Origin: an uncultured bacterium
Lineage (GTDB): Bacteria; Patescibacteriota; JACMRA01
Assembly (NCBI GenBank): GCA_963784355.1
Contig: CAWAQU010000009.1
Span: 92,682-156,681, forward strand
DNA: 64,000 nt
Reading direction: 5' to 3'
Shown here: piece after piece, positions 1-64,000 of the stretch
Layout: each line of letters starts with the position of its first letter
Numbering within the stretch: position 1 is the first letter of the stretch
Made by a program: the position numbers and the translations under genes
Notes under the pieces: model-generated
Databases searched by the model: none
Seen by the model: only the letters and a program-made list of their open reading frames with translations
Told to the model about the DNA's origin: nothing

Positions 1-206
1 TTGATTTCTGACTCAGTACTTTTCTTTTCAGAAGACTGATTGGTTTCAGTTGTATTGTTATTAGTATTGGTTGTATTATTTATTTTAGGTTTAGTACTAT
101 TGTAAATAATTAATCCCGTTACAGCCAAAATTGCTACTGTAGCAACAATAATTGCCAGTTTAATTTTCTGATTGTAGGTGTAGCCCAGTATATTTTTTTG
201 AGACAT
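1..206 (-). CDS. Partial membrane-anchored hypothetical protein (runs off window start)
   Basis: ATG at 206 gives MSQKNILGYTYNQKIKLAIIVATVAILAVTGLIIY followed by an N/T/S-rich linker; open to position 1; TTGACA upstream on the minus strand. Confidence 0.7.
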   Translation of the reverse strand, partial: MSQKNILGYTYNQKIKLAIIVATVAILAVTGLIIYNSTKPKINNTTNTNNNTTETNQSSEKKSTESEI

Positions 207-262
207 GGTGATTTACATTTTTAAACTAAAAACTTAACTAATTGTCAACTAAGTTCTAAAAA

Positions 263-1714
263 TTATAGATTTAATTTAGGTCCAGCGCTTAAAATCAGAT
301 TGTACTCTTGAATTGCTTGGTTGATGCTATCAGACAAGGGTTGTTTTTCAAAATGAACTCTATACATCATTTGGCCCCACATTCTCTCGACTTTTTGGAC
401 ATCAGGCTTGTAGTAGTTGTCTGCATAAAGACTGCCGGCAGCAAAAACTTTTAGATCATCATTACGCTTTAATTGTTCTTGGATAACATATTTATTTGCA
501 GATGGTAAATTAGTATTGGCAGCAAAAGTGCTTTGCGCAGATTTGGTAGTTAAAAACTTTAAAAAATCTTCAGAAGCTTGTAATTTTTTCTGACTCACCG
601 GATCTTTTGGGTTATTTTCTGCATTTGTAGCTAATTGTCTATTTAAACCATCCATAAAAAAGAATCCATAAGTTTTTTTAGCATCCTGATCGAGCTGTGG
701 TAAATCAGTTATACCATAGTTTAACCTATTATTTCTTTGATTGATAGTATCTTTAAAATAGCTATAGTGGATTATATATGCAAGCTTTCCTTCTAAAAAT
801 GCCTCCACATTGCTTTTCTGACTATCATTCCAGCTATATCTATTGGTAGTGATGTCACTAAAATCTGAATAAAATTTAACTGCATTGTAAGTAGCGTTGT
901 CATTACTTAAGTCACCTTGTAAATTTGATTTAATATCTGTTTTAGCAGAACCACTACCGAATATACTGGTACCAGTTTGATAGTCATATAGCTGGGCTCC
1001 ATTTTGAAATATTAAGGTAGCAAGTATGTCCTGAAAGCGGTTTATGTTGCCGCCTTCAGATTTACTGTCAAAACCTGTTCCTAGAGAAATAGCACTTTGT
1101 TTGAAATTACCACTCAAGTCTTTTTTATTTAAGTAGCTTAATTGCTTATCCAAATCTTTCCACGAAGTTGGAGGTAAGGGTATGGAAGCTTGTGACAATA
1201 GATTTGTGTTGTAATATAGCTGCAAGTTATCTACATAGGAAGTTACTGCATAGACTTTATCTTTTACCATTGTATCTCTAACAGCCAAGGGTACAAAATC
1301 TCTTTTATATTGATTAAGTTCATTTTCGGTAAAGGAAGATATGGGAGTCATATACTTCTGGTAGGCAGGTAGATCATCATTCTTTAAAGTGAAAATATCT
1401 GGGCCGGAGTTGGAAGCAATGTCGGTAATTAAATTTTTGTAATAGTCGTTGTTGTAATTTTTGTTTACTATGTTTATAGTTACGTTTTGATTTCCCGGAG
1501 TAGCTTTAAACTCGGTAATAATATCTTTGTAAATACTTTCGTCATAAAAAGCTTGCCACCAGGTTAAAGTAACGGGAGTATTATTTACAGCCGCAACTTT
1601 GGGCTTAGTAGTATTATTTTGGGGAAAAGCAATCAGCGCTAGCAAAGCTATTAATAAAAACAAAATAAAACCACCACCAATCAGCAAAATCTTATTTTTA
1701 AAAATACCAGGCAT
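263..1714 (-). CDS. Extracellular solute-binding protein, family 1 (sugar ABC type)
   Basis: N-terminal TM anchor; LTWW, GPDIF, LYYNTNL, FLEGKLA motifs. Confidence 0.8.
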   Translation of the reverse strand: MPGIFKNKILLIGGGFILFLLIALLALIAFPQNNTTKPKVAAVNNTPVTLTWWQAFYDESIYKDIITEFKATPGNQNVTINIVNKNYNNDYYKNLITDIASNSGPDIFTLKNDDLPAYQKYMTPISSFTENELNQYKRDFVPLAVRDTMVKDKVYAVTSYVDNLQLYYNTNLLSQASIPLPPTSWKDLDKQLSYLNKKDLSGNFKQSAISLGTGFDSKSEGGNINRFQDILATLIFQNGAQLYDYQTGTSIFGSGSAKTDIKSNLQGDLSNDNATYNAVKFYSDFSDITTNRYSWNDSQKSNVEAFLEGKLAYIIHYSYFKDTINQRNNRLNYGITDLPQLDQDAKKTYGFFFMDGLNRQLATNAENNPKDPVSQKKLQASEDFLKFLTTKSAQSTFAANTNLPSANKYVIQEQLKRNDDLKVFAAGSLYADNYYKPDVQKVERMWGQMMYRVHFEKQPLSDSINQAIQEYNLILSAGPKLNL

Positions 1715-1758
1715 ATGTTTTTTGATTATACATAGTTTACTTCATTTTATTACCTATG

Positions 1759-2850
1759 TCAATCAGTGTTTTGCTCGGAATTTGCATGCTTCATAGCCCA
1801 AATAAAAGGCATAAGCTCACCTTTTTCCAAGACATTCTCTACATCTGAGCTTTCGTAATTACTCCTATGGTCCTTAACTAATTTATAAGGGTGTAAAACA
1901 TAGCTACGAATCTGGCTACCCCACTGAGGAGATGAAAACTCCCCCTTAATCTCTTCTTTTAAAGCTTGATTTTGTTTAAGCTGATATACAGCTAATCTAT
2001 TGGTCAGATATTTTAATGCCTGTTGCTTATTTTGAACTTGACTTCGTTCGTTTTGGCAGCTGACACTAATATTTGTCGGGATATGTATTACCTTAACGGC
2101 GCTATAAGTTGTGTTCACACTTTGTCCACCTTTTCCGGACGAGGTTGAGTATTCCCATCTCAAATCTTTTTCAGGTATTTCAGTAATTTTAGCTACTTCA
2201 TTTATATTAGCTGGTATAAGCTCTACTAAAGCAAATGAGGTTTCTCGAGTTTTACCTGCATTAAATGGAGAAATTCTAACTAATCTATGTACTCCAGCCT
2301 CTTCTTTAAGATAACCATAAACATACTCGCCTTTAATATCTAAAAAAACAGATTTTGTCCCCCCTTCCTCCCCGGCGGAAAAAGAAATGACCTCCCATTC
2401 CCAGCCCTGTTTTGTGCAAAATGTCTGATACATACTGGTTAGCATACTTGCCCAATCTTGTGCGTCTAGCCCGCCAGCGCCAGCGTGAATAGATAATTGT
2501 GCCCCATCTCTATCAAATTTACCATTGAAATGATTTTTTATTTGTAGTGAATTGTATTCTTTAAGGAGATTATTATAAATTTTATGTATTTCTACTTCTT
2601 CATTCAATTCAATGGCAATTTGTAGATTATCAAGCTCAGCACTTACACGCTCAAAATATTTTATTTTATCTTCCAAAAACTTTAACTCCTTACTAGTTTC
2701 TGTACTTTTCTCAATATTTGACCAAATTTCAGGATCATTTAACGTATTTTGCTTCTTTAAAATCTCTATTTTAACATTTTCCAGATTAATTTCTTCTAGA
2801 GTATCTTTAAAATTTTTTATGAAACTGGCGTATTCCTGTTGGGTCAGCAT
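1759..2850 (-). CDS. prfB: Peptide chain release factor 2, uninterrupted ORF
   Basis: GVHRLVRISPF (SPF recognition tripeptide), GGQ motif, WGSQIRSYVLHPY. Confidence 0.93.
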   Translation of the reverse strand: MLTQQEYASFIKNFKDTLEEINLENVKIEILKKQNTLNDPEIWSNIEKSTETSKELKFLEDKIKYFERVSAELDNLQIAIELNEEVEIHKIYNNLLKEYNSLQIKNHFNGKFDRDGAQLSIHAGAGGLDAQDWASMLTSMYQTFCTKQGWEWEVISFSAGEEGGTKSVFLDIKGEYVYGYLKEEAGVHRLVRISPFNAGKTRETSFALVELIPANINEVAKITEIPEKDLRWEYSTSSGKGGQSVNTTYSAVKVIHIPTNISVSCQNERSQVQNKQQALKYLTNRLAVYQLKQNQALKEEIKGEFSSPQWGSQIRSYVLHPYKLVKDHRSNYESSDVENVLEKGELMPFIWAMKHANSEQNTD

Positions 2851-2851
2851 A

Positions 2852-4678
2852 TTATTCTTTTTCCTTCACCACTCTTAAATCTATGTTAGATTTTATGCCT
2901 GGCATATTAATACCAGAGTCCTTTTTATCAATATTGGTAATCTCGGGACAATCTTTAGATAAGTTCTTTTTCGCGTCGTCAAACTCTGTACTATTAACTA
3001 AATCAACAAATTTTTTCTTATCAAAACATGAAGTTTCTAATTTATAATTGTAGAGTATTTTCAATTTAATAGAATCTGTAACTCTTGGGTTGGATTGTAT
3101 ATCTAAAATGTTTATATTACTAATTTCTATTTCCTTTGGCCTAGAATCATTTGAGGATAAAATTGTATTTTTTAACTGATCCTGAGTGAGATAGTAGATA
3201 TCTAGATCAGTTTGAGCTTTGGCAACTAATTTTTCACTACGGTCCCCGGGAACATTGCTATAACTATATTTTGTATCTTTATATTTGTACCATTCAGAAT
3301 TTGTATAAACTTTTTCTTTTTGAATATTTTTAATCTCTTTTTGAATATTTTCAGCTAATTTGGCATCTACTTTTTGAGTTACAAAATTTTTATCTTGCTC
3401 GCTTACATAGCTTTCACCTGAAGTGTAAGTATTCTCAATTGGTGAAATTGTAATTGCATAGCAACTTAAACAAACTCTCTGATTTCTTAAGTTCAAAATG
3501 TCTAATTTAGTATTTACAGGTAAATTGCTATTTATAGACTCTGATTGCACTTCAAACACGTAGGTGTCAGTTGATTTATATTTACCTGGTATAGAAAAAC
3601 TGGAAGGTAATTGTTTGTTGGGATTTACTTGATAGTATATATTATTATCGGAAACAAGCTTAAATCTACCATTATCTAAATCTACTTCACCACCACCATT
3701 ATTGACTAAACTTACCTGTCCTATAGCTCTATCTGTCTTTAGTTCTTTTTTACCCCTAACTTCTACAGAGTCTTCACCAGTTAACTGAATATTGGTTTTC
3801 TGAAAATCAGCTACACTAATATTTATATCAGCCACGCCCTCTAAGCTCACAGGTGTAATTTCTATAGTATAAACTTTTGTAGGAAAAAACATCAAGACCA
3901 TTATTGAAAATAAACTTAAACCCGCAGACAATGAAAATATTTTAAATAAATTTATCTTGGGTTTACTATAACTATTCTCCAAATCTATAGAACCAGGGCT
4001 ATAATGCTTATCCTGATTCCTAATGTTCTCCAAAGCTGTTTTTGCACTTGTGATTCTATCAAGGAGACTATCAAGATTTTGTTTTGGATCAAGACTTGCG
4101 GCATTTTCTTGGTTTAAGCGATCAAGCAATACGCTGGAATTAAAATCCTGTTTCTTTAGTAAAGTCTCTGCTGATAAGGTCTCTGTTGGATAAGTACTAA
4201 ACTCTTTTAAATTAAAATTAAAGTTGGGCTGAGGGTTTGTAAGCTCCGTATTATTTCTAAAAAAACTTTTTGAATTTGGTGCTTGTTGATTGTAATTCGG
4301 CTGATTTGATTGTACTTTTTCGGTCTGATAGCTTACTTCTTCAAAATTCTGAAAACTAGCATGCTGAGTGACCAAATTGTTATTAAATTGCGTAGGAAGA
4401 AGGTATTGATTTTTTGTATATATATTTATATCTGATTGTGTGGCAATATTTGCACTACACTCTTTTAAAAACTCTAAGATCTTAATTTCCTTGCTATACC
4501 ACAAAATTTTTCTAGGGTATTTGCTTATTTGATAATTAAATACAGTAAAAGCAATTTTGGTATTTAAAAATACAGGTAAATTTTGTATGTACAATATAAG
4601 ATCACCAGTCTTGTCCGCTTCTATTTCCAATACTTTTATTAAATCTTGTTTGCTTGTGTAAGCACTAATAGTTAACAT
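2852..4678 (-). CDS. Single-TM hypothetical protein; extracellular part resembles the baseplate-J-like proteins common in CPR genomes
   Basis: 608-aa ORF, central TM, then 'AIGQVSLVNN' beta-rich region; family link is weak. Confidence 0.45.
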   Translation of the reverse strand: MLTISAYTSKQDLIKVLEIEADKTGDLILYIQNLPVFLNTKIAFTVFNYQISKYPRKILWYSKEIKILEFLKECSANIATQSDINIYTKNQYLLPTQFNNNLVTQHASFQNFEEVSYQTEKVQSNQPNYNQQAPNSKSFFRNNTELTNPQPNFNFNLKEFSTYPTETLSAETLLKKQDFNSSVLLDRLNQENAASLDPKQNLDSLLDRITSAKTALENIRNQDKHYSPGSIDLENSYSKPKINLFKIFSLSAGLSLFSIMVLMFFPTKVYTIEITPVSLEGVADINISVADFQKTNIQLTGEDSVEVRGKKELKTDRAIGQVSLVNNGGGEVDLDNGRFKLVSDNNIYYQVNPNKQLPSSFSIPGKYKSTDTYVFEVQSESINSNLPVNTKLDILNLRNQRVCLSCYAITISPIENTYTSGESYVSEQDKNFVTQKVDAKLAENIQKEIKNIQKEKVYTNSEWYKYKDTKYSYSNVPGDRSEKLVAKAQTDLDIYYLTQDQLKNTILSSNDSRPKEIEISNINILDIQSNPRVTDSIKLKILYNYKLETSCFDKKKFVDLVNSTEFDDAKKNLSKDCPEITNIDKKDSGINMPGIKSNIDLRVVKEKE

Positions 4679-4699
4679 AAAGTGGATATAGATTAATTT

Positions 4700-4774
4700 T
4701 GGTAGCGCTACGGGGAGTCGAACCCCGCTTGCAGGAATGAGAATCCTGAGTCCTAACCGATAGACGATAGCGCC
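4700..4774 (-). tRNA. tRNA-Glu (anticodon CTC), CCA encoded
   Basis: GGCGCTATCGTCTATCGGTTAGGACTCAGGATT-CTC-ATTCCTGCAAGCGGGGTTCGACTCCCCGTAGCGCTACCA folds as a cloverleaf; TTGACA at 4823-4828 (minus). Confidence 0.96.
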
Positions 4775-4945
4775 ACTTTAAATTGAAGAACCACTCCTAA
4801 TATGCAGTATAAGTTAGAGGTTTGTCAAGGTCAGATTTGATGAGTAGTTTACAGTAGCTGTGTTTGTTTAACAAAATAAAATTTTTGAGATCAGCTAAAT
4901 TTAAGAGTAGTTTTGTGTTATTCAATTTACCAATCAAGTAGTGCT

Positions 4946-5371
4946 TTAATTAAATTTATTAATTCTTCTTATGTGTCTCTGGCTATTATCAAAAGTTGTT
5001 CTTAAAAATTCATTTACCAATAAAACTGCTTTCTCATAAGTAATAAACCTTCCTGCCAGGCAAAGAACATTGGCGTTATTATGTTTTTTGATCAAATCAA
5101 CAATTTCGGGATTATCAGTAGCTCCTGCTCTAATCCAAGGGTGCCGATTTAAAGCCATGCAAATGCCTTGTCCAGTACCACAAAACACTATAGCCAAACT
5201 TTCTGGCTCTTTTTTTAAAACCTCGGCCACTTCCTTTGCCCTGTCCGGATAGTCGTCATTTGAATCATAAATGGGTGCAAGGTCAAAATGCTGGAGCTGT
5301 ATTTCTGCTAAATAAAGTTTTATTTTTTCCTTTAGATCAAAGCCTGCATGGTCCGCCGATAAAAAAATCAT
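4946..5371 (-). CDS. rpiB: RpiB/LacA/LacB family sugar-phosphate isomerase
   Basis: ADHAGF, DDYPD, CGTGQG, HNNANVLCL, RHIRRI motifs. Confidence 0.9.
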   Translation of the reverse strand: MIFLSADHAGFDLKEKIKLYLAEIQLQHFDLAPIYDSNDDYPDRAKEVAEVLKKEPESLAIVFCGTGQGICMALNRHPWIRAGATDNPEIVDLIKKHNNANVLCLAGRFITYEKAVLLVNEFLRTTFDNSQRHIRRINKFN

Positions 5372-5437
5372 ATTTTGACAATCTAAAAATTTAAAGTATC
5401 TATAAACACGTGTTTTAGTTTAACTTTTTTTTGTCCA

Positions 5438-6293
5438 GTGCTATTTAATATTTTCACTCTTCATCCTAATATATTTCACTCTTTTTATTGCTGAAAGCTT
5501 AATTGCCAGAGGAATCTCCAAACACGTGTTTCAGATAAATTTTTGTAATTGGAGAGAAAATTTTGGCATAGGAAATTATAAACAAGTTGATGACAAACCC
5601 TACGGCGGCGGTACTGGAATGGTACTTAAGCCAGAGCCAATTTTTGAGGCTCTAAAATCATACAATGCTATAAGCGATCTCTATCAAGCACCAAATGAAC
5701 CGCAAGTACACCATAAAATATTACCTAATAATCTTAAGTTTTATAATCAAGTGCAAGCTACCGGAAAATTTGATAAGGTGACAATTATGATGACTCCCCG
5801 AGGCTATAAACTTAATCAACAAACTGCCCAGTGGCTTACAAAATTTGATAAAATAAATATTTTATGTGGCAGGTACGAGGGTTTTGATAGTCGTATATCT
5901 GACACAGTTGACTTAGAAATTTCTATAGGTGATTTTGTTTTAAATGGTGGTGAGGTAGGAGCTATGGCTACAATCGAAACTGTAGCAAGACTTTTACCAG
6001 GGTTTATAACTAAAGAAAATTCGGTACTACATGATTCTTTCTCTGAGGAACTAAATTATTATAAAGAACACGAAAATTTTTTCTTGAAAACTAAAAATAA
6101 CCAAAAAATAGAAAATACCAACACTCTTTTTGACGAACAACAATGGATAGAAAAAACCTTGCCCTTAATTGAGCATCCACAGTATACTAGACCGCTAATT
6201 TGGGGAAATTATGAGGTACCTCAAGTGTTGTTGTCAGGCAGCCATAAGCAAGTGCAATCTTGGCGTCAAGCTGAGTGGAGATTTGACAAGTAA
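5438..6293 (+). CDS. trmD: tRNA (guanine37-N1)-methyltransferase, with a +1 frameshift near 5482-5486
   Basis: GTG 5438 gives MLFNIFTLHPNIFHS (TrmD N-terminus); the rest (VDDKPYGGGTGMVL, CGRYEGFD, SIGDFVLNGGE, EHPQYTRP) is in the +1 frame. Confidence 0.88.
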
Positions 6294-6311
6294 TATTAAT
6301 TTGCCTATATT
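6283..6311 (+). promoter_or_regulatory. Sigma70-type promoter for the M23 peptidase gene
   Basis: TTGACA-N17-TATATT. Confidence 0.6.
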
Positions 6312-6316
6312 TATGA

Positions 6317-7975
6317 TTGTCTAGTTTGCATTTGCCTTTAAGCATAACTATGCCCTTCGAGTTTCATTTAAACCAACCCAACTTTAATTTAAATAGTAAC
6401 ATAAGTTTATCTGACAGTTTTCATTACCAGCCTAATTTTGTATTAGTCGGAGATGGAAATTCAGCTAAAACCTCTATGGGTTCTATTTTTGGAGATATAT
6501 TACCTATATATCCATCATATCAGGAATTGACCAGTACAATAGTCACATCTTTTGATAGTTTTATAAGCTTAATTTTGCTTAGCAAGACTTTCTCAATATG
6601 TTTATTAAGTTTTTTAAATACCGTTTTAAGTAATAGTATATACCAGACTTTTGTACTTGCCAGTTCAGTATATGAACAAGTTAGAGAAATACCTAGTATA
6701 TATTCTGCTACTTACAAAAAAGTTCTTGACCTGACTGACTTATTTGCAAGCCAACAAGGAAGAGAATTATGGTGGTTAGAGGTAAAACTAGATATTAAAA
6801 ACTTAGTAAATAAAGCCCATAGTATAATTTCTCTAATTTTAGAGGTTACTAAAAAGTTTTATTTAGCATTTGTAATTTTCTTGGCCATAGGTTTCTTAAA
6901 CTATGCCACTATATATAATAGTCTATCGGCAAGTTCAAGCAGCTTTTTGTCCAGGTTTATACAAAATTATAGTTTGAATGCTGCATATACTCCGGTAAAT
7001 AACAGTTATTCATATGCAAACTCAACCTCCTCAATTCCAGTCTATTCTTCAACCAATATTTCTCCAATTCAAATAATTACAGAATACGAGGTAAGTGAAG
7101 ATGAAAATCTGCAACAAATTTCTAATGAATTTGGTATAAAAACTGAGACTATTAAATTAAATAACCCTACCATTCAGACAGATGTAAATGCTGGTCAGAA
7201 AATATATATACCTTGGACAGACGGCTATCTTTTGAATTCACCTAAAAAAATTACTCCAGAAGACTTAGAAACATTATATGGAGTTAAAAAAGATTTATTA
7301 GTTGCCCAAAATTTTGCTGCCTACAACTCAACTGAGAACAGTTTCCCTCAAGATTCTATCATTCTAATACCAACTGACGATTTAAATAAAATTGAAAACG
7401 GAAATAAGATGCTAGAGTCTCAAAAGAAAATGGCAAAAGAGGCTGAAAAGCAAACCGGATCAACGACAAAACAGGCTGAACCTCAGAAACAAACTGAAGC
7501 TGAAGCTGAACAGAAAAAAACTCAGAACTTGAGTAATATATCTACCCAATCCTCCAAGAAAATTATTAAAGAGCAAAAATCTGTAGCTGTAGAAGCTAGT
7601 AAGGAAGGGTTTATTTGGCCAACTACAGGTGCTATAAGTAGATGTTTCTCAAGTGGCCACCGAGGTTGTGACATTACAAATTCATCCGAACCTGATATCA
7701 TTGCAGCAAAAAGTGGTGTTATAAAAACGGTAGGATATGAAGCCGGTGGTTATGGAAACTTTGTGGTAATTAATCACGGCAACAATCTATATACTCTCTA
7801 TGCACACATGCAAAAAGTGTATGTTTCAGAAGGTGCAGTTGTTTCTCAAGGAAAAGCTATTGGTCAAATGGGTTGCGTAGGTAGGTGCACTGGTACTCAT
7901 CTTCACTTCGAAGTTCGTTCAGGTAGTGATAGTAAATCCAACTCAGTAAATCCACTTCCTTATTTAAAAGGGTAG
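6317..7975 (+). CDS. LysM + M23 family peptidoglycan metallopeptidase with long N-terminal region (start may be ATG 6350)
   Basis: LysM-like YEVSEDENLQQISNEFGI; M23 motifs HRGCD, GYGNFVVINH, YAH, HLHFEVR. Confidence 0.85.
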   Translation: MSSLHLPLSITMPFEFHLNQPNFNLNSNISLSDSFHYQPNFVLVGDGNSAKTSMGSIFGDILPIYPSYQELTSTIVTSFDSFISLILLSKTFSICLLSFLNTVLSNSIYQTFVLASSVYEQVREIPSIYSATYKKVLDLTDLFASQQGRELWWLEVKLDIKNLVNKAHSIISLILEVTKKFYLAFVIFLAIGFLNYATIYNSLSASSSSFLSRFIQNYSLNAAYTPVNNSYSYANSTSSIPVYSSTNISPIQIITEYEVSEDENLQQISNEFGIKTETIKLNNPTIQTDVNAGQKIYIPWTDGYLLNSPKKITPEDLETLYGVKKDLLVAQNFAAYNSTENSFPQDSIILIPTDDLNKIENGNKMLESQKKMAKEAEKQTGSTTKQAEPQKQTEAEAEQKKTQNLSNISTQSSKKIIKEQKSVAVEASKEGFIWPTTGAISRCFSSGHRGCDITNSSEPDIIAAKSGVIKTVGYEAGGYGNFVVINHGNNLYTLYAHMQKVYVSEGAVVSQGKAIGQMGCVGRCTGTHLHFEVRSGSDSKSNSVNPLPYLKG

Positions 7976-7976
7976 T

Positions 7977-8005
7977 TTGACAAATTCTGTTAAGTACGTT
8001 AAATT
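7977..8005 (+). promoter_or_regulatory. Sigma70-type promoter for nusA
   Basis: TTGACA-N17-TAAATT. Confidence 0.6.
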
Positions 8006-8115
8006 TAAATTAATATCAGTTTCGCATTTCGCGGAACTTTTTCATTGATGTAAGTTAAAATTTTACATACTTTTACATACAAACCTTATTATAAAAACTT
8101 ATTGCAACCATAATT

Positions 8116-9219
8116 ATGTCTTTAAATTCAGAAGAACTAAAACAACAGATAGAGCTTATTTGTATAGAAAGAGGTCTAGAGCCTGACGAGGTGATGAAAG
8201 CTATTGAAGTAGCTCTAGCTAGCGCCTACCGTAAAGAATTTGGTGAAAAAGAAAAAGCTTATGAAGCTAAATTTGATGAATTGACCGGCCAATACTCTAT
8301 ATACGAAACCACAGCAATTGTAGAAGAGGTTTTGAATCCTGCTAGAGAAATTACTTTAATTGATGCTAAACTGTTTGATCCAAATGCTCAGTCAGGTGAT
8401 ATCATTAGAAAAGAGATTGCTATTGATAAGGAGATTGAATTTGGTAGAATTGCAGCCCAAGTAGCTAGGCAAGTTTTGTTCCAAGCTATAAATAGCGTAA
8501 GACATACCAAAGTATTACAACAATTCAAGGATAAAATTGGAGATATTGTAACAGTGGAGATTGATTTCTATAAAAAAGGTGGCTACAATGTAAAACTCGC
8601 TCAAACTACAGGCTATATAAATAAAGAAAACTTATTGCCTATTGATAAATTCAAACCTGGACAGATAGTTAAAGCACTAGTTGTTGATATTGCTGAAGAT
8701 ATCCATGGTAATTCAAAAATCGTTTTATCTAGAGCTCATCCAGATTTTGTAAAAGCTATAATTACGCACGAAATACCTGAAGTTGCTGCAGGAATTGTAA
8801 GTATTAATAAAATTGTAAGGGAACCAGGTAGCAGAAGTAAAATTTTGGTTTCGGCCGGTGAAGAAGAAAATATTGATCCTGTTGGTACAATTCTGGGAAG
8901 AAAAAATGTTAGAATCACTAATATAATGCGTGAAATCAGCAATTCTCTCCAGGAAAAGATTGATGTAATTGAAGATAGACCAGATGATTTAGAAGGAATG
9001 GTAATGGACGCCTTAGAGCCTGCTGAAATTGATCGTGTGGAAATCAATAAAGACGCTAAAACTGCAGATGTATATTGCTATGCAGATGAAGCTTCATTAG
9101 CAGTTGGTAGAAGAGGTGTAAATATTAGACTAGCTGGTGAGCTTTTGGGTCTTACTTTAAGTATCAAGGTAATAGAAGAAGATGCGCGGACTTCACAAGG
9201 TCCTACAATCGTAGCCTAA
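8116..9219 (+). CDS. nusA: Transcription termination/antitermination factor NusA
   Basis: FGRIAAQVARQV, S1 domain, EIPEV...REPGSRSKI, SLAVGRRGVNIRLA (KH). Confidence 0.95.
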   Translation: MSLNSEELKQQIELICIERGLEPDEVMKAIEVALASAYRKEFGEKEKAYEAKFDELTGQYSIYETTAIVEEVLNPAREITLIDAKLFDPNAQSGDIIRKEIAIDKEIEFGRIAAQVARQVLFQAINSVRHTKVLQQFKDKIGDIVTVEIDFYKKGGYNVKLAQTTGYINKENLLPIDKFKPGQIVKALVVDIAEDIHGNSKIVLSRAHPDFVKAIITHEIPEVAAGIVSINKIVREPGSRSKILVSAGEEENIDPVGTILGRKNVRITNIMREISNSLQEKIDVIEDRPDDLEGMVMDALEPAEIDRVEINKDAKTADVYCYADEASLAVGRRGVNIRLAGELLGLTLSIKVIEEDARTSQGPTIVA

Positions 9220-9339
9220 AATACTAAAAAGATAATTCTAAAAATAGAAAAGGAGGTTTTTTAATCCTATTTATTACATTAAAGTCTAAAAACTAAGCGA
9301 CTAAAATCTTTAATGGCTATTTATCTAAATTAACTTTGC

Positions 9340-10029
9340 TTATTTACTACCAAACCAAATTCTACCTAGACTGTTTTCTGGTATCTCAATTTCTGTTTCT
9401 GAGTCATTTTCGCAGTTTTTGGATTGATTTACTTGAATAGCATCAGATATTTTACATCGATTGGAGTCCTTTTTTGACACATCTTTATCTTTGTTTACAA
9501 TCTCTTTACCAAAATGTTGTACTACAAATATGGTTGGCCTATCATCCAATTTACCATAAGAAATACCAATCCCGGTCTCTTCTACCTCTTTATTTAAAAT
9601 GTTTTCTCGATGTGAGGGTGAGTTCATCCAGGCTTCAACCATCTTACTCACTGACTCAAAACCATTAGCTAAATTTTCCCCTGCAATTATGTATTCATAA
9701 CTGGACTCCTTTATAAAATCAGACCATTTTTTGCCTGATGGACTAACGTGCGAAAAATATGGTACTTTATAATTTGCCATATCCTCAGCTTTAGCCTGAG
9801 CAGAATTGTTGAGTTTTGTGTTAAGCTTAAGTACAGGTAGCTGTTTTTTTGTCCTTTCTTGATTGACAGCAGATAAAACCTGCTCCTTACTGTAACTACT
9901 AGCTAAGGCAATATTTTGAGTTTTGGTAGTTTGGGTCAGAAAAAAACTAAATACAACCACAGATATAAGACAGGCAATACCTGAAACCAAAAGTAGCAAT
10001 TGATTTTTCACAAAATTTCTAAGAGACAC
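9340..10029 (-). CDS. CAP/SCP domain protein
   Basis: AQAKAEDMA, YFSH, AGENLA, AWMNSPSHRENIL. Confidence 0.9.
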   Translation of the reverse strand: MSLRNFVKNQLLLLVSGIACLISVVVFSFFLTQTTKTQNIALASSYSKEQVLSAVNQERTKKQLPVLKLNTKLNNSAQAKAEDMANYKVPYFSHVSPSGKKWSDFIKESSYEYIIAGENLANGFESVSKMVEAWMNSPSHRENILNKEVEETGIGISYGKLDDRPTIFVVQHFGKEIVNKDKDVSKKDSNRCKISDAIQVNQSKNCENDSETEIEIPENSLGRIWFGSK

Positions 10030-10073
10030 CTTATACTAATTGTATCACACAAAATCATTTGTAGCAAACTTAT

Positions 10074-10493
10074 ATGGAAATAAAAAATATTTGGTTTTTA
10101 CCATTAAAAGTCTATAGCGACGAGGTTTTAAGGGTTAGCTACTTAAAGATATTAACTAGAGATAAATTTGAAACTATCAAACTACCTACAAGTCTAGAAA
10201 ATTATAAGTTTAGCTATAATCTAACTCCACAAAATTTACTTTTTGGTGAATTAATAAAAACTAGAAAAAATTGGATTCTTAAAAACATACTAGAGACAAA
10301 AAATTTGGTCGAACTCGAAAATTTTGAAGCCTATCTAAAATTGAGTGAAATGGTAAAAATAATTCTAAAATATTTTCAAGATGACTTGGAAGCTGATATT
10401 TTGGATAACACTATAAGTATGCTAAGTGAAAATAAACACTTTGACACGACAAATTTTGAAGAGTTTTTGGAGAAAAAAATGGGATTTAAATAG
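10074..10493 (+). CDS. Short divergent RecO-like protein (N-terminal OB fold, no Zn finger)
   Basis: Pattern LKILTRD...YNL...GELIKTRKNWIL recalls short CPR RecO-like proteins; weak similarity. Confidence 0.4.
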   Translation: MEIKNIWFLPLKVYSDEVLRVSYLKILTRDKFETIKLPTSLENYKFSYNLTPQNLLFGELIKTRKNWILKNILETKNLVELENFEAYLKLSEMVKIILKYFQDDLEADILDNTISMLSENKHFDTTNFEEFLEKKMGFK

Positions 10494-10677
10494 AATTAAA
10501 TTTATACTCACTCGACTAATGTGATGACGGCAATTTTAAAGACCTAAAATTAGATGAAATGTAAAATTATTTTAGGTAAGTTTTAGAAATTTAAAGTATG
10601 TATTAAAAACAAGTTTTGATACCGTGGCTGCTGAGGCTTAGTAATTACTGGTGTTAAAGATAAAAAAGAAAAATATC

Positions 10678-10706
10678 TTGACAAAAGTCTGAAAATATAT
10701 ATAGAT
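10678..10706 (+). promoter_or_regulatory. Putative promoter of the 23S rRNA transcription unit
   Basis: TTGACA at 10678 preceded by an A-rich UP-like tract and followed by a TATA-rich -10 region. Confidence 0.6.
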
Positions 10707-10840
10707 ATATATCACTACGATAAAACGAAAAACGTAGTAGATTTACAGCTGGATTCTAATAATAAAATAAACGCACGACTCATTATTTAAATCTTTAAGT
10801 AAAGAGCGGGTGTGTAAGTTCATATACAAAAGTTTACTAA

Positions 10841-13933
<3,093 letters not shown>

Positions 13934-14002
13934 TTATTAAATTTTTGATATTGAAATAAAAACATATTATTTAGAATTCAGCTGTAAGTCTTGATACAAG
14001 AT

Positions 14003-14025
14003 TAGCTCCAAAAGAGCTATTTTTT
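14003..14025 (+). terminator. Intrinsic terminator after 23S rRNA
   Basis: TAGCTC-caaaa-GAGCTA followed by a T-run. Confidence 0.65.
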
Positions 14026-14292
14026 GTTGTCTTAAAAATGAAGATATATTTATCTCATTACTCCAGTAAATAAGCCATTAAACTATAGAATAAACATAGG
14101 TCTCATTTAGTAAGCTTTTGACAAAAAGAAAATTTTGTGATTTTGAGTTGAGAATGTTTGTACTAGACTCAAGAAAATATTTAGAGATTGGTGATATTTT
14201 TAGGATACTGGCTAAGCGGTTCATCCTAAATCTATTCTCCAAACACGTGTTTCAAAGAGGCCTAAAGTTAAGTAAAAATAGGACTTTTTGAT

Positions 14293-15069
14293 ATGGCTGT
14301 TTTACTTTTGAGAGTGGTAAAATATAGTTTTTTGAGATATTTAGCTTATCCGTGGGAAATATTTTTCTATTTACTAAAGCAAATTTTACAAATATTTTTT
14401 CTGTTATTTTTCTGGAGTTTAGTCTTAGGGCCGAATGGGAATATTAGGGATTTAAGTGCATATTTTTTTATTGCGGTAGGGGTTAAAGATTTAGTTATGT
14501 TTGATTTGAGAGACTATGGTAGATTTCTGAGAAAAAGTATTAAATTCGGTAATTTTAACAATTATTTAATCAAGCCAATTCAGGTTATTCCCTACACTTT
14601 TGCTACTGTTTTGGGTCAGAACTTACTCAATTATATTGTAGCAATTTTGTATATAATTATTGGGATATTTATGAGGCCCCCCTCGAATATTTTAGGGTTT
14701 TTGTACTTTGGATTGTTTTTAATCGTTGCTATTTGTATTTCTTTTGCAATAAATTTGTTTGAAGGAGCTTTAACTTTTGTATTTGTGGAGGCTACAGGTA
14801 TTGTTAATTCGATTTACCATGTGGCAAGAATCTTGTCAGGGGCTGTAATTCCACTTTATTATTTTCCTGAAAATATTAGATATTTAGCCGAGCTTACACC
14901 TTTTCCGGCGATTGTATACGGGCCGGCGAATAGCTTGAGGCTTGAAAATATTGTGGGACATGATTTAGTAATTTTGCTTTCTGGAATATTTTGGGCAGTA
15001 GTTTTGAATATAGGTGTAATTATTTTTTGGTATAAAAATTTAAAAAGTTATGAAGCTGTCGGAATTTAA
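14293..15069 (+). CDS. ABC-2 family transporter permease (DUF990 type)
   Basis: About 6 TMs; IKFGNFNNYLIKP and LSGAVIPLYYFP motifs. Confidence 0.85.
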   Translation: MAVLLLRVVKYSFLRYLAYPWEIFFYLLKQILQIFFLLFFWSLVLGPNGNIRDLSAYFFIAVGVKDLVMFDLRDYGRFLRKSIKFGNFNNYLIKPIQVIPYTFATVLGQNLLNYIVAILYIIIGIFMRPPSNILGFLYFGLFLIVAICISFAINLFEGALTFVFVEATGIVNSIYHVARILSGAVIPLYYFPENIRYLAELTPFPAIVYGPANSLRLENIVGHDLVILLSGIFWAVVLNIGVIIFWYKNLKSYEAVGI

Positions 15070-15877
15070 AGAATATTTCAGAATCAGAATTGCTATTCTT
15101 AAAATTGGCATACTAGATGCCTGGCAAAATGATTTTGCTTACTGGGCCAATAATTGGGGCAATATAGCTTCTACACTTGCCTATACAGGGGCTTTTATAC
15201 TCTATACCAATATTTTATATGCTAAGACAAAGTTGATTGCAGGTTATACAAGAGATGAAATGCTAATTTTTACTTTTTTTGCACAATTGGCTTTCTACAT
15301 AAATGGTGGTATTTTTTGGAAAAATCTGGAAAATTTAGTGGAAAGAGTGAATACCGGCAGCTTAGATCTGATTTTGATTAAACCCTTTCCTTCGTTATTT
15401 TATGTCATTTATCAAAAAATCAGTTTGTTCTCACTTTTCAGAGATGCTCTACCACCGTTAATATTGTTATTGTTGGTTACCAATTGGCAAAACCTTAGCT
15501 TGAATCCTGTGAATGTAGTTGTAGGATTTTTGATTAGCATATTAGGTGTAATGATAATTACCATCTTTCAATTTTTTGCTGCTTTGCCAGTATTTTGGCT
15601 TGGGGAAAGTGATAAAATTATGAGACTCTCAGCTTTTTTTGAGCATCAGGCCGGTAAAACTGTTCCACTAGAAGGATATGATAAACTTTTTCAGATATTG
15701 TTTTCTACACTCATACCAGTTTTATTTACCACAGGAATCTCCAGTTCTGTATTTTTAGGCAAAACTCCCGCTTTTGAAATGTTATCTTATACTATAATTG
15801 TGCTCACTATACTTATATTTCTACAAAAATATTTCTGGAAAATTGCACTTAAAAATTATACATCAGCTTCATCATAA
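15050..15877 (+). CDS. ABC-2 family transporter permease (DUF990 type)
   Basis: AGYTRDEM, VNTGSLDLILIKP, C-terminal YTSASS. Confidence 0.85.
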   Translation: MKLSEFKEYFRIRIAILKIGILDAWQNDFAYWANNWGNIASTLAYTGAFILYTNILYAKTKLIAGYTRDEMLIFTFFAQLAFYINGGIFWKNLENLVERVNTGSLDLILIKPFPSLFYVIYQKISLFSLFRDALPPLILLLLVTNWQNLSLNPVNVVVGFLISILGVMIITIFQFFAALPVFWLGESDKIMRLSAFFEHQAGKTVPLEGYDKLFQILFSTLIPVLFTTGISSSVFLGKTPAFEMLSYTIIVLTILIFLQKYFWKIALKNYTSASS

Positions 15878-15879
15878 TT

Positions 15880-16836
15880 ATGTCTGTTATCTCACTAAAA
15901 AATGTATCCAAAATTTATAAAAAGAAAGTAAAAAATGGTTTTATTAAAGGTATATTCCGGCCTGAGTTTAGCTCGATTTATGCAGTAAAGGGGATTTCAT
16001 TTGAAATTAACCAGGGTGAGTCTGTAGCTTTTCTCGGTAAAAATGGCGCCGGTAAAACCACAACTATTAAGATGCTTTCAGGCCTTGTTTTTCCAAATGA
16101 AGGAGAGATAAATATTTTAGGGTTTAATCCTTTTGATCGCAAAGCTGAGTTTCTGCAAAATATCGGATTAGTTATGGGCAATAAAGCAGGACTAAATTGG
16201 GATTTAACTGCCAAACAAAGTTTTGAGCTACTAAAACAAATTTACAGAATTCCAGACGATATCTTTAAGGAGCGCCTAGATAAACTTACTGAACTTCTTG
16301 AAATTAAAAAGTTTTTAGATACTCAGGTGCGTAGGATGTCACTAGGCGAAAGAATGAAGATGGAAATAATCGGTTCGCTTTTACACCATCCGAAAATACT
16401 GTTTTTAGATGAGCCTACAATTGGTTTAGATATTTATTCTAAAAAGAAAATTAGAGAATTTTTAAGGCAAGTACAAAATGACTACGGTGTAACTATACTG
16501 CTAACTAGTCACGATATGGATGATGTGGAAAATGTTTGTGATAGGGTAATTATCATTGATCAGGGCCAGAAAATTTACGACAACACACTAGAAAGCCTGA
16601 CGGAGCAATATAAACAGGAGAGGTATGTAAAATTTGTATTTGAGGGTGCTATAAAGAATTTAGATATACAAGATATAAAAGCCGAAGTAATTGCTTCAGA
16701 AGCTTATTCTATAACATACAAAGTCAATCAAAGTGAAATGCCCAAGCTGATTAGTCTAGTTACCTCAAAATATAAACTAAAAGATATAGAAATTCTTAGT
16801 GTACCGCTGGAAGAAATAGTTATGAAAGTTGTTTGA
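15880..16836 (+). CDS. ABC exporter ATP-binding protein
   Basis: Walker A GKNGAGKTT, signature MSLGE, Walker B LFLDEPT, H-loop TSHD. Confidence 0.93.
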   Translation: MSVISLKNVSKIYKKKVKNGFIKGIFRPEFSSIYAVKGISFEINQGESVAFLGKNGAGKTTTIKMLSGLVFPNEGEINILGFNPFDRKAEFLQNIGLVMGNKAGLNWDLTAKQSFELLKQIYRIPDDIFKERLDKLTELLEIKKFLDTQVRRMSLGERMKMEIIGSLLHHPKILFLDEPTIGLDIYSKKKIREFLRQVQNDYGVTILLTSHDMDDVENVCDRVIIIDQGQKIYDNTLESLTEQYKQERYVKFVFEGAIKNLDIQDIKAEVIASEAYSITYKVNQSEMPKLISLVTSKYKLKDIEILSVPLEEIVMKVV

Positions 16837-16847
16837 TTTACAACAAA

Positions 16848-18041
16848 CTATTTTTTAATCTGAGCAACTACCAGAGCATTTGATAAACTTTTATCAAGTT
16901 TTAAGTCTAGTAATCTGAGATCTGCTTGTTCTAGCTCGAAAATAAACTGGGTTTCGGAAATTAGATAGTGTTTCCAGATAACTATTTCATCCCCACTAAA
17001 TAATTCTAACTCCCTCTTCTCGCCTAAAATATTGAAATAAAGTACATAGTCTTTATCAAGTTTTAAAGTTTTAATTTTTGCATTGATTTCATTGTTATAC
17101 CATACTCTAATTTCACATTTATCAATATCAACTCCAAGCTCACTTAAAGCCCATGTATCTTGTAAATCTGATTCAACACCCTTTACATAATTAAGCGCTG
17201 ATCGGTTTTCTATAGTATCAAGGGTGAAGGTAGTCACAAAAATATCCTCCTTTATCATACCACTTCTCAAATTCTTTAAAATTTGTATCCTATCATCATG
17301 ATTACCCATAGTATTACCTATATGTAAAATGATATTAGATATTTTCTGAGATATAGAACTATTTTCTAAAAAAATTGTGTTAAATCTGCTAGTTTCGATA
17401 TCAGCTTCATAGCTTTTATAAACTATACCCTTAAACCATTCCTGAATGTTGCGTTCAGCAATATCTAAAATTTCCTTACTTAGGTCAATTGTAATATATT
17501 TATTTAATAGACTAAGATTGTTCAATTCAGAAATGATATTTTTAACGGGGTAAGCATTACCTGGGCCAATATCAACTAAATTCATCCTACTATCTGGGCC
17601 AATAAAATATAAAATATCTTTTAGTGTATTATCTAATAGATCAGTATTTGCAGTTTTTAAAAGTGATGTACTGCTATGATAATACACATCCCAAAATTTT
17701 GCACCAGCATCTTTATAAGAATACTTAAGTTTAATCTCCTTTTTAATATCTAAACCGTTAAATATATCAATAATTTGGTCAACGGTGAATAAGTCGTAAA
17801 TTTTTTTACTTATATTAACTCTTTTACAATCAATATTACTTCTATATTTTTTACCATCATCTACAAGCCTGGCTATTTCTGCTCTGTTATGCGGGTTATC
17901 TAAAATTAAAAATTTATCACTGTCAGTCTTATAAAGCTGGAGATTGTTTTTCTGTTCCTGAGCCAGTTGGACCCATCTGGTTACAGTTGAGGAAGATACA
18001 TTGTATTCCCTAGCGATTTCAATATTTTTAAAAGTGTTCAT
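16848..18041 (-). CDS. N-terminal HTH fused to an EgtD-like SAM-dependent methyltransferase
   Basis: FKNIEIAREYNVSSSTVTRWV (HTH); IKLKYSY..GAKFWD, LVDIGPGN, YITIDLS, IGNTMGN; likely start ATG 18041. Confidence 0.75.
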   Translation of the reverse strand: MNTFKNIEIAREYNVSSSTVTRWVQLAQEQKNNLQLYKTDSDKFLILDNPHNRAEIARLVDDGKKYRSNIDCKRVNISKKIYDLFTVDQIIDIFNGLDIKKEIKLKYSYKDAGAKFWDVYYHSSTSLLKTANTDLLDNTLKDILYFIGPDSRMNLVDIGPGNAYPVKNIISELNNLSLLNKYITIDLSKEILDIAERNIQEWFKGIVYKSYEADIETSRFNTIFLENSSISQKISNIILHIGNTMGNHDDRIQILKNLRSGMIKEDIFVTTFTLDTIENRSALNYVKGVESDLQDTWALSELGVDIDKCEIRVWYNNEINAKIKTLKLDKDYVLYFNILGEKRELELFSGDEIVIWKHYLISETQFIFELEQADLRLLDLKLDKSLSNALVVAQIKK

Positions 18042-18309
18042 AAAATTAAGTCGGTACCAGTATAACAAAAAATTTAATTTTGGCAAGCGAAACTCTGTCC
18101 AAGTCAAATCAAATGATTTGAGGTATTGCGGTTTGAACTGAAAATTTACAAAGGCCTATAGTGTAATTATAGCTGATTTTCCTGTACATGTCAAAACTTT
18201 ATTTTTGGGGTTGAAGCGCTAACAATATAAAATCCATTATCTTATTTACAAGATGCAATTTAACAGCTACACTTAAGTTACACAAATAAAAAAATAAACA
18301 AAAATTATT

Positions 18310-18492
18310 ATGATTGATTTAAACACATTTTCTTTTTACAGTGCTTTATTTTTAACCGCAACTATTTCCCTCTCATTTTGTCTTGGTTATTACATGGGTC
18401 GCTACGAAGAAAGAACAGACGAGGACTTTTCTATTCATCACTTCTTATTTGATAGATCTAAAAAAGATTTGATAGTTAAGAGTAAGAAATAA
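18310..18492 (+). CDS. Small single-TM hypothetical protein
   Basis: 60-aa ORF with a hydrophobic helix; TTTACA-N17-TACACT upstream. Confidence 0.55.
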   Translation: MIDLNTFSFYSALFLTATISLSFCLGYYMGRYEERTDEDFSIHHFLFDRSKKDLIVKSKK

Positions 18493-18566
18493 GTATAGTA
18501 TAAGTACATCGACAGGTGTTGACGGAATTTAGTTTAGAGCTAAAAATTTTTGAAAACACCAAACTT

Positions 18567-20405
18567 ATGCAAAATATCCATGATTTAACTAAACTAGTTC
18601 GTTATTACATACTTAAATCTACAACGGTTGCCGGTTCAGGGCATCCTACTTCATCGTTATCGGCTGCTGATATCATGTCAGTTTTAATGTTTGACGGCTA
18701 TTTTAGAGCGGATTTGGAAAAGCCTAACTACGAGAACAATGACAGATTGATTTTTTCTAAAGGTCATGCTGCCCCACTTTTTTATTCGCTATATACTGTA
18801 GCTGGGAAAGTAACTGAGCAAGAACTTTTAACGCTTAGATTACTCAATAGCCGACTCGAAGGGCATCCTACCATGAAATTTCCATATACAGAGGCTGCAA
18901 CCGGATCTTTGGGTCAAGGACTGTCAATTGGGCTTGGAATGGCTCTAAATGCAAAATTGGAGGGCCTGGACTATAAAACTTATGTACTCATGGGTGATAG
19001 TGAAATGGCAGAGGGATCTGTTTGGGAAGCTATGCAAATTGCAAGTCACTACAAAGTTGATAATTTGGTTGGTATAATTGATGTAAATAGATTGGGGCAA
19101 AGAGGGGAGACAATGCAAGGACACAATTTGGATGACTATAAGGCAAAGTGTGAAGCTTTCGGTTGGGAAACTTTTGTGATTGATGGACATAATTTGGCTG
19201 AAATTAAAGAAACTTTTGAAAAAGTAGTTAAAAGCGGTAAGACAGCACCCAAAATGATTGTTGCTAAAACATTAAAAGGAGGGGGTATAAGCTTTTTGGC
19301 AGATAAAGAAGGCTGGCATGGAAAAGCTCTCAAACAAGATGAATTTGAAAAAGCTGTTTTAGAACTTGGTGAAGTAAATACTGAAATGGTTGGCGTAGTG
19401 GCCAGTCCTACTAAGGTATCATCAAAAAATGATTCTAATTACACTAAAACAGAAGTTACAAAATACACTTCAGGTGAAAAAGTTGCTACCAGAAAGGCCT
19501 ATGGGAATGCTTTAGTTAATTTGGGTAAAGTAAACGAAAATATAGTGGTTCTGGATGCCGAGACAAGTAATTCTACCTTTGCAGACGGGTTTAAAAAATT
19601 GTACCCACAAAGATTTTTCGAGATGTATATTGCCGAGCAAAACATGGCCGGAGCTGCTCTCGGGTTTTCCAGGCGCAATCACATACCCTTTATTTCCACC
19701 TTTGCAGCTTTTTTCAGCAGGGCTTATGATCAAATCAGAATGTCCCAGTACTCAAGCTCGAATATTAAATTTGTGGGTTCTCATGCCGGAGTTTCTATTG
19801 GGGAAGACGGGTCCTCACAAATGGCTTTAGAAGACATTGCCATGTTTAGAGCAGTTTCAGACATGGTTGTGTTTTATCCAAGTGATGCTATTTCCTGTGA
19901 AAGATTGGTTTATAAGGCAGCGGAACATAAAGGTAATGTTTATATCCGTACAACCAGAGCCGAAACTAATGTAATTTATAGCGAAAACGAAGAATTTGAG
20001 ATTGGGGGAAGTAAAACAATAAAGTCATCTGAGACTGACATGGTAACTATTATTGCCGCCGGAATTACCTTGTCGGAGTCGTTAAAAGCTTATGAGGAAT
20101 TGCAAAAATCAAACATAAATGCTAGAATAGTAGATCTATATTCTGTAAAACCTGCAGATAAAAATACTCTTATAAAGGCTGCTCAAGAGACAAAAGCTTT
20201 AGTAGTAGTAGAGGATCATTATAAAGAAGGTGGTTTGTTTAGTAGTGTGGTAGAGGCCTTGGCATTGGCATTGGATATTAAAGCTACGCCAATTTATTCA
20301 CTGGCTGTTAATAAAATGCCGATGAGTGGAAAACCTCAAGAGTTGTTGGAGTATGAGCAGATAGACGCTAAGGCCATTGTAGAGTTGGTTAAAAAGATTG
20401 TTTAA
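18567..20405 (+). CDS. tkt: Transketolase
   Basis: GSGHPTSS, SKGHAAP, TGSLGQG, ThDP motif GDSEMAEG...N, IAEQNM, GEDGSSQ. Confidence 0.93.
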   Translation: MQNIHDLTKLVRYYILKSTTVAGSGHPTSSLSAADIMSVLMFDGYFRADLEKPNYENNDRLIFSKGHAAPLFYSLYTVAGKVTEQELLTLRLLNSRLEGHPTMKFPYTEAATGSLGQGLSIGLGMALNAKLEGLDYKTYVLMGDSEMAEGSVWEAMQIASHYKVDNLVGIIDVNRLGQRGETMQGHNLDDYKAKCEAFGWETFVIDGHNLAEIKETFEKVVKSGKTAPKMIVAKTLKGGGISFLADKEGWHGKALKQDEFEKAVLELGEVNTEMVGVVASPTKVSSKNDSNYTKTEVTKYTSGEKVATRKAYGNALVNLGKVNENIVVLDAETSNSTFADGFKKLYPQRFFEMYIAEQNMAGAALGFSRRNHIPFISTFAAFFSRAYDQIRMSQYSSSNIKFVGSHAGVSIGEDGSSQMALEDIAMFRAVSDMVVFYPSDAISCERLVYKAAEHKGNVYIRTTRAETNVIYSENEEFEIGGSKTIKSSETDMVTIIAAGITLSESLKAYEELQKSNINARIVDLYSVKPADKNTLIKAAQETKALVVVEDHYKEGGLFSSVVEALALALDIKATPIYSLAVNKMPMSGKPQELLEYEQIDAKAIVELVKKIV

Positions 20406-20523
20406 CTAGGTTTAAAATTTATAAGTTTCAGATATTATTGGTCCCAAAACTGTACATAATTAGGGCGCAATATAATCGTATCTGGTTTTGACAAGAATTC
20501 AACAAAAAGATTAGTGTTTACTA

Positions 20524-21384
20524 ATGACTAAAAAAGATAATCAATCAATTCCAATTATTTTAGCTGTAGTGGTATTTTTAGCTGTAGTCCTTTTTTACTT
20601 TTTATATATAAGCACACTTAATTTATTTCCCGGTGAGAAGATACAAACTGTAATTCATTGGCAAGATGTTTTGGTAGGTCTTACTATTTATCTGAAAACC
20701 TCCGTTGATTTTGCTCTATTGATAGGTTTGTTGATGAAGCAATTTCCTGGAGTTAAAAATAGAATAGCTATTGAAACTGGTACGGCTGTAGGTAATGCTT
20801 TGGGTACTATTGTTGTACTTACAATTTGGTATTTCTTTAAAGAAGTTGTTTGGTTATTAGCAGGTATGATATTTTTGGCTTCCGTGGTACTTTTAAAATT
20901 AGCCCAGACCAGTTTAGATCATGTTAACGAAGCTGATGAAGATAAAAATGATGGTATAGAGGTGTCGTCCAGTTTAAAAAAAGTGACTTCTGCTCTAGAG
21001 TCTTTTTTGAATCCTATAAACAAGCTGACTGCTCCTGTACTCTCGAAAATTGTACCTGATTTGAGCTTTAAAACAGCCAATATAACCACTTTTATGGGCT
21101 TGGTTGCCAGTTCATTTAGTATACCCTTTATTTTAGGGTTAGATGACTTTGCCGGCTATGTACCGTTGTTTAATGTAGTAAATGTTTTTGGGTTTGGAAC
21201 AGGAGTATTTTTAGGCCATATGGTTTTAAACCTATTCTTATTTATAAATCCTGATAGAACAATTAAAATAGTAAAAAATCCGATAATTGGTGTGATAGGC
21301 TCTATTGTGTTCGTAGGCCTTGCTCTTTGGGGATTTTACGAGGTATTTCACATCTTGGAAGCAAGCTATTTTCACCACAAATAG
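20524..21384 (+). CDS. CadD/LysE-superfamily-like membrane protein
   Basis: Multiple TMs; TSVDFAL and GLDDFAGYVPLF resemble CadD motifs. Confidence 0.55.
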   Translation: MTKKDNQSIPIILAVVVFLAVVLFYFLYISTLNLFPGEKIQTVIHWQDVLVGLTIYLKTSVDFALLIGLLMKQFPGVKNRIAIETGTAVGNALGTIVVLTIWYFFKEVVWLLAGMIFLASVVLLKLAQTSLDHVNEADEDKNDGIEVSSSLKKVTSALESFLNPINKLTAPVLSKIVPDLSFKTANITTFMGLVASSFSIPFILGLDDFAGYVPLFNVVNVFGFGTGVFLGHMVLNLFLFINPDRTIKIVKNPIIGVIGSIVFVGLALWGFYEVFHILEASYFHHK

Positions 21385-21393
21385 ACTCACGCT

Positions 21394-22866
21394 TTACTCA
21401 TTAAGTTCATAAACATATAGAATCAGTTTAGGGGAAAACTCTTTTTGCTCTAAAAGTTTGTAGTTGTATTTGAAATAATCCTCTACTTTTGCTTGATATC
21501 CTTGGTCATAGCTCATCAGTAACCAAACTTTTTTATACTTACTTTCCATTTGAGTGACTTCAGTTTTTAATTCTTGATCATCAAGGTTTGGAATTGCACT
21601 ATTTGCTAGTCTGTCCCAATAAGGAATGGTAGTAACTTTAGCTTTACCCCTATAATAATATTCCACTGGGTATACTATAAAAGGTGCTGAAAGTGCTACT
21701 ACATCTTGATTTGTTGCACGCTCACTTATGTATACAGTGGCTTCTCTAAAATTTTCTTTAGCAGGAGTATTTATGCTGAATGTTTGATGAATAAGACCAA
21801 ATAGCATAATGGCCAGCACACCAAATCTAGCATAGCGTAATAGATTCTGTTTTTGCATGTTTGGATTGTAAAGCAATCTACTGACAATAATATACATGGA
21901 TGGTATTACAAAAATCAAATAACGGCTCAAAAGCACGGGTCTCAAAAATAAGCTAATCAAAAATGCTAAAATAATCGGCAAAAAGCTAACATACAGAAAA
22001 AACTTAAATTCGTCTTTTATACCCTTAGTTTTTTGAGTCCAGAAGAAAATAACAAGCGCTGCAAGTGGCCAGAAAGCAATAATTAAAGTATTTACATAAT
22101 CACTTTGGTATCCAAACAGATACTGGCTAAAAATGTTAAACAAATCTATAGCTTTCGGCCTGGTAATGAGTGGACGAGCGTAATTTTTACTTAGTTGCTG
22201 TATTACAAGGTATATCCAAGGTGCAAAACTTGCTGCGATTAATAGCCCAGTTCCAACTATTTTCGGTATCCAAAGCCTTGCATTGAATTTGTGTAAAAAC
22301 AAAAAGACAACTTCTGTAATCAACAGTAAAAAGAAGAAATAGTGAGTGTATATACCTAATAGAGCGGTGATAAGGAAAGGTATAAATGTTTTCCATCTAA
22401 ATGCTTTCCAAGTTTGTATAAAAAAGGTTTGGTTTAGAATCGTAAGCAAAGTAAATAAAGAATACATTCTCAGCTCACTAGCATACCAGTTCATATAAGC
22501 CGAAATGGTGAGTAGCAAACTGCTAAAAAGCGCCATCTTTTTGTCACCAAAAGCTTCTTTAGCCAAAAAATAAATTGCAGGTATACACAGTAAGTAAAAA
22601 AATACAGACAATAATCTCAAGTAATCAATATTTTGGCCTACAATCAGCATCCAATAATGCAGTAAGATGTGGTAAAAAGGTACATGTACATCGGTAGCCA
22701 CTACACTCAAAATTTTTGGTGCTGAGTAAGTAACTTGCCAAATACTTTGAGCCTCATCTAATCTTAGACTTTGCTTTATCAAATAAGTGTAGTTAAAAAT
22801 GGCGGCTGTTAGGACAAGTATAGCTAAAATAACCTTAGCACTTATATCGTTTTGTTTTTCGGGCAT
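21394..22866 (-). CDS. GT-C fold glycosyltransferase (GT39/ArnT-like)
   Basis: SLRLDEA, DVHVPFY, ELRMYSL, YTHYF; many TMs plus a C-terminal periplasmic domain. Confidence 0.85.
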   Translation of the reverse strand: MPEKQNDISAKVILAILVLTAAIFNYTYLIKQSLRLDEAQSIWQVTYSAPKILSVVATDVHVPFYHILLHYWMLIVGQNIDYLRLLSVFFYLLCIPAIYFLAKEAFGDKKMALFSSLLLTISAYMNWYASELRMYSLFTLLTILNQTFFIQTWKAFRWKTFIPFLITALLGIYTHYFFFLLLITEVVFLFLHKFNARLWIPKIVGTGLLIAASFAPWIYLVIQQLSKNYARPLITRPKAIDLFNIFSQYLFGYQSDYVNTLIIAFWPLAALVIFFWTQKTKGIKDEFKFFLYVSFLPIILAFLISLFLRPVLLSRYLIFVIPSMYIIVSRLLYNPNMQKQNLLRYARFGVLAIMLFGLIHQTFSINTPAKENFREATVYISERATNQDVVALSAPFIVYPVEYYYRGKAKVTTIPYWDRLANSAIPNLDDQELKTEVTQMESKYKKVWLLMSYDQGYQAKVEDYFKYNYKLLEQKEFSPKLILYVYELNE

Positions 22867-22897
22867 AATATTGTTTGTTGTCGATTTTTGTTTTGTT

Positions 22898-24469
22898 TTA
22901 GAAGAGGAAGCTTATTAATTCTGAGGCCTTCTTACTAAAGTTGAAGTTTGGCTTGAGGCTACTTAAGGATAGGCTTGGAAGCTTGTTGACTGCAGCTTCG
23001 ATAAATGGAACAAAGAAGGATATATTTAACACGGCCCAGGAAATATTGGTGATTACTGAAGCATTTAAACCTTCTCTTTGAGCAGCTGCAAAAAAGCCAC
23101 CTATAGCAAGAGCTATATAACAAAGATGTGGCCATGCTAGATAATAAAAACTACCATCTATTTTTGTTTTGGAAGTTACGGCAAATTTAGCCTTTTTACC
23201 TCCTAATACTCCCCAAAGAGCAGTTACAAATATACTAAATGAACTCACTGAAAAAGCCAAAGCTCTAAAAGTGTAATTTAAATTATTTGATAACCTTAAA
23301 GCATACATATTGAAGAATATATAAGGTAGGAATATCAGAGCTAAAGCCAGGGTTGAGGTATTTAAAGGTGCTCTTCCTGTGTATAAATAAGCCAAAGGCA
23401 ATAAAGCATCAATTGCTACCACGATTCCTGACAAATAAAAACTCGCTGAGGCTAGATATTGAATTTTTTGAGCAAAAGTTAGATGTTTGCTAAACAAAGG
23501 ATTATATTTAAAAACTATTTCCAGACTGCCTCTAGCCCATCTTAGTTGCTGTTTGTAATAAGATAAGAAATCTTCAGGAGCCAACCCTTTTGCAAGAATT
23601 TTTGGTACATATATAGATTTCCATCCTCTTTTATGAATGAATAAAGATGTAATAAAGTCTTCTGCAATGTTGGTTTCACACATACCACCTACTTCTTCCA
23701 AAGCAGATCGTTTGATGATCACGTTAGTTCCGCACATGAAAGTGGAGTTTAGACGGTTTTTACCTCTGCAGATAGGTTCAAAAAACAATTCTTGTTGCTC
23801 CCAGGCACTTTTTGTTAATTCATTTGTTAGGTAATTTTCATAAAATTGAGGAGTTTGCACAAAAGCAACCTTTTCATCAGAAAAATGACCGACAGTTTCT
23901 TTTAAAAAATCTCTATGTGGTTGATGATCTGCATCAAAAATTACAACAAACGGATTTTTAGTTTGTCTTAACGCGTTGTTGACGTTGCCTGCTTTTGCTC
24001 CACCGGGTTGAGTACGAGTAATGCAGTTTATTCCTTCCTGCATAGCCATATCCTCAATTTGCTCCCAGTTATCTTTTTTGGCTACAAAACCGTCATTTAG
24101 AATATGTACTTTAAAATGGGGATAATCTATATTTTTTGCTGCAATGACTGTTTCTCTGACAAGTTCTACCGGTTCTCCGGCTACTGTAATAAAAATATCC
24201 ACCCAAGGTTTAAGACTTGAATCAAATTTAGGTTTGTAATCCATTTCCCAAATAGTATAAATATAGGTGATTGTTTGCCAAACATGGAAAATTTCGCCAA
24301 ATACCAGCAATCCGAATAAAATAGGGTCTCCTGGCGGCAGTAAAAATACTATAAATATAAAGTATAATAAAGTTAAGAATATATTTAGAACTAGTAACCA
24401 TTTTGGTACTGAAATTCCTTTTTGATTGTCTTTTCCGAATTTATTTTCAATGAATCTTTCTGTTGTCAT
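22898..24469 (-). CDS. Processive GT2 cellulose-synthase-like glycosyltransferase, no PilZ domain
   Basis: KAGN, FDADH, QTPQ, AED, QQLRW motifs; N- and C-terminal TMs. Confidence 0.9.
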   Translation of the reverse strand: MTTERFIENKFGKDNQKGISVPKWLLVLNIFLTLLYFIFIVFLLPPGDPILFGLLVFGEIFHVWQTITYIYTIWEMDYKPKFDSSLKPWVDIFITVAGEPVELVRETVIAAKNIDYPHFKVHILNDGFVAKKDNWEQIEDMAMQEGINCITRTQPGGAKAGNVNNALRQTKNPFVVIFDADHQPHRDFLKETVGHFSDEKVAFVQTPQFYENYLTNELTKSAWEQQELFFEPICRGKNRLNSTFMCGTNVIIKRSALEEVGGMCETNIAEDFITSLFIHKRGWKSIYVPKILAKGLAPEDFLSYYKQQLRWARGSLEIVFKYNPLFSKHLTFAQKIQYLASASFYLSGIVVAIDALLPLAYLYTGRAPLNTSTLALALIFLPYIFFNMYALRLSNNLNYTFRALAFSVSSFSIFVTALWGVLGGKKAKFAVTSKTKIDGSFYYLAWPHLCYIALAIGGFFAAAQREGLNASVITNISWAVLNISFFVPFIEAAVNKLPSLSLSSLKPNFNFSKKASELISFLF

Positions 24470-25713
24470 ATTAATTTTGTTAAAATCTTTAATTTTGTGT
24501 TATTTTCTATATTTTCGGCCAAATTTACAGTTAGACCATTATATAAAGCAGTTCCAAACCAAGCCCAATTAGAGTTGTAGTAACCCAGATCAGTTTCCCA
24601 GTTAGAAATGTCTCTGTTGTAAGCTTTTTCCAATTTTTGTTTGTATATTTGTTCAGCTAAGCCTTTATCCTTTGCCATAAAATAAGCTATACTACTTCCA
24701 TACATTGCGAGACTTTCCTCTTTCTCTACTACAATTCCGTCATGAGTATAATTTCTGTAAATAGCCTGATTATTTGTCCACTCTTGATCCAAAAAATTTA
24801 GTTTACTTAGATATTGCAGAGCCTTTTCTTCTTTAAACCACATCCAATCTAAGTATATTCTCCAAGGTACTCGAAGTGCATCGTAGCTGAAATTTGTGTT
24901 TAAATCAGTATTCTCTGCTGCTTTCCAACTTTGATCAGACTTATTAAGTATAACCCAGTTTGGAGGAAGATTACTACTTTTGCCTTTATCCAAATTTAAA
25001 ACAGTGACTTCATCTAAAGTGCTATATGTATCAGTCGCAAGTTGTGACCAGGCATTTTCAGGATTTAATTTAGCAAATACTTTGTAAGCATAGGGACTGA
25101 AATAAGAAGGGTTTACAATCACTTCATTTTTTACTGCCTCTTTTTCCAAGCTGTTGCTAAGTAGTACATACCTATTTCCAATTTTTGCCACCTCCACAGC
25201 CCAAACACTACTAATAATTTTTTTAGCCTCGGCTAGGTACTCTGGATTGCTCCAGCGATTAGCCGCCATGACCAGGGCTAGTGCAATATCTGTATCACCA
25301 TCAGTTGCAGTGTTTTTACCACCTCTTTCTTCCAAAATAGCCCATTCTCCGTTTGATTTTTTGCCGTATAACCAAGAAAATAAATTATCTTCTTTTCTCT
25401 GCAAATTTTCTTTTGTCCACTTCCAGCTTTTGTCAAAAGTATCTTTATCATCTATCCAAACCGCACTTAGCATAGTGTAGGATTGTCCTTCAGAAGTTGT
25501 AATATCAGCCTGTTGTCTATCTAGTGTCCTTCCGGTAGATTCTATATAATTTTTTTTGTAATAGTACCAGGTGTTTTCCAAAACTTCTGCATTAGAAAAA
25601 ACCACTTTAGGTTCATTTAAAAAAACATTTTTTACAAACTGCAAATTGACCCCGATTAGGATAATAATGCTTAACAGAGCTGTAATTAAAGTGACTTTAT
25701 GAGCTTTATTCAT
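24466..25713 (-). CDS. GH8 endoglucanase (BcsZ-like), membrane anchored
   Basis: TTSEGQSY, ATDGD, NPSY, YDALRVPWR. Confidence 0.9.
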   Translation of the reverse strand: MNKAHKVTLITALLSIIILIGVNLQFVKNVFLNEPKVVFSNAEVLENTWYYYKKNYIESTGRTLDRQQADITTSEGQSYTMLSAVWIDDKDTFDKSWKWTKENLQRKEDNLFSWLYGKKSNGEWAILEERGGKNTATDGDTDIALALVMAANRWSNPEYLAEAKKIISSVWAVEVAKIGNRYVLLSNSLEKEAVKNEVIVNPSYFSPYAYKVFAKLNPENAWSQLATDTYSTLDEVTVLNLDKGKSSNLPPNWVILNKSDQSWKAAENTDLNTNFSYDALRVPWRIYLDWMWFKEEKALQYLSKLNFLDQEWTNNQAIYRNYTHDGIVVEKEESLAMYGSSIAYFMAKDKGLAEQIYKQKLEKAYNRDISNWETDLGYYNSNWAWFGTALYNGLTVNLAENIENNTKLKILTKLI

Positions 25714-25873
25714 ATATTTGTTTTTGATCTAAATTTTGTATTAATTTCGTTCTCATTATAAAGCCACACCTAAAAACCACGTTTTGTCAACAAATTTTTT
25801 ATTCACGAGTCTGAGGGTCTTATAAATTTATAAAGGCTGCTACAAGTAACTAGGTATTCTGATTACTAACAAC

Positions 25874-25893
25874 AAAAAAAGCCCCTAAGGGCC
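25874..25893 (-). terminator. Intrinsic terminator after rpsG
   Basis: GCCC-ttag-GGGC followed by T7 on the minus strand. Confidence 0.55.
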
Positions 25894-25930
25894 AAAATAT
25901 TTTTTAATTTACTAATTACTGTTAAAACTA

Positions 25931-26422
25931 CTACTTTTTTCTTCCAATTCTTGCTGCAAGGTGAGCAAAAGCTTTGTTACCTGCTGCTGTCTGGTGCACT
26001 GAGTTTCTCTTTGCTACAGCAGGACCCTCTCCTTTATATGATTCAATCAGGATTTGCTTTAACTTTTGACTCATTGGTCTACCTTTGATATTTCGGGCAG
26101 AATTCACGATCCAAGTCAAGCCTAATCTAAGAGATCTAGCAGGATAAGGCTCCATAGGAACTTGATAACTTGCACCACCGACTCTCATACTTTTTACCTC
26201 TACCTGTGGTCTCACATTATCAATTGCAGTTTCGATAACTTCTAAAGGAGCTACTTGTAATTCTACGCTAGCTTCAGTTATAGCATCTATTACGATTCTG
26301 TTTGCGACAGTTTTTTTGCCATCCCACATCAAACGATTGATTAATCTGGAAATCAAAGCACTACCGAAGGTTTTATCAGGTAAAATAGTAGGTCGTTTTA
26401 GAACTCTTTTGCGTCTTGCCAT
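25931..26422 (-). CDS. rpsG: 30S ribosomal protein S7
   Basis: LINRLMWDGKK, VEVKSMRVGGASYQVP, NKAFAH. Confidence 0.97.
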   Translation of the reverse strand: MARRKRVLKRPTILPDKTFGSALISRLINRLMWDGKKTVANRIVIDAITEASVELQVAPLEVIETAIDNVRPQVEVKSMRVGGASYQVPMEPYPARSLRLGLTWIVNSARNIKGRPMSQKLKQILIESYKGEGPAVAKRNSVHQTAAGNKAFAHLAARIGRKK

Positions 26423-26568
26423 ATAATGAATGTATAATAGTATAAAATAATCTGATTATTTGCAGAATGTCAAGTTAAATTGTTTTAGAGTAGGCATAAA
26501 AATGAGTTTACAATTAAAGATTAGCTACAAAACTTTTTAGAGTATGTATTTGAATCAGTGGAAAATAA

Positions 26569-27720
26569 CTAATTTACGGCGAAAGTCACTAGTTTATTTG
26601 GAATGACTTTGTGAAATTTAATATCTTTCCCTTCGAGCCACTTGCTCACTGCCTCTTTAGCTTTTTCAATGACTAAATTTTCCTCAGAATCTGTATCAAT
26701 TTCAAATGTACCTCTCAATTTACCGTTTACCTGGACTGCTATGGTGACCACCTCGTCTAAAACTAAAAGAGGATCGTAGATATGCCAACTAGTTAAATGG
26801 ATTGATTTAGTATGATCGTTTTGATCAAAATTGTGATGCTTGTACCATAACTCTTCAGTGATATGAGGTGTAAAAGGGGCTAAAATTTGTAAGTATCCTG
26901 TCCAGATACTGCCCGGAATTATTTCTTGATCCTTTAAAATATTGTTGAAAGTCATTATTTCAGCTACTGCAACATTATTTTTTTGCAGTTCAAGGTGCTC
27001 AGTAATCTTTTTCACTGTTTTATGGTAGCTTGATAGTAACTTTTTATCTATATTGGTTATTGTCTTATCTACCTTAGACTCTAACCTAAATAAACCATCA
27101 ATTAGTTTTTTACAGGCTATTAAACCACCTTCTTGCCAGGATACTGTAGCTTCGTATGGTCCAATAAAATTTACATACAATCTTAGAGCATCTGCTCCTA
27201 CAGTATTTAATTTTTCATCAGGACTGATTACATTCCCTTTAGATTTGCTCATTTTACTACCGTCGCTAGCTAGCAATATTCCTCCATTAGTTCTTTTATT
27301 GTAAGGCTCGGAAGTAGGCACGTGGCCTAATTTATGTAGAGCTTTGTGCCAAAAACGAGAATACAGAAGGTGAAGAGTTGTATGTTCACTGCCACCGAAA
27401 TAGTGATCAACCGGTAGCCAATATTTCAAATTTTCTTGGGAAGCAAATTCCTGACTATTTTTTGGATCAGTATAACGCAGATAGTACCAGCTAGAACCTG
27501 CCCAGTTTGGCATAGTATCAGCTTCTCTTCTTCCTATAATTTCACCCTTTTCATCTCTTACATTTATCCAGTCCGATTTTATTAGTGGAGAGCGACCATC
27601 TTTAGAAGGCTCAAAATCTTGCACATCAGGCAATTCTAAAGGCAATTCCTCCTTACCTAGTAATCTAATTTCATATTCCTCTCCGTCAATAATGGTTTTT
27701 TTAGGTACTCCGTTGTCCAT
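26569..27720 (-). CDS. leuS: Leucyl-tRNA synthetase, C-terminal subunit (KMSKS half, anticodon-binding and C-terminal domains)
   Basis: ELPLELP, DTMPNWAGSSWYYLRY, HLLYSRFW, KMSKSKGN, VQVNGKLRG; start ATG 27720 or TTG 27738; TTGACT at 27756-27761 (minus). Confidence 0.92.
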   Translation of the reverse strand: MDNGVPKKTIIDGEEYEIRLLGKEELPLELPDVQDFEPSKDGRSPLIKSDWINVRDEKGEIIGRREADTMPNWAGSSWYYLRYTDPKNSQEFASQENLKYWLPVDHYFGGSEHTTLHLLYSRFWHKALHKLGHVPTSEPYNKRTNGGILLASDGSKMSKSKGNVISPDEKLNTVGADALRLYVNFIGPYEATVSWQEGGLIACKKLIDGLFRLESKVDKTITNIDKKLLSSYHKTVKKITEHLELQKNNVAVAEIMTFNNILKDQEIIPGSIWTGYLQILAPFTPHITEELWYKHHNFDQNDHTKSIHLTSWHIYDPLLVLDEVVTIAVQVNGKLRGTFEIDTDSEENLVIEKAKEAVSKWLEGKDIKFHKVIPNKLVTFAVN

Positions 27721-27768
27721 AATAATGGTATAAATCAAGTATTTATTTTTAATTCAGTCAAATCGTGG

Positions 27769-28347
27769 TTAAAGTTTAGATTTTCCAGTTAAGTGTTCCA
27801 GTAACTTAGGAAACTCTTCTTGATTAAAATGTCCTTTGGCATCAAAAAAATTAGTTTTGGCTAGAGGTAAGCTACTTTTGTATTTTACCGCATCCTGGAA
27901 ATCCACCACAAAATCGTCTTTGGAATGCCAAATAAAAATCTCATTGCAATTTTGTGAGAGTATGTTAAAGTTTTTAACTTGTTTAAATTTGCCGCAGGTT
28001 TCATATGGTGCAGCAATTAAATGTAATTCAGAAATTTTGAGCTTAACTTCGCTCAGATATTTAGCTAAAAATATTCCTCCCAGACTATGTCCAATTAAAA
28101 TATCACTTGGTTTAAGGCTAGAAGCAATTTTATCAAAAACTATTTTCCACTCCCGATACTGAGCATTTTGCTTGTTTGGCATATTAGGTAATAGTACCTC
28201 GAAATTTTTTTCTTGAAGTTTGGGGACTGCTGATAATTTCCAGTCTGAACGCTTAGTAAATTTGGGTTCGATAGAATTTAAGTAGGCGAGGTAGTCCTTA
28301 TAGGAATTAAAGCTGTCACCACCGTGGATTATAACAATTTTGGTCAT
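27769..28347 (-). CDS. RBBP9/YdeN-family alpha/beta hydrolase
   Basis: IIHGG, GHSLG, HSKDD, GHF catalytic elements. Confidence 0.88.
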   Translation of the reverse strand: MTKIVIIHGGDSFNSYKDYLAYLNSIEPKFTKRSDWKLSAVPKLQEKNFEVLLPNMPNKQNAQYREWKIVFDKIASSLKPSDILIGHSLGGIFLAKYLSEVKLKISELHLIAAPYETCGKFKQVKNFNILSQNCNEIFIWHSKDDFVVDFQDAVKYKSSLPLAKTNFFDAKGHFNQEEFPKLLEHLTGKSKL

Positions 28348-28632
28348 AAATAGATTGTAAATTGGTTTATGGAATTAGGATTAATTGATGCTAACAGGTA
28401 AGAAATTAAAAATCAAGACTGAATTCAAAAAAGCAAAAATCTGTTGAGTCGAATCATTTAATTTAACTTTAGCCCTATTTTATATAGCGATTTAGTTAGA
28501 TTGAGCAGCTATAAAGCTAAAATATTGTACTTAAGTAAAGTAACTATATATCATAATCTCTTAAAATATATCTTGACATATCTCGAAAATTATGGTAAGA
28601 GTTTAATAATACCCAAATTTAATACAATTTTT

Positions 28633-29001
28633 ATGTCTTTCGAAAAACATCTAAATCAGCCCACAAAAAAAACTGCGGAAACAGCAAAAAGTATTGATTA
28701 TGCAAATTACGTAACAGTTTTAGGCTCTGCTTTATTAACTCTAGGACTAACCGCACAACCAAGCATTGCTCCCGGCTTTGCACCTGAGCTACCAGCGAAT
28801 TTAGTTAGTCAGGGTAAAAAACAACAACCTGCTCCAAAAACAGAGCGACCTAAAGACCAATCTCCTCATAGGGGTTTTGGAAGGAGAGAGCTATATCCAA
28901 AACAAGATTTAGAATCAACTTTGACAGCTGTCAATCCGTCTACAGGAGAAAAGAATGTTATCGAGCTTAATGCTCCTAAGCAATTTCCTACTGCTGCATA
29001 A
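28633..29001 (+). CDS. Small putatively secreted protein with a PatX-like PHRGxGRRE motif
   Basis: TTGACA 28573 promoter, ATG 28633, signal-like LGSALLTLGLTAQPSIA, P/K/Q-rich linker, PHRGFGRRE at 28864-28890, downstream terminator. Confidence 0.6.
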   Translation: MSFEKHLNQPTKKTAETAKSIDYANYVTVLGSALLTLGLTAQPSIAPGFAPELPANLVSQGKKQQPAPKTERPKDQSPHRGFGRRELYPKQDLESTLTAVNPSTGEKNVIELNAPKQFPTAA

Positions 29002-29030
29002 ATCAATTTTTGTTAATAGCGCTAAAATTA

Positions 29031-29058
29031 TCTGCTCTAACCGGGGCAGGTTTTTTTT
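29031..29058 (+). terminator. Intrinsic terminator between convergent genes
   Basis: CTGCTCT-aacc-GGGGCAG followed by T8. Confidence 0.65.
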
Positions 29059-29068
29059 ATGAGATCTA

Positions 29069-32000
29069 TTACAAACTCTTCTTTATATATTCTACCGGAA
29101 ATGGTTCTCCCCAATATCTTTGTCTTGAAAATACCCAGTCTCTAAATTTATAATTGATTTGCTTATTGCCTCTACCTAAATTAATTAATTTTTGAGCAAT
29201 TTTTCCTCTGGCCTCTTCTGATCTCAACCCGTTAAATTCAGCAGAATTGTATAAAATTCCGTCACCAGTCACTGGTTTGTAGCTAAACGTTTGAATATTG
29301 TTTGTGGTATCTAAATTTAGAGTAATTGCTTGATTTATAGCTCTGCGAAAAATTTCAAATTGATGAGGATTGTTTTCCTGATTTAACTTTTGTAAAATTA
29401 TTTCAGCAGTTTCCCAACCAAAATTAAAGGCTTCATGGCTTTCGAGTTGAGTTTCACCTTCGGAGTTAGAGTCTGCAATTACCAAAAATGGATAAGTAAG
29501 AGCAAACCTATTAATTTTTTTCAGGCTATTGTAATAATGTGCATAAACAGGGCCGCCAAGCGGAATAACTTCAGAAATCTCTTGCAAACCAGTCTCTTCA
29601 ATGACTTCTCTTTCTGCTGCTTTATTTATTTCCTCACCTTCTTTAATTCCTCCTCCGACCATGATAAATTTATCATCTTCATGTTTCTGCAAATAGCCGT
29701 ATTTTTGTGTGCTAGGGTCAAAAACGACTGCACAAATTCCCTCCACAAAAGTTTCATTTTCGGCAGCTTTACCAAATTCAGGTGCGATGACTTCTTTTAA
29801 AGGAACATCATACTTTTTAGCCATTTCATTATCTCTTTCATCGTGAGCATTAGCCATAACCGCACCAGTGCCATATCCGGGTAATACAAAATCGGAGATC
29901 CATACAGGTAATTTTGCACCGGTCAAAGGATGATAGACGTAACCACCGGTAAAAGCACCTGTTTTTTCTTTATCAATTTGCCTGTCCAGCTCACTTTTAT
30001 TTTTAGTCTTTTCGATGTAGTCTTCTACAATCTGTTTCTGAGCTCTTGTAGTGATTTTTGATACTAAAGGATGTTCTGGAGCCAGTACCAAAAAAGTTGT
30101 GGAGTATATAGTGTCCACTCTGGTTGTGAAAGTCTGAATAGTATTTGCCTCAGCATCTTCTATTTTGCCTAAAGCCCACAAAGCCTGCTCTGTTGCATGC
30201 TCTTTTATATATTCCGGGCCAGCTAAAAAGCACTCAATATCTTTTTCAATACCAGGTTTTCTCTGATTCCAATTTTCCAGTGAGCATTCAAAATAGTAAA
30301 AATGGTCTAGTTTGTGAATAATTCCTGTTTTATTAGGATTCCAATTGTAAAAACCATGTGAAGTACCCAAATATTTTTTAAATTCCAATCCAGTCAATCC
30401 GACCTCTTCTTCAGTTTCGCGGATAGCGGCAGCCAAGCCATCCTCTCCCGGATCAATGTGGCCACCCGGAAACCGTACTCTTAAATCACCCCGTACTTTT
30501 TTATCGTAAATTACAAACTGGCCTGTTTCCTTTATTTTAATAACTGCAATTCCACGCTCACCTTGAGAAATGTTGAAATCAATGTCACCAATTTTTTCAG
30601 CAAAACTAGGGTATAAATTTTGAGTCATTTTACTCATGACCTTTGTTGTGTTTTCATTCCACAGTAGTTCCTTGGCTTCAGCAAAACTTACCCATTTATA
30701 CTCATCGTGTTCCCAATTTAGGGTAGGCTGCTTGTCTGTAAAAGCGTAAAAATTGAAAGCTCTGATTACATTTCCTTTTGGTGAGGTAAAACCCCAGGAA
30801 TAAGTATAATTTAGATTAGTTACACTAATTCCTGTCTCTTCAAAAACTTCTCTTTGCGTACCTGAAATTATATCTTCACCTTTATCAATCGAACCCCCTG
30901 CCAAATCCCATAATCCAGCCCCGTCATCTTCTTGAGAGCGTTTCATAATCAGTACTTGTTGATCTGAGTTAATCAAAAAACAAGAACCGTAGACTTTATT
31001 TAATTTATCCAGATCTTTTATTTTCTCGGAAAATTCGGTCGCTAACAGAGCCTTTGAACATTTTTGAAACACGTGTTTGACTACGTCTTTGTGGTCCTCC
31101 CAATTTAACAATTCAAGAGTTTCTGCATAATTTACCCATTTATACTCACTATGTTCACTACTTACTTTGACCTCATCATTTGCTTGAGTAAAAAAATAGA
31201 CATTGCCAATTTCTTTATTTGAACTGTGATGTAGAAAGCTGTGGGAATACAAAAGCTCAATATTTTCTACCTCTAGGCCTGTTTCCTCTAAAACTTCCCT
31301 TTTAGCCTCAGCAAAAATATCCTGAAAATCATCAATTCCACCACCCGGTAACTCCCAGACATTTGGTGAACTATCACTACTACTACGCTTCAATACTAAA
31401 ACCTGATTTTGCTTATTTAGTACCACCGTAGTTGTCTTGGCTTTTTCAAATTCCGTGGCATCAATTATATGCTCCGGTGCAATTTTCCAATCTACAACCA
31501 CTCCTTCACTTTTACCGATCCAATTGCGTTGCATGTCTTTAATGTGTTCCGGAAAGTTGGTTTCATCCAGCCCCGCAAGTAATTCTTCAGCGTATTCAGG
31601 CATTTTCAAAATCCACTGCATCATTTTCTTTTTTTCTACAGGATGTTCGCCACGCTCACTCACTTTTTGCCCATTAATTTCGATAATTTCTTCATTAGAT
31701 AGTACAGTTCCCAATTTTTCACACCACCAAAGCTCAACTTCTTTTTGTTCAGCTAGCCCCGCTTTATAAAGCTCTGTGAAAATCCATTGAGTCCATTTGT
31801 AATATTCAGGATCGGTTGTAGCAAACTCTCTATTCCAGTCAAAACCAAAGCCGAATCCGTTAAATATATCACGAAAATTATCAATATTTTGTTTGTTTAC
31901 TATTTTGGGATTAATCCCTGTTTTTCTGGCGTATTCTTCAGTAGGCAAACCAAAAGCATCCCAACCCATAGGAAAAAGTACATTGTATCCCCTCATTCTC

Positions 32001-32209
32001 AAAAATCTGCTGTAAACATCAGGTATGGTATAACGGAAAAAATGCCCCATATGCAGGCTGGCACCGGAAGGAAAAGGAAATTCCATTAGAATATATTTCT
32101 TCTCTTTAGTTGAGTCATTATCCACGGCAGCGTAGATATTATTTTTATACCACAAATTTTGCCACTTTTTTTCGATATCAGAATACGGATTGGAGGAATT
32201 GTTTTCCAT
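29069..32209 (-). CDS. leuS: Leucyl-tRNA synthetase, N-terminal subunit with four inserted Nudix domains
   Basis: FPFPSGASLHMGH (HIGH), GWDAFGLP, MQRNWIGKSEG, FTTRVDT, GTGAVM..HDERD, RDWVFSRQRYWGEPFP then TAA TAG; four Nudix boxes. Confidence 0.93.
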   Translation of the reverse strand: MENNSSNPYSDIEKKWQNLWYKNNIYAAVDNDSTKEKKYILMEFPFPSGASLHMGHFFRYTIPDVYSRFLRMRGYNVLFPMGWDAFGLPTEEYARKTGINPKIVNKQNIDNFRDIFNGFGFGFDWNREFATTDPEYYKWTQWIFTELYKAGLAEQKEVELWWCEKLGTVLSNEEIIEINGQKVSERGEHPVEKKKMMQWILKMPEYAEELLAGLDETNFPEHIKDMQRNWIGKSEGVVVDWKIAPEHIIDATEFEKAKTTTVVLNKQNQVLVLKRSSSDSSPNVWELPGGGIDDFQDIFAEAKREVLEETGLEVENIELLYSHSFLHHSSNKEIGNVYFFTQANDEVKVSSEHSEYKWVNYAETLELLNWEDHKDVVKHVFQKCSKALLATEFSEKIKDLDKLNKVYGSCFLINSDQQVLIMKRSQEDDGAGLWDLAGGSIDKGEDIISGTQREVFEETGISVTNLNYTYSWGFTSPKGNVIRAFNFYAFTDKQPTLNWEHDEYKWVSFAEAKELLWNENTTKVMSKMTQNLYPSFAEKIGDIDFNISQGERGIAVIKIKETGQFVIYDKKVRGDLRVRFPGGHIDPGEDGLAAAIRETEEEVGLTGLEFKKYLGTSHGFYNWNPNKTGIIHKLDHFYYFECSLENWNQRKPGIEKDIECFLAGPEYIKEHATEQALWALGKIEDAEANTIQTFTTRVDTIYSTTFLVLAPEHPLVSKITTRAQKQIVEDYIEKTKNKSELDRQIDKEKTGAFTGGYVYHPLTGAKLPVWISDFVLPGYGTGAVMANAHDERDNEMAKKYDVPLKEVIAPEFGKAAENETFVEGICAVVFDPSTQKYGYLQKHEDDKFIMVGGGIKEGEEINKAAEREVIEETGLQEISEVIPLGGPVYAHYYNSLKKINRFALTYPFLVIADSNSEGETQLESHEAFNFGWETAEIILQKLNQENNPHQFEIFRRAINQAITLNLDTTNNIQTFSYKPVTGDGILYNSAEFNGLRSEEARGKIAQKLINLGRGNKQINYKFRDWVFSRQRYWGEPFPVEYIKKSL

Positions 32210-32521
32210 AATAAATGATTAATTTAGCTAAAAATCAGCGATTATTCCAAGAATGTCAACATTTAGACCGCAATTTTGCCACTAACTAAAATATTGTTTG
32301 TGGTTAGCCTTTGGATTTTGAATTAAGCTTGTATTTTTCGGCTGTTATAAGACTTGTCAAAGACTATTACGTAGCTTCGGCGTATATTGCAAATGCTTAA
32401 TTTTAAACTTAAATTAAAAATATTACTACCTCCTCTTTTTTAGGGGTTTTGCTTTTGTATACTAGGATTTAAACCTAAATTTGCCAAAGTTCATATTTTA
32501 TCTAAAACTTTAGTGAATTAA

Positions 32522-33667
32522 ATGCCTAAAATTTTTGAAATACATACTACCTGTAGTACTACTAGAGCTAGGACCGGTAGCTTGACTTTACCCAATGGAC
32601 AAGTACAAACTCCTGTATTTATGCCTATTGGTACAGCAGGTTCCGTAAAATCCTTGTCTGTCGGGGAGTTGGAAAAACTCGAAGCTCAAATCATTCTTGG
32701 AAATACTTATCATCTATGGATAAAGCCTGATTTAGAAGTATTGAGACGTGCTGGAGGATTACATAAATTTAATGCTTGGCAAAAACCGATTTTAACTGAT
32801 TCAGGGGGCTTTCAAGCTTTTAGTTTGAGCAAAATCAGAAAATTTACGGAAGAAGGTGTTACTTTTAGAGTACCAACCACTGGTGAAAAAAGGTTCTTAA
32901 GTCCGGAAAAATCAATGGAAATACAAACTGTGTTGGGTTCAGATATTGCTTTAGTTTTGGATGAGGCTTTAGCTGCTGAAGTAGACGAAACAGAGGCTAG
33001 AAGAGCTATGCACAGGACTCATAGGTGGGCTAAAAGAAGCCAAGAAGAATTTGAAAGACTAAGATCAATCAATCCACATGAGAATCTATTATTTGGAATT
33101 CCTCAAGGAGCTCAATTTATAAATCTCAGGAAAGAATCTGCCGAATTAACTATGGAGCTGGATTTACCAGGTTATTCTATAGGTGGAGTAGCTAACGGTG
33201 GCGAGCCTGAAGAGATTATGTATGCTCAGGTATTAGCTCAAACAGAGGTCCTGGAAAATCATAAACCCAGACATTTACTTGGGGTAGGGACTCCTATGGA
33301 TATTGTACAAATGGTAGCTAGAGGCATAGACATGTTTGATTGTGTTTACCCAACTAGAAATGCCAGGCACGGCACACTTTTCTTTGAAATGGATGAGTAT
33401 AGCTATACTGCAGAAAAGATTTTGAGTAAAAAGTTTGAAATGGATTTTAGCCCGATTAACCCGGAATCTGAATTTGAAGAGCTAAGAATTTACACCAAAG
33501 CTTATTTGAGGCATCTATTTAAAGCCAGGGAATTACTTGCTCTACGTCTGGCTACTCTACATAATTTGGAATTTTACCTTAATCTAATGAGAGCTATCAG
33601 ACAAAAAATAACCGATGATACTTATAAGGACTGGTGGGAGAAGTACAGTTTAGTTAGGGTTGACTAA
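32522..33667 (+). CDS. tgt: tRNA-guanine transglycosylase
   Basis: TPVFMPIGT, GNTYHL, TDSGGFQ, PRHLLGVG, DMFDCVYPTRNARHG. Confidence 0.95.
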   Translation: MPKIFEIHTTCSTTRARTGSLTLPNGQVQTPVFMPIGTAGSVKSLSVGELEKLEAQIILGNTYHLWIKPDLEVLRRAGGLHKFNAWQKPILTDSGGFQAFSLSKIRKFTEEGVTFRVPTTGEKRFLSPEKSMEIQTVLGSDIALVLDEALAAEVDETEARRAMHRTHRWAKRSQEEFERLRSINPHENLLFGIPQGAQFINLRKESAELTMELDLPGYSIGGVANGGEPEEIMYAQVLAQTEVLENHKPRHLLGVGTPMDIVQMVARGIDMFDCVYPTRNARHGTLFFEMDEYSYTAEKILSKKFEMDFSPINPESEFEELRIYTKAYLRHLFKARELLALRLATLHNLEFYLNLMRAIRQKITDDTYKDWWEKYSLVRVD

Positions 33668-33694
33668 CCGATACATTGAGCTTATAAATACTTC

Positions 33695-34906
33695 ATGGCG
33701 CTCCCAGCCTCAAAAACCTTTGCCCCAAAACAAAAACTAACAGCCGATCAGCCGGCAAAAAACTCCTTTTGGAAAAAAATATTTGGAGGTAAACCTGAAA
33801 ATAGTGGTATCAAATTCTCAAAAAATACCATAAAAATTAAAAATTATTATCGCAAAAGTCGTTTTGAACAAAAAACAAGTGACAGTTTTAAGATATTTAA
33901 ACCCTCCCCGGAAAATTTATTAAAAGAAAAAGTAAGGACACAATTGAGACTAAATCCGGGCAAAAAATTCACTTTTGGTAATAAAAACCTACAGTTTGTT
34001 ACCAGGACCACAAACTTTTTGCAATTTGGAAACTTGGTTAGGGAAGTCAAGTTTTATATAGTAAAATGGCGCATAATTCAGCGTATAAATCAAATTATAG
34101 CTTCTGTTTTGGTTTTAAGCTCGGTCCTATTTCTTATCTATCTCACTTTTTTTGACACTATTTTTTTGGTAAAAAGCTATGCTATCACTTTTACGGATGG
34201 ATCCTATTTGGATAACAAACAAGTGCAGGAACTTACTCAAAACATACGCCAGCAAAAACTGTATGGCATTTTCCCCAACAATCAATATTGGTTTTTAAAT
34301 AGTAACAACCTGACAGTAATTGCAAAAAGTACATTACCTGAAATCAAAAACATAGAAGTAGTAAATCGAAACTGGCCTAATGAAGTAGAACTAAAAATCC
34401 AGACTGAACCAATTTTGCTTACTCTAGGAATTGTGGAAAATAGCCAAAAAAAGTACTGGAGAATTAATCAGCTGGGTAAAGTATTGTCTGAAGATGATTT
34501 GAATTTACGGGAAAATTTGGTAGAAGTGGAAAAAATTGTTTCTTTTGACAGGCCGGGTGCTAGCTTGAAAGATTATCCACTAGAGCAAAACAAAGAACAA
34601 TTGAATCGATTTTGGTTTGTGTTGTGGCTCTGGGAGGTTTTGAAGGCTACAGACAGTATTACAATAGTCAAAACAACCTTACCGACTATTTTAGATACAG
34701 ATGTGGAAGTAATGACTTTGGAGGGCACTAGGTTGTTATTTGATTCAGCTTCTATACCCAAAGAAAATCAGAAAAAAAGAATTGCCAACGTGCTTAATAG
34801 CCAGAGAATTCAGGAAGAATTGAAACAGGGTAAATTGGCCTATATTGACTTTAGAATACCTAAAAAAGTATTTGTGTGCCGTAAAGGTACAGAGTGTGAG
34901 GTGTAG
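33695..34906 (+). CDS. FtsQ/DivIB-like protein with a long basic cytoplasmic N-terminus
   Basis: Single TM, POTRA-like IKNIEVVNRNWPNEVELKI, C-terminal YIDFRIPKKVF. Confidence 0.7.
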   Translation: MALPASKTFAPKQKLTADQPAKNSFWKKIFGGKPENSGIKFSKNTIKIKNYYRKSRFEQKTSDSFKIFKPSPENLLKEKVRTQLRLNPGKKFTFGNKNLQFVTRTTNFLQFGNLVREVKFYIVKWRIIQRINQIIASVLVLSSVLFLIYLTFFDTIFLVKSYAITFTDGSYLDNKQVQELTQNIRQQKLYGIFPNNQYWFLNSNNLTVIAKSTLPEIKNIEVVNRNWPNEVELKIQTEPILLTLGIVENSQKKYWRINQLGKVLSEDDLNLRENLVEVEKIVSFDRPGASLKDYPLEQNKEQLNRFWFVLWLWEVLKATDSITIVKTTLPTILDTDVEVMTLEGTRLLFDSASIPKENQKKRIANVLNSQRIQEELKQGKLAYIDFRIPKKVFVCRKGTECEV

Positions 34907-35024
34907 GTGGTTTGTATTGCTACAGTTTGCCTATATTTTAAAAACCTGAAGAGCAAAAACCTGTTTTGACAGAAGGAGCAATTAATCGCTTAATAAATTA
35001 AATAGCAACTAAGCAATAAAGCCT

Positions 35025-35690
35025 ATGAGTCACACTCCCAAAGAACAGGAAATAATTCAAAACACACTAAAATTCGTGCAGTCACATCAACAAAAAGCTG
35101 AAAGTGCTCATGACTATTGGCATGTTATTAGAGTATGGAACAATGCTAAACTTATATCTAAAACTGAAAGTGTAGATACTTTTGTTGTGGAACTAGCTGC
35201 TTTACTTCATGATATAGCTGACTCTAAATTTAATAATGGTGATGAAGAAATCGGCGCTACTGTAGCAGGTAATTATTTAAATAGCCAAAAAATTGACTCT
35301 GAAAAAGTACAACATATCCAAAATATTATAAGATACATGTCCTTTAAGGGTGGAAATAATGAAGTAAAATTTGATTCACTAGAAAAACAGGTTGTTCAGG
35401 ATGCAGACAGACTTGAGGCTATTGGAGCAATTGGTATAGCAAGAGCTTTTACATATGGAGGATATGCAGGCAGACCTATTTACAATCCGGAAATACCACC
35501 CAATTTAAACATGTCTGTAGAAGAATACAAAAAGAATAATTCTCATACGATTAATCACTTTTACGAAAAACTTTTGCTACTTAAAGACAAAATGAATACA
35601 AATACAGGCAAAAAAATCGCAGTTGAAAGACATGCTTTTTTAGAACTGTATCTTGATAGATTCTATCGGGAGTGGAAGGGGGAAGCTTAG
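35025..35690 (+). CDS. HD-domain phosphohydrolase (YpgQ-like)
   Basis: AHDYWH, LLHDIAD, VQDADRLEAIGAIG, HFYEKLL. Confidence 0.9.
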   Translation: MSHTPKEQEIIQNTLKFVQSHQQKAESAHDYWHVIRVWNNAKLISKTESVDTFVVELAALLHDIADSKFNNGDEEIGATVAGNYLNSQKIDSEKVQHIQNIIRYMSFKGGNNEVKFDSLEKQVVQDADRLEAIGAIGIARAFTYGGYAGRPIYNPEIPPNLNMSVEEYKKNNSHTINHFYEKLLLLKDKMNTNTGKKIAVERHAFLELYLDRFYREWKGEA

Positions 35691-35767
35691 GGAAATTTAG
35701 TATATATTTGAACTATACAAAGCAAAAATTAAAATATATTTATACGACCTCCAAATAATTAATAACC

Positions 35768-37561
35768 ATGTTTGCAGAATTCAAATCAGTATTTAAAAAT
35801 GCATTTAAAGTAGTTAAGCTCAGCTATGAAATTGCCGGAAATTTAGTAATTGTCTATTTTAGTACGGTATTTATAGGTGCAATTACTCCAGTGGTTGGAG
35901 CATATATTTTGCAGATTTTTATAGACAGATTAATTACAATTAAAACTCAAGACTCAATTCCGACTGTAGTTTTTCTAATACTTGCTAGTTATTTTACTGT
36001 AGAGTGGCTAAATTCCACATTGTATAAAAATCTAAATGTAAATTATTTTGACTACTTGCTTCGAAATAAAATGCAAATAGGCTTAAATTACAGATTCTCA
36101 GCTAAAATATCAAGTTTGGATGTAGGTCATCTGGAAAATCCAGAAATTCAAAACTTAATTGCTAGAGTTCAGCAAACCTATTTATGGCAAATCGGGGACT
36201 TTTTGAGAACTTTGGGATATGCCTTTAGTTCTGTTGTAAGTTTTTTATTTAATTTCATTGTTTTAGTTAAATTCGGAATTTGGTTGCCTTTAGTTATATT
36301 ATTAATATCTTTACCAAGAGCCTATTTTCGCATGGCTTTGGGTAATTTTGCTTGGTCTATGTATGGTAGTGGAGCTCCACAAATAAAAAAATTGTGGTAC
36401 CTGGAACACTTACTTTCAGATCCAAATTCTATTTTAGAAAGTAAAGTATTTGGCTCCAGAAAAAGCTTATTAGCAAAATTAGAGCAAACTCAAAGCAATT
36501 TATATGAATTAAATAAACAACCTTTGGATAGATATAGAAAATCAGTTATTCTACTTCCTTTGTTTGAGCTTTTGGTTGTGTTTATTTTGGTAGCTTTTAA
36601 ATTTACAGATTTTCAGAATGGGTTAATTAGTATTGGTCAATTGAGTTTTTTAGTAACCATGTTAGTTAGGCTACAATCTGATTCTGTAGAAAGTGTAACC
36701 AAATTGGGTGATATATATGGTCAGAAGCTGTATATTCAGAACTATTTTGAATTAATGAATCTACCTAAGTTAATTTTAGAAAAACAAAATCCAATTGTAC
36801 TTAATGTGAAAACACCTCCAAAAATTGAGTTTAAACACGTTAGCTTTGGCTATAGACCAAACAAACTAATTCTTAAAAACATTGATTTTAGTATAGAACC
36901 AGGAGAAACTGTGGCTTTAGTAGGAATAAACGGTGCCGGGAAATCTACCCTAATTAAATTACTCTGCAGATTTTATGATGTTACAGGTGGCGAGATTTTA
37001 ATCAATAAAACCAATTTAAAAGACTACGAAATTACCAATTGGTATAAGCATATAGCTACTTTATTTCAGCATTTCGTTAAATATAATTTTACCGTAAAAG
37101 AAAATATAATGCTTGGTGCCCCGGAAATTAGCGATCAAAAAAGAGCTCAGCAGTCTGCCGAAAAATCGGGCGCAATTGAATTCATAAACAAATTTGATAA
37201 TAAGTTTGAACAAATGTTGGGACGTAATTTTGAAGATGGGGAAGAATTATCAGGAGGCCAGTGGCAGAAATTAGCTATTGCCAGAGCCTTTTATGAACAA
37301 GCACCTATTCTGATAATGGATGAGCCAACCAGTGCAATTGACGCTGAATCCGAGCAGGAAATTTTTGAGAACTTGCTTGAGGTATATAAAGGTAAAACTT
37401 TAATTTTAGTATCACATAGATTTTCAACAGTTAGAAAAGCCCAAAAAATTATTGTTTTGGATCAAGGAGAAATTGTGGAATCAGGCTCTCATGAAGAATT
37501 GCTGGCTATAAATGGTAAATATGCCAGTATGTATTTAGCCCAAGCAAAAGGATATAAATAA
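35768..37561 (+). CDS. ABC transporter, fused permease/ATP-binding protein
   Basis: TM domain plus GINGAGKST, LSGGQWQK, IMDEPTS, VSHR. Confidence 0.92.
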   Translation: MFAEFKSVFKNAFKVVKLSYEIAGNLVIVYFSTVFIGAITPVVGAYILQIFIDRLITIKTQDSIPTVVFLILASYFTVEWLNSTLYKNLNVNYFDYLLRNKMQIGLNYRFSAKISSLDVGHLENPEIQNLIARVQQTYLWQIGDFLRTLGYAFSSVVSFLFNFIVLVKFGIWLPLVILLISLPRAYFRMALGNFAWSMYGSGAPQIKKLWYLEHLLSDPNSILESKVFGSRKSLLAKLEQTQSNLYELNKQPLDRYRKSVILLPLFELLVVFILVAFKFTDFQNGLISIGQLSFLVTMLVRLQSDSVESVTKLGDIYGQKLYIQNYFELMNLPKLILEKQNPIVLNVKTPPKIEFKHVSFGYRPNKLILKNIDFSIEPGETVALVGINGAGKSTLIKLLCRFYDVTGGEILINKTNLKDYEITNWYKHIATLFQHFVKYNFTVKENIMLGAPEISDQKRAQQSAEKSGAIEFINKFDNKFEQMLGRNFEDGEELSGGQWQKLAIARAFYEQAPILIMDEPTSAIDAESEQEIFENLLEVYKGKTLILVSHRFSTVRKAQKIIVLDQGEIVESGSHEELLAINGKYASMYLAQAKGYK

Positions 37562-37590
37562 ACTATTCTATAAAGTAAATTAATAACAAT

Positions 37591-38148
37591 ATGCCCTATA
37601 TTCAACCAATAATTGAGTCTTCTGTACTTAAGCTTGTTCTGCCTAATATGGATTTAGTTTCAAGCTATTTAGACTGCCAGCAGAAAATTGTCATCAAAGG
37701 TGGTCGTCCGAACCAAGCTGAAATCGAGGCCGAGATTGAACTATTAAAAACTGATCCACAAAAAGTATTACAGAAATTTGAAGATGAGAGAAACGGAATT
37801 AATTTATCTGAAGGTAAAGTTGCTAAAACAAAATTATGGATAGTTTCCAGTAATGAGGTTGTTGGCAGCTTAGTTTTGACTAAAATACTCCCTAAAAATC
37901 ATACCTATCCAAGTAATTTAGGGTATATAATTAAACCAAGCCAGCGCGGAAAAGGTTATGCAACAGAAGCATGCCGATTAGGCTTGCAAGTTTTGAAATC
38001 TGATTTTGGTTTGGAAAAAGCTTATATTTCTTGTAATCAAGACAACCCAGCATCACGCAGGGTAATAGAAAAAAACGGCGGGACTTTGTTTGATGAGGTT
38101 TTAGGTCCGGATGGTATAGCTAAGTTGAGGTTTTTGGTTGAGTTATAG
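37591..38148 (+). CDS. GNAT family N-acetyltransferase
   Basis: LGYIIKPSQRGKGYA, DNPASRRVIEKNGG. Confidence 0.9.
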   Translation: MPYIQPIIESSVLKLVLPNMDLVSSYLDCQQKIVIKGGRPNQAEIEAEIELLKTDPQKVLQKFEDERNGINLSEGKVAKTKLWIVSSNEVVGSLVLTKILPKNHTYPSNLGYIIKPSQRGKGYATEACRLGLQVLKSDFGLEKAYISCNQDNPASRRVIEKNGGTLFDEVLGPDGIAKLRFLVEL

Positions 38149-38156
38149 TCTTTAGT

Positions 38157-38951
38157 CTATTTGACATGCTCAGTGTCGTAATATTCTCTATAATAATTTT
38201 TAAATATATCCGGTTTACTTATCTCACTTCTAGGTAAAAATAAAACATTCTCACTCTCTAAGTTTTTAATTAACCTTAAGTCTTTTTCGTTACTATTAAT
38301 ATATAAGATATGAATCGGTATATTTTTATCTATATCATACCTTGAAATTATAATTTTATCTTCGTCAATTTCATTAAAAACTTTTATATATACAGGCTTT
38401 AAGTTATTGATACCACCAATTTGGAATTGAAAATTATGGTTATTTTTATATCTACCAGGTACTTTAGGATTCTTTCTGAAATGGATTTTATTTTGCAAGA
38501 AATTATTAGAGATTTCTTCATAAAAAAGTTTCCATAAATTTGTTGGATTCATTGTTAGACTCATTGAATCTATCTCGAGTACACTATAGACCAGATTAAG
38601 AAATTTTTTATTAAATTCGATCTGACTGTTACTATCAACCTCTATATATATCTCACTATCTTCTTTGTCAAAGCCAATCCCATAGTTGGAGGTAATATTT
38701 TCGATTGTCTCTATTTTTGCTGGACCAAAGTTGAATCCCAGTGATTGCATATTCTGCATTGTAAAACAATTATCGCTTACAATAAATTTATTCCTCTGCT
38801 CACTAATATAAAAAGATACTTGTTCACCATTTTTATTGTAAGCTGGTACGAAGATTTCATAAATTAAGCCATGCTCACACTGACCCGCTTCCTCTAAACG
38901 TATGTTTGATGAATACCAGGCTGAAAAATTCGTTATTAATTCTTGAAGCAT
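38157..38951 (-). CDS. DUF1828/DUF1829-like protein
   Basis: IFVPAYNKNGEQVSFYI...VSDNCFT; NPKVPGRYKNNHNFQF resembles the PD-(D/E)xK-like C-terminal half. Confidence 0.6.
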   Translation of the reverse strand: MLQELITNFSAWYSSNIRLEEAGQCEHGLIYEIFVPAYNKNGEQVSFYISEQRNKFIVSDNCFTMQNMQSLGFNFGPAKIETIENITSNYGIGFDKEDSEIYIEVDSNSQIEFNKKFLNLVYSVLEIDSMSLTMNPTNLWKLFYEEISNNFLQNKIHFRKNPKVPGRYKNNHNFQFQIGGINNLKPVYIKVFNEIDEDKIIISRYDIDKNIPIHILYINSNEKDLRLIKNLESENVLFLPRSEISKPDIFKNYYREYYDTEHVK

Positions 38952-39304
38952 ATGAGATTAGTATTGGTTTTCACTAAATAGCCCTCTGTCTATGTCTGTT
39001 AACTCTATTGTAACATATTCGGCAAATTTTGTAAAAACATATGATATATTATTTAAGTCAAAGTTTTTGAAATATGTAAAATAACTAATTGGAATATTAA
39101 ATTTAGTCTTTCCTAAAGTAATAATTGATCCATGTACGACTTGGTTCTCATATTGTTTTAACTCTGCTATACTAATAAAAGGATTTTCTTTGTTAGTATG
39201 GGTGTTGAGGTTCGGTCTAACTGAAATTCTTAATATTACTTCTGAAGATACTTTTTCTAAAAGGCAAAAGGTATATTTGGGGTGATTGTCAAGCCCCCGA
39301 AAAA

Positions 39305-40257
39305 CTAGACACTTAATTCTAAACTTTTAAACTGATTTTCTTGATCTTTTTTAAACTGATTTTGTACTTGACTTAGCTCCTCATATTTCCTCCTAAAATT
39401 AGCAGGCATTTCTCTAATTGAAGTATGAATCCTTTTATTGTTGTAATAGTAAATCTGCTTGTAAATAGCTTCACCTGCAAGTTCCACAGATTTGAATCTG
39501 TTTAATCTACCCAGTTCAAATTTAAATTTACCGTAAAAACTCTCCTGATACCCGTTTTCCCAAGGACTGGCTTTTTTAGATAATGAAATACCAATACCTA
39601 GATCGTTTAACAATTCCTGATAATCATACGAGGTATATTCACTACCCTGATCAGAGTGAAATATGCTAGGTGCTCCAAATCTTTTAATCGCCATACCCAA
39701 AGCTTTTGTCACTAAAGCAGTATTATGCCTGTTACTAATTTCAAACCCTACAACTTCTTTAGAAAAAGTATCAATAACTGTAGCTAAGTAAAGAAATGAG
39801 TTGTTGTAGCTAAGATATGTAAAATCAGCTGACCATGCTTGATTAGGTTTTGTTAACTGTTTTTCTGTAATAATTGGTTTAAGCAGATTTGGTATTTCTA
39901 ATTCAACCCTACCTAAATCACACTTTTTAACTAAATATTTTGGCTTCCTGTAATGTGGATAGATACTAAATTTCCTCATAATCCGTCTTGCCCTATTATT
40001 ACTCCACTTAAAGTAAATAGCTACCCTACGGTAGCCATAACAAGGATTGTCCTCAAGTAACGATAATATTTCTTGTTTATGATGATTATCTGACAGATTT
40101 CGTTTAGAAGTCAGATAAAGTGATGTTCTATTGAGCTTAAGAATATTAGCCAGTAGCGATTTGTTTGTACTTGGATACTCAATTAAGCAGACTCTAGCCA
40201 GTTTTAACCTTTCAGATTTAGGCAGTTTGTTGATTTCAAAACAGTTTATCTTTTTTT
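39305..40257 (-). CDS. IS3 transposase OrfB (DDE/rve); frame open back to the A9 run
   Basis: YGYRR, WSADFTY, YLATVID, HSDQGSEY, ENGYQESF, YYNNKRIH. Confidence 0.88.
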
Positions 40258-40514
40258 TTATTCAGCTTATCAACATCAATTGTAAGTCTACCTATTAAAT
40301 CAATTAATTGTTGTTTTTCTCTTTTCAGTCTTGCTACTTCTAGAGTTAAGTTTTGTTGATGACCTGATTCTAGCATCTTGTTTTTAGTCCAACCATATAC
40401 TGTTTTTTCGTTTAATCCGTTCTCACGACATATTTCTACAATACTTTTACCTGATGTTTTAATTTGCTCAAGGATTTGATCTTTGAGTTCTTGAGGGAAA
40501 CGCCTGCCTTTCAT
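40236..40514 (-). CDS. IS3 transposase OrfA (HTH + leucine zipper)
   Basis: RRFPQELK...SIVEICRENGLNEKTVYGW...EVARLKRE; ends near an A9G run. Confidence 0.88.
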   Translation of the reverse strand: MKGRRFPQELKDQILEQIKTSGKSIVEICRENGLNEKTVYGWTKNKMLESGHQQNLTLEVARLKREKQQLIDLIGRLTIDVDKLNKKKDKLF

Positions 40515-40524
40515 AACATAAATT

Positions 40525-40556
40525 ATGTAACTGTTTTAAAATGTAACTGTTTTAAA
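40525..40556. repeat. Exact 16-bp tandem duplication in the IS left end
   Basis: ATGTAACTGTTTTAAA x2, followed by hairpin TTTCTGAA-tag-TTCAGAAA. Confidence 0.9.
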
Positions 40557-41333
40557 TCATTTCTGAATAGTTCAGAAACTTATGTCTAGTTTAGCAGATG
40601 CGGGTCAGATACAATTTAGCTTTACTCCCAAATCTAGCTTTTTTTAAACTAGTATTAAACTCATTGAATATAATGGAGAAATTGAACTTCAGAAATTCCT
40701 GTATGCAATTCAATTCTGCATTATGTTTTGTCTCACTATTTCTCAATCTTATGCTTCTATAAAAAAAACTCGTCGGAAAGATTTTTGAATTTCTTTGGTT
40801 TAGATAATAATAATCTTAGCTCATTATGCACCTCAATAGGTAGATCTTGAAATAAGGACATATTTTTTTGTAATGGAAAGTAAAGTACAAGTGTTTAATC
40901 ATAGCTGATTATTTCAGTCAAGTCCAAACAAAACTATACGTCAGACAAGTAACTAAAGTTTCAGAATTATGTCTCTTATTATATGAGTAAATCTAAGCTC
41001 GGAATATAGAGTAATTTATATACCTGCAAATTCAGATATTAATGTAAATAGTTGGGAAAAGGAGATAATAAGGGTAATGACTCCTGATGAGAAATTTATT
41101 ATAGAATATGATTTTCAGTCTTGCCCGAGAAAAGAAATCAAAGCAAGTGGAGAGTATTTAAAAATCTATCAAGAGAGAAAGCAAAAAAGGCAAAGAGAAG
41201 TGTGATAGTTATTTTATTTAATCTTAAAAAGCAGACTCGACTTTGCTAGAGGGTCAAGTTATACATTTTAGCTTTTCAACCCAGATAAACGAGTTTGCAA
41301 ATAAGTGACTTTTATGCTTTATTTGTTTTATAT

Positions 41334-41900
41334 ATGGAAGATTTACCTGGAAAATTTAGTGAAAAAATAATCGTTGATGAGGTTGAAAAGAGGGAGCTGA
41401 TGAAAACAAAAATGCTAGCTTTTTACGAAGGTCTTGATCTAAAAAGTGGTTATTCCAAAGAGATAGTATTAACTATACTTTCAATATTATTTAGATTTTA
41501 CAATAAAATGAAGCAACCTTTTACTTTAACTAAAGAAGAGTCGAGTCTGTTACTTTCGATTTTACAAACAGAGGATGAATTAAAGCTACAAGTGCTATAT
41601 ATTAACTGGCTTTATCCAAAAATTGTAAATGGTAGGCAGGATAAGTTGCCTAGTTCATCTAAAGCATCTCAGCAACTTCAAGCTGCTTTTTCTGAGGGAC
41701 TTTTTGATCATAAAAATTTAGAAAAGATTAATGAAGATTACGAAAATGAGTTAATTAAGCTTGAAGATTTAAAACAGTATTATTTTGGTCTACTTCATTT
41801 AGAAGGTGCATTAGATTGGGAATTAACACCGTCATACGAGTCCAAACAGTTGATAAACAAGCTATTAAGCCTAAAATTTATAAATCAGTCTGAAGAATAA
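41334..41900 (+). CDS. Hypothetical protein
   Basis: Open helical-looking ORF; start ATG 41334 or TTG 41295. Confidence 0.55.
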   Translation: MEDLPGKFSEKIIVDEVEKRELMKTKMLAFYEGLDLKSGYSKEIVLTILSILFRFYNKMKQPFTLTKEESSLLLSILQTEDELKLQVLYINWLYPKIVNGRQDKLPSSSKASQQLQAAFSEGLFDHKNLEKINEDYENELIKLEDLKQYYFGLLHLEGALDWELTPSYESKQLINKLLSLKFINQSEE

Positions 41901-41931
41901 GAAAATTTTTATCCCTCAATAATTTGTTAAC

Positions 41932-41960
41932 AAAAAAACAACCCCTATTTCTAGGGGCTT
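41932..41960 (-). terminator. Intrinsic terminator after gyrB
   Basis: CCCCTA-gaaa-TAGGGG followed by a T-run on the minus strand. Confidence 0.65.
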
Positions 41961-41987
41961 TCATGTGTACTAAAATCAACGTTTAAA

Positions 41988-44030
41988 CTAAAGCAACTCC
42001 ACATCTGCAAAAACTGCGTTGTCTTCAATAAATCTTTTTCTAGGCTCTACGTCGCTACCCATCAAATCTTCAAAAACCTTGTCGGCTATTGCCGCTTCTC
42101 CGATTGTTACCTGGTATAGTAAGCGAGTTTTAGGGTCCATAGTGGTGTCCCAAAGCTGCTCAGGATTCATTTCACCAAGTCCTTTATAACGTTGTATTTC
42201 AAACTTGAAAGCTTTGTCCGGACTATCAGTCTGAACTTTTTTAAGCAAAGTCTCTTTCTCTAAATCACTGTAAACGTATTCAAACTTTTTACCCCATTGT
42301 ATTTTGTAAAGAGGTGGTCGAGCCATGTAAATGTATCCATCTTCAATCAATTTCGGCATGTAACGATAAAAGAAAGTCAATAAAAGTGTGGTAATGTGAG
42401 CTCCATCTACGTCAGCATCTGTCATTAAAATAATTTTGTGGTATCTCAATTTTTCCACATCAAATTTATCTCCAATTCCGGTACCAAAGGCAATTACCAT
42501 ATTTTTGATACCTTCGTAGTTCAATATTCTGTCCAAAGTAGCTTTTTCAGTATTTAAAACTTTACCTCTAAGTGGCAAAATAGCTTGGGTATGCCTATCT
42601 CTTCCTTGTTTAGCACTACCACCGGCAGAATCTCCCTCTACGATATATATTTCTGATTTTTCAGGATTTTTCTCACTACAATCGGCCAATTTGCCCGGTA
42701 AAGCCATGCTTTCAAGCACCCCTTTTCTCAGTACGTTGTCTCGAGCTGCTCTAGCTGCCAGTCTAGCTTTCATAGCCAGTTGAGCTTTTTGTACAATAGA
42801 TGCACCGATAGCAGGATTTTCTTCCAAATAAGTACCAAACTTATCCGTTACAAGTCTATCAGTAAAGGTTCTGGCAATTGTAGAACCCAATTTTACTTTT
42901 GATTGTGAGGTAAACTGAGGATCAGTCATTTTGATGGATAAAACTACTCTGACACCTTCTTTTAAATCATCGCTGGTAAACTTTTCATCTTTTTTGAAAT
43001 AATTTTTGCTAGCTGCGTAGTTATTGATCAATTTTGTTAAAGCTGTTTTATATCCTGTGACATGCATTCCACCTTCAGCATTCATAATACCGTTGGTAAA
43101 AGCATACAATTTTTCGTTGTAATCTGAGCCGTAAGCGATGGCCATTTCCAAGTGAAAGTTTTCTGCCTCACCTTCCATATGGATGATAGGAGTTTGTAAC
43201 TGTTCACCTTTAGTGATGTCCTCAAGATAAGTGTAGATTCCTTTTGGAAAGCAATACTGAGCTGATTTGGTAGCTCTGTTTTTTGCAGCAGGTTTTTCTA
43301 GATTATCATCCTCAGAATTTTCGGTTTCAGGGCTTTCACTATTTGTATTAGAAGAGTCACCCATAGCTTCTACTTCAAAAAGAATGTTGAACCCTTTGTT
43401 TAGATAAGCTTTGTTTTTTAAATCCTCATCAATCTCTTTTATATTAAACTCAGTTGTTTCGAACATGGACTTGTCAGGCCAAAATGAGACTATAGTACCG
43501 GTTTTTTTCCAAACTGTATTGCCGATTAATTCAGGAAATTTGCCGGCTAGTAGATTTTCATCGAAAACTTGTATCTCGCCGATAGTTTTACCCTTAGAAA
43601 AGCTTAAATAACTCACTTTTTTGTCTCTAAGCACCCAAACTTCCATTTTTTCAGATAAAGCATTTACTACACTAGCACCAACACCGTGTAAACCTCCGGA
43701 AAACTTATAGTTGGCCTGGTCAAATTTACCTCCGGCGTGGAGTACGGTCATAATGGTTTCCAGGGCTGTTTTGCCGGTTTTGGAGTGAATATCAGTAGGG
43801 ATACCACGGCCGTCATCAGAGACTAAAATTGAATTATCATTTCTTATCACAACTTTCATGGTGGTAGCGTGTCCCGCCATAAATTCATCTACGGAATTAT
43901 CTAAAATCTCTCCAAGACATCTATGTAATCCCTCTTTTCCTGTATTTCCAATATACATTCCCGGTCTCTTTCGAACTGCTTCTAAACCCTCTAAAACTGT
44001 AATGTTGGACGCTTCGTAGTTTGTTGACAT
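41988..44030 (-). CDS. gyrB: DNA gyrase subunit B (type IIA topoisomerase B subunit)
   Basis: LEAVRKRPGMYIG, HAGGKF, VEGDSAGG, PLRGK, DADVDG, QRYKGLGEM; about 25-aa acidic insertion. Confidence 0.93.
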   Translation of the reverse strand: MSTNYEASNITVLEGLEAVRKRPGMYIGNTGKEGLHRCLGEILDNSVDEFMAGHATTMKVVIRNDNSILVSDDGRGIPTDIHSKTGKTALETIMTVLHAGGKFDQANYKFSGGLHGVGASVVNALSEKMEVWVLRDKKVSYLSFSKGKTIGEIQVFDENLLAGKFPELIGNTVWKKTGTIVSFWPDKSMFETTEFNIKEIDEDLKNKAYLNKGFNILFEVEAMGDSSNTNSESPETENSEDDNLEKPAAKNRATKSAQYCFPKGIYTYLEDITKGEQLQTPIIHMEGEAENFHLEMAIAYGSDYNEKLYAFTNGIMNAEGGMHVTGYKTALTKLINNYAASKNYFKKDEKFTSDDLKEGVRVVLSIKMTDPQFTSQSKVKLGSTIARTFTDRLVTDKFGTYLEENPAIGASIVQKAQLAMKARLAARAARDNVLRKGVLESMALPGKLADCSEKNPEKSEIYIVEGDSAGGSAKQGRDRHTQAILPLRGKVLNTEKATLDRILNYEGIKNMVIAFGTGIGDKFDVEKLRYHKIILMTDADVDGAHITTLLLTFFYRYMPKLIEDGYIYMARPPLYKIQWGKKFEYVYSDLEKETLLKKVQTDSPDKAFKFEIQRYKGLGEMNPEQLWDTTMDPKTRLLYQVTIGEAAIADKVFEDLMGSDVEPRKRFIEDNAVFADVELL

Positions 44031-44126
44031 AGCTTAAAAGTCAAGGATTTATCTGCTTTTGTCAACTGTTTTGCTCTGTATTATCCAAAGAAGAAGGCTA
44101 CTAATTTAGATCAAACTGGATAAAAC

Positions 44127-44155
44127 GTGACAAAAACCAAAATATATTATATAAT
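44127..44155 (+). promoter_or_regulatory. Sigma70-type promoter for the SPFH gene
   Basis: GTGACA-N17-TATAAT. Confidence 0.65.
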
Positions 44156-44178
44156 ATGGCTGATTAAATTAAATTTAT

Positions 44179-45060
44179 ATGGAATTCTTTGCAATCATTA
44201 TAGCAATCATCATAGTTTTAGTACTTTTTTCATCTATCAAAATCGTAAAACAACAAACCGCTTACACCGTAGAAACCTTAGGTAAATTCTCTAGAGTCAT
44301 TTTTCCGGGTTTAAATCTTGTGATTCCATTTATTGAAACTACAGCTCGAAAAGTGAATTTGGCTACTTTAACTTTGGACTTTTCTATTTTAGCTATTACT
44401 GCGGACAAAGTAAATATCAGTATTGATACTACCCTGGTCTATAAAGTAATTCAAGAAAAAGTTTATGAAGCAGCCTATTCAATTGATAATCCGGTAAGTA
44501 CGATCAAAGCTTTGGTAGAAAATGCTATTAGAGCCTTCGTAGCAACCCAAACCCACGAAGAAGTAATCAGAAGTAGAGATGAAATGACTGATTATTTGAC
44601 TCATCATCTTAAATCCAGACTATCTGACTTCGGGTTCAATATGGACTCATTCCAATTTAGAGACATTACTTTGCCAAAAGAAATTACTGAGGCTATGAGC
44701 AGGGTAGTGGCTTCTAAAAGATTACAGGAAGCAGCTCAAAATGAAGCAGAAGCAGAGTATATTAGAGCCGTAAAAACTGCAGAAGGCCAGAAACAAACTA
44801 GATTATTGCAAGGGCAGGGGTTGGCTCTTGAGAGAAAAGCTATCATTGACGGTTTGTCTGAATCAATTAAAGAACTTCAATCTTCTACTGGAGTTACCAG
44901 CCAATCTGTAATGAACTTGGTCATGTTAAACCAATATATTGATATGCTTAGATCAGTTTCCAATGATAAAAGTGGTAATACAAAAACAGTATTTGTAAAC
45001 CCTACTCCTCAGGGAATGCAAAGTATAATGCAGGAAACTAGTGAGCTTTTAAATAAGTAG
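44179..45060 (+). CDS. SPFH/band 7 domain protein
   Basis: N-terminal TM, VETLGKF...PGL..VIPFIE, coiled coil AEAE...AEG. Confidence 0.9.
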   Translation: MEFFAIIIAIIIVLVLFSSIKIVKQQTAYTVETLGKFSRVIFPGLNLVIPFIETTARKVNLATLTLDFSILAITADKVNISIDTTLVYKVIQEKVYEAAYSIDNPVSTIKALVENAIRAFVATQTHEEVIRSRDEMTDYLTHHLKSRLSDFGFNMDSFQFRDITLPKEITEAMSRVVASKRLQEAAQNEAEAEYIRAVKTAEGQKQTRLLQGQGLALERKAIIDGLSESIKELQSSTGVTSQSVMNLVMLNQYIDMLRSVSNDKSGNTKTVFVNPTPQGMQSIMQETSELLNK

Positions 45061-45094
45061 TAAACCAGTTAGAAATCGTCTCATCGTCTCAAAA

Positions 45095-45910
45095 CTAGTT
45101 CAACCACTCTAGTTTATTTTGCTGTTGCTTTAGCTCTATTTTTCTGCTGCTTAAGTCTTGTTTTTTCTCTTCAATAATTTCAGGATCAGCGTTGTCCAAA
45201 AATTTCTGGTTGCTCAGTTGAGCCTCAAGTTGGGAAATTTGCTTCTCAAGATCGGTGATTAGTTTATTAGTTCTCTGTATTTCAGCTTGCTTGTCTTTAA
45301 TATAAGACAAAATGTCCAGGTTATATTGGTAATTTTGAGTTTTGACGGCAAATAAATCAGGTTTTTGCTCGTTTACTAGCTCAGCTTTGCATAATAATCT
45401 GACAAAATTAGTGTATTTAAGTAAAATACTGTCTTGGGTGTAGACCTCGATTAAATTACCCGGGTCAATTGCAAATAAGCCCCTCAATGATCTAAAATTT
45501 TCTACAAAATCCACTACATTTTCAAACTCATTACTTTGATTTTCTTGATTCAATTTAGCTAATAGGTTTTTGGCCCAATTACTATCTTTAGCTTCAAAAG
45601 CCAGAATTTGTTTTTCTTTAAAAAATTTTTCCCAGAGTGCCTCGGTTTCAAAGGGCATATATGGGGAAAGAGTAATAATATATTGCCTAAAAAGCTGTTT
45701 TGCAAATCCTAGCTGACTCTCGTCGGTTTTTAAATACTCAACATACCAGTCAGCAAAATAATCCCACAAAAATTTGTACAAAGCGTCTACCGAATGAGCT
45801 AATTCATAATCTTCTAGCCTCTCATCTAAAACTTTCTCCAAATTTACATATTTTTCTAATATCCAAATAGAAGCCGGTGACAACTGCTCAACATCAAAAG
45901 AGTCTGACAT
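45095..45910 (-). CDS. Valyl-tRNA synthetase C-terminal module only (anticodon-binding bundle + coiled-coil arm)
   Basis: WIL...LYKFLWDYFADWYVEYLK, LSPYMPFETEALW, LSNQKFLDNADPEIIEEKK; no HIGH or KMSKS motif. Confidence 0.85.
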   Translation of the reverse strand: MSDSFDVEQLSPASIWILEKYVNLEKVLDERLEDYELAHSVDALYKFLWDYFADWYVEYLKTDESQLGFAKQLFRQYIITLSPYMPFETEALWEKFFKEKQILAFEAKDSNWAKNLLAKLNQENQSNEFENVVDFVENFRSLRGLFAIDPGNLIEVYTQDSILLKYTNFVRLLCKAELVNEQKPDLFAVKTQNYQYNLDILSYIKDKQAEIQRTNKLITDLEKQISQLEAQLSNQKFLDNADPEIIEEKKQDLSSRKIELKQQQNKLEWLN

Positions 45911-45972
45911 ATATAATTTTTATTCAAGCAGTATATACAAAAAAGGTCAACTTGAATTAATTTTTGAGTGAC

Positions 45973-47214
45973 TTAATCTGTCTGAAGTTTCAAGTAAAAA
46001 TTGGAAATGGTTGTTAAAGCGAGTAACTTAACTTTTCTGCCTGTGTTTTGGATAACAATAAAAGCTATATTAGCTAGTCCCAGGTACAGTAAATTTTGAT
46101 TAAAAGAAGGAGAGGGGATACTGGAAATTTTTGCAATTGAGGGAATCATTGCTTCTGCAGTTTGTGATTTAGGCAAAGTATAAACGTTTCTCTGAGCATA
46201 ATTAATTTGCGGAGGTGTAACTAACTGAATATTTTCTACAGTGGGGGTTTGGACTATCTCTATTTTTGGTGTTTGTACAGCAATAACCACGGGGGTAGGA
46301 ACTTTTTTAACCACTGACCTATTAATTGGTTTTTGTTTAACTGGAACGGCAATTTTATTTACAAATTCCTTTTTTTGTGATATAAAATTAGGATTAGGCT
46401 TGGCCTGAGCGGGTATACTTTCTGTTGAAGCAATTTCTGTTGCACCGGATATGTTGTTTTGTATGGTGGGATTAGATGTAATTACGGGAGCGGTGACTGT
46501 ATTTGTTTCTGAAATAGGGGATGTGACTGGTTGTTGAGTGAACGCTGATCCTGTACCTGGTGTTCCGTAATTATTGGGGTAATAGCTACTGGTTGTACTA
46601 AGCTTTGCTGCTCCATTTTTAGATTCAAAGTAAATAGAATGTTTTGCATCCTGACTTTTACTTGCTTCTAATTGCTGAATTTCTGTGTTAACAAGACTCT
46701 TTTGATCTATTATTACACCGACAGTGTTTTTTAAACCGACACCTATATACTTATCTCCGGAAGTATTTCCACTTATATAATAAAGAGAACTAAGCTTGGC
46801 ATAATTAGTATTTGAAAGTTCCAGAGTGCTTGTAATTCGACTGTCGGAATTTACTAAGATTTTATAGCTTTTGGGCTGTATTGAAATATTAGGTATTACT
46901 CTATTGAGATTGGTAGAACCAAGGTCTCTTCCCATAGAAATGGTCCACTGATTCAAATTTACTGCTTCTGAACTTGGATTATAGATTTCAATCCACTTAT
47001 CATTGGCACAGGTGGCTCCTCTACCTACAGCATTACAATCCATACTCCCCGCATAATTTATCTCACTTATATAAATACTGTCCTCCGCATTTGCTCTAAC
47101 ATCTATATTTATCAAATTAGGCAAACTAAAAGCAATTAAAATAAACAAAAATTTTGCAACAAATTTCATAATAAAAGATACATATGAAAATGGCTGCTTT
47201 CTGTCAAGAAACAT
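45973..47214 (-). CDS. Secreted lamin-tail-domain protein with a P/T-rich stalk
   Basis: Signal peptide; IYISEINYAG...KWIEIYNP...VNLNQWTI; GTPG. Confidence 0.75.
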   Translation of the reverse strand: MFLDRKQPFSYVSFIMKFVAKFLFILIAFSLPNLINIDVRANAEDSIYISEINYAGSMDCNAVGRGATCANDKWIEIYNPSSEAVNLNQWTISMGRDLGSTNLNRVIPNISIQPKSYKILVNSDSRITSTLELSNTNYAKLSSLYYISGNTSGDKYIGVGLKNTVGVIIDQKSLVNTEIQQLEASKSQDAKHSIYFESKNGAAKLSTTSSYYPNNYGTPGTGSAFTQQPVTSPISETNTVTAPVITSNPTIQNNISGATEIASTESIPAQAKPNPNFISQKKEFVNKIAVPVKQKPINRSVVKKVPTPVVIAVQTPKIEIVQTPTVENIQLVTPPQINYAQRNVYTLPKSQTAEAMIPSIAKISSIPSPSFNQNLLYLGLANIAFIVIQNTGRKVKLLALTTISNFYLKLQTD

Positions 47215-47309
47215 AAAAGTAGCAAAAGTGCTGATTAGCTTGAATTATATACACTTCTGGATTTTAAAAGAGCTGAATTTATGAGAATTGGACAAAAATT
47301 TACCTTAAA

Positions 47310-47338
47310 TTGACAAATTTCAGTTCAGACTGTAAATT
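47310..47338 (+). promoter_or_regulatory. Sigma70-type promoter
   Basis: TTGACA-N17-TAAATT, 14 nt before ATG 47353. Confidence 0.6.
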
Positions 47339-47352
47339 AAACCAAATATATT

Positions 47353-48150
47353 ATGCCTACATTATTAAAAAACAAACGATTTCTACTCATCGGATTCTCT
47401 TCTGTACTAGTAGTTTTATTACTGCTTTGGCTTGGTGTTGCCGCATATATTGTAAATCAAGCCCCAAAACTCACCTTTGATACAGCAAAAAGTAAAAACA
47501 TTGACTATGGGGTGGATTATACTACAGTCTTTAGAAACAACAGTAAGGGTGAAAAAATAGAAATTATTACCGTCCCTCAAAAACCTAACGTCTCAAATCA
47601 AAAAATTGTATTGTACTTGCATGGAAATGTGGGAAGATTGCCCTATATCATGAAAGATGCTACTGATTATGGGATAGTAGTATCACCTGCGTACCCTGGC
47701 TATTCCGGATCAGAGGGTATTCCAACTTCTGAAAATGTTTATGAAACTTTGGATATTACCATGAAATATTTATTTGATTTAGGTTTTTACGAAGACCAAA
47801 TTACAGTTTTAGGCCACTCTATGGGTGCTTCTCCAGCTGTATACGCGGCTCAAAAATATCCAAAGCTAAACAAAGTCATTGCAGTCAACACTTTTTACAG
47901 TATGCAGAAAATGTGTGAAACTAAATACTCTATATTTTGTGTCCTCGGGGGAAACTTCCTAAATACTGCAAAAATTGCTCCGGAAGCTAAGGCTAGAATT
48001 AACTTTTTTTGTAACCCAAATGATAATTATGTTCCTACCAAACAATGTAGAGACTTGTACGAAAAAATTGGTAGTAAGGACAAAAAACTATTTGATATTT
48101 CCGGCACTCATGAGACATTTCCTGTAGAGGAGGCTTTTAGAAATCAGTAG
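47353..48150 (+). CDS. Membrane-anchored alpha/beta hydrolase (ABHD12/13-like)
   Basis: YLHGN, YPGYSGSEG, GHSMG, D...H triad. Confidence 0.85.
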   Translation: MPTLLKNKRFLLIGFSSVLVVLLLLWLGVAAYIVNQAPKLTFDTAKSKNIDYGVDYTTVFRNNSKGEKIEIITVPQKPNVSNQKIVLYLHGNVGRLPYIMKDATDYGIVVSPAYPGYSGSEGIPTSENVYETLDITMKYLFDLGFYEDQITVLGHSMGASPAVYAAQKYPKLNKVIAVNTFYSMQKMCETKYSIFCVLGGNFLNTAKIAPEAKARINFFCNPNDNYVPTKQCRDLYEKIGSKDKKLFDISGTHETFPVEEAFRNQ

Positions 48151-48181
48151 AATTGACTATTTTTTAAAAAAAGCTTTCCGT

Positions 48182-49036
48182 TTGGTGGTGATTTACAACA
48201 ATTTACATCTAAAAGAGAGATTTAAAGCTTACTTACAAAATTCTGTAAAAAACCTCGAGAAAGAGCTGGTGTTGGAAATTATTCATGCAAATAACGATTT
48301 AGCATCTTCAAAGTATATTCAAATTAAGCAAAAAATTGGTGAATCTCTAGGGATACAAGTGAATTTACATAAATACGAGACTGTTGATAAAGAGTTGATA
48401 ATTAATCATCTTAAAAATGTAGAAAAAAATAAGTTTGGTTTGATCTTTCAATTGCCTGTACCCGTAGAAATTGATTACTTGGTGTCTAAAACACCTTTAA
48501 TTTCAGATGTAGACTTGCTTTCAGAAAATAGTAGTATACTTTGGGATGGTTTGTTTTTACCTCCTACTATCGGGGCTATAGACCTAGTTTTGAAAGACAT
48601 TTTTGAGTCAGGGATTGAATTTCCTGCAATTCTAGATCAAAAACTTGATTTATCAAGTAAAATTGTGTGTGTAGTTGGGCAAGGCAGGCTAGTCGGTGGG
48701 CCTTTATTGCGTTATTTAAAAGATAGAAATGCAACTATAATTTCCATAAATAAACTTACTGAGTCTCCAAATATTTTGTGTAAACAAGCGGACATTGTAA
48801 TTTCGGCTGCCGGTAGTCCTGACTTGATAGATTCAAACTGGATAAAGCCCGGCTCGATAATAATTGATTCTTCCACTAGTGAAGAAGGCGGTAAATTGGT
48901 TGGAGATGTGAAGAAAGATGGTATTCCGGAGCCTGTAACTATATCTCCCAGCCCGGGTGGTATCGGTAATATTACGGTTTTATACCTATTTTATAACTTA
49001 TATAAATTGCAAAAATTAGAAAAATCTTATGTTTAA
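48182..49036 (+). CDS. folD: Divergent methylenetetrahydrofolate dehydrogenase/cyclohydrolase
   Basis: ASSKYIQIK, QLPVP, DVD, VGQGRLVGGPL, ADIVISAAG, LVGDV, PGGIG. Confidence 0.8.
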   Translation: MVVIYNNLHLKERFKAYLQNSVKNLEKELVLEIIHANNDLASSKYIQIKQKIGESLGIQVNLHKYETVDKELIINHLKNVEKNKFGLIFQLPVPVEIDYLVSKTPLISDVDLLSENSSILWDGLFLPPTIGAIDLVLKDIFESGIEFPAILDQKLDLSSKIVCVVGQGRLVGGPLLRYLKDRNATIISINKLTESPNILCKQADIVISAAGSPDLIDSNWIKPGSIIIDSSTSEEGGKLVGDVKKDGIPEPVTISPSPGGIGNITVLYLFYNLYKLQKLEKSYV

Positions 49037-50201
49037 AAAACTTTTAAGTACCTTTATCGTTATTGTTTCGATTGGATTATGTTTACCTATTGGAATTTTA
49101 GCGCAAAATGCAGGTCAAGAACAAAATGTTGATCCAAATGAATACTATAAAGCTGAGGTTGTAAAGGTTTTGACTGAGGATAAATCTGAAAATCACTATG
49201 ATGCCTTGGTTAGAGTAAAATTATTAGAGGGCCCTAATAAAAATGAGGAAATTAATATAAAATTTCAAAAACTAGCAGGTATATCTGAAGCCGAAAAACT
49301 TTCCAAGGGAGAGAAAATAATTGTGATAAAGACTGAAAGCAGTGAAGGTGCAGAATATTTCCTGGTTGATAGGTATAGAATGGATGCTGTGATTATACTA
49401 CTAATTGTAGTAGTACTTGTAGCAATTTTGATTGCTAGATTTAAAGCAGTAAATGCGATCATAGGTTTAGGCTTGAGTATTTTGATTCTAGTAAAGTATG
49501 CGATTCCGGCTCTTACTTCTGGTCAAAATCCGATAGTAGTGGGTATACTGGGCTCAGGACTTATCATAGTTACTTCTATGTTTTTGGCTCATGGGTTTAA
49601 TCGCAGAACCTCAGTTTCTGTCCTGGCAACCTTTATTACTATTACCATTAGCATTATAATTTCAATCCTGACAGTCAATTTTACTAAATTGTTCGGCTTG
49701 GGTACTGAAGATGCTTACTTTCTACAAAACAGCCAGTTCGGACAAATTGATGTAAGAGGTTTATTGTTGGCCGGAATAATTGTAGGTACCTTGGGAATTT
49801 TAGATGACATTACTGTGGCACAAGTAGCAATTGTAGAAGAAATTAATGATGTAGATAAAAGTATTCCATTTTGGGATTTATTTAAAAGAGGGTTGAATGT
49901 TGGTAAAGAGCATATCGCTTCACTAGTTAATACACTGGCTTTGGCATATGTAGGGGCCTCTTTTCCTTTACTTTTGAGCTTTAGTATCTCGCAAGGACAA
50001 CCATTGTGGGTAATCGCTAATAGTGAGATGATTATTGAGGAAGTAGCTCGTACCTTACTCGGAAGTTTAGCTTTGATTTTGGCGGTACCGATTGCCACCT
50101 TTTTAGGAGTATATTTTATAAAATATCCTGTTAGCTGGTTACAAAAATTACCTGAAAGTAAAGAACATGGCCACTCTCATGGACATACTCATATTCATTA
50201 A
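49029..50201 (+). CDS. YibE/F family membrane protein with a His-rich tail
   Basis: GTLGILDDITVAQ, VGKEHIASLVNTLALAYVG, C-terminal HGHSHGHTHIH. Confidence 0.88.
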   Translation: MFKKLLSTFIVIVSIGLCLPIGILAQNAGQEQNVDPNEYYKAEVVKVLTEDKSENHYDALVRVKLLEGPNKNEEINIKFQKLAGISEAEKLSKGEKIIVIKTESSEGAEYFLVDRYRMDAVIILLIVVVLVAILIARFKAVNAIIGLGLSILILVKYAIPALTSGQNPIVVGILGSGLIIVTSMFLAHGFNRRTSVSVLATFITITISIIISILTVNFTKLFGLGTEDAYFLQNSQFGQIDVRGLLLAGIIVGTLGILDDITVAQVAIVEEINDVDKSIPFWDLFKRGLNVGKEHIASLVNTLALAYVGASFPLLLSFSISQGQPLWVIANSEMIIEEVARTLLGSLALILAVPIATFLGVYFIKYPVSWLQKLPESKEHGHSHGHTHIH

Positions 50202-51070
50202 CCTCCGCAGGTACTTGGGCTAAGTGGTTCAAGATGATTAAATCTATCTTTTATTTGAGTTTCAGTGGGCTCATCTTTTTGAATAAAAATCACTACGTTA
50301 CCAATTAGGTTATTTATTTCTTTCAATTCCTCTTCTGTTGGTTGAGTCGTATCTGCGCTGGTGTTAGTTATATTTGTGGAATCACTACTAGCTGGAACAC
50401 TAGGCTTTAAACTATCAGCATGTGCGTGTGGTTCACCTCCATGTGCAAATGCAGGCAAACTTAAAAAACTTTGATTCAGCTGGCTTTTTTGTCCGAAGAA
50501 AGTTTCTAGGTTTTGATTTAATAAATCTGATTCCGTTCTTTTTTGATAGTTATCTGTGTCTCCAGTATAAACGTATATTATATCATTTTTTTCAGGTTTA
50601 GGCAAGAGATTACCATGAGTTTTTACAGCCTTAATCTGTGGCGGAAGTTGGGAAAAGCTGTCTAATCTAAATCCTAAAATATCATCAATACCACCAATTT
50701 TGTTTAAACCATAATACTTTAAAACCTGTCCACCCGTTATATCCTTCCAGTGAATATGGATAATTTGATCTTTTCCATCGTGTAAATGAATCGGATTTTC
50801 TGTAAGTGCACCTGTACACTGCCCTTTTTCGTAAACTTGCTGAAACTTACTATCAGCTAAATTAACGTATTCGCCGTGATAAACAACTTGCATGCGAAAA
50901 TGTAAGTGATCAACTTGGGGATAATTTATACTGTTTGTAGATAATCCTTTTGTTAAAATCAGAAATCCGCTTAATCCTAGTATTAAAATTGCAGATAAAC
51001 TAAATACAAATATTTTAAAACCTCTGAATTTCCACAGAGTACTGATTAGATTTTTGTCTTTTTGATCCAT
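50198..51070 (-). CDS. Membrane-anchored hypothetical protein with HxH motifs
   Basis: HLHF, HLHD, HIHW, HAH; ends CGG. Confidence 0.65.
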   Translation of the reverse strand: MDQKDKNLISTLWKFRGFKIFVFSLSAILILGLSGFLILTKGLSTNSINYPQVDHLHFRMQVVYHGEYVNLADSKFQQVYEKGQCTGALTENPIHLHDGKDQIIHIHWKDITGGQVLKYYGLNKIGGIDDILGFRLDSFSQLPPQIKAVKTHGNLLPKPEKNDIIYVYTGDTDNYQKRTESDLLNQNLETFFGQKSQLNQSFLSLPAFAHGGEPHAHADSLKPSVPASSDSTNITNTSADTTQPTEEELKEINNLIGNVVIFIQKDEPTETQIKDRFNHLEPLSPSTCGG

Positions 51071-51173
51071 GCGAGTATTTAAAACCTATAAAATAAATTT
51101 GTAAAGCTAAAATTAGGCAACAACAATAACCAACCTTGGGAAAAGTAGTTCAAATTTAAATTGAAAATCTGTC

Positions 51174-51428
51174 TTATTTTTTAACTCTAAAATCAGTATC
51201 AATAATTTTATCTACAGTTTTTTTGTCTCCCAACTTACCTAACCAGCCGTTAAATAACTCCGTACCAAGAATTGTGATTAAAGCTAAATCATCGATTTGT
51301 CCCAAAATGGGTATGAAATCAGGAATTAAATCTATAGGGCTAATTATATATAATACTGTACCTATTACTACCAACCATTTATATTTTGGATTTTTTAAAG
51401 CGTCTCTGTATATTTTGTATAAATTCAT
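51174..51428 (-). CDS. YkvA/DUF1232 family membrane protein
   Basis: YIISPIDLIPDFIPILGQIDD. Confidence 0.9.
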   Translation of the reverse strand: MNLYKIYRDALKNPKYKWLVVIGTVLYIISPIDLIPDFIPILGQIDDLALITILGTELFNGWLGKLGDKKTVDKIIDTDFRVKK

Positions 51429-51538
51429 AAATTTTTGTTTTAGCTCTTAATTTAAGGAAAAAAGTATAGTATTTGTCAATGAAATTTTAAAACCCGCTTG
51501 CTGGGCGGGTAGGTTTGTTTTGTTTTTATTAAGCTAAA

Positions 51539-53653
51539 TTAGAATTGTAAAACAATCATTGTATTAATTTTAGTTATTTCAAAACTTGATTTGGTGTTTG
51601 GCTTTGGATCTTGAAAATCTATAGTTTTTGGTGTTATTTCACCGGTAATTTGCAATTTAGCTTTTTCAGACAGATTCTGTCCTGTTAGTGCTTTAACAAA
51701 AATTTCGTTTTTAACAATATAAACTTCTCTAGTTGTGTCATTTTCAATTAATGTATAACCTTGTGTTGCCATTCCTGCTCCCAATAATGCAAAAGAAGCA
51801 TAAATACGGTTTTCAGGTCCATATTTTTTGAGGGTTTCTTCATAGTTAATATAGTTATCCACAAATTCTTTATCTGAATATACATCCTTACAACTTATAG
51901 GCCAGGTTTTGTACAAATATGGATTACACTCGGGTGCGAACATATCTGTTAAGCTTGCTTCGGTAAGTTTATTTACTTGTTTGGTTTTTGAATTATATTC
52001 ATATACTCTGACAAAACCCATTCCTCCCTCGCCTCCAGATTCCAAAATATATTGACCCCTTTCGGATTTTCTACCTAAATAAACGCTATTAAATATACAT
52101 CTACCATTTTCGCCACTCCCTTTGCAATCTCTAAAAGTAGCTAATTTTTGGTTAGTTTGTGAGTCTAAAATATCGCAGACTTCCTTACCATTATCAGTTT
52201 CATTATAACAGCCATTACCAGTTAATTTGATATTTAGGTCTTGTGTGTTTTTAGCAGAATTTGAATCGGAAGAGCCAGAATTTGAAAGTGCTTTGAGATC
52301 GACGCTGAAACCAAAATCTTTATTTTTCGTGGTGTTAGTAATATTTAGGCCGTATACATAATTTTCGTTATCTGCAAAAGTAAGTACTAATCCATTTGGA
52401 TATCCGTTTCTGCTTGATAAAATTTTGCTTGGATTAATATTTTTTCTGAAATTTTCGCTTATGAATGGAATATCAGATACTTTAGCAGGTTTTAAATTTT
52501 TAGTATCAGCACTATTTTCTTTCCAGCTTTCTTCAGTATTTTTATTATAACAATAAAAAGTTATATCATCCCCATCTATAAATGTAGCTTTATCTTTGGC
52601 TATAGGAGTATTGCTCAAAATAATTAAATTGTCTCTGTATGAAGTATTTTCACTATACCGTACATTTGGACTGTATTTGATATCCAGCCTATCAAAACAT
52701 GATTTAATATTAGTAGCTTGCTTAGCCTGTTCAAGAGGCAATTGATCTGAAAATGAGTTTTGGACTATAGAATTAAATTGGAGCTGAATTAAGTTAATAA
52801 GAGTTTTGTCTGTGGTCGTTCCGGATTTTATTGAATAGATCTTATTTTTAAATATAAAGCTGTAGGAAAGAAACTTACCACCGTAAGAATTAGTCTTTGA
52901 ATACTTTGTTATATTTTGGATATCAGCCTGAGTTATAAACCAGCCGGATTCGCTTTGTAAGGTTTCTTTGCTAATTTTTTGCTTTTGAATTGTATCTTTC
53001 TGATCACCGGATTCAACTGTATCCTGAGCTACTTTTTTACCCCAATCAGAATCCGTAGGGACACAATCTATGCTAAGGTTTGTACTAATTTCCTTATTTG
53101 CTGGTTGATAGACATAGTCTGCTGTTATCTCTACGTTAGTAATAGCTATATTGTAACTTCCACCCTGTTCAAGTATATTTTGATAGTATTTTGTCTCTAA
53201 GCCATCTATCTTTTTAGGAAATTTTAAAGCTAAATCGCATTCGTTCAATTTTGTCACATAGTTGTTTTCGTCAGGTTTTAAAGCAGTGTAGGGATCTTTA
53301 TCCTGCTGCTTGTTGGCTGCAAATAAGTTTTTAGCTAATGTAGAAGGTTTTAAATCAGTTGGGGCTAGTGTTTCAGCTGCTGCAGCTCCCACTCCTGTAA
53401 TTAAGATTAATGCAATAAATGCTGTAAGTACTGTATGTTTGGCGGTAAAATAAATAAATTTTAAATAATTGTCTTTTAGGGTCATAAAAATGTTGGGGCT
53501 TTCAAGGCTACTATGTTTTAAATATGCCCTCATTGAATTTCGCCTGTGTTTTAGATAGTGTTTATCTTGCTCAAACCAACTCTGCCAGTCTTCATGTTGT
53601 TCAAATGGATTTTTAGTAGTCATAATTCTTTGTTTTTTATTTAATCGTTCCAT
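51539..53653 (-). CDS. Putative anti-sigma factor with a large extracellular domain
   Basis: Overlaps the ECF sigma gene stop; short cytoplasmic N-terminus, one TM, about 600-aa Cys-containing extracellular part. Confidence 0.55.
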   Translation of the reverse strand: MERLNKKQRIMTTKNPFEQHEDWQSWFEQDKHYLKHRRNSMRAYLKHSSLESPNIFMTLKDNYLKFIYFTAKHTVLTAFIALILITGVGAAAAETLAPTDLKPSTLAKNLFAANKQQDKDPYTALKPDENNYVTKLNECDLALKFPKKIDGLETKYYQNILEQGGSYNIAITNVEITADYVYQPANKEISTNLSIDCVPTDSDWGKKVAQDTVESGDQKDTIQKQKISKETLQSESGWFITQADIQNITKYSKTNSYGGKFLSYSFIFKNKIYSIKSGTTTDKTLINLIQLQFNSIVQNSFSDQLPLEQAKQATNIKSCFDRLDIKYSPNVRYSENTSYRDNLIILSNTPIAKDKATFIDGDDITFYCYNKNTEESWKENSADTKNLKPAKVSDIPFISENFRKNINPSKILSSRNGYPNGLVLTFADNENYVYGLNITNTTKNKDFGFSVDLKALSNSGSSDSNSAKNTQDLNIKLTGNGCYNETDNGKEVCDILDSQTNQKLATFRDCKGSGENGRCIFNSVYLGRKSERGQYILESGGEGGMGFVRVYEYNSKTKQVNKLTEASLTDMFAPECNPYLYKTWPISCKDVYSDKEFVDNYINYEETLKKYGPENRIYASFALLGAGMATQGYTLIENDTTREVYIVKNEIFVKALTGQNLSEKAKLQITGEITPKTIDFQDPKPNTKSSFEITKINTMIVLQF

Positions 53654-54156
53654 AATTGTTTACATTTTTCCCTAAGCTTTTTTAGATTTCTGCTTAGTTT
53701 CTGTCTCACATTATCCGGCTTCAAATTTAATTCTTTGGCTACATCAACTGCTTTTTTATCTTGCATAATGACATTTTCAACAATTAAATAATCCTGTCCG
53801 GTCAAATGATTTTTAACACAATTCATTAAGTGTTGCAGTCTCTCCTCCAAATGTTCACTGCGATAATTTTCTACTTTTTCCTCCTCCAAATCAAAATTCT
53901 CATCTAAATTAGTATAGATCGGTTGTTTGGATTTTGTAGTAATAAATTTTAGCATTTGATTATGGGCAATTTTCCAAAGATATCCGTGAGGACTTTGAAT
54001 TTGGTTTTGATTGTCTGATAATTTATCTATAAACACAGTAAGTGTAACGCTGGTTAAATCTTCTACATCCAAGCGATTGCTCAGTCTGCGGTAAAAATAT
54101 CCATATACTTTGGGGTGATACTCCAGCCAAAGCTGCTCTATTTCAAATGGGGTCAT
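53641..54156 (-). CDS. ECF-type RNA polymerase sigma factor
   Basis: Region 2 VYGYFYRR...VEDL...YLWKIAHN; region 4 VAKELNLKPDNVRQKLSR. Confidence 0.9.
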   Translation of the reverse strand: MTPFEIEQLWLEYHPKVYGYFYRRLSNRLDVEDLTSVTLTVFIDKLSDNQNQIQSPHGYLWKIAHNQMLKFITTKSKQPIYTNLDENFDLEEEKVENYRSEHLEERLQHLMNCVKNHLTGQDYLIVENVIMQDKKAVDVAKELNLKPDNVRQKLSRNLKKLREKCKQLWND

Positions 54157-54384
54157 GGAACTTGCTCAAATTCTACTTGTATAGTACCGATTTTTTGCAA
54201 AACGTGACAGGCTGCATTACCTAGTAATGACAAACTGAGCTTTATGGCGGGCTTTACAGTTTAAAAATATTTTCAAAGAAATTAAAACAAGCTTATTAGA
54301 ATAACACTTGAGTCTGTGTCAAGCTTCTGTGTGATTGTTGACAAGATGAAAGCAGTGTATAATTATCCGGTTGAGATTTAGCCT

Positions 54385-55071
54385 ATGATACGTCTTTTAA
54401 ACGTAACTAAAAAATACACAGATAAACAACAATTTTCGCTTAATAATATCAGTTTAACTATAAATGCGGGGGAATTTGTATCAATAATCGGCCGTTCCGG
54501 TGCCGGAAAATCGACTTTACTTAAGATGCTTACAGGCGAAGAAAAACCTGATGGCAAGGGAGAGGTTTGGATAGAAGACATTAGAGTAGATAAAATCAAA
54601 CCGGAATTTCTACCTTTTTTAAGAAGAAGAATTGGCTATATTTTCCAGGATTATAAACTGTTGTCTAGTCGAACTGTTTTTGAAAATGTTAGTTTGGCTA
54701 TGGAGGTAGCGGGTGCCAGTAGAAAAGAGATTAATCGCGATGTGCCAAGATTGTTGGAGCTTGTAGGTATACCTGAGAAAGCAAAAAACTACCCTAGAGA
54801 ACTAAGTGGTGGTGAAAAACAAAGAGTGGCTATTGCTAGAGCTTTGTCGCATAATCCAATTTTATTGATAGCTGACGAGCCTACGGGACAGCTGGATAAA
54901 GCAAACAGTTATGAAATTATCACTTTGCTTTTAAAAATTAACAATTCAGGTACTACAGTAATTTTGGCTACTCATGAGCAAGAAGTTGTAGATAAGCTTA
55001 AAAAACGAGTAGTTACAATACAAAAAGGACAGGTTATTTTGGACCAAGAGGTTGGGTTGTATTACATTTAA
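54385..55071 (+). CDS. ftsE: Cell division ATP-binding protein FtsE
   Basis: [40 protein letters not shown]. Confidence 0.85.
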
Positions 55072-55204
55072 ATTTGATTTGAACTAGTTACAATTATGTC
55101 GAGTTGTGGCACCTTTCTAAAATTTTGGGTAATATAAACAATTGGGCAAATTGCCAGTCTTATATTTAGTATTAAATCTAGCTAACCTAATCAGTATTTC
55201 ATAT

Positions 55205-55438
55205 CTAAATATATAAGTACAACATTCCTACAATAAGAAGCAACCAAATAATATCTAGCATTATAAAAGGAATGCCGAATTTAGTGGCATTAATTCCATG
55301 GGTGGATTCTGAATTTTTCCAGAAGTCAGCTTTCTCATGAGTAAAATACTTGGTTTTTTTGAAAATATGGATACTGTCTAGCACTAAATAACCTATGCTT
55401 GATAAAGCAATAAGCACAAAAAATATTTTGTAGAACAT
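55205..55438 (-). CDS. Small two-TM hypothetical protein
   Basis: 77-aa ORF directly downstream of the DUF1653 gene. Confidence 0.55.
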   Translation of the reverse strand: MFYKIFFVLIALSSIGYLVLDSIHIFKKTKYFTHEKADFWKNSESTHGINATKFGIPFIMLDIIWLLLIVGMLYLYI

Positions 55439-55443
55439 AAAGA

Positions 55444-55755
55444 CTATTGGCTATCTTTATAATCAGTTGATATTTTGTCAATCAGCTTTAAATCTTCAAT
55501 TTTTTTGAATCTAGGAAAAGATTGTCCATTTTTTTCGACGTTTTCCATAAACATTTTAATAGGCCTGATAGTAAAATCAACAGCTGATTCCTCAATCCAT
55601 GGAGATTTGTATAAAGCTTTGTAAACTATAAAGATTTCATCAGTCTCTGAATGTTTGCCAGTTCCGACGATTTTATACGCATAGTTGAAAATATCTTTTT
55701 CCGGATTATGTTTAAAGTGATAATATAATTCACCGGCTTTAGGTAGGTCATGCAT
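55444..55755 (-). CDS. DUF1653 domain protein
   Basis: YYHFK, HSETDE..VYKALY, RPIKMF, RF. Confidence 0.85.
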   Translation of the reverse strand: MHDLPKAGELYYHFKHNPEKDIFNYAYKIVGTGKHSETDEIFIVYKALYKSPWIEESAVDFTIRPIKMFMENVEKNGQSFPRFKKIEDLKLIDKISTDYKDSQ

Positions 55756-55812
55756 ATTGCTCTGGACTAAAAGTTCAAAATAATAGTATGTTTATCAAAT
55801 AACAATCTACAA

Positions 55813-56601
55813 ATGTCAATTATCCAAAACTCCCAAGACCTCAATAGCCTCCGTGAAAGTTGCAAAATACTGGCAAGTTGTCTACATCATGTAAAAAATA
55901 TGGTTAAACCCGGAATTTCCGCAGGCGAACTAAATAAGTTTGCAATTAATTTTATAGATAAATACAATGCCAAACCATCTTTTTTAGGTTTATACGGCTA
56001 TCCTTATGCTTTAATTACCGAGTTAAATGAAGAAGTGGTTCATGGAATGTCTCCGGATGACAAAATAATCCCGGATAAATGTGTGGTCAGCTTTGATTGC
56101 GGTGTAAAATACAAAAATATGTATAGTGATATGTGTGTTTTGATGACAATAGGAGAAGTTGGTCCTGAAATAAAGATGTTGGTTGAGAAAACTGAAGAAT
56201 CTTTATGTGCAGGAATCAAAGAAGTAAAAGCCGGAAAGAGGGTAGGTGATATAGGTTTTGCCGTAAATAAAGTGATTAAGGATGCAGGACTTGGAAATGT
56301 GCTTGATTTGGGGGGGCATGGACTTGGTTATAAACCGCATGATGAGCCGCATATTACACATGCAGGGCAGCGAGGAAAAGGGGCAAGACTATTTGAAAAC
56401 CAGGTGATTGCAATTGAACCAATGGTTACTCTCGGTAGTGGAGAAGTAGATTTTGTACCTGTAAAAGGTAGCGGAATTGATGTGGTGATCAGTAGAGAAA
56501 GAGTGCCTTCAGCTCACATCGAACATACTGTTTTGGTGACTAAAAAAGGCTATGAAGTTTTGACTGAGATTGAGGAAAAAGATGTCTTACCTGTAATTTA
56601 A
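55813..56601 (+). CDS. map: Type I methionine aminopeptidase
   Basis: NEEVVHG, FDCG...SD, GHGLG..PHDEP, AIEPM, SAHIEHT. Confidence 0.93.
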   Translation: MSIIQNSQDLNSLRESCKILASCLHHVKNMVKPGISAGELNKFAINFIDKYNAKPSFLGLYGYPYALITELNEEVVHGMSPDDKIIPDKCVVSFDCGVKYKNMYSDMCVLMTIGEVGPEIKMLVEKTEESLCAGIKEVKAGKRVGDIGFAVNKVIKDAGLGNVLDLGGHGLGYKPHDEPHITHAGQRGKGARLFENQVIAIEPMVTLGSGEVDFVPVKGSGIDVVISRERVPSAHIEHTVLVTKKGYEVLTEIEEKDVLPVI

Positions 56602-56665
56602 ATCGTAAAAATCAAGAATTGACGCCTTGGTGGGCTATTTCAAGCTAAAACCGATTATTCCGATC

Positions 56666-58192
56666 TTAGATATTTCCGGTCTGATTCAAATCAAAGCTAA
56701 CTTTACCCAACTTCACTTTAATTGTTCTGCTCTGTTCTTCGTATTTATATCCATTTGTACTATCTCCTCCAATTATTCTTCTAATAACCAACTCTACTTC
56801 ATCATCCGGCTGTTTGCTCAAAATAACACGTCTAAGCGGAGAAGGGTTTTGATCTGTGGCTACCAACTTTGTACCGTTAAATTCAAGAATAATATCTCCT
56901 GCCTGAAGTCCGGATTGTTCTGCCGGAGAGCCTTTGGCTATTGCGTTTTCACCTGTAGCCCCTATTAAAATCTCACCATAATCAACGGGTAACCAAGCAC
57001 TTTCTTTGGCTATGAGTGGAGTAATAGGCTTTGTATATACTCCTAGTCTGGGTCTTAAAATTATATTGTTTTTAGCATAACTATTTAAATCTGCCACAAT
57101 TAAGTTGGAAGAAATGGCAAAACCGATGTTTTGTGAATCTGAAGTACCAAGAGTATTCATACCTATTAATCGACCTGTACTGTCAAATAATGGCCCTCCT
57201 GAGTTACCTTTGTTGATGGCTGCGTCAGTTTGTATCAAGCCGTCAATATATGATACTCGACTGGAAGTACACTGATCTACAAGCCCTTCACTATCACCAC
57301 CAACTGTTCTGTTTAAGCCTGAAACTATACCTTTAGTCACACTGTTTTGTAATTGACCAAGTACATTACCTACGGCTATGGCCTCAGCTCCAATAGGGAT
57401 ACTGTTGCTGTCGCCGAATTTCACAGGAGTAAATTTTTGATTTTGATTTTTGATTTTTAAAATAGCTACATCATCAATCGGATCAACACTCATTAAATCA
57501 AGCTCGTAAGCCTGTTGATTTTGAGCTGCACCGTATATTTTGATATTATTGTTATTTGAAGTACATTTGTTTGCAATTACGTGTTTGTTGGTAATCACTA
57601 AACCATCTTCACTTACAATAAATCCTGTACCTGCAACAATATCTGAAGCTACGCCCAATCGATTGCTTTCTGATTTTACACTTAAAGAAAGTACCGCAGG
57701 CAATACTTCTTGTACTACTTGAGTTGTGGTTTTACTGTCTCCTGGTTCAATAAATTTAAAATTCTGAGCATTATTTAATCCAAGTAAACTTGTTAAAGCT
57801 TTATTTTCATCTTGTTTTATAGCCAAGTTGGAGGTTTGTTGATCTTTGTTTTCATTGACTACAAAATAATTTTTTAAAGCGGTGTTACCAATAATCCACT
57901 TACTTACAGGGCTGGTAGGCTGAAACAAAATATAGGCTAAAAGTCCGCTAATAAGAAGAACAATTAGTACTACAAAAATACCTAAAGTACGTAAAAATTC
58001 ATTAATTGATTGGCTGATTGGTTTACGTTTGGGTTTGCGAGGTTGGTTATTTTCTTGAGGATTTTGATTTGAGTTTGGGAAGTTCATATTACTTTGATTT
58101 GTATTATTAGTTTTTTCGTTTTGAGGATTTTGTTGATTAGAAAGAATATTTAAGGGACTACTCTGAAAATTTCTACCATTATTATCTGTCAT
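56666..58192 (-). CDS. HtrA/DegP-like serine protease with a PDZ domain
   Basis: GTGF, TNKHV, DVAILK, QTDAAINKGNSGGPL, SPAEQSGLQAGDII. Confidence 0.92.
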   Translation of the reverse strand: MTDNNGRNFQSSPLNILSNQQNPQNEKTNNTNQSNMNFPNSNQNPQENNQPRKPKRKPISQSINEFLRTLGIFVVLIVLLISGLLAYILFQPTSPVSKWIIGNTALKNYFVVNENKDQQTSNLAIKQDENKALTSLLGLNNAQNFKFIEPGDSKTTTQVVQEVLPAVLSLSVKSESNRLGVASDIVAGTGFIVSEDGLVITNKHVIANKCTSNNNNIKIYGAAQNQQAYELDLMSVDPIDDVAILKIKNQNQKFTPVKFGDSNSIPIGAEAIAVGNVLGQLQNSVTKGIVSGLNRTVGGDSEGLVDQCTSSRVSYIDGLIQTDAAINKGNSGGPLFDSTGRLIGMNTLGTSDSQNIGFAISSNLIVADLNSYAKNNIILRPRLGVYTKPITPLIAKESAWLPVDYGEILIGATGENAIAKGSPAEQSGLQAGDIILEFNGTKLVATDQNPSPLRRVILSKQPDDEVELVIRRIIGGDSTNGYKYEEQSRTIKVKLGKVSFDLNQTGNI

Positions 58193-58405
58193 AGAATAAC
58201 TATATTAGTACAATATATACAACATAGGCTAATTTTTGTCAAAATGATAATTATAAATCTGATCAGCTTATTTAGGCATATTTTCGGGTAAACTTACTTG
58301 CACAAACTAGTTAAATATGTTATTAATGGAAGACAGCGCAATTTTAGTGCAAAAATGTACAAGACTTATAAACTGATGTATAATTATTAATGTATTAGCG
58401 TACTT

Positions 58406-59692
58406 ATGGCCAAAATATCTGAACCCGGACTGTTAATATTTCTCCTGCAAATCTCATTGCTGTTTATCTTGGCAAAGTTGGCAGGTAACTTCTTTAAAAA
58501 GATCAATCAGCCTCCCGTGATAGGAGAGCTTTTATCAGGATTGATACTTGGACCTACCATACTAGGTAACCTATTTCCTAGTACTTTTAACTGGTTATTT
58601 ATTAATTCTACTCAGTCAGATTTAGCTTTAGATGGATTTGTGTACATGGCCTTGATTCTACTTTTATTTATAGTAGGGCTCGAAGTCAATTTAAAAACCA
58701 TAGCTAAAGAAAAAAAAGTTGTATTTTGGAATAGTTTGATGGGATTAGTGATCCCTTTGGTATGTGGATTTAGCTCGGGTTGGCTTATGTATGATTTATT
58801 GGATTTAAAGATTTCCAGACCAATTTTTAGTATATTTTTTGGAGTAGCCTTGTCTATTTCAGCTTTGCCGGTGATTGCTAAAATCATGATAGATTTGGAT
58901 TTGTTAAAGACTAGAATTGGAAGTATTATACTTGCTACAACTACAGTAAACGATGTGGTAGGTTGGATATTTTTTACAGTTCTTCTAAGTATCGCCGGTT
59001 CTGGTCATGGGGAGACTAAAAATATTCCGTTTTTAATTTTTTCCACAATCGGTTTTATTGCATTTTCACTTTTATTACTACCTAAATTGATTCGCACTTT
59101 GTTTACTAAGTTTGATAAACTGCAAAAGCTTGATAATTCTCTTGTGCTTGGAGTAGCAGTGGCTTTTTTATGTGCTTTAGCTACCGAATATATTGGTATA
59201 CACGCTGTTTTCGGGGCATTTTTGGCCGGTGTAGCAATTGGGGATGTAAAATTGTTTTCTACTGAAGCTAAGGAAACTTTTAATCAATTTATTTAGAACA
59301 TTCTCTCGCCCTTATTTTTTGCTTCTATAGGGCTCAAAGTTAATTTTTTCCAGAGTTTTAATTTCAGTTTAGTCCTGATTGTACTTGTAGTGGCTTGTGC
59401 AACTAAAATTGTAGCAGGATTAATCGGAGGTAAAATTTACAATTTAAATATGAGAAAATCTTTTGCAATAGGTATGGGTATAAATGCTAGAGGTGGCACG
59501 GGTATTATTCTGGCAGTTTTATCTTACAATGCAGAAATAATCAATCAAGAACTATTTACTGCTCTTGTGATAATGGCAATTGTCACTAGCATGATGAGTG
59601 GATTTAGTCTTAAAAGTTTACTAGTCAATCACAAAAATCGCAAGGAACACTCTGATGACTTAGTAGATTCTACTCAAAGCATTTCAGCTTAG
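58406..59692 (+). pseudogene. CPA2 cation:proton antiporter with one in-frame TAG (59294-59296)
   Basis: QPPVIGE, SISALPV, GAFLAG...FI*NILSPLFFASIGL...GINARG are all in one frame. Confidence 0.8.
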
Positions 59693-61313
59693 TCACCCAA
59701 TCTGGCTGAGTAAAGTCTCTTACACCGCCATAGTAGTTTTTGATCTTTTCCTCATCCCCCCTAAAATAAATTAGGCAAGTATCTTTAATAGCCTCAGCTT
59801 TACCTATTTCTATAGGAATCTGGGTTTTATTAAGGTTCTGCAATTTATTATAAAAAGCTACTTGAATATAAGGCTCTTGGTAATTACTGGATACAATAAC
59901 TTTTTTAGGATTTTGTTTAAAGGCAGTTTCTAAAGCTTTATCAAAACCATAGCTCTCAAAACCGGGTTTGCTAAGTTCGGTATAGTTCGGATAATTGGTT
60001 GTGTTGTAATAGTAAAACATATGCCCGCCTATTTCAAACAACAGTACAAATAAAATCGCACCCGCTACAATCAGTCTTTTTTTGAGGTTGGTCGTGGTTT
60101 CGTAAAAGAGATTTAGACCAAAACAGGAAACCAGAAAGATAAATAGTCCAAGTAATAAACTTCTTAAAGCGTGTGGAGTGCTATCTGAAGTGAGAGCTGC
60201 AGCTATAGGAGAGATGAGTAGGTTGAAAAGCAGAAATAGACTAAACTGCTCCTTTTTCTGTTTACTTAGGATGTAGATTAAACCGACTACAAATAGGAAA
60301 AATACAACAAAAAAAGTTATTCCGCCGTACCCGACAGTGTGTCTAATATTGCTGTCACCTTTGAAAAGTAAAAAATTAGGAGTAAAATAAAGGCTATATT
60401 CGGTAAAAAACTTAATAACTTTTTCTTGTATACTTAGAGTACTACTTGCAATGTAGGAAATCGAATTGAATCTGTTGGTTAATCTGTCCGGATTGGAAAA
60501 CAAGAAAATTAGCCAAGGAATTATAGCTAATAAGCTACCTAAAATAATCCCACCTAGCTTAAACCAATTTTCTCTTTGCCTGTATATAAATATCAAGCCT
60601 AAAATAAACAAAAAAGTTAGAAGTCGGGCAGTAGAGTAGGTATAGATGCTTAAACCAATGATCAAGCCTGTTAAAACAGCTAGAAAAACTCGTTTTTGCT
60701 TTAGAAATTTTAAATTTTGCAATATGTTTTGGCGATTAAATGGCTCTCTACTTGAAATTGAGACAGGCTGCTCCTGAATTTCTTTTTTTACTTGTTTTGT
60801 TTCGAACAAAATGTATATTAAATATAGAGAAATAGCTGTAGTAGTGAGTTGTGAGATCAATTCAAAAGAAACTCTAGAGAGATTAAAATAAATCGGTAAA
60901 AAACCAAAGCCTAAAATTGTGTATATCCTAATAAATAAATTGTCTTTAAATATTTTTCTGGTGAGTAGATAAACAAATATAAAACCGAGAAAATAAAAGA
61001 CGAAGCTGGTTAAACGTAGACTAAATATAGAGAAACCGAAAATTTTAAATAGTAAGGCGGTAGTGTAAATATACAGCGGATTTTTGTATTCTCCAAATGC
61101 TTTAAAATACAATGGCCAGGAAGTACCAAATTCATCTGTACCTGACTCAGCAATCTTAATGGCGTTGTAACCTATAGAACTTTCATCAATGTAAAGACCT
61201 CTTGGAAGTGAATCAATGGAATAGAGGTGAGCAAAAATAACTATCAAGATTAAGACTATCTCTAGTATTAAAAACCAGTACTTTTTCAAAAATTGAGGGG
61301 TAAAATCGTACAT
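59670..61313 (-). CDS. ArnT/GT39-like GT-C glycosyltransferase
   Basis: PRGLYIDESSIGYNA, GEYKNPLYIY, LSRVSFE, PHALR. Confidence 0.85.
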   Translation of the reverse strand: MYDFTPQFLKKYWFLILEIVLILIVIFAHLYSIDSLPRGLYIDESSIGYNAIKIAESGTDEFGTSWPLYFKAFGEYKNPLYIYTTALLFKIFGFSIFSLRLTSFVFYFLGFIFVYLLTRKIFKDNLFIRIYTILGFGFLPIYFNLSRVSFELISQLTTTAISLYLIYILFETKQVKKEIQEQPVSISSREPFNRQNILQNLKFLKQKRVFLAVLTGLIIGLSIYTYSTARLLTFLFILGLIFIYRQRENWFKLGGIILGSLLAIIPWLIFLFSNPDRLTNRFNSISYIASSTLSIQEKVIKFFTEYSLYFTPNFLLFKGDSNIRHTVGYGGITFFVVFFLFVVGLIYILSKQKKEQFSLFLLFNLLISPIAAALTSDSTPHALRSLLLGLFIFLVSCFGLNLFYETTTNLKKRLIVAGAILFVLLFEIGGHMFYYYNTTNYPNYTELSKPGFESYGFDKALETAFKQNPKKVIVSSNYQEPYIQVAFYNKLQNLNKTQIPIEIGKAEAIKDTCLIYFRGDEEKIKNYYGGVRDFTQPDWVTKLKCFE

Positions 61314-61317
61314 AAAA

Positions 61318-63180
61318 TTATTTTAAAGAGTAAATAAACACAACTTTGTTAGCTTGATATATAGGTTTAGTCTGAAGTAAATATTTTAAGTTCTGTCTAC
61401 TTATACTAGCTCGATCGTCAGACTCTTTGTCAGTAGATTTATTTTGCTGACTCTTCCAAATTTCATCACTCAGATTTTGTAAAGTATTTATATCTACAAC
61501 CAAGTAATCATCTTGTAAATCACTAATCCTAACCAATTTTAAATCTGTGGACAATCTATCTATTGTCTCTAATTTCTTGCCTTTGCCGGTAACTTTTGCA
61601 AAATATACTAAAAAGCTTGGTCCAAAATCTATATCAAATTTTACATTCCAAGTATCACCGGATTTTTGCTTAATAATTTGTTTTTCAACCAAGTAATTTA
61701 TAGCTTTGCCTTGCTCTTCCTTCCAGCTAATTGTGGAGTCTGTGGCCAGTTGCCATTTCGGTTTTGTCCACAAATCGTTTACGTAAGTCAAACCTTGAGG
61801 GACTGCAAATATACCACAAATGATATAAATAACCAGAACAAAACCGCAAGATAAATCAAGGTACACTTTCTTTTGCTTGAAAATAAGATAAACTAACCAA
61901 GCTACACCGAAGTAAATAAATAGTAAGACTGTATAAAAATGCCTGTAACCGATTGTAAGTGTGCTGTTTTTAGCTATCAAATAATAAATTATCGGTAGGG
62001 CTAGGGCTAGGGCAGAAAAGTAAATATATTTATATTTTGTTTGAAGATAGTTTTTTGAAGTTTGAAGATATTGAGATAAATTATGTCTTTTGAGATATAT
62101 TAAACTAAGAATACCCAGTAATATAAAAAGTAAAAACAAGAGTAACCCAGGATTTTCTTTGAACCAAAAGATACGATTAATAAATTGTCCGAAGCTAATT
62201 ACTTCAAAATGGTCATCAACAAAATTTGGGATGCTATTTTCCGAGCGATTTAAAGAATGAATTGCTCCACCATGAATTCTAATAATAGGGTCTGTATACC
62301 ATGAGCTTTGCAGAGGTATTCCCATGTTTGATACGGGAGTTCCGTTTCTATAAGCTACAAAAGTTAGGCTCCAAGTAGCTGCAAATAGTATTAAACTAGC
62401 TACTGTACTATATAAAAAAACAGTTCTTGTGAGGCCAAAGTCTTTTTTAACAGCAAAATAAATTGCTAATATCCCAAGAAAAGCAGCAAAAATTCCTAGA
62501 ATAATGTAGTTACTAAATTTTACATTCAAGGCAGTAAATATGCAAAGAACTAGTATCGAAAAGTGTAGCCACCTTTGTTTTGTATCCAATTTAATATAGT
62601 TATAGATAAAAATCAGTAAGCTAAGTATCGAAAGTAAAGACTCAAAGATTGCTCCGGCTGTATCAAAAGTGAGTAAAAAGTTTTGGCCGAAGAAGCTAGG
62701 AGAAAAAGTGTATAAGATTCCTAAAACTAGACTGAATTTTTTTGGTAGTAAATTAAAGTAGCAGGTGTAAATCAATAAAAATATTAAAAGTGCAGAATTA
62801 AATACTAAATAAACTGTTCTAGAAGCTTGTAAAATTTGATCAATTCCGTAAGGCCCAAATATCATGAAATCAATACTTCTGGACCATTGACCCAAGTCAT
62901 CAGATTTGTAATCAGAGAAAAACGCATTGATCACAGCGGCGTTAAGGCTTTTTAATAGCGGAGGGTGCTCTAAATTTAGATCTTGGCCTTGAGTAATTGC
63001 CTGGGCAGCTGAAAGATGAGCTATTTCATCGGTAGTGATAGGTAAGTTTTGAATTGAATATGTTCCAATAGCAAAGTAGGCTATTAATAAACAGCAAAAA
63101 AGAACTAAATAATTTTTGTAATTAAAAATGGACTTTAGCATCACCTTATTTTTGCCTTGAGATTTGAAATTAGTCAACAC
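61318..63180 (-). CDS. ArnT/GT39-like GT-C glycosyltransferase
   Basis: TTDEIAH, NLEHPPLLK, IGYRH, DSTISW. Confidence 0.8.
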   Translation of the reverse strand: MLTNFKSQGKNKVMLKSIFNYKNYLVLFCCLLIAYFAIGTYSIQNLPITTDEIAHLSAAQAITQGQDLNLEHPPLLKSLNAAVINAFFSDYKSDDLGQWSRSIDFMIFGPYGIDQILQASRTVYLVFNSALLIFLLIYTCYFNLLPKKFSLVLGILYTFSPSFFGQNFLLTFDTAGAIFESLLSILSLLIFIYNYIKLDTKQRWLHFSILVLCIFTALNVKFSNYIILGIFAAFLGILAIYFAVKKDFGLTRTVFLYSTVASLILFAATWSLTFVAYRNGTPVSNMGIPLQSSWYTDPIIRIHGGAIHSLNRSENSIPNFVDDHFEVISFGQFINRIFWFKENPGLLLFLLFILLGILSLIYLKRHNLSQYLQTSKNYLQTKYKYIYFSALALALPIIYYLIAKNSTLTIGYRHFYTVLLFIYFGVAWLVYLIFKQKKVYLDLSCGFVLVIYIICGIFAVPQGLTYVNDLWTKPKWQLATDSTISWKEEQGKAINYLVEKQIIKQKSGDTWNVKFDIDFGPSFLVYFAKVTGKGKKLETIDRLSTDLKLVRISDLQDDYLVVDINTLQNLSDEIWKSQQNKSTDKESDDRASISRQNLKYLLQTKPIYQANKVVFIYSLK

Positions 63181-63386
63181 ACAGTCCTTGTACTAGAATC
63201 ACTCAACACTGCAAATTTTCTCTCTTCAAAACAAAACTCGTAATTTACATTATAATATTGAATCCAAGTAAGACATAACTCAAACAATTGTTTTATCGTT
63301 TGTAAATTCAGTGTTGAGCGAGCTCCGGTCCTTTTATACCTATTCTTATTCTTGACATCAGAAAAAAAGCCAGCTTTCATCATTTT

Positions 63387-63953
63387 ATGAACTATATTAC
63401 CTTCGATATAGAAACTTACAGTCCAAGTAATTCCGGAAGAATTGATACAAATGAATTTAGAGTCACGGTAATTGGAGCTTATTATAGCTGGCTTGATAAA
63501 TATATTGCTTTTTTAGAGAAGGATGTAAAAGACTTTTTGGAAAGTTTGAAACAAGCTGATTTGGTGGTGGGTTTCAACCATATTTGGTTTGATTTACCTG
63601 TACTTCAGAAATATGCAAATTATAATCTTTTGGAGCTTACCAACTAGGATATAATGCTGGAATTGGAAAAAAGCGGTTTTAAATCCAGACTTAATGATCT
63701 TTGTAAATCCAATTTAGGCGATCAGAAAACGGATAGCTTTGAAAACTTTAGTACTTATCATAAAGAAGGTAAATGGGCTGAATTAATTGATTATTGTCTA
63801 AATGACGTGCGTTTGACTGAAGAACTGTTTAGAATGGTTATGAGAGGCGAAAAGATCAAGTTTAAAGATGCTTTGGATACTAAAGAATTTATTTTGACTC
63901 AACCTGTAGGTAAAAAAATTGAGTTTGGGGCACATCCGGACAGTATATTTTAG
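63387..63953 (+). pseudogene. RNase H-like (DEDD) exonuclease domain protein with one in-frame TAG (63645-63647)
   Basis: FDIET, VGFN..FDLPVL, TN*DIMLE, YCLNDVRLT are all in one frame. Confidence 0.8.
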
Positions 63954-64000
63954 GTTTTTTAGTTGAGTTTTGTTTAAAATTCCCAACTCGAGATTAGCGG

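What the first reader, a model, noticed from the sequence alone, without database searches (positions are those of the whole stretch)
26569..32209. LeuRS split into two separately expressed genes at an unusual point
Seen: the N-half (HMGH motif, CP1) stops with TAA TAG just after RQRYWGEPFP. Two unrelated genes (about 1.35 kb, one on the opposite strand) follow, then the C-half resumes at ELPLELP with its own ATG and a TTGACT box. A point error cannot produce this layout. HIGH and KMSKS, the two halves of the Rossmann fold, are therefore on different polypeptides. Known: Aquifex alpha/beta LeuRS is split, but later, at the leucine-specific domain. Inference: an independently evolved heterodimeric LeuRS.
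Basis: partly seen in the sequence, partly recalled or inferred. Interest (0 to 1): 0.72.

Follow-up and report, generated by a model that had tools for sequence, protein, structure and literature searches.

The report
LeuRS split into two genes
An uncultured ultra-small bacterium encodes its essential leucine-charging enzyme as two separate genes, cut at a surface loop, with a small hydrolase gene lodged between them: a natural case of a core translation enzyme assembled from loose parts.

Summary
On the minus strand, a 1046-aa LeuRS N-half (29069..32209) carries HMGH, CP1 and four Nudix inserts. It ends 8 residues after RQRYWGEPFP with TAA TAG. A 383-aa C-half (26569..27720) with KMSKS, the anticodon-binding domain and the C-terminal domain starts 1348 nt downstream in another frame.

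No other leuS was found in the 81%-complete genome. The same-genus genome has the same break with different cargo. Both halves show saturated synonymous change but dN of about 0.27. In the family, 4 of 26 genomes are split at this point, 16 are fused and 6 are undetermined. Two of the split genomes also have CP1 as a separate gene.

The break falls in a low-confidence loop. At that loop, relatives carry in-frame HAD or PF06821 serine-hydrolase domains. So the gene lying between the halves is not unrelated: it is a free-standing PF06821 hydrolase, in frame with the C-half behind two stops.

A complex model of the halves scored 0.92 against a best control of 0.18. That is expected for the pieces of a known fold.

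The best reading is an independently evolved two-subunit LeuRS, made by fission at a module-insertion loop. I found no description in the papers searched. This scan had already noted the sister genome's split (e1-3052779).

The parts
29069..32209 (-). LeuRS N-half gene (1046 aa). It holds the first half of the Rossmann fold, CP1 editing domain, four Nudix inserts and the return segment ending RQRYWGEPFP-VEYIKKSL. The stop is TAA, followed by TAG at 29066-29068.
   Evidence: TIGR00396 538.5 bits, profile 5-446.
32042..32053 (-). HMGH (HIGH signature), N-half residues 53-56.
   Evidence: H53, G55 and H56 are nearly invariant in alignment A2.
29762..30157 (-). Core of the CP1 editing domain (Pfam PF13603, N-half residues 685-816). 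It includes TTRVDT (695-700) and HDERD (789-793).
31274..31342 (-). Nudix box 1 (residues 290-312). Gln stands in place of the first Glu of the box.
   Evidence: for the box; for the domains (NUDIX, 4 stretches, 210 bits).
30827..30895 (-). Nudix box 2 (residues 439-461), canonical.
30395..30463 (-). Nudix box 3 (residues 583-605), canonical. This insert is shared with G001, G003, G007 and G016.
29585..29653 (-). Nudix box 4 (residues 853-875), canonical. It lies inside the distal part of CP1 and is seen only in this genome among the rows aligned.
29072..29125 (-). Break point, N side: RQRYWGEPFP (29096-29125) plus the 8-residue tail VEYIKKSL.
   Evidence: The tail aligns with strand 446-450 of the fused G014 model.
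29030..29051 (+). Terminator-like hairpin with a T-run, just after the 166-aa ORF and 18 nt from the N-half stop. An A-run on the other side makes it possibly two-way.
   Evidence: Terminator-like sites as a class are at chance level (4 found, 3.6 expected).
28501..29001 (+). Orphan 166-aa ORF on the opposite strand (possible ATG start at 28633). It is not shown to be a gene.
   Evidence: no homologue in 26 relatives; no usable Atlas hit.
27769..28347 (-). Free-standing 192-aa alpha/beta serine hydrolase (PF06821 type, GHSLGG at residues 84-89).
   Evidence: PF06821 28.8 bits, cut-off 22.
27721..27768 (-). 48-nt spacer. The hydrolase and the C-half share one reading frame, interrupted by the hydrolase stop TAA (27769-27771) and a TGA (27754-27756).
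26569..27720 (-). LeuRS C-half gene (383 aa from ATG; alternative TTG start at 27738). It holds the second half of the Rossmann fold, the anticodon-binding domain and the C-terminal domain.
   Evidence: (TIGR00396 300.4 bits, profile 437-842).
27628..27648 (-). ELPLELP, the first conserved segment after the break (C-half residues 25-31).
   Evidence: Residue 22 aligns with T. thermophilus LeuRS residue 448.
27241..27255 (-). KMSKS signature, C-half residues 156-160. It is preceded by LASDG, with no leucine-specific domain.

Best explanation
This is a real, inherited gene fission. The only LeuRS of this Patescibacteria genome is made as two polypeptides. The N-half supplies the HIGH half of the Rossmann fold and the CP1 editing domain, which here carries four Nudix inserts. 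The C-half supplies the KMSKS half of the fold, the anticodon-binding bundle and the C-terminal tRNA-binding domain. They are expected to assemble without a covalent link into one active enzyme. In the assembled enzyme the 8-residue tail of the N-half (a beta-strand in the fused relative) would lie against the two strands at the head of the C-half. The cut lies in a variable surface loop. In relatives that loop hosts in-frame HAD or PF06821 serine-hydrolase domains. The most likely origin is a LeuRS with such a hydrolase inserted at the loop. It first broke between the N-part and the insert, as in G008 and G013, where the hydrolase is still fused to the C-half. In this genome it then broke again between the hydrolase and the C-half. 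Shown here: the gene layout, its conservation, the selection on both halves and the site of the break. Inferred: assembly of the halves, enzyme activity, the order of the events and separate transcription.
For: Layout.
Single leuS locus: this genome, G001.
Same break in the same-genus genome G001: the N-half is 625 aa and ends GEPFP plus 13 residues. An FMN-reductase gene lies between the halves, and the C-half is 388 aa.
Selection, G000 against G001: the N-half (613 codons) has pS 0.82 and dN 0.27. The C-half (383 codons) has pS 0.82 and dN 0.26.
Tree of the C-part (23 rows, 359 columns): G000, P0002, G001 and P0003 form a clade with support 99/98. The G000 end branch is 0.23 against a median of 0.51.
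Motifs: HMGH, KMSKS, TTRVDT and HDERD are all present.
Family tally: 4 genomes split at this point, 16 fused and 6 undetermined, of 26.
Free-standing CP1 proteins: 18 database clusters, all ending 4-32 residues after the same motif.
A further N-half-type protein, P0121 (923 aa, 57% identity), ends 8 residues after the motif.
The loop as an insertion site: G016 has a HAD domain of about 240 aa there. G006 and G025 have a homologue of the window's hydrolase in frame there. G008 and G013 have it fused to the C-part.
The window's hydrolase is in frame with the C-half behind two stops.
Fused G014 model (mean pLDDT 92): strand 446-450, then a loop at 451-460 (block pLDDT 70), then strands 461-464 and 467-473.
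Complex model: score 0.92 in three runs, best of 3 controls 0.18. This mark was reached by 58 of 80 solved complexes and 2 of 110 mismatched pairs. The runs agree in at least 96% of contacts, and the partner pLDDT is at least 87. The interface includes N-half residues 1027-1044 and C-half residues 9-30.
Against: There is no biochemical or expression evidence.
The genome is 81% complete, so a second leuS in the missing part cannot be excluded.
The complex model was made with my own alignments and with the N-half cut into two chains. These are the pieces of a fold solved as a single chain, so the pass may come from likeness to known structures and does not show binding.
No independent read or contig bridges either junction in this genome.
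The window's hydrolase is only 26-36% identical to the LeuRS-embedded ones. Its closest relatives (37-48% identity) sit in AlaRS and ValRS-like proteins of other genomes. Descent from a LeuRS insert is therefore plausible but not shown.
G001 carries a different gene in the gap.
Sharing a frame with the C-half has a 1-in-3 chance.
Confidence: 0.8

Rival explanations
1. The two halves are decaying remnants of a dead leuS. Leucylation is supplied by another gene in the unassembled part of the genome, or by a host.
For: The genome is only 81% complete. These bacteria have reduced genomes.
Against: Both frames are intact over 1046 and 383 codons. All signature motifs are present. Synonymous sites are saturated while dN is 0.26-0.27 against a species that has the same split. 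The branch is not lengthened. No second leuS was found in G000, G001 or G008.
Confidence: 0.04
2. Assembly artefact: a chimeric contig, or foreign DNA wrongly inserted into a normal leuS.
For: The window comes from a metagenome-type assembly. The single public run that holds the stretch has only short contigs, and none crosses a junction.
Against: The break recurs at the same residue position in an independent species (G001) and in G008 and G013. It also recurs in database proteins from other sources (P0002, P0003, P0006, P0121). Each half has its own stop or start and its own short terminal extension. The halves are in different frames.
Confidence: 0.02
3. The halves are rejoined after transcription or translation, by a split intein, an intron, or ribosomal bypass, into one chain.
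For: Split inteins and introns are known in other essential genes (general knowledge).
Against: Pfam finds no intein or Hint domain in either half. Only 8 residues follow the conserved motif, and only about 24 residues precede ELPLELP. No Rfam family, introns included, matched 26300..32500 at E up to 1. The gap holds a gene and 60 stops in the N-half frame.
Confidence: 0.02
4. Same two-subunit enzyme, different origin. The gene was cut directly when foreign DNA (a gene cassette) inserted into the loop-coding region. On this view the hydrolase is later cargo and never was an in-frame LeuRS domain.
For: G000 and G001 hold different genes in the gap, a hydrolase plus an orphan ORF against an FMN reductase. 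The orphan ORF has no relatives. The window's hydrolase is closer to copies embedded in other synthetases than to the LeuRS-embedded ones.
Against: Homologous hydrolases occupy this same loop in frame in G006 and G025, and are fused to the C-part in G008 and G013. The window's hydrolase lies 48 nt upstream of the C-half and in its frame. No repeats, recombinase or mobile-element genes were looked for or seen in the gap.
Confidence: 0.25

Closest known systems
Aquifex aeolicus alpha-beta LeuRS (Xu et al. 2002 and Ma et al. 2006, as cited in PMC2377443 and PMC3643597; I read passages of those two papers only)
   Same: A bacterial-type LeuRS encoded by two genes and working as a heterodimer. The catalytic-start part and the tRNA-binding part are on separate chains.
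   Different: Aquifex is cut inside its very large leucine-specific domain, next to KMSKS. Here that domain is absent (LASDG before KMSKS). The cut lies about 130 residues earlier, right after the CP1 return segment, so the whole second half of the Rossmann fold sits on the C-half. It is a different lineage: the split arose within a Patescibacteria family whose other members are mostly fused.
Mycoplasma mobile LeuRS (PDB 3ZIU)
   Same: Best solved match to the C-half (E 1.1e-66). A tetrapeptide stands in place of the leucine-specific domain (PMC3643597 passages).
   Different: It is a single chain and lacks CP1. The window's enzyme keeps CP1 and adds four Nudix domains.
Mosaic Patescibacteria LeuRS with in-frame hydrolase modules
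   Same: Same family of enzymes and the same loop. HAD or PF06821 hydrolase sits exactly where the window's gene is cut. Nudix and Ham1 modules sit at the CP1 entry.
   Different: Those are single polypeptides. Here the chain is broken, and the hydrolase is a separate gene.
Three-piece LeuRS of G008 and G013 and their database relatives
   Same: Same break after GEPFP-x-EY. A PF06821 hydrolase is associated with the C-part.
   Different: There CP1 is also a separate gene of about 200 aa. In G008 the N-terminal 246-aa piece is a third gene, on another contig. The hydrolase is still fused to the C-half.
Artificially split class I synthetases that reassemble from fragments
   Same: These show that class I synthetases cut in or near the connective polypeptides can assemble from fragments.
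   Different: They are laboratory constructs. This is a natural, conserved case.

Membership tests
Bacterial-type leucine--tRNA ligase (NCBIfam TIGR00396 leuS_bact) | Full-length match to the family profile | tested here: met
   The N-half covers profile 5-446 (538.5 bits) and the C-half covers 437-842 (300.4 bits). Neither alone reaches the 548.4-bit cut-off; together they cover the profile end to end.
Bacterial-type leucine--tRNA ligase (NCBIfam TIGR00396 leuS_bact) | Single polypeptide | tested here: not met
   There are two ORFs in different frames, 1348 nt apart, with a gene between them.
Bacterial-type leucine--tRNA ligase (NCBIfam TIGR00396 leuS_bact) | Class I signatures HIGH and KMSKS, and CP1 editing motifs (the Thr-rich segment and the conserved Asp) | tested here: met
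   HMGH is at N 53-56, KMSKS at C 156-160, TTRVDT at N 695-700 and HDERD at N 789-793. PF13603 matches at E 4.3e-50. Which residues are catalytic is recalled, not tested.
Bacterial-type leucine--tRNA ligase (NCBIfam TIGR00396 leuS_bact) | Leucylation of tRNA-Leu | not testable with these tools
   This needs an enzyme assay.
Aquifex-type alpha-beta LeuRS | Two genes that together make one LeuRS | tested here: met
Aquifex-type alpha-beta LeuRS | Break inside the leucine-specific domain | tested here: not met
   No leucine-specific domain is present: the alignment to T. thermophilus jumps from residue 593 to 636. The break is 155 residues before KMSKS. The Aquifex site is taken from PMC3643597.
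Aquifex-type alpha-beta LeuRS | Stable heterodimer | tested here: inconclusive
   Only a model is available: score 0.92 against a best control of 0.18. A pass is expected for the pieces of a known fold.
Split-intein or intron-interrupted gene | Intein (Hint) halves at the break, or a structured intron RNA | tested here: not met
   No such Pfam family is found in either half. The terminal extensions are 8 and about 24 residues. No Rfam match.
PF06821 Ser_hydrolase (YdeN/RBBP9 type), for the gene between the halves | Pfam match above the gathering score | tested here: met
   28.8 bits against a cut-off of 22, E 1.4e-6.
PF06821 Ser_hydrolase (YdeN/RBBP9 type), for the gene between the halves | Ser-Asp-His triad | tested here: inconclusive
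   GHSLGG (84-89), KDD (143-145) and KGHF (171-174) are present. I assigned them to the triad by eye, not from a structure.
Nudix hydrolase (PF00293), for the four inserts of the N-half | Nudix fold match and Nudix box G-x5-E-x7-REUxEExGU | tested here: met
   There are 4 stretches totalling 210 bits. The box is canonical in 3 of 4; the first has Gln for the first Glu.

The most novel reading that the evidence does not exclude
In this lineage LeuRS may be a multi-subunit holoenzyme built from detachable parts: Rossmann half 1, CP1, Rossmann half 2 with the tRNA-binding domains, and accessory hydrolases. The same modules occur fused, inserted, or as separate genes in sister species. On this reading the free-standing PF06821 hydrolase of the window still docks at the broken loop as a third subunit and acts on a LeuRS product or by-product, for example a mis-acylated ester or an adenylate. 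That would make a naturally dissected class I synthetase with an added clean-up activity.
Probability: 0.3. Interest if true: 0.8.

Novelty: new variant of a known kind. Interest (0 to 1): 0.62.

Why it matters
Only one natural two-subunit LeuRS is discussed in the papers I read: Aquifex, called unique in PMC2377443. This lineage gives a second, independent case, cut at a different place. Here the HIGH half and the KMSKS half of the active-site fold are on different proteins. Sister species offer fused, two-piece and three-piece versions of the same enzyme, the three-piece form having a free-standing editing domain.

That is a ready-made natural series for asking three questions. How do class I synthetases fold and assemble from modules? 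How are the two signature motifs coupled across domains? That second question is now studied with engineered 'urzymes' (PMC10450160, listing only). And how does domain insertion lead to gene fission?

The finding also matters for annotation. Pipelines name these halves 'class I tRNA ligase family protein', and completeness checks may count leuS as broken.

Tried and rejected
Metagenome scan with the C-half. The patterns chosen hit a widely conserved segment. All 79 loci were distant (33-63% identity), and the two closest were cut at contig ends.

Sequencing runs. No RNA holder was listed. One DNA run held a small share (0.19). Its short, identical contigs cover 27182-27345 and 27932-28673, plus three short stretches inside the N-half (30908-31087, 31415-31517, 31509-31544). 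None bridges either junction, and the run may be the source sample.

Promoter and terminator scan.

Rfam over 26300..32500: nothing found.

Screening the phylum by open-frame length. It covered 401 genomes, but only about 150 matches were listed. The short frames I fetched were not true splits: G192, G307 and G399 are adjacent pieces in shifted frames, G315 is one frame with a part missing, and G095 is at a contig end. This screen also misses splits in which the C-part is fused to other domains, as in G008 and G013. The frequency of splits across the phylum is therefore not established.

G004. The N-piece and the rest lie on two contigs whose ends overlap, with a frame change. I left it as undetermined.

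Remnants of the G016 HAD domain or the G001 FMN reductase in the window's gap: none found.

The 166-aa ORF. It has no family above threshold, no homologue in 26 relatives and no usable Atlas hit. Whether it is a gene is left open.

Alternative genetic code. Reading TGA as sense adds almost nothing: 42 against 41 long frames. TAA and TAG are the usual stops.

Earlier notes by place for this genome: none.

Literature. No paper in the held library describes a LeuRS split at this site, or a split LeuRS in Patescibacteria. Subscription journals and supplementary files were not searchable.

Full report
WHAT IS THERE.
On the minus strand of the window, an ORF of 1046 codons (29069..32209) encodes the front of a bacterial-type leucyl-tRNA synthetase. 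It ends RQRYWGEPFP-VEYIKKSL, followed by TAA and then TAG. A second ORF (26569..27738 from TTG) encodes the rest of the enzyme. It more probably starts at ATG 27720 and gives 383 aa, the length of the database entry P0001. The NCBIfam leuS model covers positions 5-446 on the first protein and 437-842 on the second. HMGH lies on the first protein (residues 53-56) and KMSKS on the second (residues 156-160). The gap is 1348 nt. The halves are in different frames, and the N-half frame runs into 60 stops before the C-half.

The gap holds two ORFs. One is a 192-aa alpha/beta serine hydrolase gene on the same strand (27769..28347; PF06821 28.8 bits against a cut-off of 22). The other is a 166-aa ORF on the opposite strand with no family. 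What it left out is that the N-half is so long because four Nudix domains are inserted in and around CP1. Three of the four Nudix boxes are canonical.

IS IT REAL AND IS IT THE ONLY LEUS?
The window's genome (1.14 Mb, 13 contigs, 81% complete) has no other leuS. The remaining matches to the leuS model are two long class I synthetases of 1224 and 1117 aa. The same-genus genome G001 has the same arrangement. Its N-half is 625 aa and ends GEPFP plus 13 residues. The gap is 1584 nt and holds an FMN-reductase gene (PF03358). The C-half is 388 aa. G001 too has no second leuS.

Stand-alone C-halves with their own start codons exist in the protein database. They are P0002, P0003 and P0006, at 71, 70 and 60% identity, from sources labelled ENA, JGI and Logan. 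In the representative library, P0121 (923 aa, 57% identity) ends 8 residues after the same motif.

Between G000 and G001, synonymous sites are saturated (pS 0.82) in both halves. The non-synonymous distance is 0.27 for the N-half and 0.26 for the C-half. In a tree of the C-part (23 rows, 359 columns), G000, P0002, G001 and P0003 form a clade with support 99/98. The end branch of G000 is 0.23 against a median of 0.51.

These results argue against both an artefact and decay. Read-level confirmation failed: only one public run holds part of the stretch, and none of its short contigs crosses a junction.

WHERE THE CUT LIES.
Aligned with the fused enzymes of the family, the N-half stops in a variable stretch and the C-half starts in it. 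That stretch lies between the conserved GEPFP-(F/V)EY segment and a Y-x-I-x-LL segment that precedes ELPLELP.

I modelled the fused LeuRS of G014 (834 aa, mean pLDDT 92, pTM 0.88). In that model these segments are strand 446-450, a loop at 451-460 with block pLDDT 70, and strands 461-464 and 467-473. So the cut is in a loop. The N-half keeps the first strand and the C-half keeps the next two. C-half residue 22 aligns with residue 448 of T. thermophilus LeuRS.

The enzyme has no leucine-specific domain: LASDG precedes KMSKS. Its best solved relative is the M. mobile enzyme 3ZIU, which has a tetrapeptide at that place (PMC3643597 passages). The Aquifex alpha-beta LeuRS is split inside its large leucine-specific domain. 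The two splits therefore cannot be the same event or the same site.

HOW WIDE IS THE SPLIT?
I matched the first 250 residues and the C-half to frames and contigs in all 26 genomes of the family.
- Sixteen genomes have both parts in one frame (G002, G003, G005, G006, G007, G009, G011, G014-G018, G020-G023).
- Four are split at this point (G000, G001, G008, G013).
- Six cannot be judged because of contig ends or missing parts (G004, G010, G012, G019, G024, G402).

G008 goes further. A 246-aa frame ends at the CP1 entry. A 213-aa frame holds CP1 alone and ends GDPFPFEY plus 5 residues. A 972-aa frame holds the hydrolase plus the C-half. The three lie on three contigs. G013 has the same CP1 piece and the same hydrolase-C-half piece; its first piece was not found in an 86%-complete assembly.

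A database search with the G008 CP1 piece found 18 clusters of 195-281 aa at 48-93% identity (P0271-P0288). Every one starts just before TFTTR-x-DT and ends 4-32 residues after GEPFP-x-EY. Several lie on contigs of 10-104 kb.

On the tree, the 'split' label needs at least two changes. A phylum-wide screen by frame length was not informative.

THE GENE IN THE GAP IS NOT A STRANGER.
G016's 1590-aa LeuRS has a HAD domain of about 240 aa exactly in this loop. Homologues of the window's hydrolase lie in frame in the same loop of the LeuRS of G006 and G025. They are fused to the front of the C-part in G008 and G013. Database proteins P0040, P0141, P0200, P0224 and P0244 show the same in-frame hydrolase right after the motif. 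Pairwise, the window's hydrolase matches P0010, P0083 and P0040 at 26-29% identity (E 4e-12, 1e-15, 4e-10).

In the window, the hydrolase gene ends 48 nt before the C-half ATG and is in the same frame, separated by a TAA and a TGA. This fits a series:
- insert in frame (G006);
- N-part detached with the insert still fused to the C-half (G008, G013);
- all three parts separate (this window).

Against a simple descent, the window's copy is closer (37-48% identity) to copies embedded in an AlaRS and in ValRS-like proteins of other genomes. G001 also has a different gene in the gap. I therefore give the direct-insertion origin a quarter of the odds.

HOW IT MOST LIKELY WORKS.
The two proteins should form one enzyme. 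A model used the N-half core (residues 1-250 and 1000-1046, as two chains) with the whole C-half. It scored 0.92 in three runs, and the best of 3 controls was 0.18. That mark was reached by 58 of 80 solved complexes and 2 of 110 mismatched pairs. The runs agree in at least 96% of contacts, and the partner pLDDT is at least 87. There are 434-442 contacts, and the interface includes N-half 1027-1044 and C-half 9-30.

Because these are the pieces of a fold solved as a single chain, and because I used my own alignments, this pass shows likeness to LeuRS rather than binding. The calibration counts hold only roughly here.

Upstream of the C-half there is no Shine-Dalgarno sequence. None is present before the N-half, S7, tgt or the hydrolase either, so its leader looks like any other in this genome. 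Separate transcription is likely if the opposite-strand ORF and the hairpin at 29030-29051 are real, but it is not shown.

COMPARISON AND NOVELTY.
The closest known system is the Aquifex alpha-beta LeuRS. It is of the same kind but differs in site and lineage. None of the seven literature searches named under Tried and rejected returned a description of a LeuRS split here, of a free-standing LeuRS CP1 gene, or of split synthetases in Patescibacteria. Subscription journals and supplements were out of reach. The scan's own earlier notes report the sister genome's split and many mosaic LeuRS genes with Nudix, PF06821, Ham1 and HAD cassettes. My results agree with those notes and tie the two themes together: the cut is at a cassette site, and a cassette lies in the cut.

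VERDICT.
This is a genuine, conserved, independently evolved two-gene LeuRS, a new variant of a known kind. Enzyme assembly and activity remain to be shown.

Noticed in passing
window 29069-32209 (-): The N-half carries four Nudix domains: two before the insert shared with relatives, that shared one, and one inside the distal part of CP1. Three of the four have canonical Nudix boxes. Among the rows aligned, only this genome has four.
   Followed up: partly
L122 2567-3304 (-), L123 2569-3207 (-), L114 322-3237 (-) (genome G008); L124 2564-3181 (+), L115 3559-6000 (+) (G013): LeuRS in three genes on three contigs: a 246-aa N-terminal Rossmann piece, a CP1 editing domain of about 210 aa standing alone, and a hydrolase-plus-C-half protein that also holds Nudix and/or HAD inserts. 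Eighteen database clusters of such free-standing CP1 proteins were found.
   Followed up: partly
L116 1462-4401 (+) (G011); L117 1865-5455 (-) (G005); L118 576-3176, L119 1631-4150, L120 3-2762: The closest relatives of the window's hydrolase sit inside other synthetases. One is an AlaRS-like frame that also holds guanylate kinase and Ham1 domains. Another is a ValRS-like frame with HAD and Nudix domains. Three more are class I frames.
   Followed up: partly
L022 4613-9385 (-) (G016): A single 1590-aa LeuRS with two Nudix domains, a Ham1-like domain and a HAD domain inserted at three loops.
   Followed up: partly
window, starts of genes at 32209, 28347, 27720, 26422, 32522: None of the gene starts looked at has a Shine-Dalgarno sequence; the leaders are AT-rich. 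Of 41 long frames in the window, 24 end in TAA, 14 in TAG and 3 in TGA.
   Followed up: partly
window 28501-29001 (+): An orphan 166-aa ORF is convergent with the N-half and is followed by a hairpin with a T-run. It contains a hydrophobic stretch and has no relatives in 26 related genomes.
   Followed up: partly
L125 and L015 (G004 contigs C10 and C33): The LeuRS N-piece (287-aa frame) is followed in another frame by Nudix and Ham1-like sequence. That sequence overlaps the start of the contig carrying the rest of the gene. This could be a frameshift, a contig break or a further split at the CP1 entry; I could not tell which.
   Followed up: no

What the first reader, a model, noticed from the sequence alone, without database searches (positions are those of the whole stretch)
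28633..29001. PatX-like secreted peptide (PHRGFGRRE) in a CPR-type genome: possible mimic of a cyanobacterial heterocyst signal
Seen: a self-contained gene (TTGACA promoter, terminator) encoding a signal-peptide-like stretch, a Pro/Lys/Gln-rich linker (GKKQQPAPKTERPKDQS) and then PHRGFGRRE. The Phe codon is TTT, one transition from Ser TCT, which would give RGSGR. Known: PatS, HetN and PatX inhibit HetR through an RG(S/T)GR peptide, and PatX has a signal peptide, a Pro-rich linker and an HRG(S/T)GR motif. Inference: a host-dependent bacterium may have captured patX from a filamentous cyanobacterium and could use it, as agonist or decoy, to alter host differentiation or N2 fixation. No hetR is present in this window.
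Basis: partly seen in the sequence, partly recalled or inferred. Interest (0 to 1): 0.8.

Follow-up and report, generated by a model that had tools for sequence, protein, structure and literature searches.

The report
PatX-like peptide gene in CPR bacterium
A tiny, probably host-dependent soil bacterium carries a diverged copy of PatX, the small secreted peptide that filamentous cyanobacteria use to control cell differentiation, which suggests gene capture from, and perhaps interference with, a cyanobacterial partner.

Summary
The ORF at 28633-29001 (+), 122 aa, exists as described and scores like a native gene (hexamer score at the median of real genes). My first reading was chance: the NCBIfam PatX score is below cut-off and similar noise occurs in other small genomes. 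That reading fell when I pulled real PatX genes from cyanobacterial genomes. Residues 27-88 align with PatX-like proteins of Crinalium/Oculatellaceae-type cyanobacteria (BLASTP E 3e-11 to 3e-10). The match reaches well beyond the HRGxGR motif. Profiles built only from cyanobacterial PatX pick this frame as the single hit among 14,070 frames of its own genome (E 1e-12 to 3.5e-5). No relative was found in 400 other genomes of its phylum. It fails strict PatX membership: Phe replaces Ser/Thr, there are extra N- and C-terminal parts, no hetR, and 18.7 bits against a cut-off of 30. Best reading: a horizontally acquired, codon-adapted PatX-family pre-pro-peptide that is exported. Action on a cyanobacterial partner's HetR circuit is inferred, about 0.35. 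Expression, TTT versus TCT in reads, and co-occurrence with cyanobacteria could not be tested.

The parts
28573..28578 (+). TTGACA, a -35-like hexamer. The best -10 at 17 nt is weak (TAAGAG at 28596-28601, preceded by TGG).
   Evidence: Read. Not called by the promoter scan, and promoter-like sites are not above shuffles.
28633..29001 (+). ORF P0001, 122 aa plus TAA: a PatX-family-like pre-pro-peptide gene.
   Evidence: Hexamer coding score is 0.681, the median of 748 real-gene chunks. 0.3% of 3740 non-coding-frame chunks and 5.6% of 72 shadow ORFs reach it.
28633..28710 (+). N-terminal extension, aa 1-26 (4 K/R, 3 D/E), with no counterpart in cyanobacterial PatX.
   Evidence: Alignment A1. 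There is no in-frame ATG/GTG/TTG between codon 1 and the hydrophobic stretch.
28711..28755 (+). Hydrophobic h-region, aa 27-41. It aligns with the signal-peptide h-region of PatX-like paralogues. Possible signal-peptidase sites lie after aa 38, 41 or 48.
   Evidence: This is a heuristic only; no SignalP was available.
28756..28860 (+). Pro/Lys/Gln-rich linker, aa 42-76.
28861..28896 (+). Conserved core, aa 77-88: the SPHRGxGRRELY type, with HRGFGR in the place of the active hexapeptide HRGTGR.
   Evidence: Invariant columns S77 P78 R80 G81 G83 R84 R85 E86 Y88 across 12 sequences. BLASTP.
28876..28878 (+). TTT, Phe82, at the central position of the pentapeptide.
   Evidence: Among 38 cyanobacterial ORFs this position is S in 25, N in 7, T in 4, D in 2, and never F.
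28897..28998 (+). C-terminal tail, aa 89-122, with no counterpart in cyanobacterial PatX-like proteins.
   Evidence: 38 residues follow RGFGR, against 0-36 (median 13) in 38 cyanobacterial ORFs.
29030..29059 (+). Hairpin (9 pairs) plus a T run: an intrinsic-terminator-like site shared by the convergent P0001 and LeuRS-N genes.
29069..32209 (-). Context: N-terminal part of a split leucyl-tRNA synthetase with four NUDIX domains inserted.
27769..28347 (-). Context: stand-alone alpha/beta (Ser) hydrolase ORF. It is in frame with LeuRS-C but separated from it by two stops.
26569..27738 (-). Context: C-terminal part of the split leucyl-tRNA synthetase.

Best explanation
The ORF is a real gene for a diverged member of the PatX family. 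PatX is the small Sec-exported pre-pro-peptide of HetR-bearing filamentous cyanobacteria. An ancestor of this small-genome (CPR-type) bacterium acquired the gene by horizontal transfer.

Shown:
- Sequence relatedness from the hydrophobic N-region to the SPHRGxGRRELY core.
- Native codon and hexamer usage.
- No relative found in the sampled genomes of its own phylum.

Inferred mechanism:
- The protein is exported through Sec by its hydrophobic N-region. In a cell without an outer membrane it would then be released.
- Proteolysis, possibly by the partner's PatP-type peptidase, frees a short peptide holding HRGFGR.
- That peptide acts on the hood domain of HetR in a neighbouring or host filamentous cyanobacterium (closest relatives by score are Crinalium/Oculatellaceae-type), either as inhibitor or as decoy. 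The bacterium itself has no hetR.

My odds:
- Real gene: 0.9.
- PatX homologue obtained by transfer: 0.85.
- Exported: 0.75.
- The whole chain, including action on a cyanobacterial HetR circuit: about 0.35.
For: Similarity to real PatX:
- BLASTP to four paralogue types: 41.2 bits, E 3e-11; 38.5 bits, 3e-10; 39.3 bits, 1e-10; and 39.7 bits, 1e-10 over aa 27-88 with 24 of 62 identical.
- The type-A relatives lie next to hetR in 3 of 3 genomes.

Profile searches:
- Profiles built from cyanobacterial ORFs only were searched against all 14,070 six-frame frames of at least 30 aa of the own genome. This frame ranks first each time.
- E 1.1e-12 with the 11 closest paralogues, and 3.8e-9 with all 38 ORFs.
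- E 3.5e-5 with the 27 ORFs chosen by NCBIfam alone, independently of this protein.
- The next best frames have E 0.09-0.43.

Reverse search:
- P0001 against 81 Cyanobacteriales genomes gave 15 places at E<=0.01. 13 of them are PatX-like ORFs.
- Against 400 other genomes of its own phylum it gave only 3 places of 16-17 bits, none with the motif.

Other sequence tests:
- Motif-anchored shuffles: 0 of 3000 reach the observed score.
- A profile search of 5.8 billion proteins returns P0001 plus 23 cyanobacterial proteins. One is named by NCBI 'heterocyst-inhibiting protein PatX [Crinalium epipsammum]'.

Native coding style:
- Hexamer score is 0.665, against 0.15-0.24 for cyanobacterial patX under the same model.
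- Motif arginines are AGG/AGG/AGA, where the cyanobacterial genes have CGN in 11 of 11, 10 of 11 and 7 of 11. The genome prefers AGA/AGG, 75% of Arg codons.
- Lack of a Shine-Dalgarno is normal in this genome: 23 of 626 genes have one, the same as shuffled sequence.

Literature:
- PatX needs export and is cut to HRGTGR, which binds HetR at 88 nM (sections read of PMC12756182).
- Added PatS peptides suppress differentiation (Introduction of PMC12756182). The same paper says exogenous PatX6 does so too (its Results).
Against: - The NCBIfam PatX model gives 18.7 bits against a cut-off of 30, and aligns only aa 55-86. However, undoubted cyanobacterial paralogues score 10.2-38.5 bits.
- Phe at the central position is seen in none of 38 cyanobacterial ORFs and in none of 23 database relatives.
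- In the HetR-PatS6 structure the Ser side chain hydrogen-bonds Glu253, and the peptide must be a free hexapeptide. Longer N-termini bind worse (passages of PMC4649674). Signal-less full-length PatX did not bind HetR in a two-hybrid assay.
- The protein has 26 extra N-terminal residues, an unusually long n-region for a signal peptide, and a 34-aa extra tail.
- The maximum-likelihood tree does not place it: branch length 1.32, in an open polytomy. No donor can be named.
- There is only one genome. The same-genus genome lacks it.
- There are no expression data and no evidence of a cyanobacterial partner.
- Look-elsewhere effect: 41 bits would not be significant in a blind search of billions of proteins, which is why searches missed it. 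The case rests on the pre-stated PatX hypothesis and on the anchored and genome-wide tests.
Confidence: 0.35

Rival explanations
1. True PatX homologue, but repurposed. The exported peptide serves the bacterium's own biology (surface, adhesion, or a signal for another receptor) and no longer addresses HetR. The Phe substitution and the new N- and C-terminal parts mark that change of function.
For: - Phe was never seen at the central position: 0 of 38 ORFs and 0 of 23 database relatives.
- The extra 26-aa and 34-aa parts have native coding scores of 0.67 and 0.85.
- The tree branch is long.
- In the structure, the Ser hydroxyl contacts Glu253 of HetR.
Against: - The only change in the 12-residue core is at the position that varies naturally (S/T/N/D).
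- The rest of the core is kept while the remainder of the protein has diverged to about 30-39% identity.
- No other partner for this core is known.
- No hetR-like gene or other relative of this protein was found in the genome.
Confidence: 0.27
2. True PatX homologue, but a functionless relic of a chance transfer. It sits in a rearranging spot between the halves of a split LeuRS gene and is not, or no longer, under selection.
For: - It is present in one genome only. It was not found in the same-genus genome or in 400 phylum-mates.
- It lies in lineage-specific DNA without similarity to relatives' loci: best tblastx E 0.064, while the hydrolase control hit 13 of 20 loci.
- The promoter is weak.
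- The central residue is non-canonical.
Against: - The 122-codon frame is intact, with a coding score at the median of real genes.
- Codon usage is adapted to this genome although the core residues are kept.
- A terminator is oriented for this strand.
- The same-genus genome is distant (LeuRS-C 66% identical), so absence there does not imply a recent arrival.
Confidence: 0.25
3. Chance resemblance. This would be an orphan small membrane or secreted protein whose low-complexity linker and RGxGR motif happen to resemble PatX.
For: - RGxGR is expected about 1.2 times per proteome.
- The curated PatX model is below cut-off.
- 8 places in 7 of 300 other small genomes score better than this one with that model. 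Those I translated (7 of the 8) are hydrophobic N-regions or junk frames.
- 41 bits is not significant against billions of proteins.
Against: - Anchored shuffles: 0 of 3000.
- An independent 27-sequence profile finds it as the only hit in its genome, E 3.5e-5.
- The alignment extends over 62 residues, including the h-region.
- 13 of the 15 reverse hits are PatX-like ORFs.
Confidence: 0.08
4. Assembly or binning artefact: a cyanobacterial fragment joined into a contig of a small-genome bacterium.
For: - The gene sits at a break in a gene (split LeuRS).
- The region 28674-30907 is not covered by the public contigs I could lay.
Against: - Hexamer and codon usage are those of this genome, not of cyanobacterial patX.
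- GC3 is 0.21 against the genome's 0.26.
- The contig is 156,681 bases.
- Overlapping, independently built contig pieces at 100% identity run from the hydrolase gene into the ORF, 27932-28673.
- There is no DNA-level match to the cyanobacterial genes beyond 12 bases.
Confidence: 0.03

Closest known systems
PatX of HetR-bearing filamentous cyanobacteria (NCBIfam NF047413; 56 aa in Nostoc PCC 7120)
   Same: - The same order of parts: hydrophobic Sec-type N-region, polar/Pro-containing linker, then [SA]PHRGxGR[RK]E core.
- Pairwise and profile similarity are significant.
   Different: - RGFGR instead of RG(S/T)GR.
- 122 aa, with a 26-aa N-terminal extension and 38 residues after the pentapeptide.
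- 18.7 bits against the cut-off of 30.
- No hetR in the genome.
- No TCCGGA (DIF1) motif upstream; the nearest is at 31548.
- The genome is not cyanobacterial.
PatX-like paralogue set of Crinalium / Oculatellaceae-type genomes (G369, G334, G393; proteins P0004-P0024)
   Same: - Best-scoring relatives: the top 11 of 38 Smith-Waterman scores come from these genomes.
- P0001 stretch RPKDQSPHRGFGRRELYP matches P0004 stretch QRPRDQSPHRGTGRRELYQ and P0013 stretch PREKSPHRGNGRRELYPSK.
- The central residue is already variable here (T or N).
- Several members also fall below the NCBIfam cut-off (10.2-24.4 bits).
   Different: - These proteins are 66-73 aa (86-93 only if an upstream Met is used) and occur at 3-6 copies per genome. 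One type lies beside hetR.
- None has Phe.
- The tree does not nest P0001 inside them.
PatS and HetN (RGSGR-bearing inhibitors of HetR)
   Same: They share only the idea of an RGxGR peptide released from a precursor.
   Different: - PatS is a 17-aa cytoplasmic product without a Sec signal, and HetN is a ketoacyl-reductase-like protein (Introduction of PMC12756182; passages of PMC4649674).
- I did not compare P0001 directly with a PatS or HetN sequence: none was fetched.

Membership tests
PatX (NCBIfam NF047413, equivalog) | Whole-protein score at or above the curated cut-off of 30 bits | tested here: not met
   18.7 bits, E 0.0023, aa 55-86 on profile positions 39-68 of 69. Positive controls score 48-63 bits in 3 of 5 named cyanobacterial genomes and are over the cut-off in 24 of 81 genomes.
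PatX | RG(S/T)GR pentapeptide (abstract and passages of PMC7761841) | tested here: not met
   The motif is RGFGR, with codon TTT. In 38 cyanobacterial PatX-like ORFs the central residue is S in 25, N in 7, T in 4 and D in 2.
PatX | Sequence relatedness to bona fide PatX beyond the pentapeptide | tested here: met
   - BLASTP E 3e-11 to 3e-10.
- Cyanobacteria-only profiles give E 1.1e-12, 3.8e-9 and 3.5e-5, each as the top frame of 14,070.
- Anchored shuffles: 0 of 3000.
PatX | N-terminal Sec-type signal sequence, with export needed for activity (PMC12756182, section read) | tested here: inconclusive
   A 15-aa hydrophobic stretch at aa 27-41 aligns with the h-region of the paralogues. It follows a 26-aa n-region. 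No SignalP or DeepTMHMM was available.
PatX | Small protein with the motif at or near the C-terminus | tested here: not met
   P0001 is 122 aa with 38 residues after the motif. The 38 cyanobacterial ORFs are 56-201 aa (median 72) with 0-36 residues after the motif (median 13).
PatX | Co-occurrence with hetR in the same genome | tested here: not met
   No PF03574 match at E<=1 in the 81%-complete assembly. hetR is present in 4 of 4 cyanobacterial genomes tested, and adjacent to type-A patX in 3.
PatX | DIF1 (TCCGGA) promoter, NtcA/HetR dependent (passage of PMC7761841) | tested here: not met
   There is no TCCGGA between 28348 and 28632. The nearest of the 19 in the window is at 31548.
PatX | The derived hexapeptide binds HetR and blocks DNA binding and differentiation | not testable with these tools
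   This needs ITC, EMSA or culture assays.
PatX | Cleavage by the periplasmic peptidase PatP | not tested
I therefore did not search the genome for a PatP homologue.

The most novel reading that the evidence does not exclude
An ultra-small, host-dependent soil bacterium has stolen the precursor of a cyanobacterial morphogen. It secretes the product to tune HetR-controlled development (heterocysts, or necridia and filament fragmentation in non-heterocystous forms) of a Crinalium-like filamentous host. The Phe variant would act as an altered-affinity inhibitor or as a decoy. That would be inter-phylum mimicry of a bacterial patterning signal. It would also give a sequence-based pointer to the host of an uncultured CPR lineage.
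Probability: 0.2. Interest if true: 0.9.

Novelty: new variant of a known kind. Interest (0 to 1): 0.75.

Why it matters
- PatX, HetR and the RGxGR peptides are treated in the literature I read as a cyanobacteria-only module. No held paper contains both 'PatX' and 'Patescibacteria'.
- A PatX-family gene in a CPR-type genome would be the first member outside the phylum, so far as my searches reach.
- Hosts of most soil CPR bacteria are unknown. A gene whose only known partner is HetR points to HetR-bearing filamentous cyanobacteria as the partner.
- It turns 'who is the host and how is it manipulated' into bench tests with a six-residue synthetic peptide.
- The natural S/T/N/D/F series at the central position is a ready-made probe of HetR-peptide specificity.

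Tried and rejected
- **First reading, 'chance motif'.** It was based on the sub-threshold NCBIfam score, on RGxGR being expected about 1.2 times per proteome, and on better-scoring noise in 7 of 300 other small genomes. I rejected it after real PatX genes were fetched.
- **Single-sequence database searches.** They found only the query. The search for homologous proteins gave 1 of 9 candidates, and the region 52-95 search gave 1 candidate. phmmer over 1.84 billion representatives gave self plus two repeat-protein artefacts. The ESM Atlas gave no usable hit. These blanks reflect word indexing and database-size E-values, not absence.
- **Complex prediction.** HetR of G369 (two copies) with P0001 aa 60-95 gave no verdict: score 0.00, controls not run. 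The test suits this case poorly, because only the freed hexapeptide is known to bind.
- **Sequencing runs.** No RNA holder is listed. One DNA holder with a small share (0.18) is labelled soil metagenome. Its contig pieces match at 100% but end at 28673, so the Phe codon and any co-occurrence with cyanobacteria could not be examined.
- **Degenerate pattern for PHRGxGRRELY.** In metagenome contigs, 5 hits: 2 cyanobacterial type-A PatX and 3 off-target. In viral contigs, 2 hits, both off-target (the second viral locus has the same length and match position as off-target L200 and was not translated). No second Phe variant turned up.
- **Mobile elements.** tblastn against plasmids and phages gave no match. 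No mobile-element repeats flank the gene.
- **Decayed LeuRS remnant.** The 720-bp gap is not one: best tblastx E 0.064.
- **Tree placement.** Unresolved.
- **16S of G369 and G334.** At most 92% identical to the named loci, so uninformative.
- **Pfam.** The Tox-WTIP hit is 17.9 bits against a cut-off of 25. I dismissed it as sub-threshold; it lies on aa 8-58, over the N-terminal extension and the hydrophobic stretch. PF28278, which the database lists for the cyanobacterial relatives, is not in the local Pfam copy.
- **Closed or missing sources.** Elhai and Khudyakov 2018 is not held; what I say of it comes from citing papers. Table S3 of PMC12756182 was not available.

Full report
**1. What is there**

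The + strand carries an ORF from ATG 28633 to TAA 29001, 122 aa (P0001). Its parts are:
- a 26-aa polar N-terminus;
- a 15-aa hydrophobic stretch (aa 27-41), the protein's hydropathy maximum;
- a Pro/Lys/Gln-rich linker;
- the stretch RPKDQSPHRGFGRRELYP (aa 72-89), with Phe encoded by TTT at 28876-28878;
- a 33-aa tail.

TTGACA sits at 28573-28578, but the -10 is weak. The promoter scan does not call the site, and promoter-like sites are not above shuffles (3 found, 3.4 expected).

A 9-bp hairpin with a T run at 29030-29059 is oriented for this strand. It lies between this ORF and the convergent LeuRS-N gene.

**2. Is it a gene?**

- An in-frame hexamer model was trained on half of the genome's 421 long ORFs. 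It gives 0.681 per codon, the median of 748 held-out real-gene chunks.
- Only 0.3% of 3740 non-coding-frame chunks and 5.6% of 72 shadow ORFs reach that score.
- The genome does not use Shine-Dalgarno sites: 23 of 626 long ORFs have one, the same 4% as shuffled upstream sequence. Its absence here therefore says nothing.

**3. First reading, and why I dropped it**

The evidence for chance looked adequate at first:
- Single-sequence searches of 5.8 billion proteins and of 1.84 billion representatives returned only the query and two repeat-protein artefacts.
- RGxGR is expected about 1.2 times per proteome.
- The NCBIfam PatX model gave 18.7 bits against a cut-off of 30.
- The same model over 301 genomes of the phylum gave better-scoring junk in 7 other genomes.

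On that basis I took the resemblance for chance. I then fetched real PatX for a positive control. A cyanobacterial 16S primer gave named genomes. The PatX model scored 48-63 bits in 3 of 5 of them. It was over the cut-off in 24 of 81 genomes of the same order. Translating those frames showed proteins whose C-terminal region matches P0001 far beyond the pentapeptide. One example is the P0004 stretch QRPRDQSPHRGTGRRELYQ. Another is the P0013 stretch PREKSPHRGNGRRELYPSK.

**4. Tests of relatedness**

- **Pairwise BLASTP.** 41.2, 38.5, 39.3 and 39.7 bits, E 3e-11 to 3e-10. The last alignment covers aa 27-88 with 24 of 62 identities, so it includes the hydrophobic N-region.
- **Anchored shuffles.** With HRGFGR fixed and the flanks shuffled, 0 of 3000 shuffles reach the observed score against 38 cyanobacterial ORFs. 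The strictest version shuffles only 10 residues on each side; its Gumbel tail is about 3e-4.
- **Profile searches.** Profiles built without P0001 were searched against all 14,070 six-frame frames of the own genome. This frame ranks first each time: E 1.1e-12 (11 closest paralogues), 3.8e-9 (all 38) and 3.5e-5 (27 ORFs selected only by NCBIfam). Runners-up have E 0.09-0.43.
- **Reverse search.** P0001 against 81 Cyanobacteriales genomes gives 15 places at E<=0.01, of which 13 are PatX-like ORFs. Against 400 other genomes of its own phylum it gives 3 places of 16-17 bits without the motif.
- **Database profile search.** A profile of alignment A1 against 5.8 billion proteins returns 24 proteins: P0001 and 23 cyanobacterial ones. 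Sources name them from Crinalium epipsammum (as 'heterocyst-inhibiting protein PatX'), from a Crinalium sp. MAG and from an Oculatellaceae MAG.
- **Genomic context of the relatives.** In three such genomes the type-A gene lies next to hetR.

I conclude that P0001 is related to PatX, with odds of about 0.85-0.9. The caveat is that 41 bits is significant only because the hypothesis was named beforehand.

**5. How it differs**

- It fails the strict definition of PatX. Phe replaces Ser/Thr. The score is below the cut-off. It has a 26-aa N-terminal extension and 38 residues after the pentapeptide, against 0-36 in the cyanobacterial ORFs. There is no hetR in the assembly and no TCCGGA promoter motif upstream.
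- The central residue is not invariant in nature: S in 25, N in 7, T in 4 and D in 2 of 38 ORFs.
- Clear cyanobacterial paralogues score only 10.2-24.4 bits with the curated model.
- Phe was seen nowhere else.
- The nearest relatives carry ACN or AAT at that codon, each two changes from TTT.

**6. Origin**

- PatX-like genes are common in filamentous cyanobacteria. None was found in 400 sampled phylum-mates or in the same-genus genome. Transfer from a cyanobacterium is therefore the parsimonious direction.
- The transfer is not recent. There is no DNA-level similarity beyond a 12-base run. The motif arginines use AGG/AGG/AGA where the cyanobacterial genes use mostly CGN. The gene scores 0.665 under this genome's coding model, against 0.15-0.24 for cyanobacterial patX.
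- The same-genus genome is itself distant: LeuRS-C is 66% identical.
- The tree leaves P0001 on a long branch in a polytomy, so no donor can be named.
- The gene sits in 720 bp of lineage-specific DNA between the halves of a split LeuRS. That DNA is not a decayed part of that gene. It has no flanking repeats and no plasmid or phage match.
- Overlapping public contig pieces at 100% identity bridge 27932-28673. This supports the left junction of the assembly.

**7. How it probably works**

From the sections I read of PMC12756182:
- PatX must be exported.
- It is cut by the peptidase PatP to HRGTGR.
- That hexapeptide binds HetR at 88 nM and blocks DNA binding.
- PatS peptides added from outside also suppress differentiation, and the paper says the same of exogenous PatX6.

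From passages of PMC4649674:
- The peptide adds a beta strand to the HetR hood domain.
- Its two arginines make most contacts, and the serine makes one hydrogen bond to Glu253.
- N-terminal extensions weaken binding.

This genome has no hetR, yet it keeps 11 of the 12 core residues. The most specific reading is an exported pro-peptide whose product acts on HetR of a neighbouring or host cyanobacterium. The steps of export, processing, uptake and binding are all inferred. I put the whole chain at about 0.35. The rivals are a repurposed homologue (0.27), a relic (0.25), chance (0.08) and an assembly artefact (0.03).

**8. What could not be done**

- The predicted-complex job gave no verdict.
- No RNA run is listed. 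The only DNA holder, labelled soil metagenome, does not cover the motif.
- Signal-peptide predictors, the PatP family assignment (in a closed supplement), the founding PatX paper (not held) and the earlier-findings tool (closed) were unavailable.
- No held paper contains both 'PatX' and 'Patescibacteria'.

**9. Verdict**

The mimicry idea remains an untested but now concrete hypothesis. I rate it a new variant of a known kind, with interest 0.75.

Noticed in passing
window 26569-32209, - strand: The only leucyl-tRNA synthetase of the genome is in pieces. The N-part is 1046 aa with four NUDIX domains inserted (29069-32209). A separate alpha/beta hydrolase ORF follows (27769-28347). The C-part (26569-27738) is in frame with the hydrolase but cut off from it by two stops. 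The same-genus genome also has a separate C-part, at another place.
   Followed up: partly
L007:1-3240 (-) and L005:37-2544 (+), relatives G005 and G011: In family relatives the same hydrolase domain lies inside giant aminoacyl-tRNA synthetase ORFs. One is a class I synthetase carrying HAD, hydrolase and NUDIX domains. The other is an alanyl-tRNA synthetase carrying guanylate kinase, Ham1-like and hydrolase domains. Nucleotide-housekeeping enzymes fused into synthetases seem to be a trait of this family.
   Followed up: partly
window 10842-13934, + strand: The 23S rRNA match spans 3093 bases against a model of 2925 positions. The gene therefore carries about 170 extra bases, as insertion(s).
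   Followed up: no
G000:C9:48632-51823 (L227): Ribosomal protein S5 is followed by EF-Ts and L25, not by L30 and L15. L30 was not found anywhere in the assembly, although 13 of 14 control genomes have it.
   Followed up: partly
whole genome G000: There is no Shine-Dalgarno signal. SD-like 4-5mers occur upstream of 23 of 626 long ORFs, the same 4% as in shuffled upstream sequence.
   Followed up: no
G369, G334, G393 (loci L209-L218, L223): Crinalium/Oculatellaceae-type genomes hold 3 to 6 PatX-like paralogues each, of four types. Many carry RGNGR or NRGNGR instead of RG(S/T)GR. Only one type sits beside hetR.
   Followed up: partly
L189 (G352) and L171 (G380): There are PatX-like ORFs with tandem copies of the pentapeptide. 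One is 201 aa with 11 RGSGR units, and one is 149 aa with 3. They look like polyprotein precursors.
   Followed up: no
window, 19 sites (e.g. 2134, 31548, 63935): The palindrome TCCGGA occurs 19 times in the window, against 4.5 +/- 2.1 in shuffles. None is near the ORF, and the cause was not examined.
   Followed up: no
L199, L201, L228 (metagenome and viral contigs): A 153-aa open frame ends with PHSGFGRREFY. It was an off-target hit of the degenerate pattern and is unrelated to PatX.
   Followed up: no
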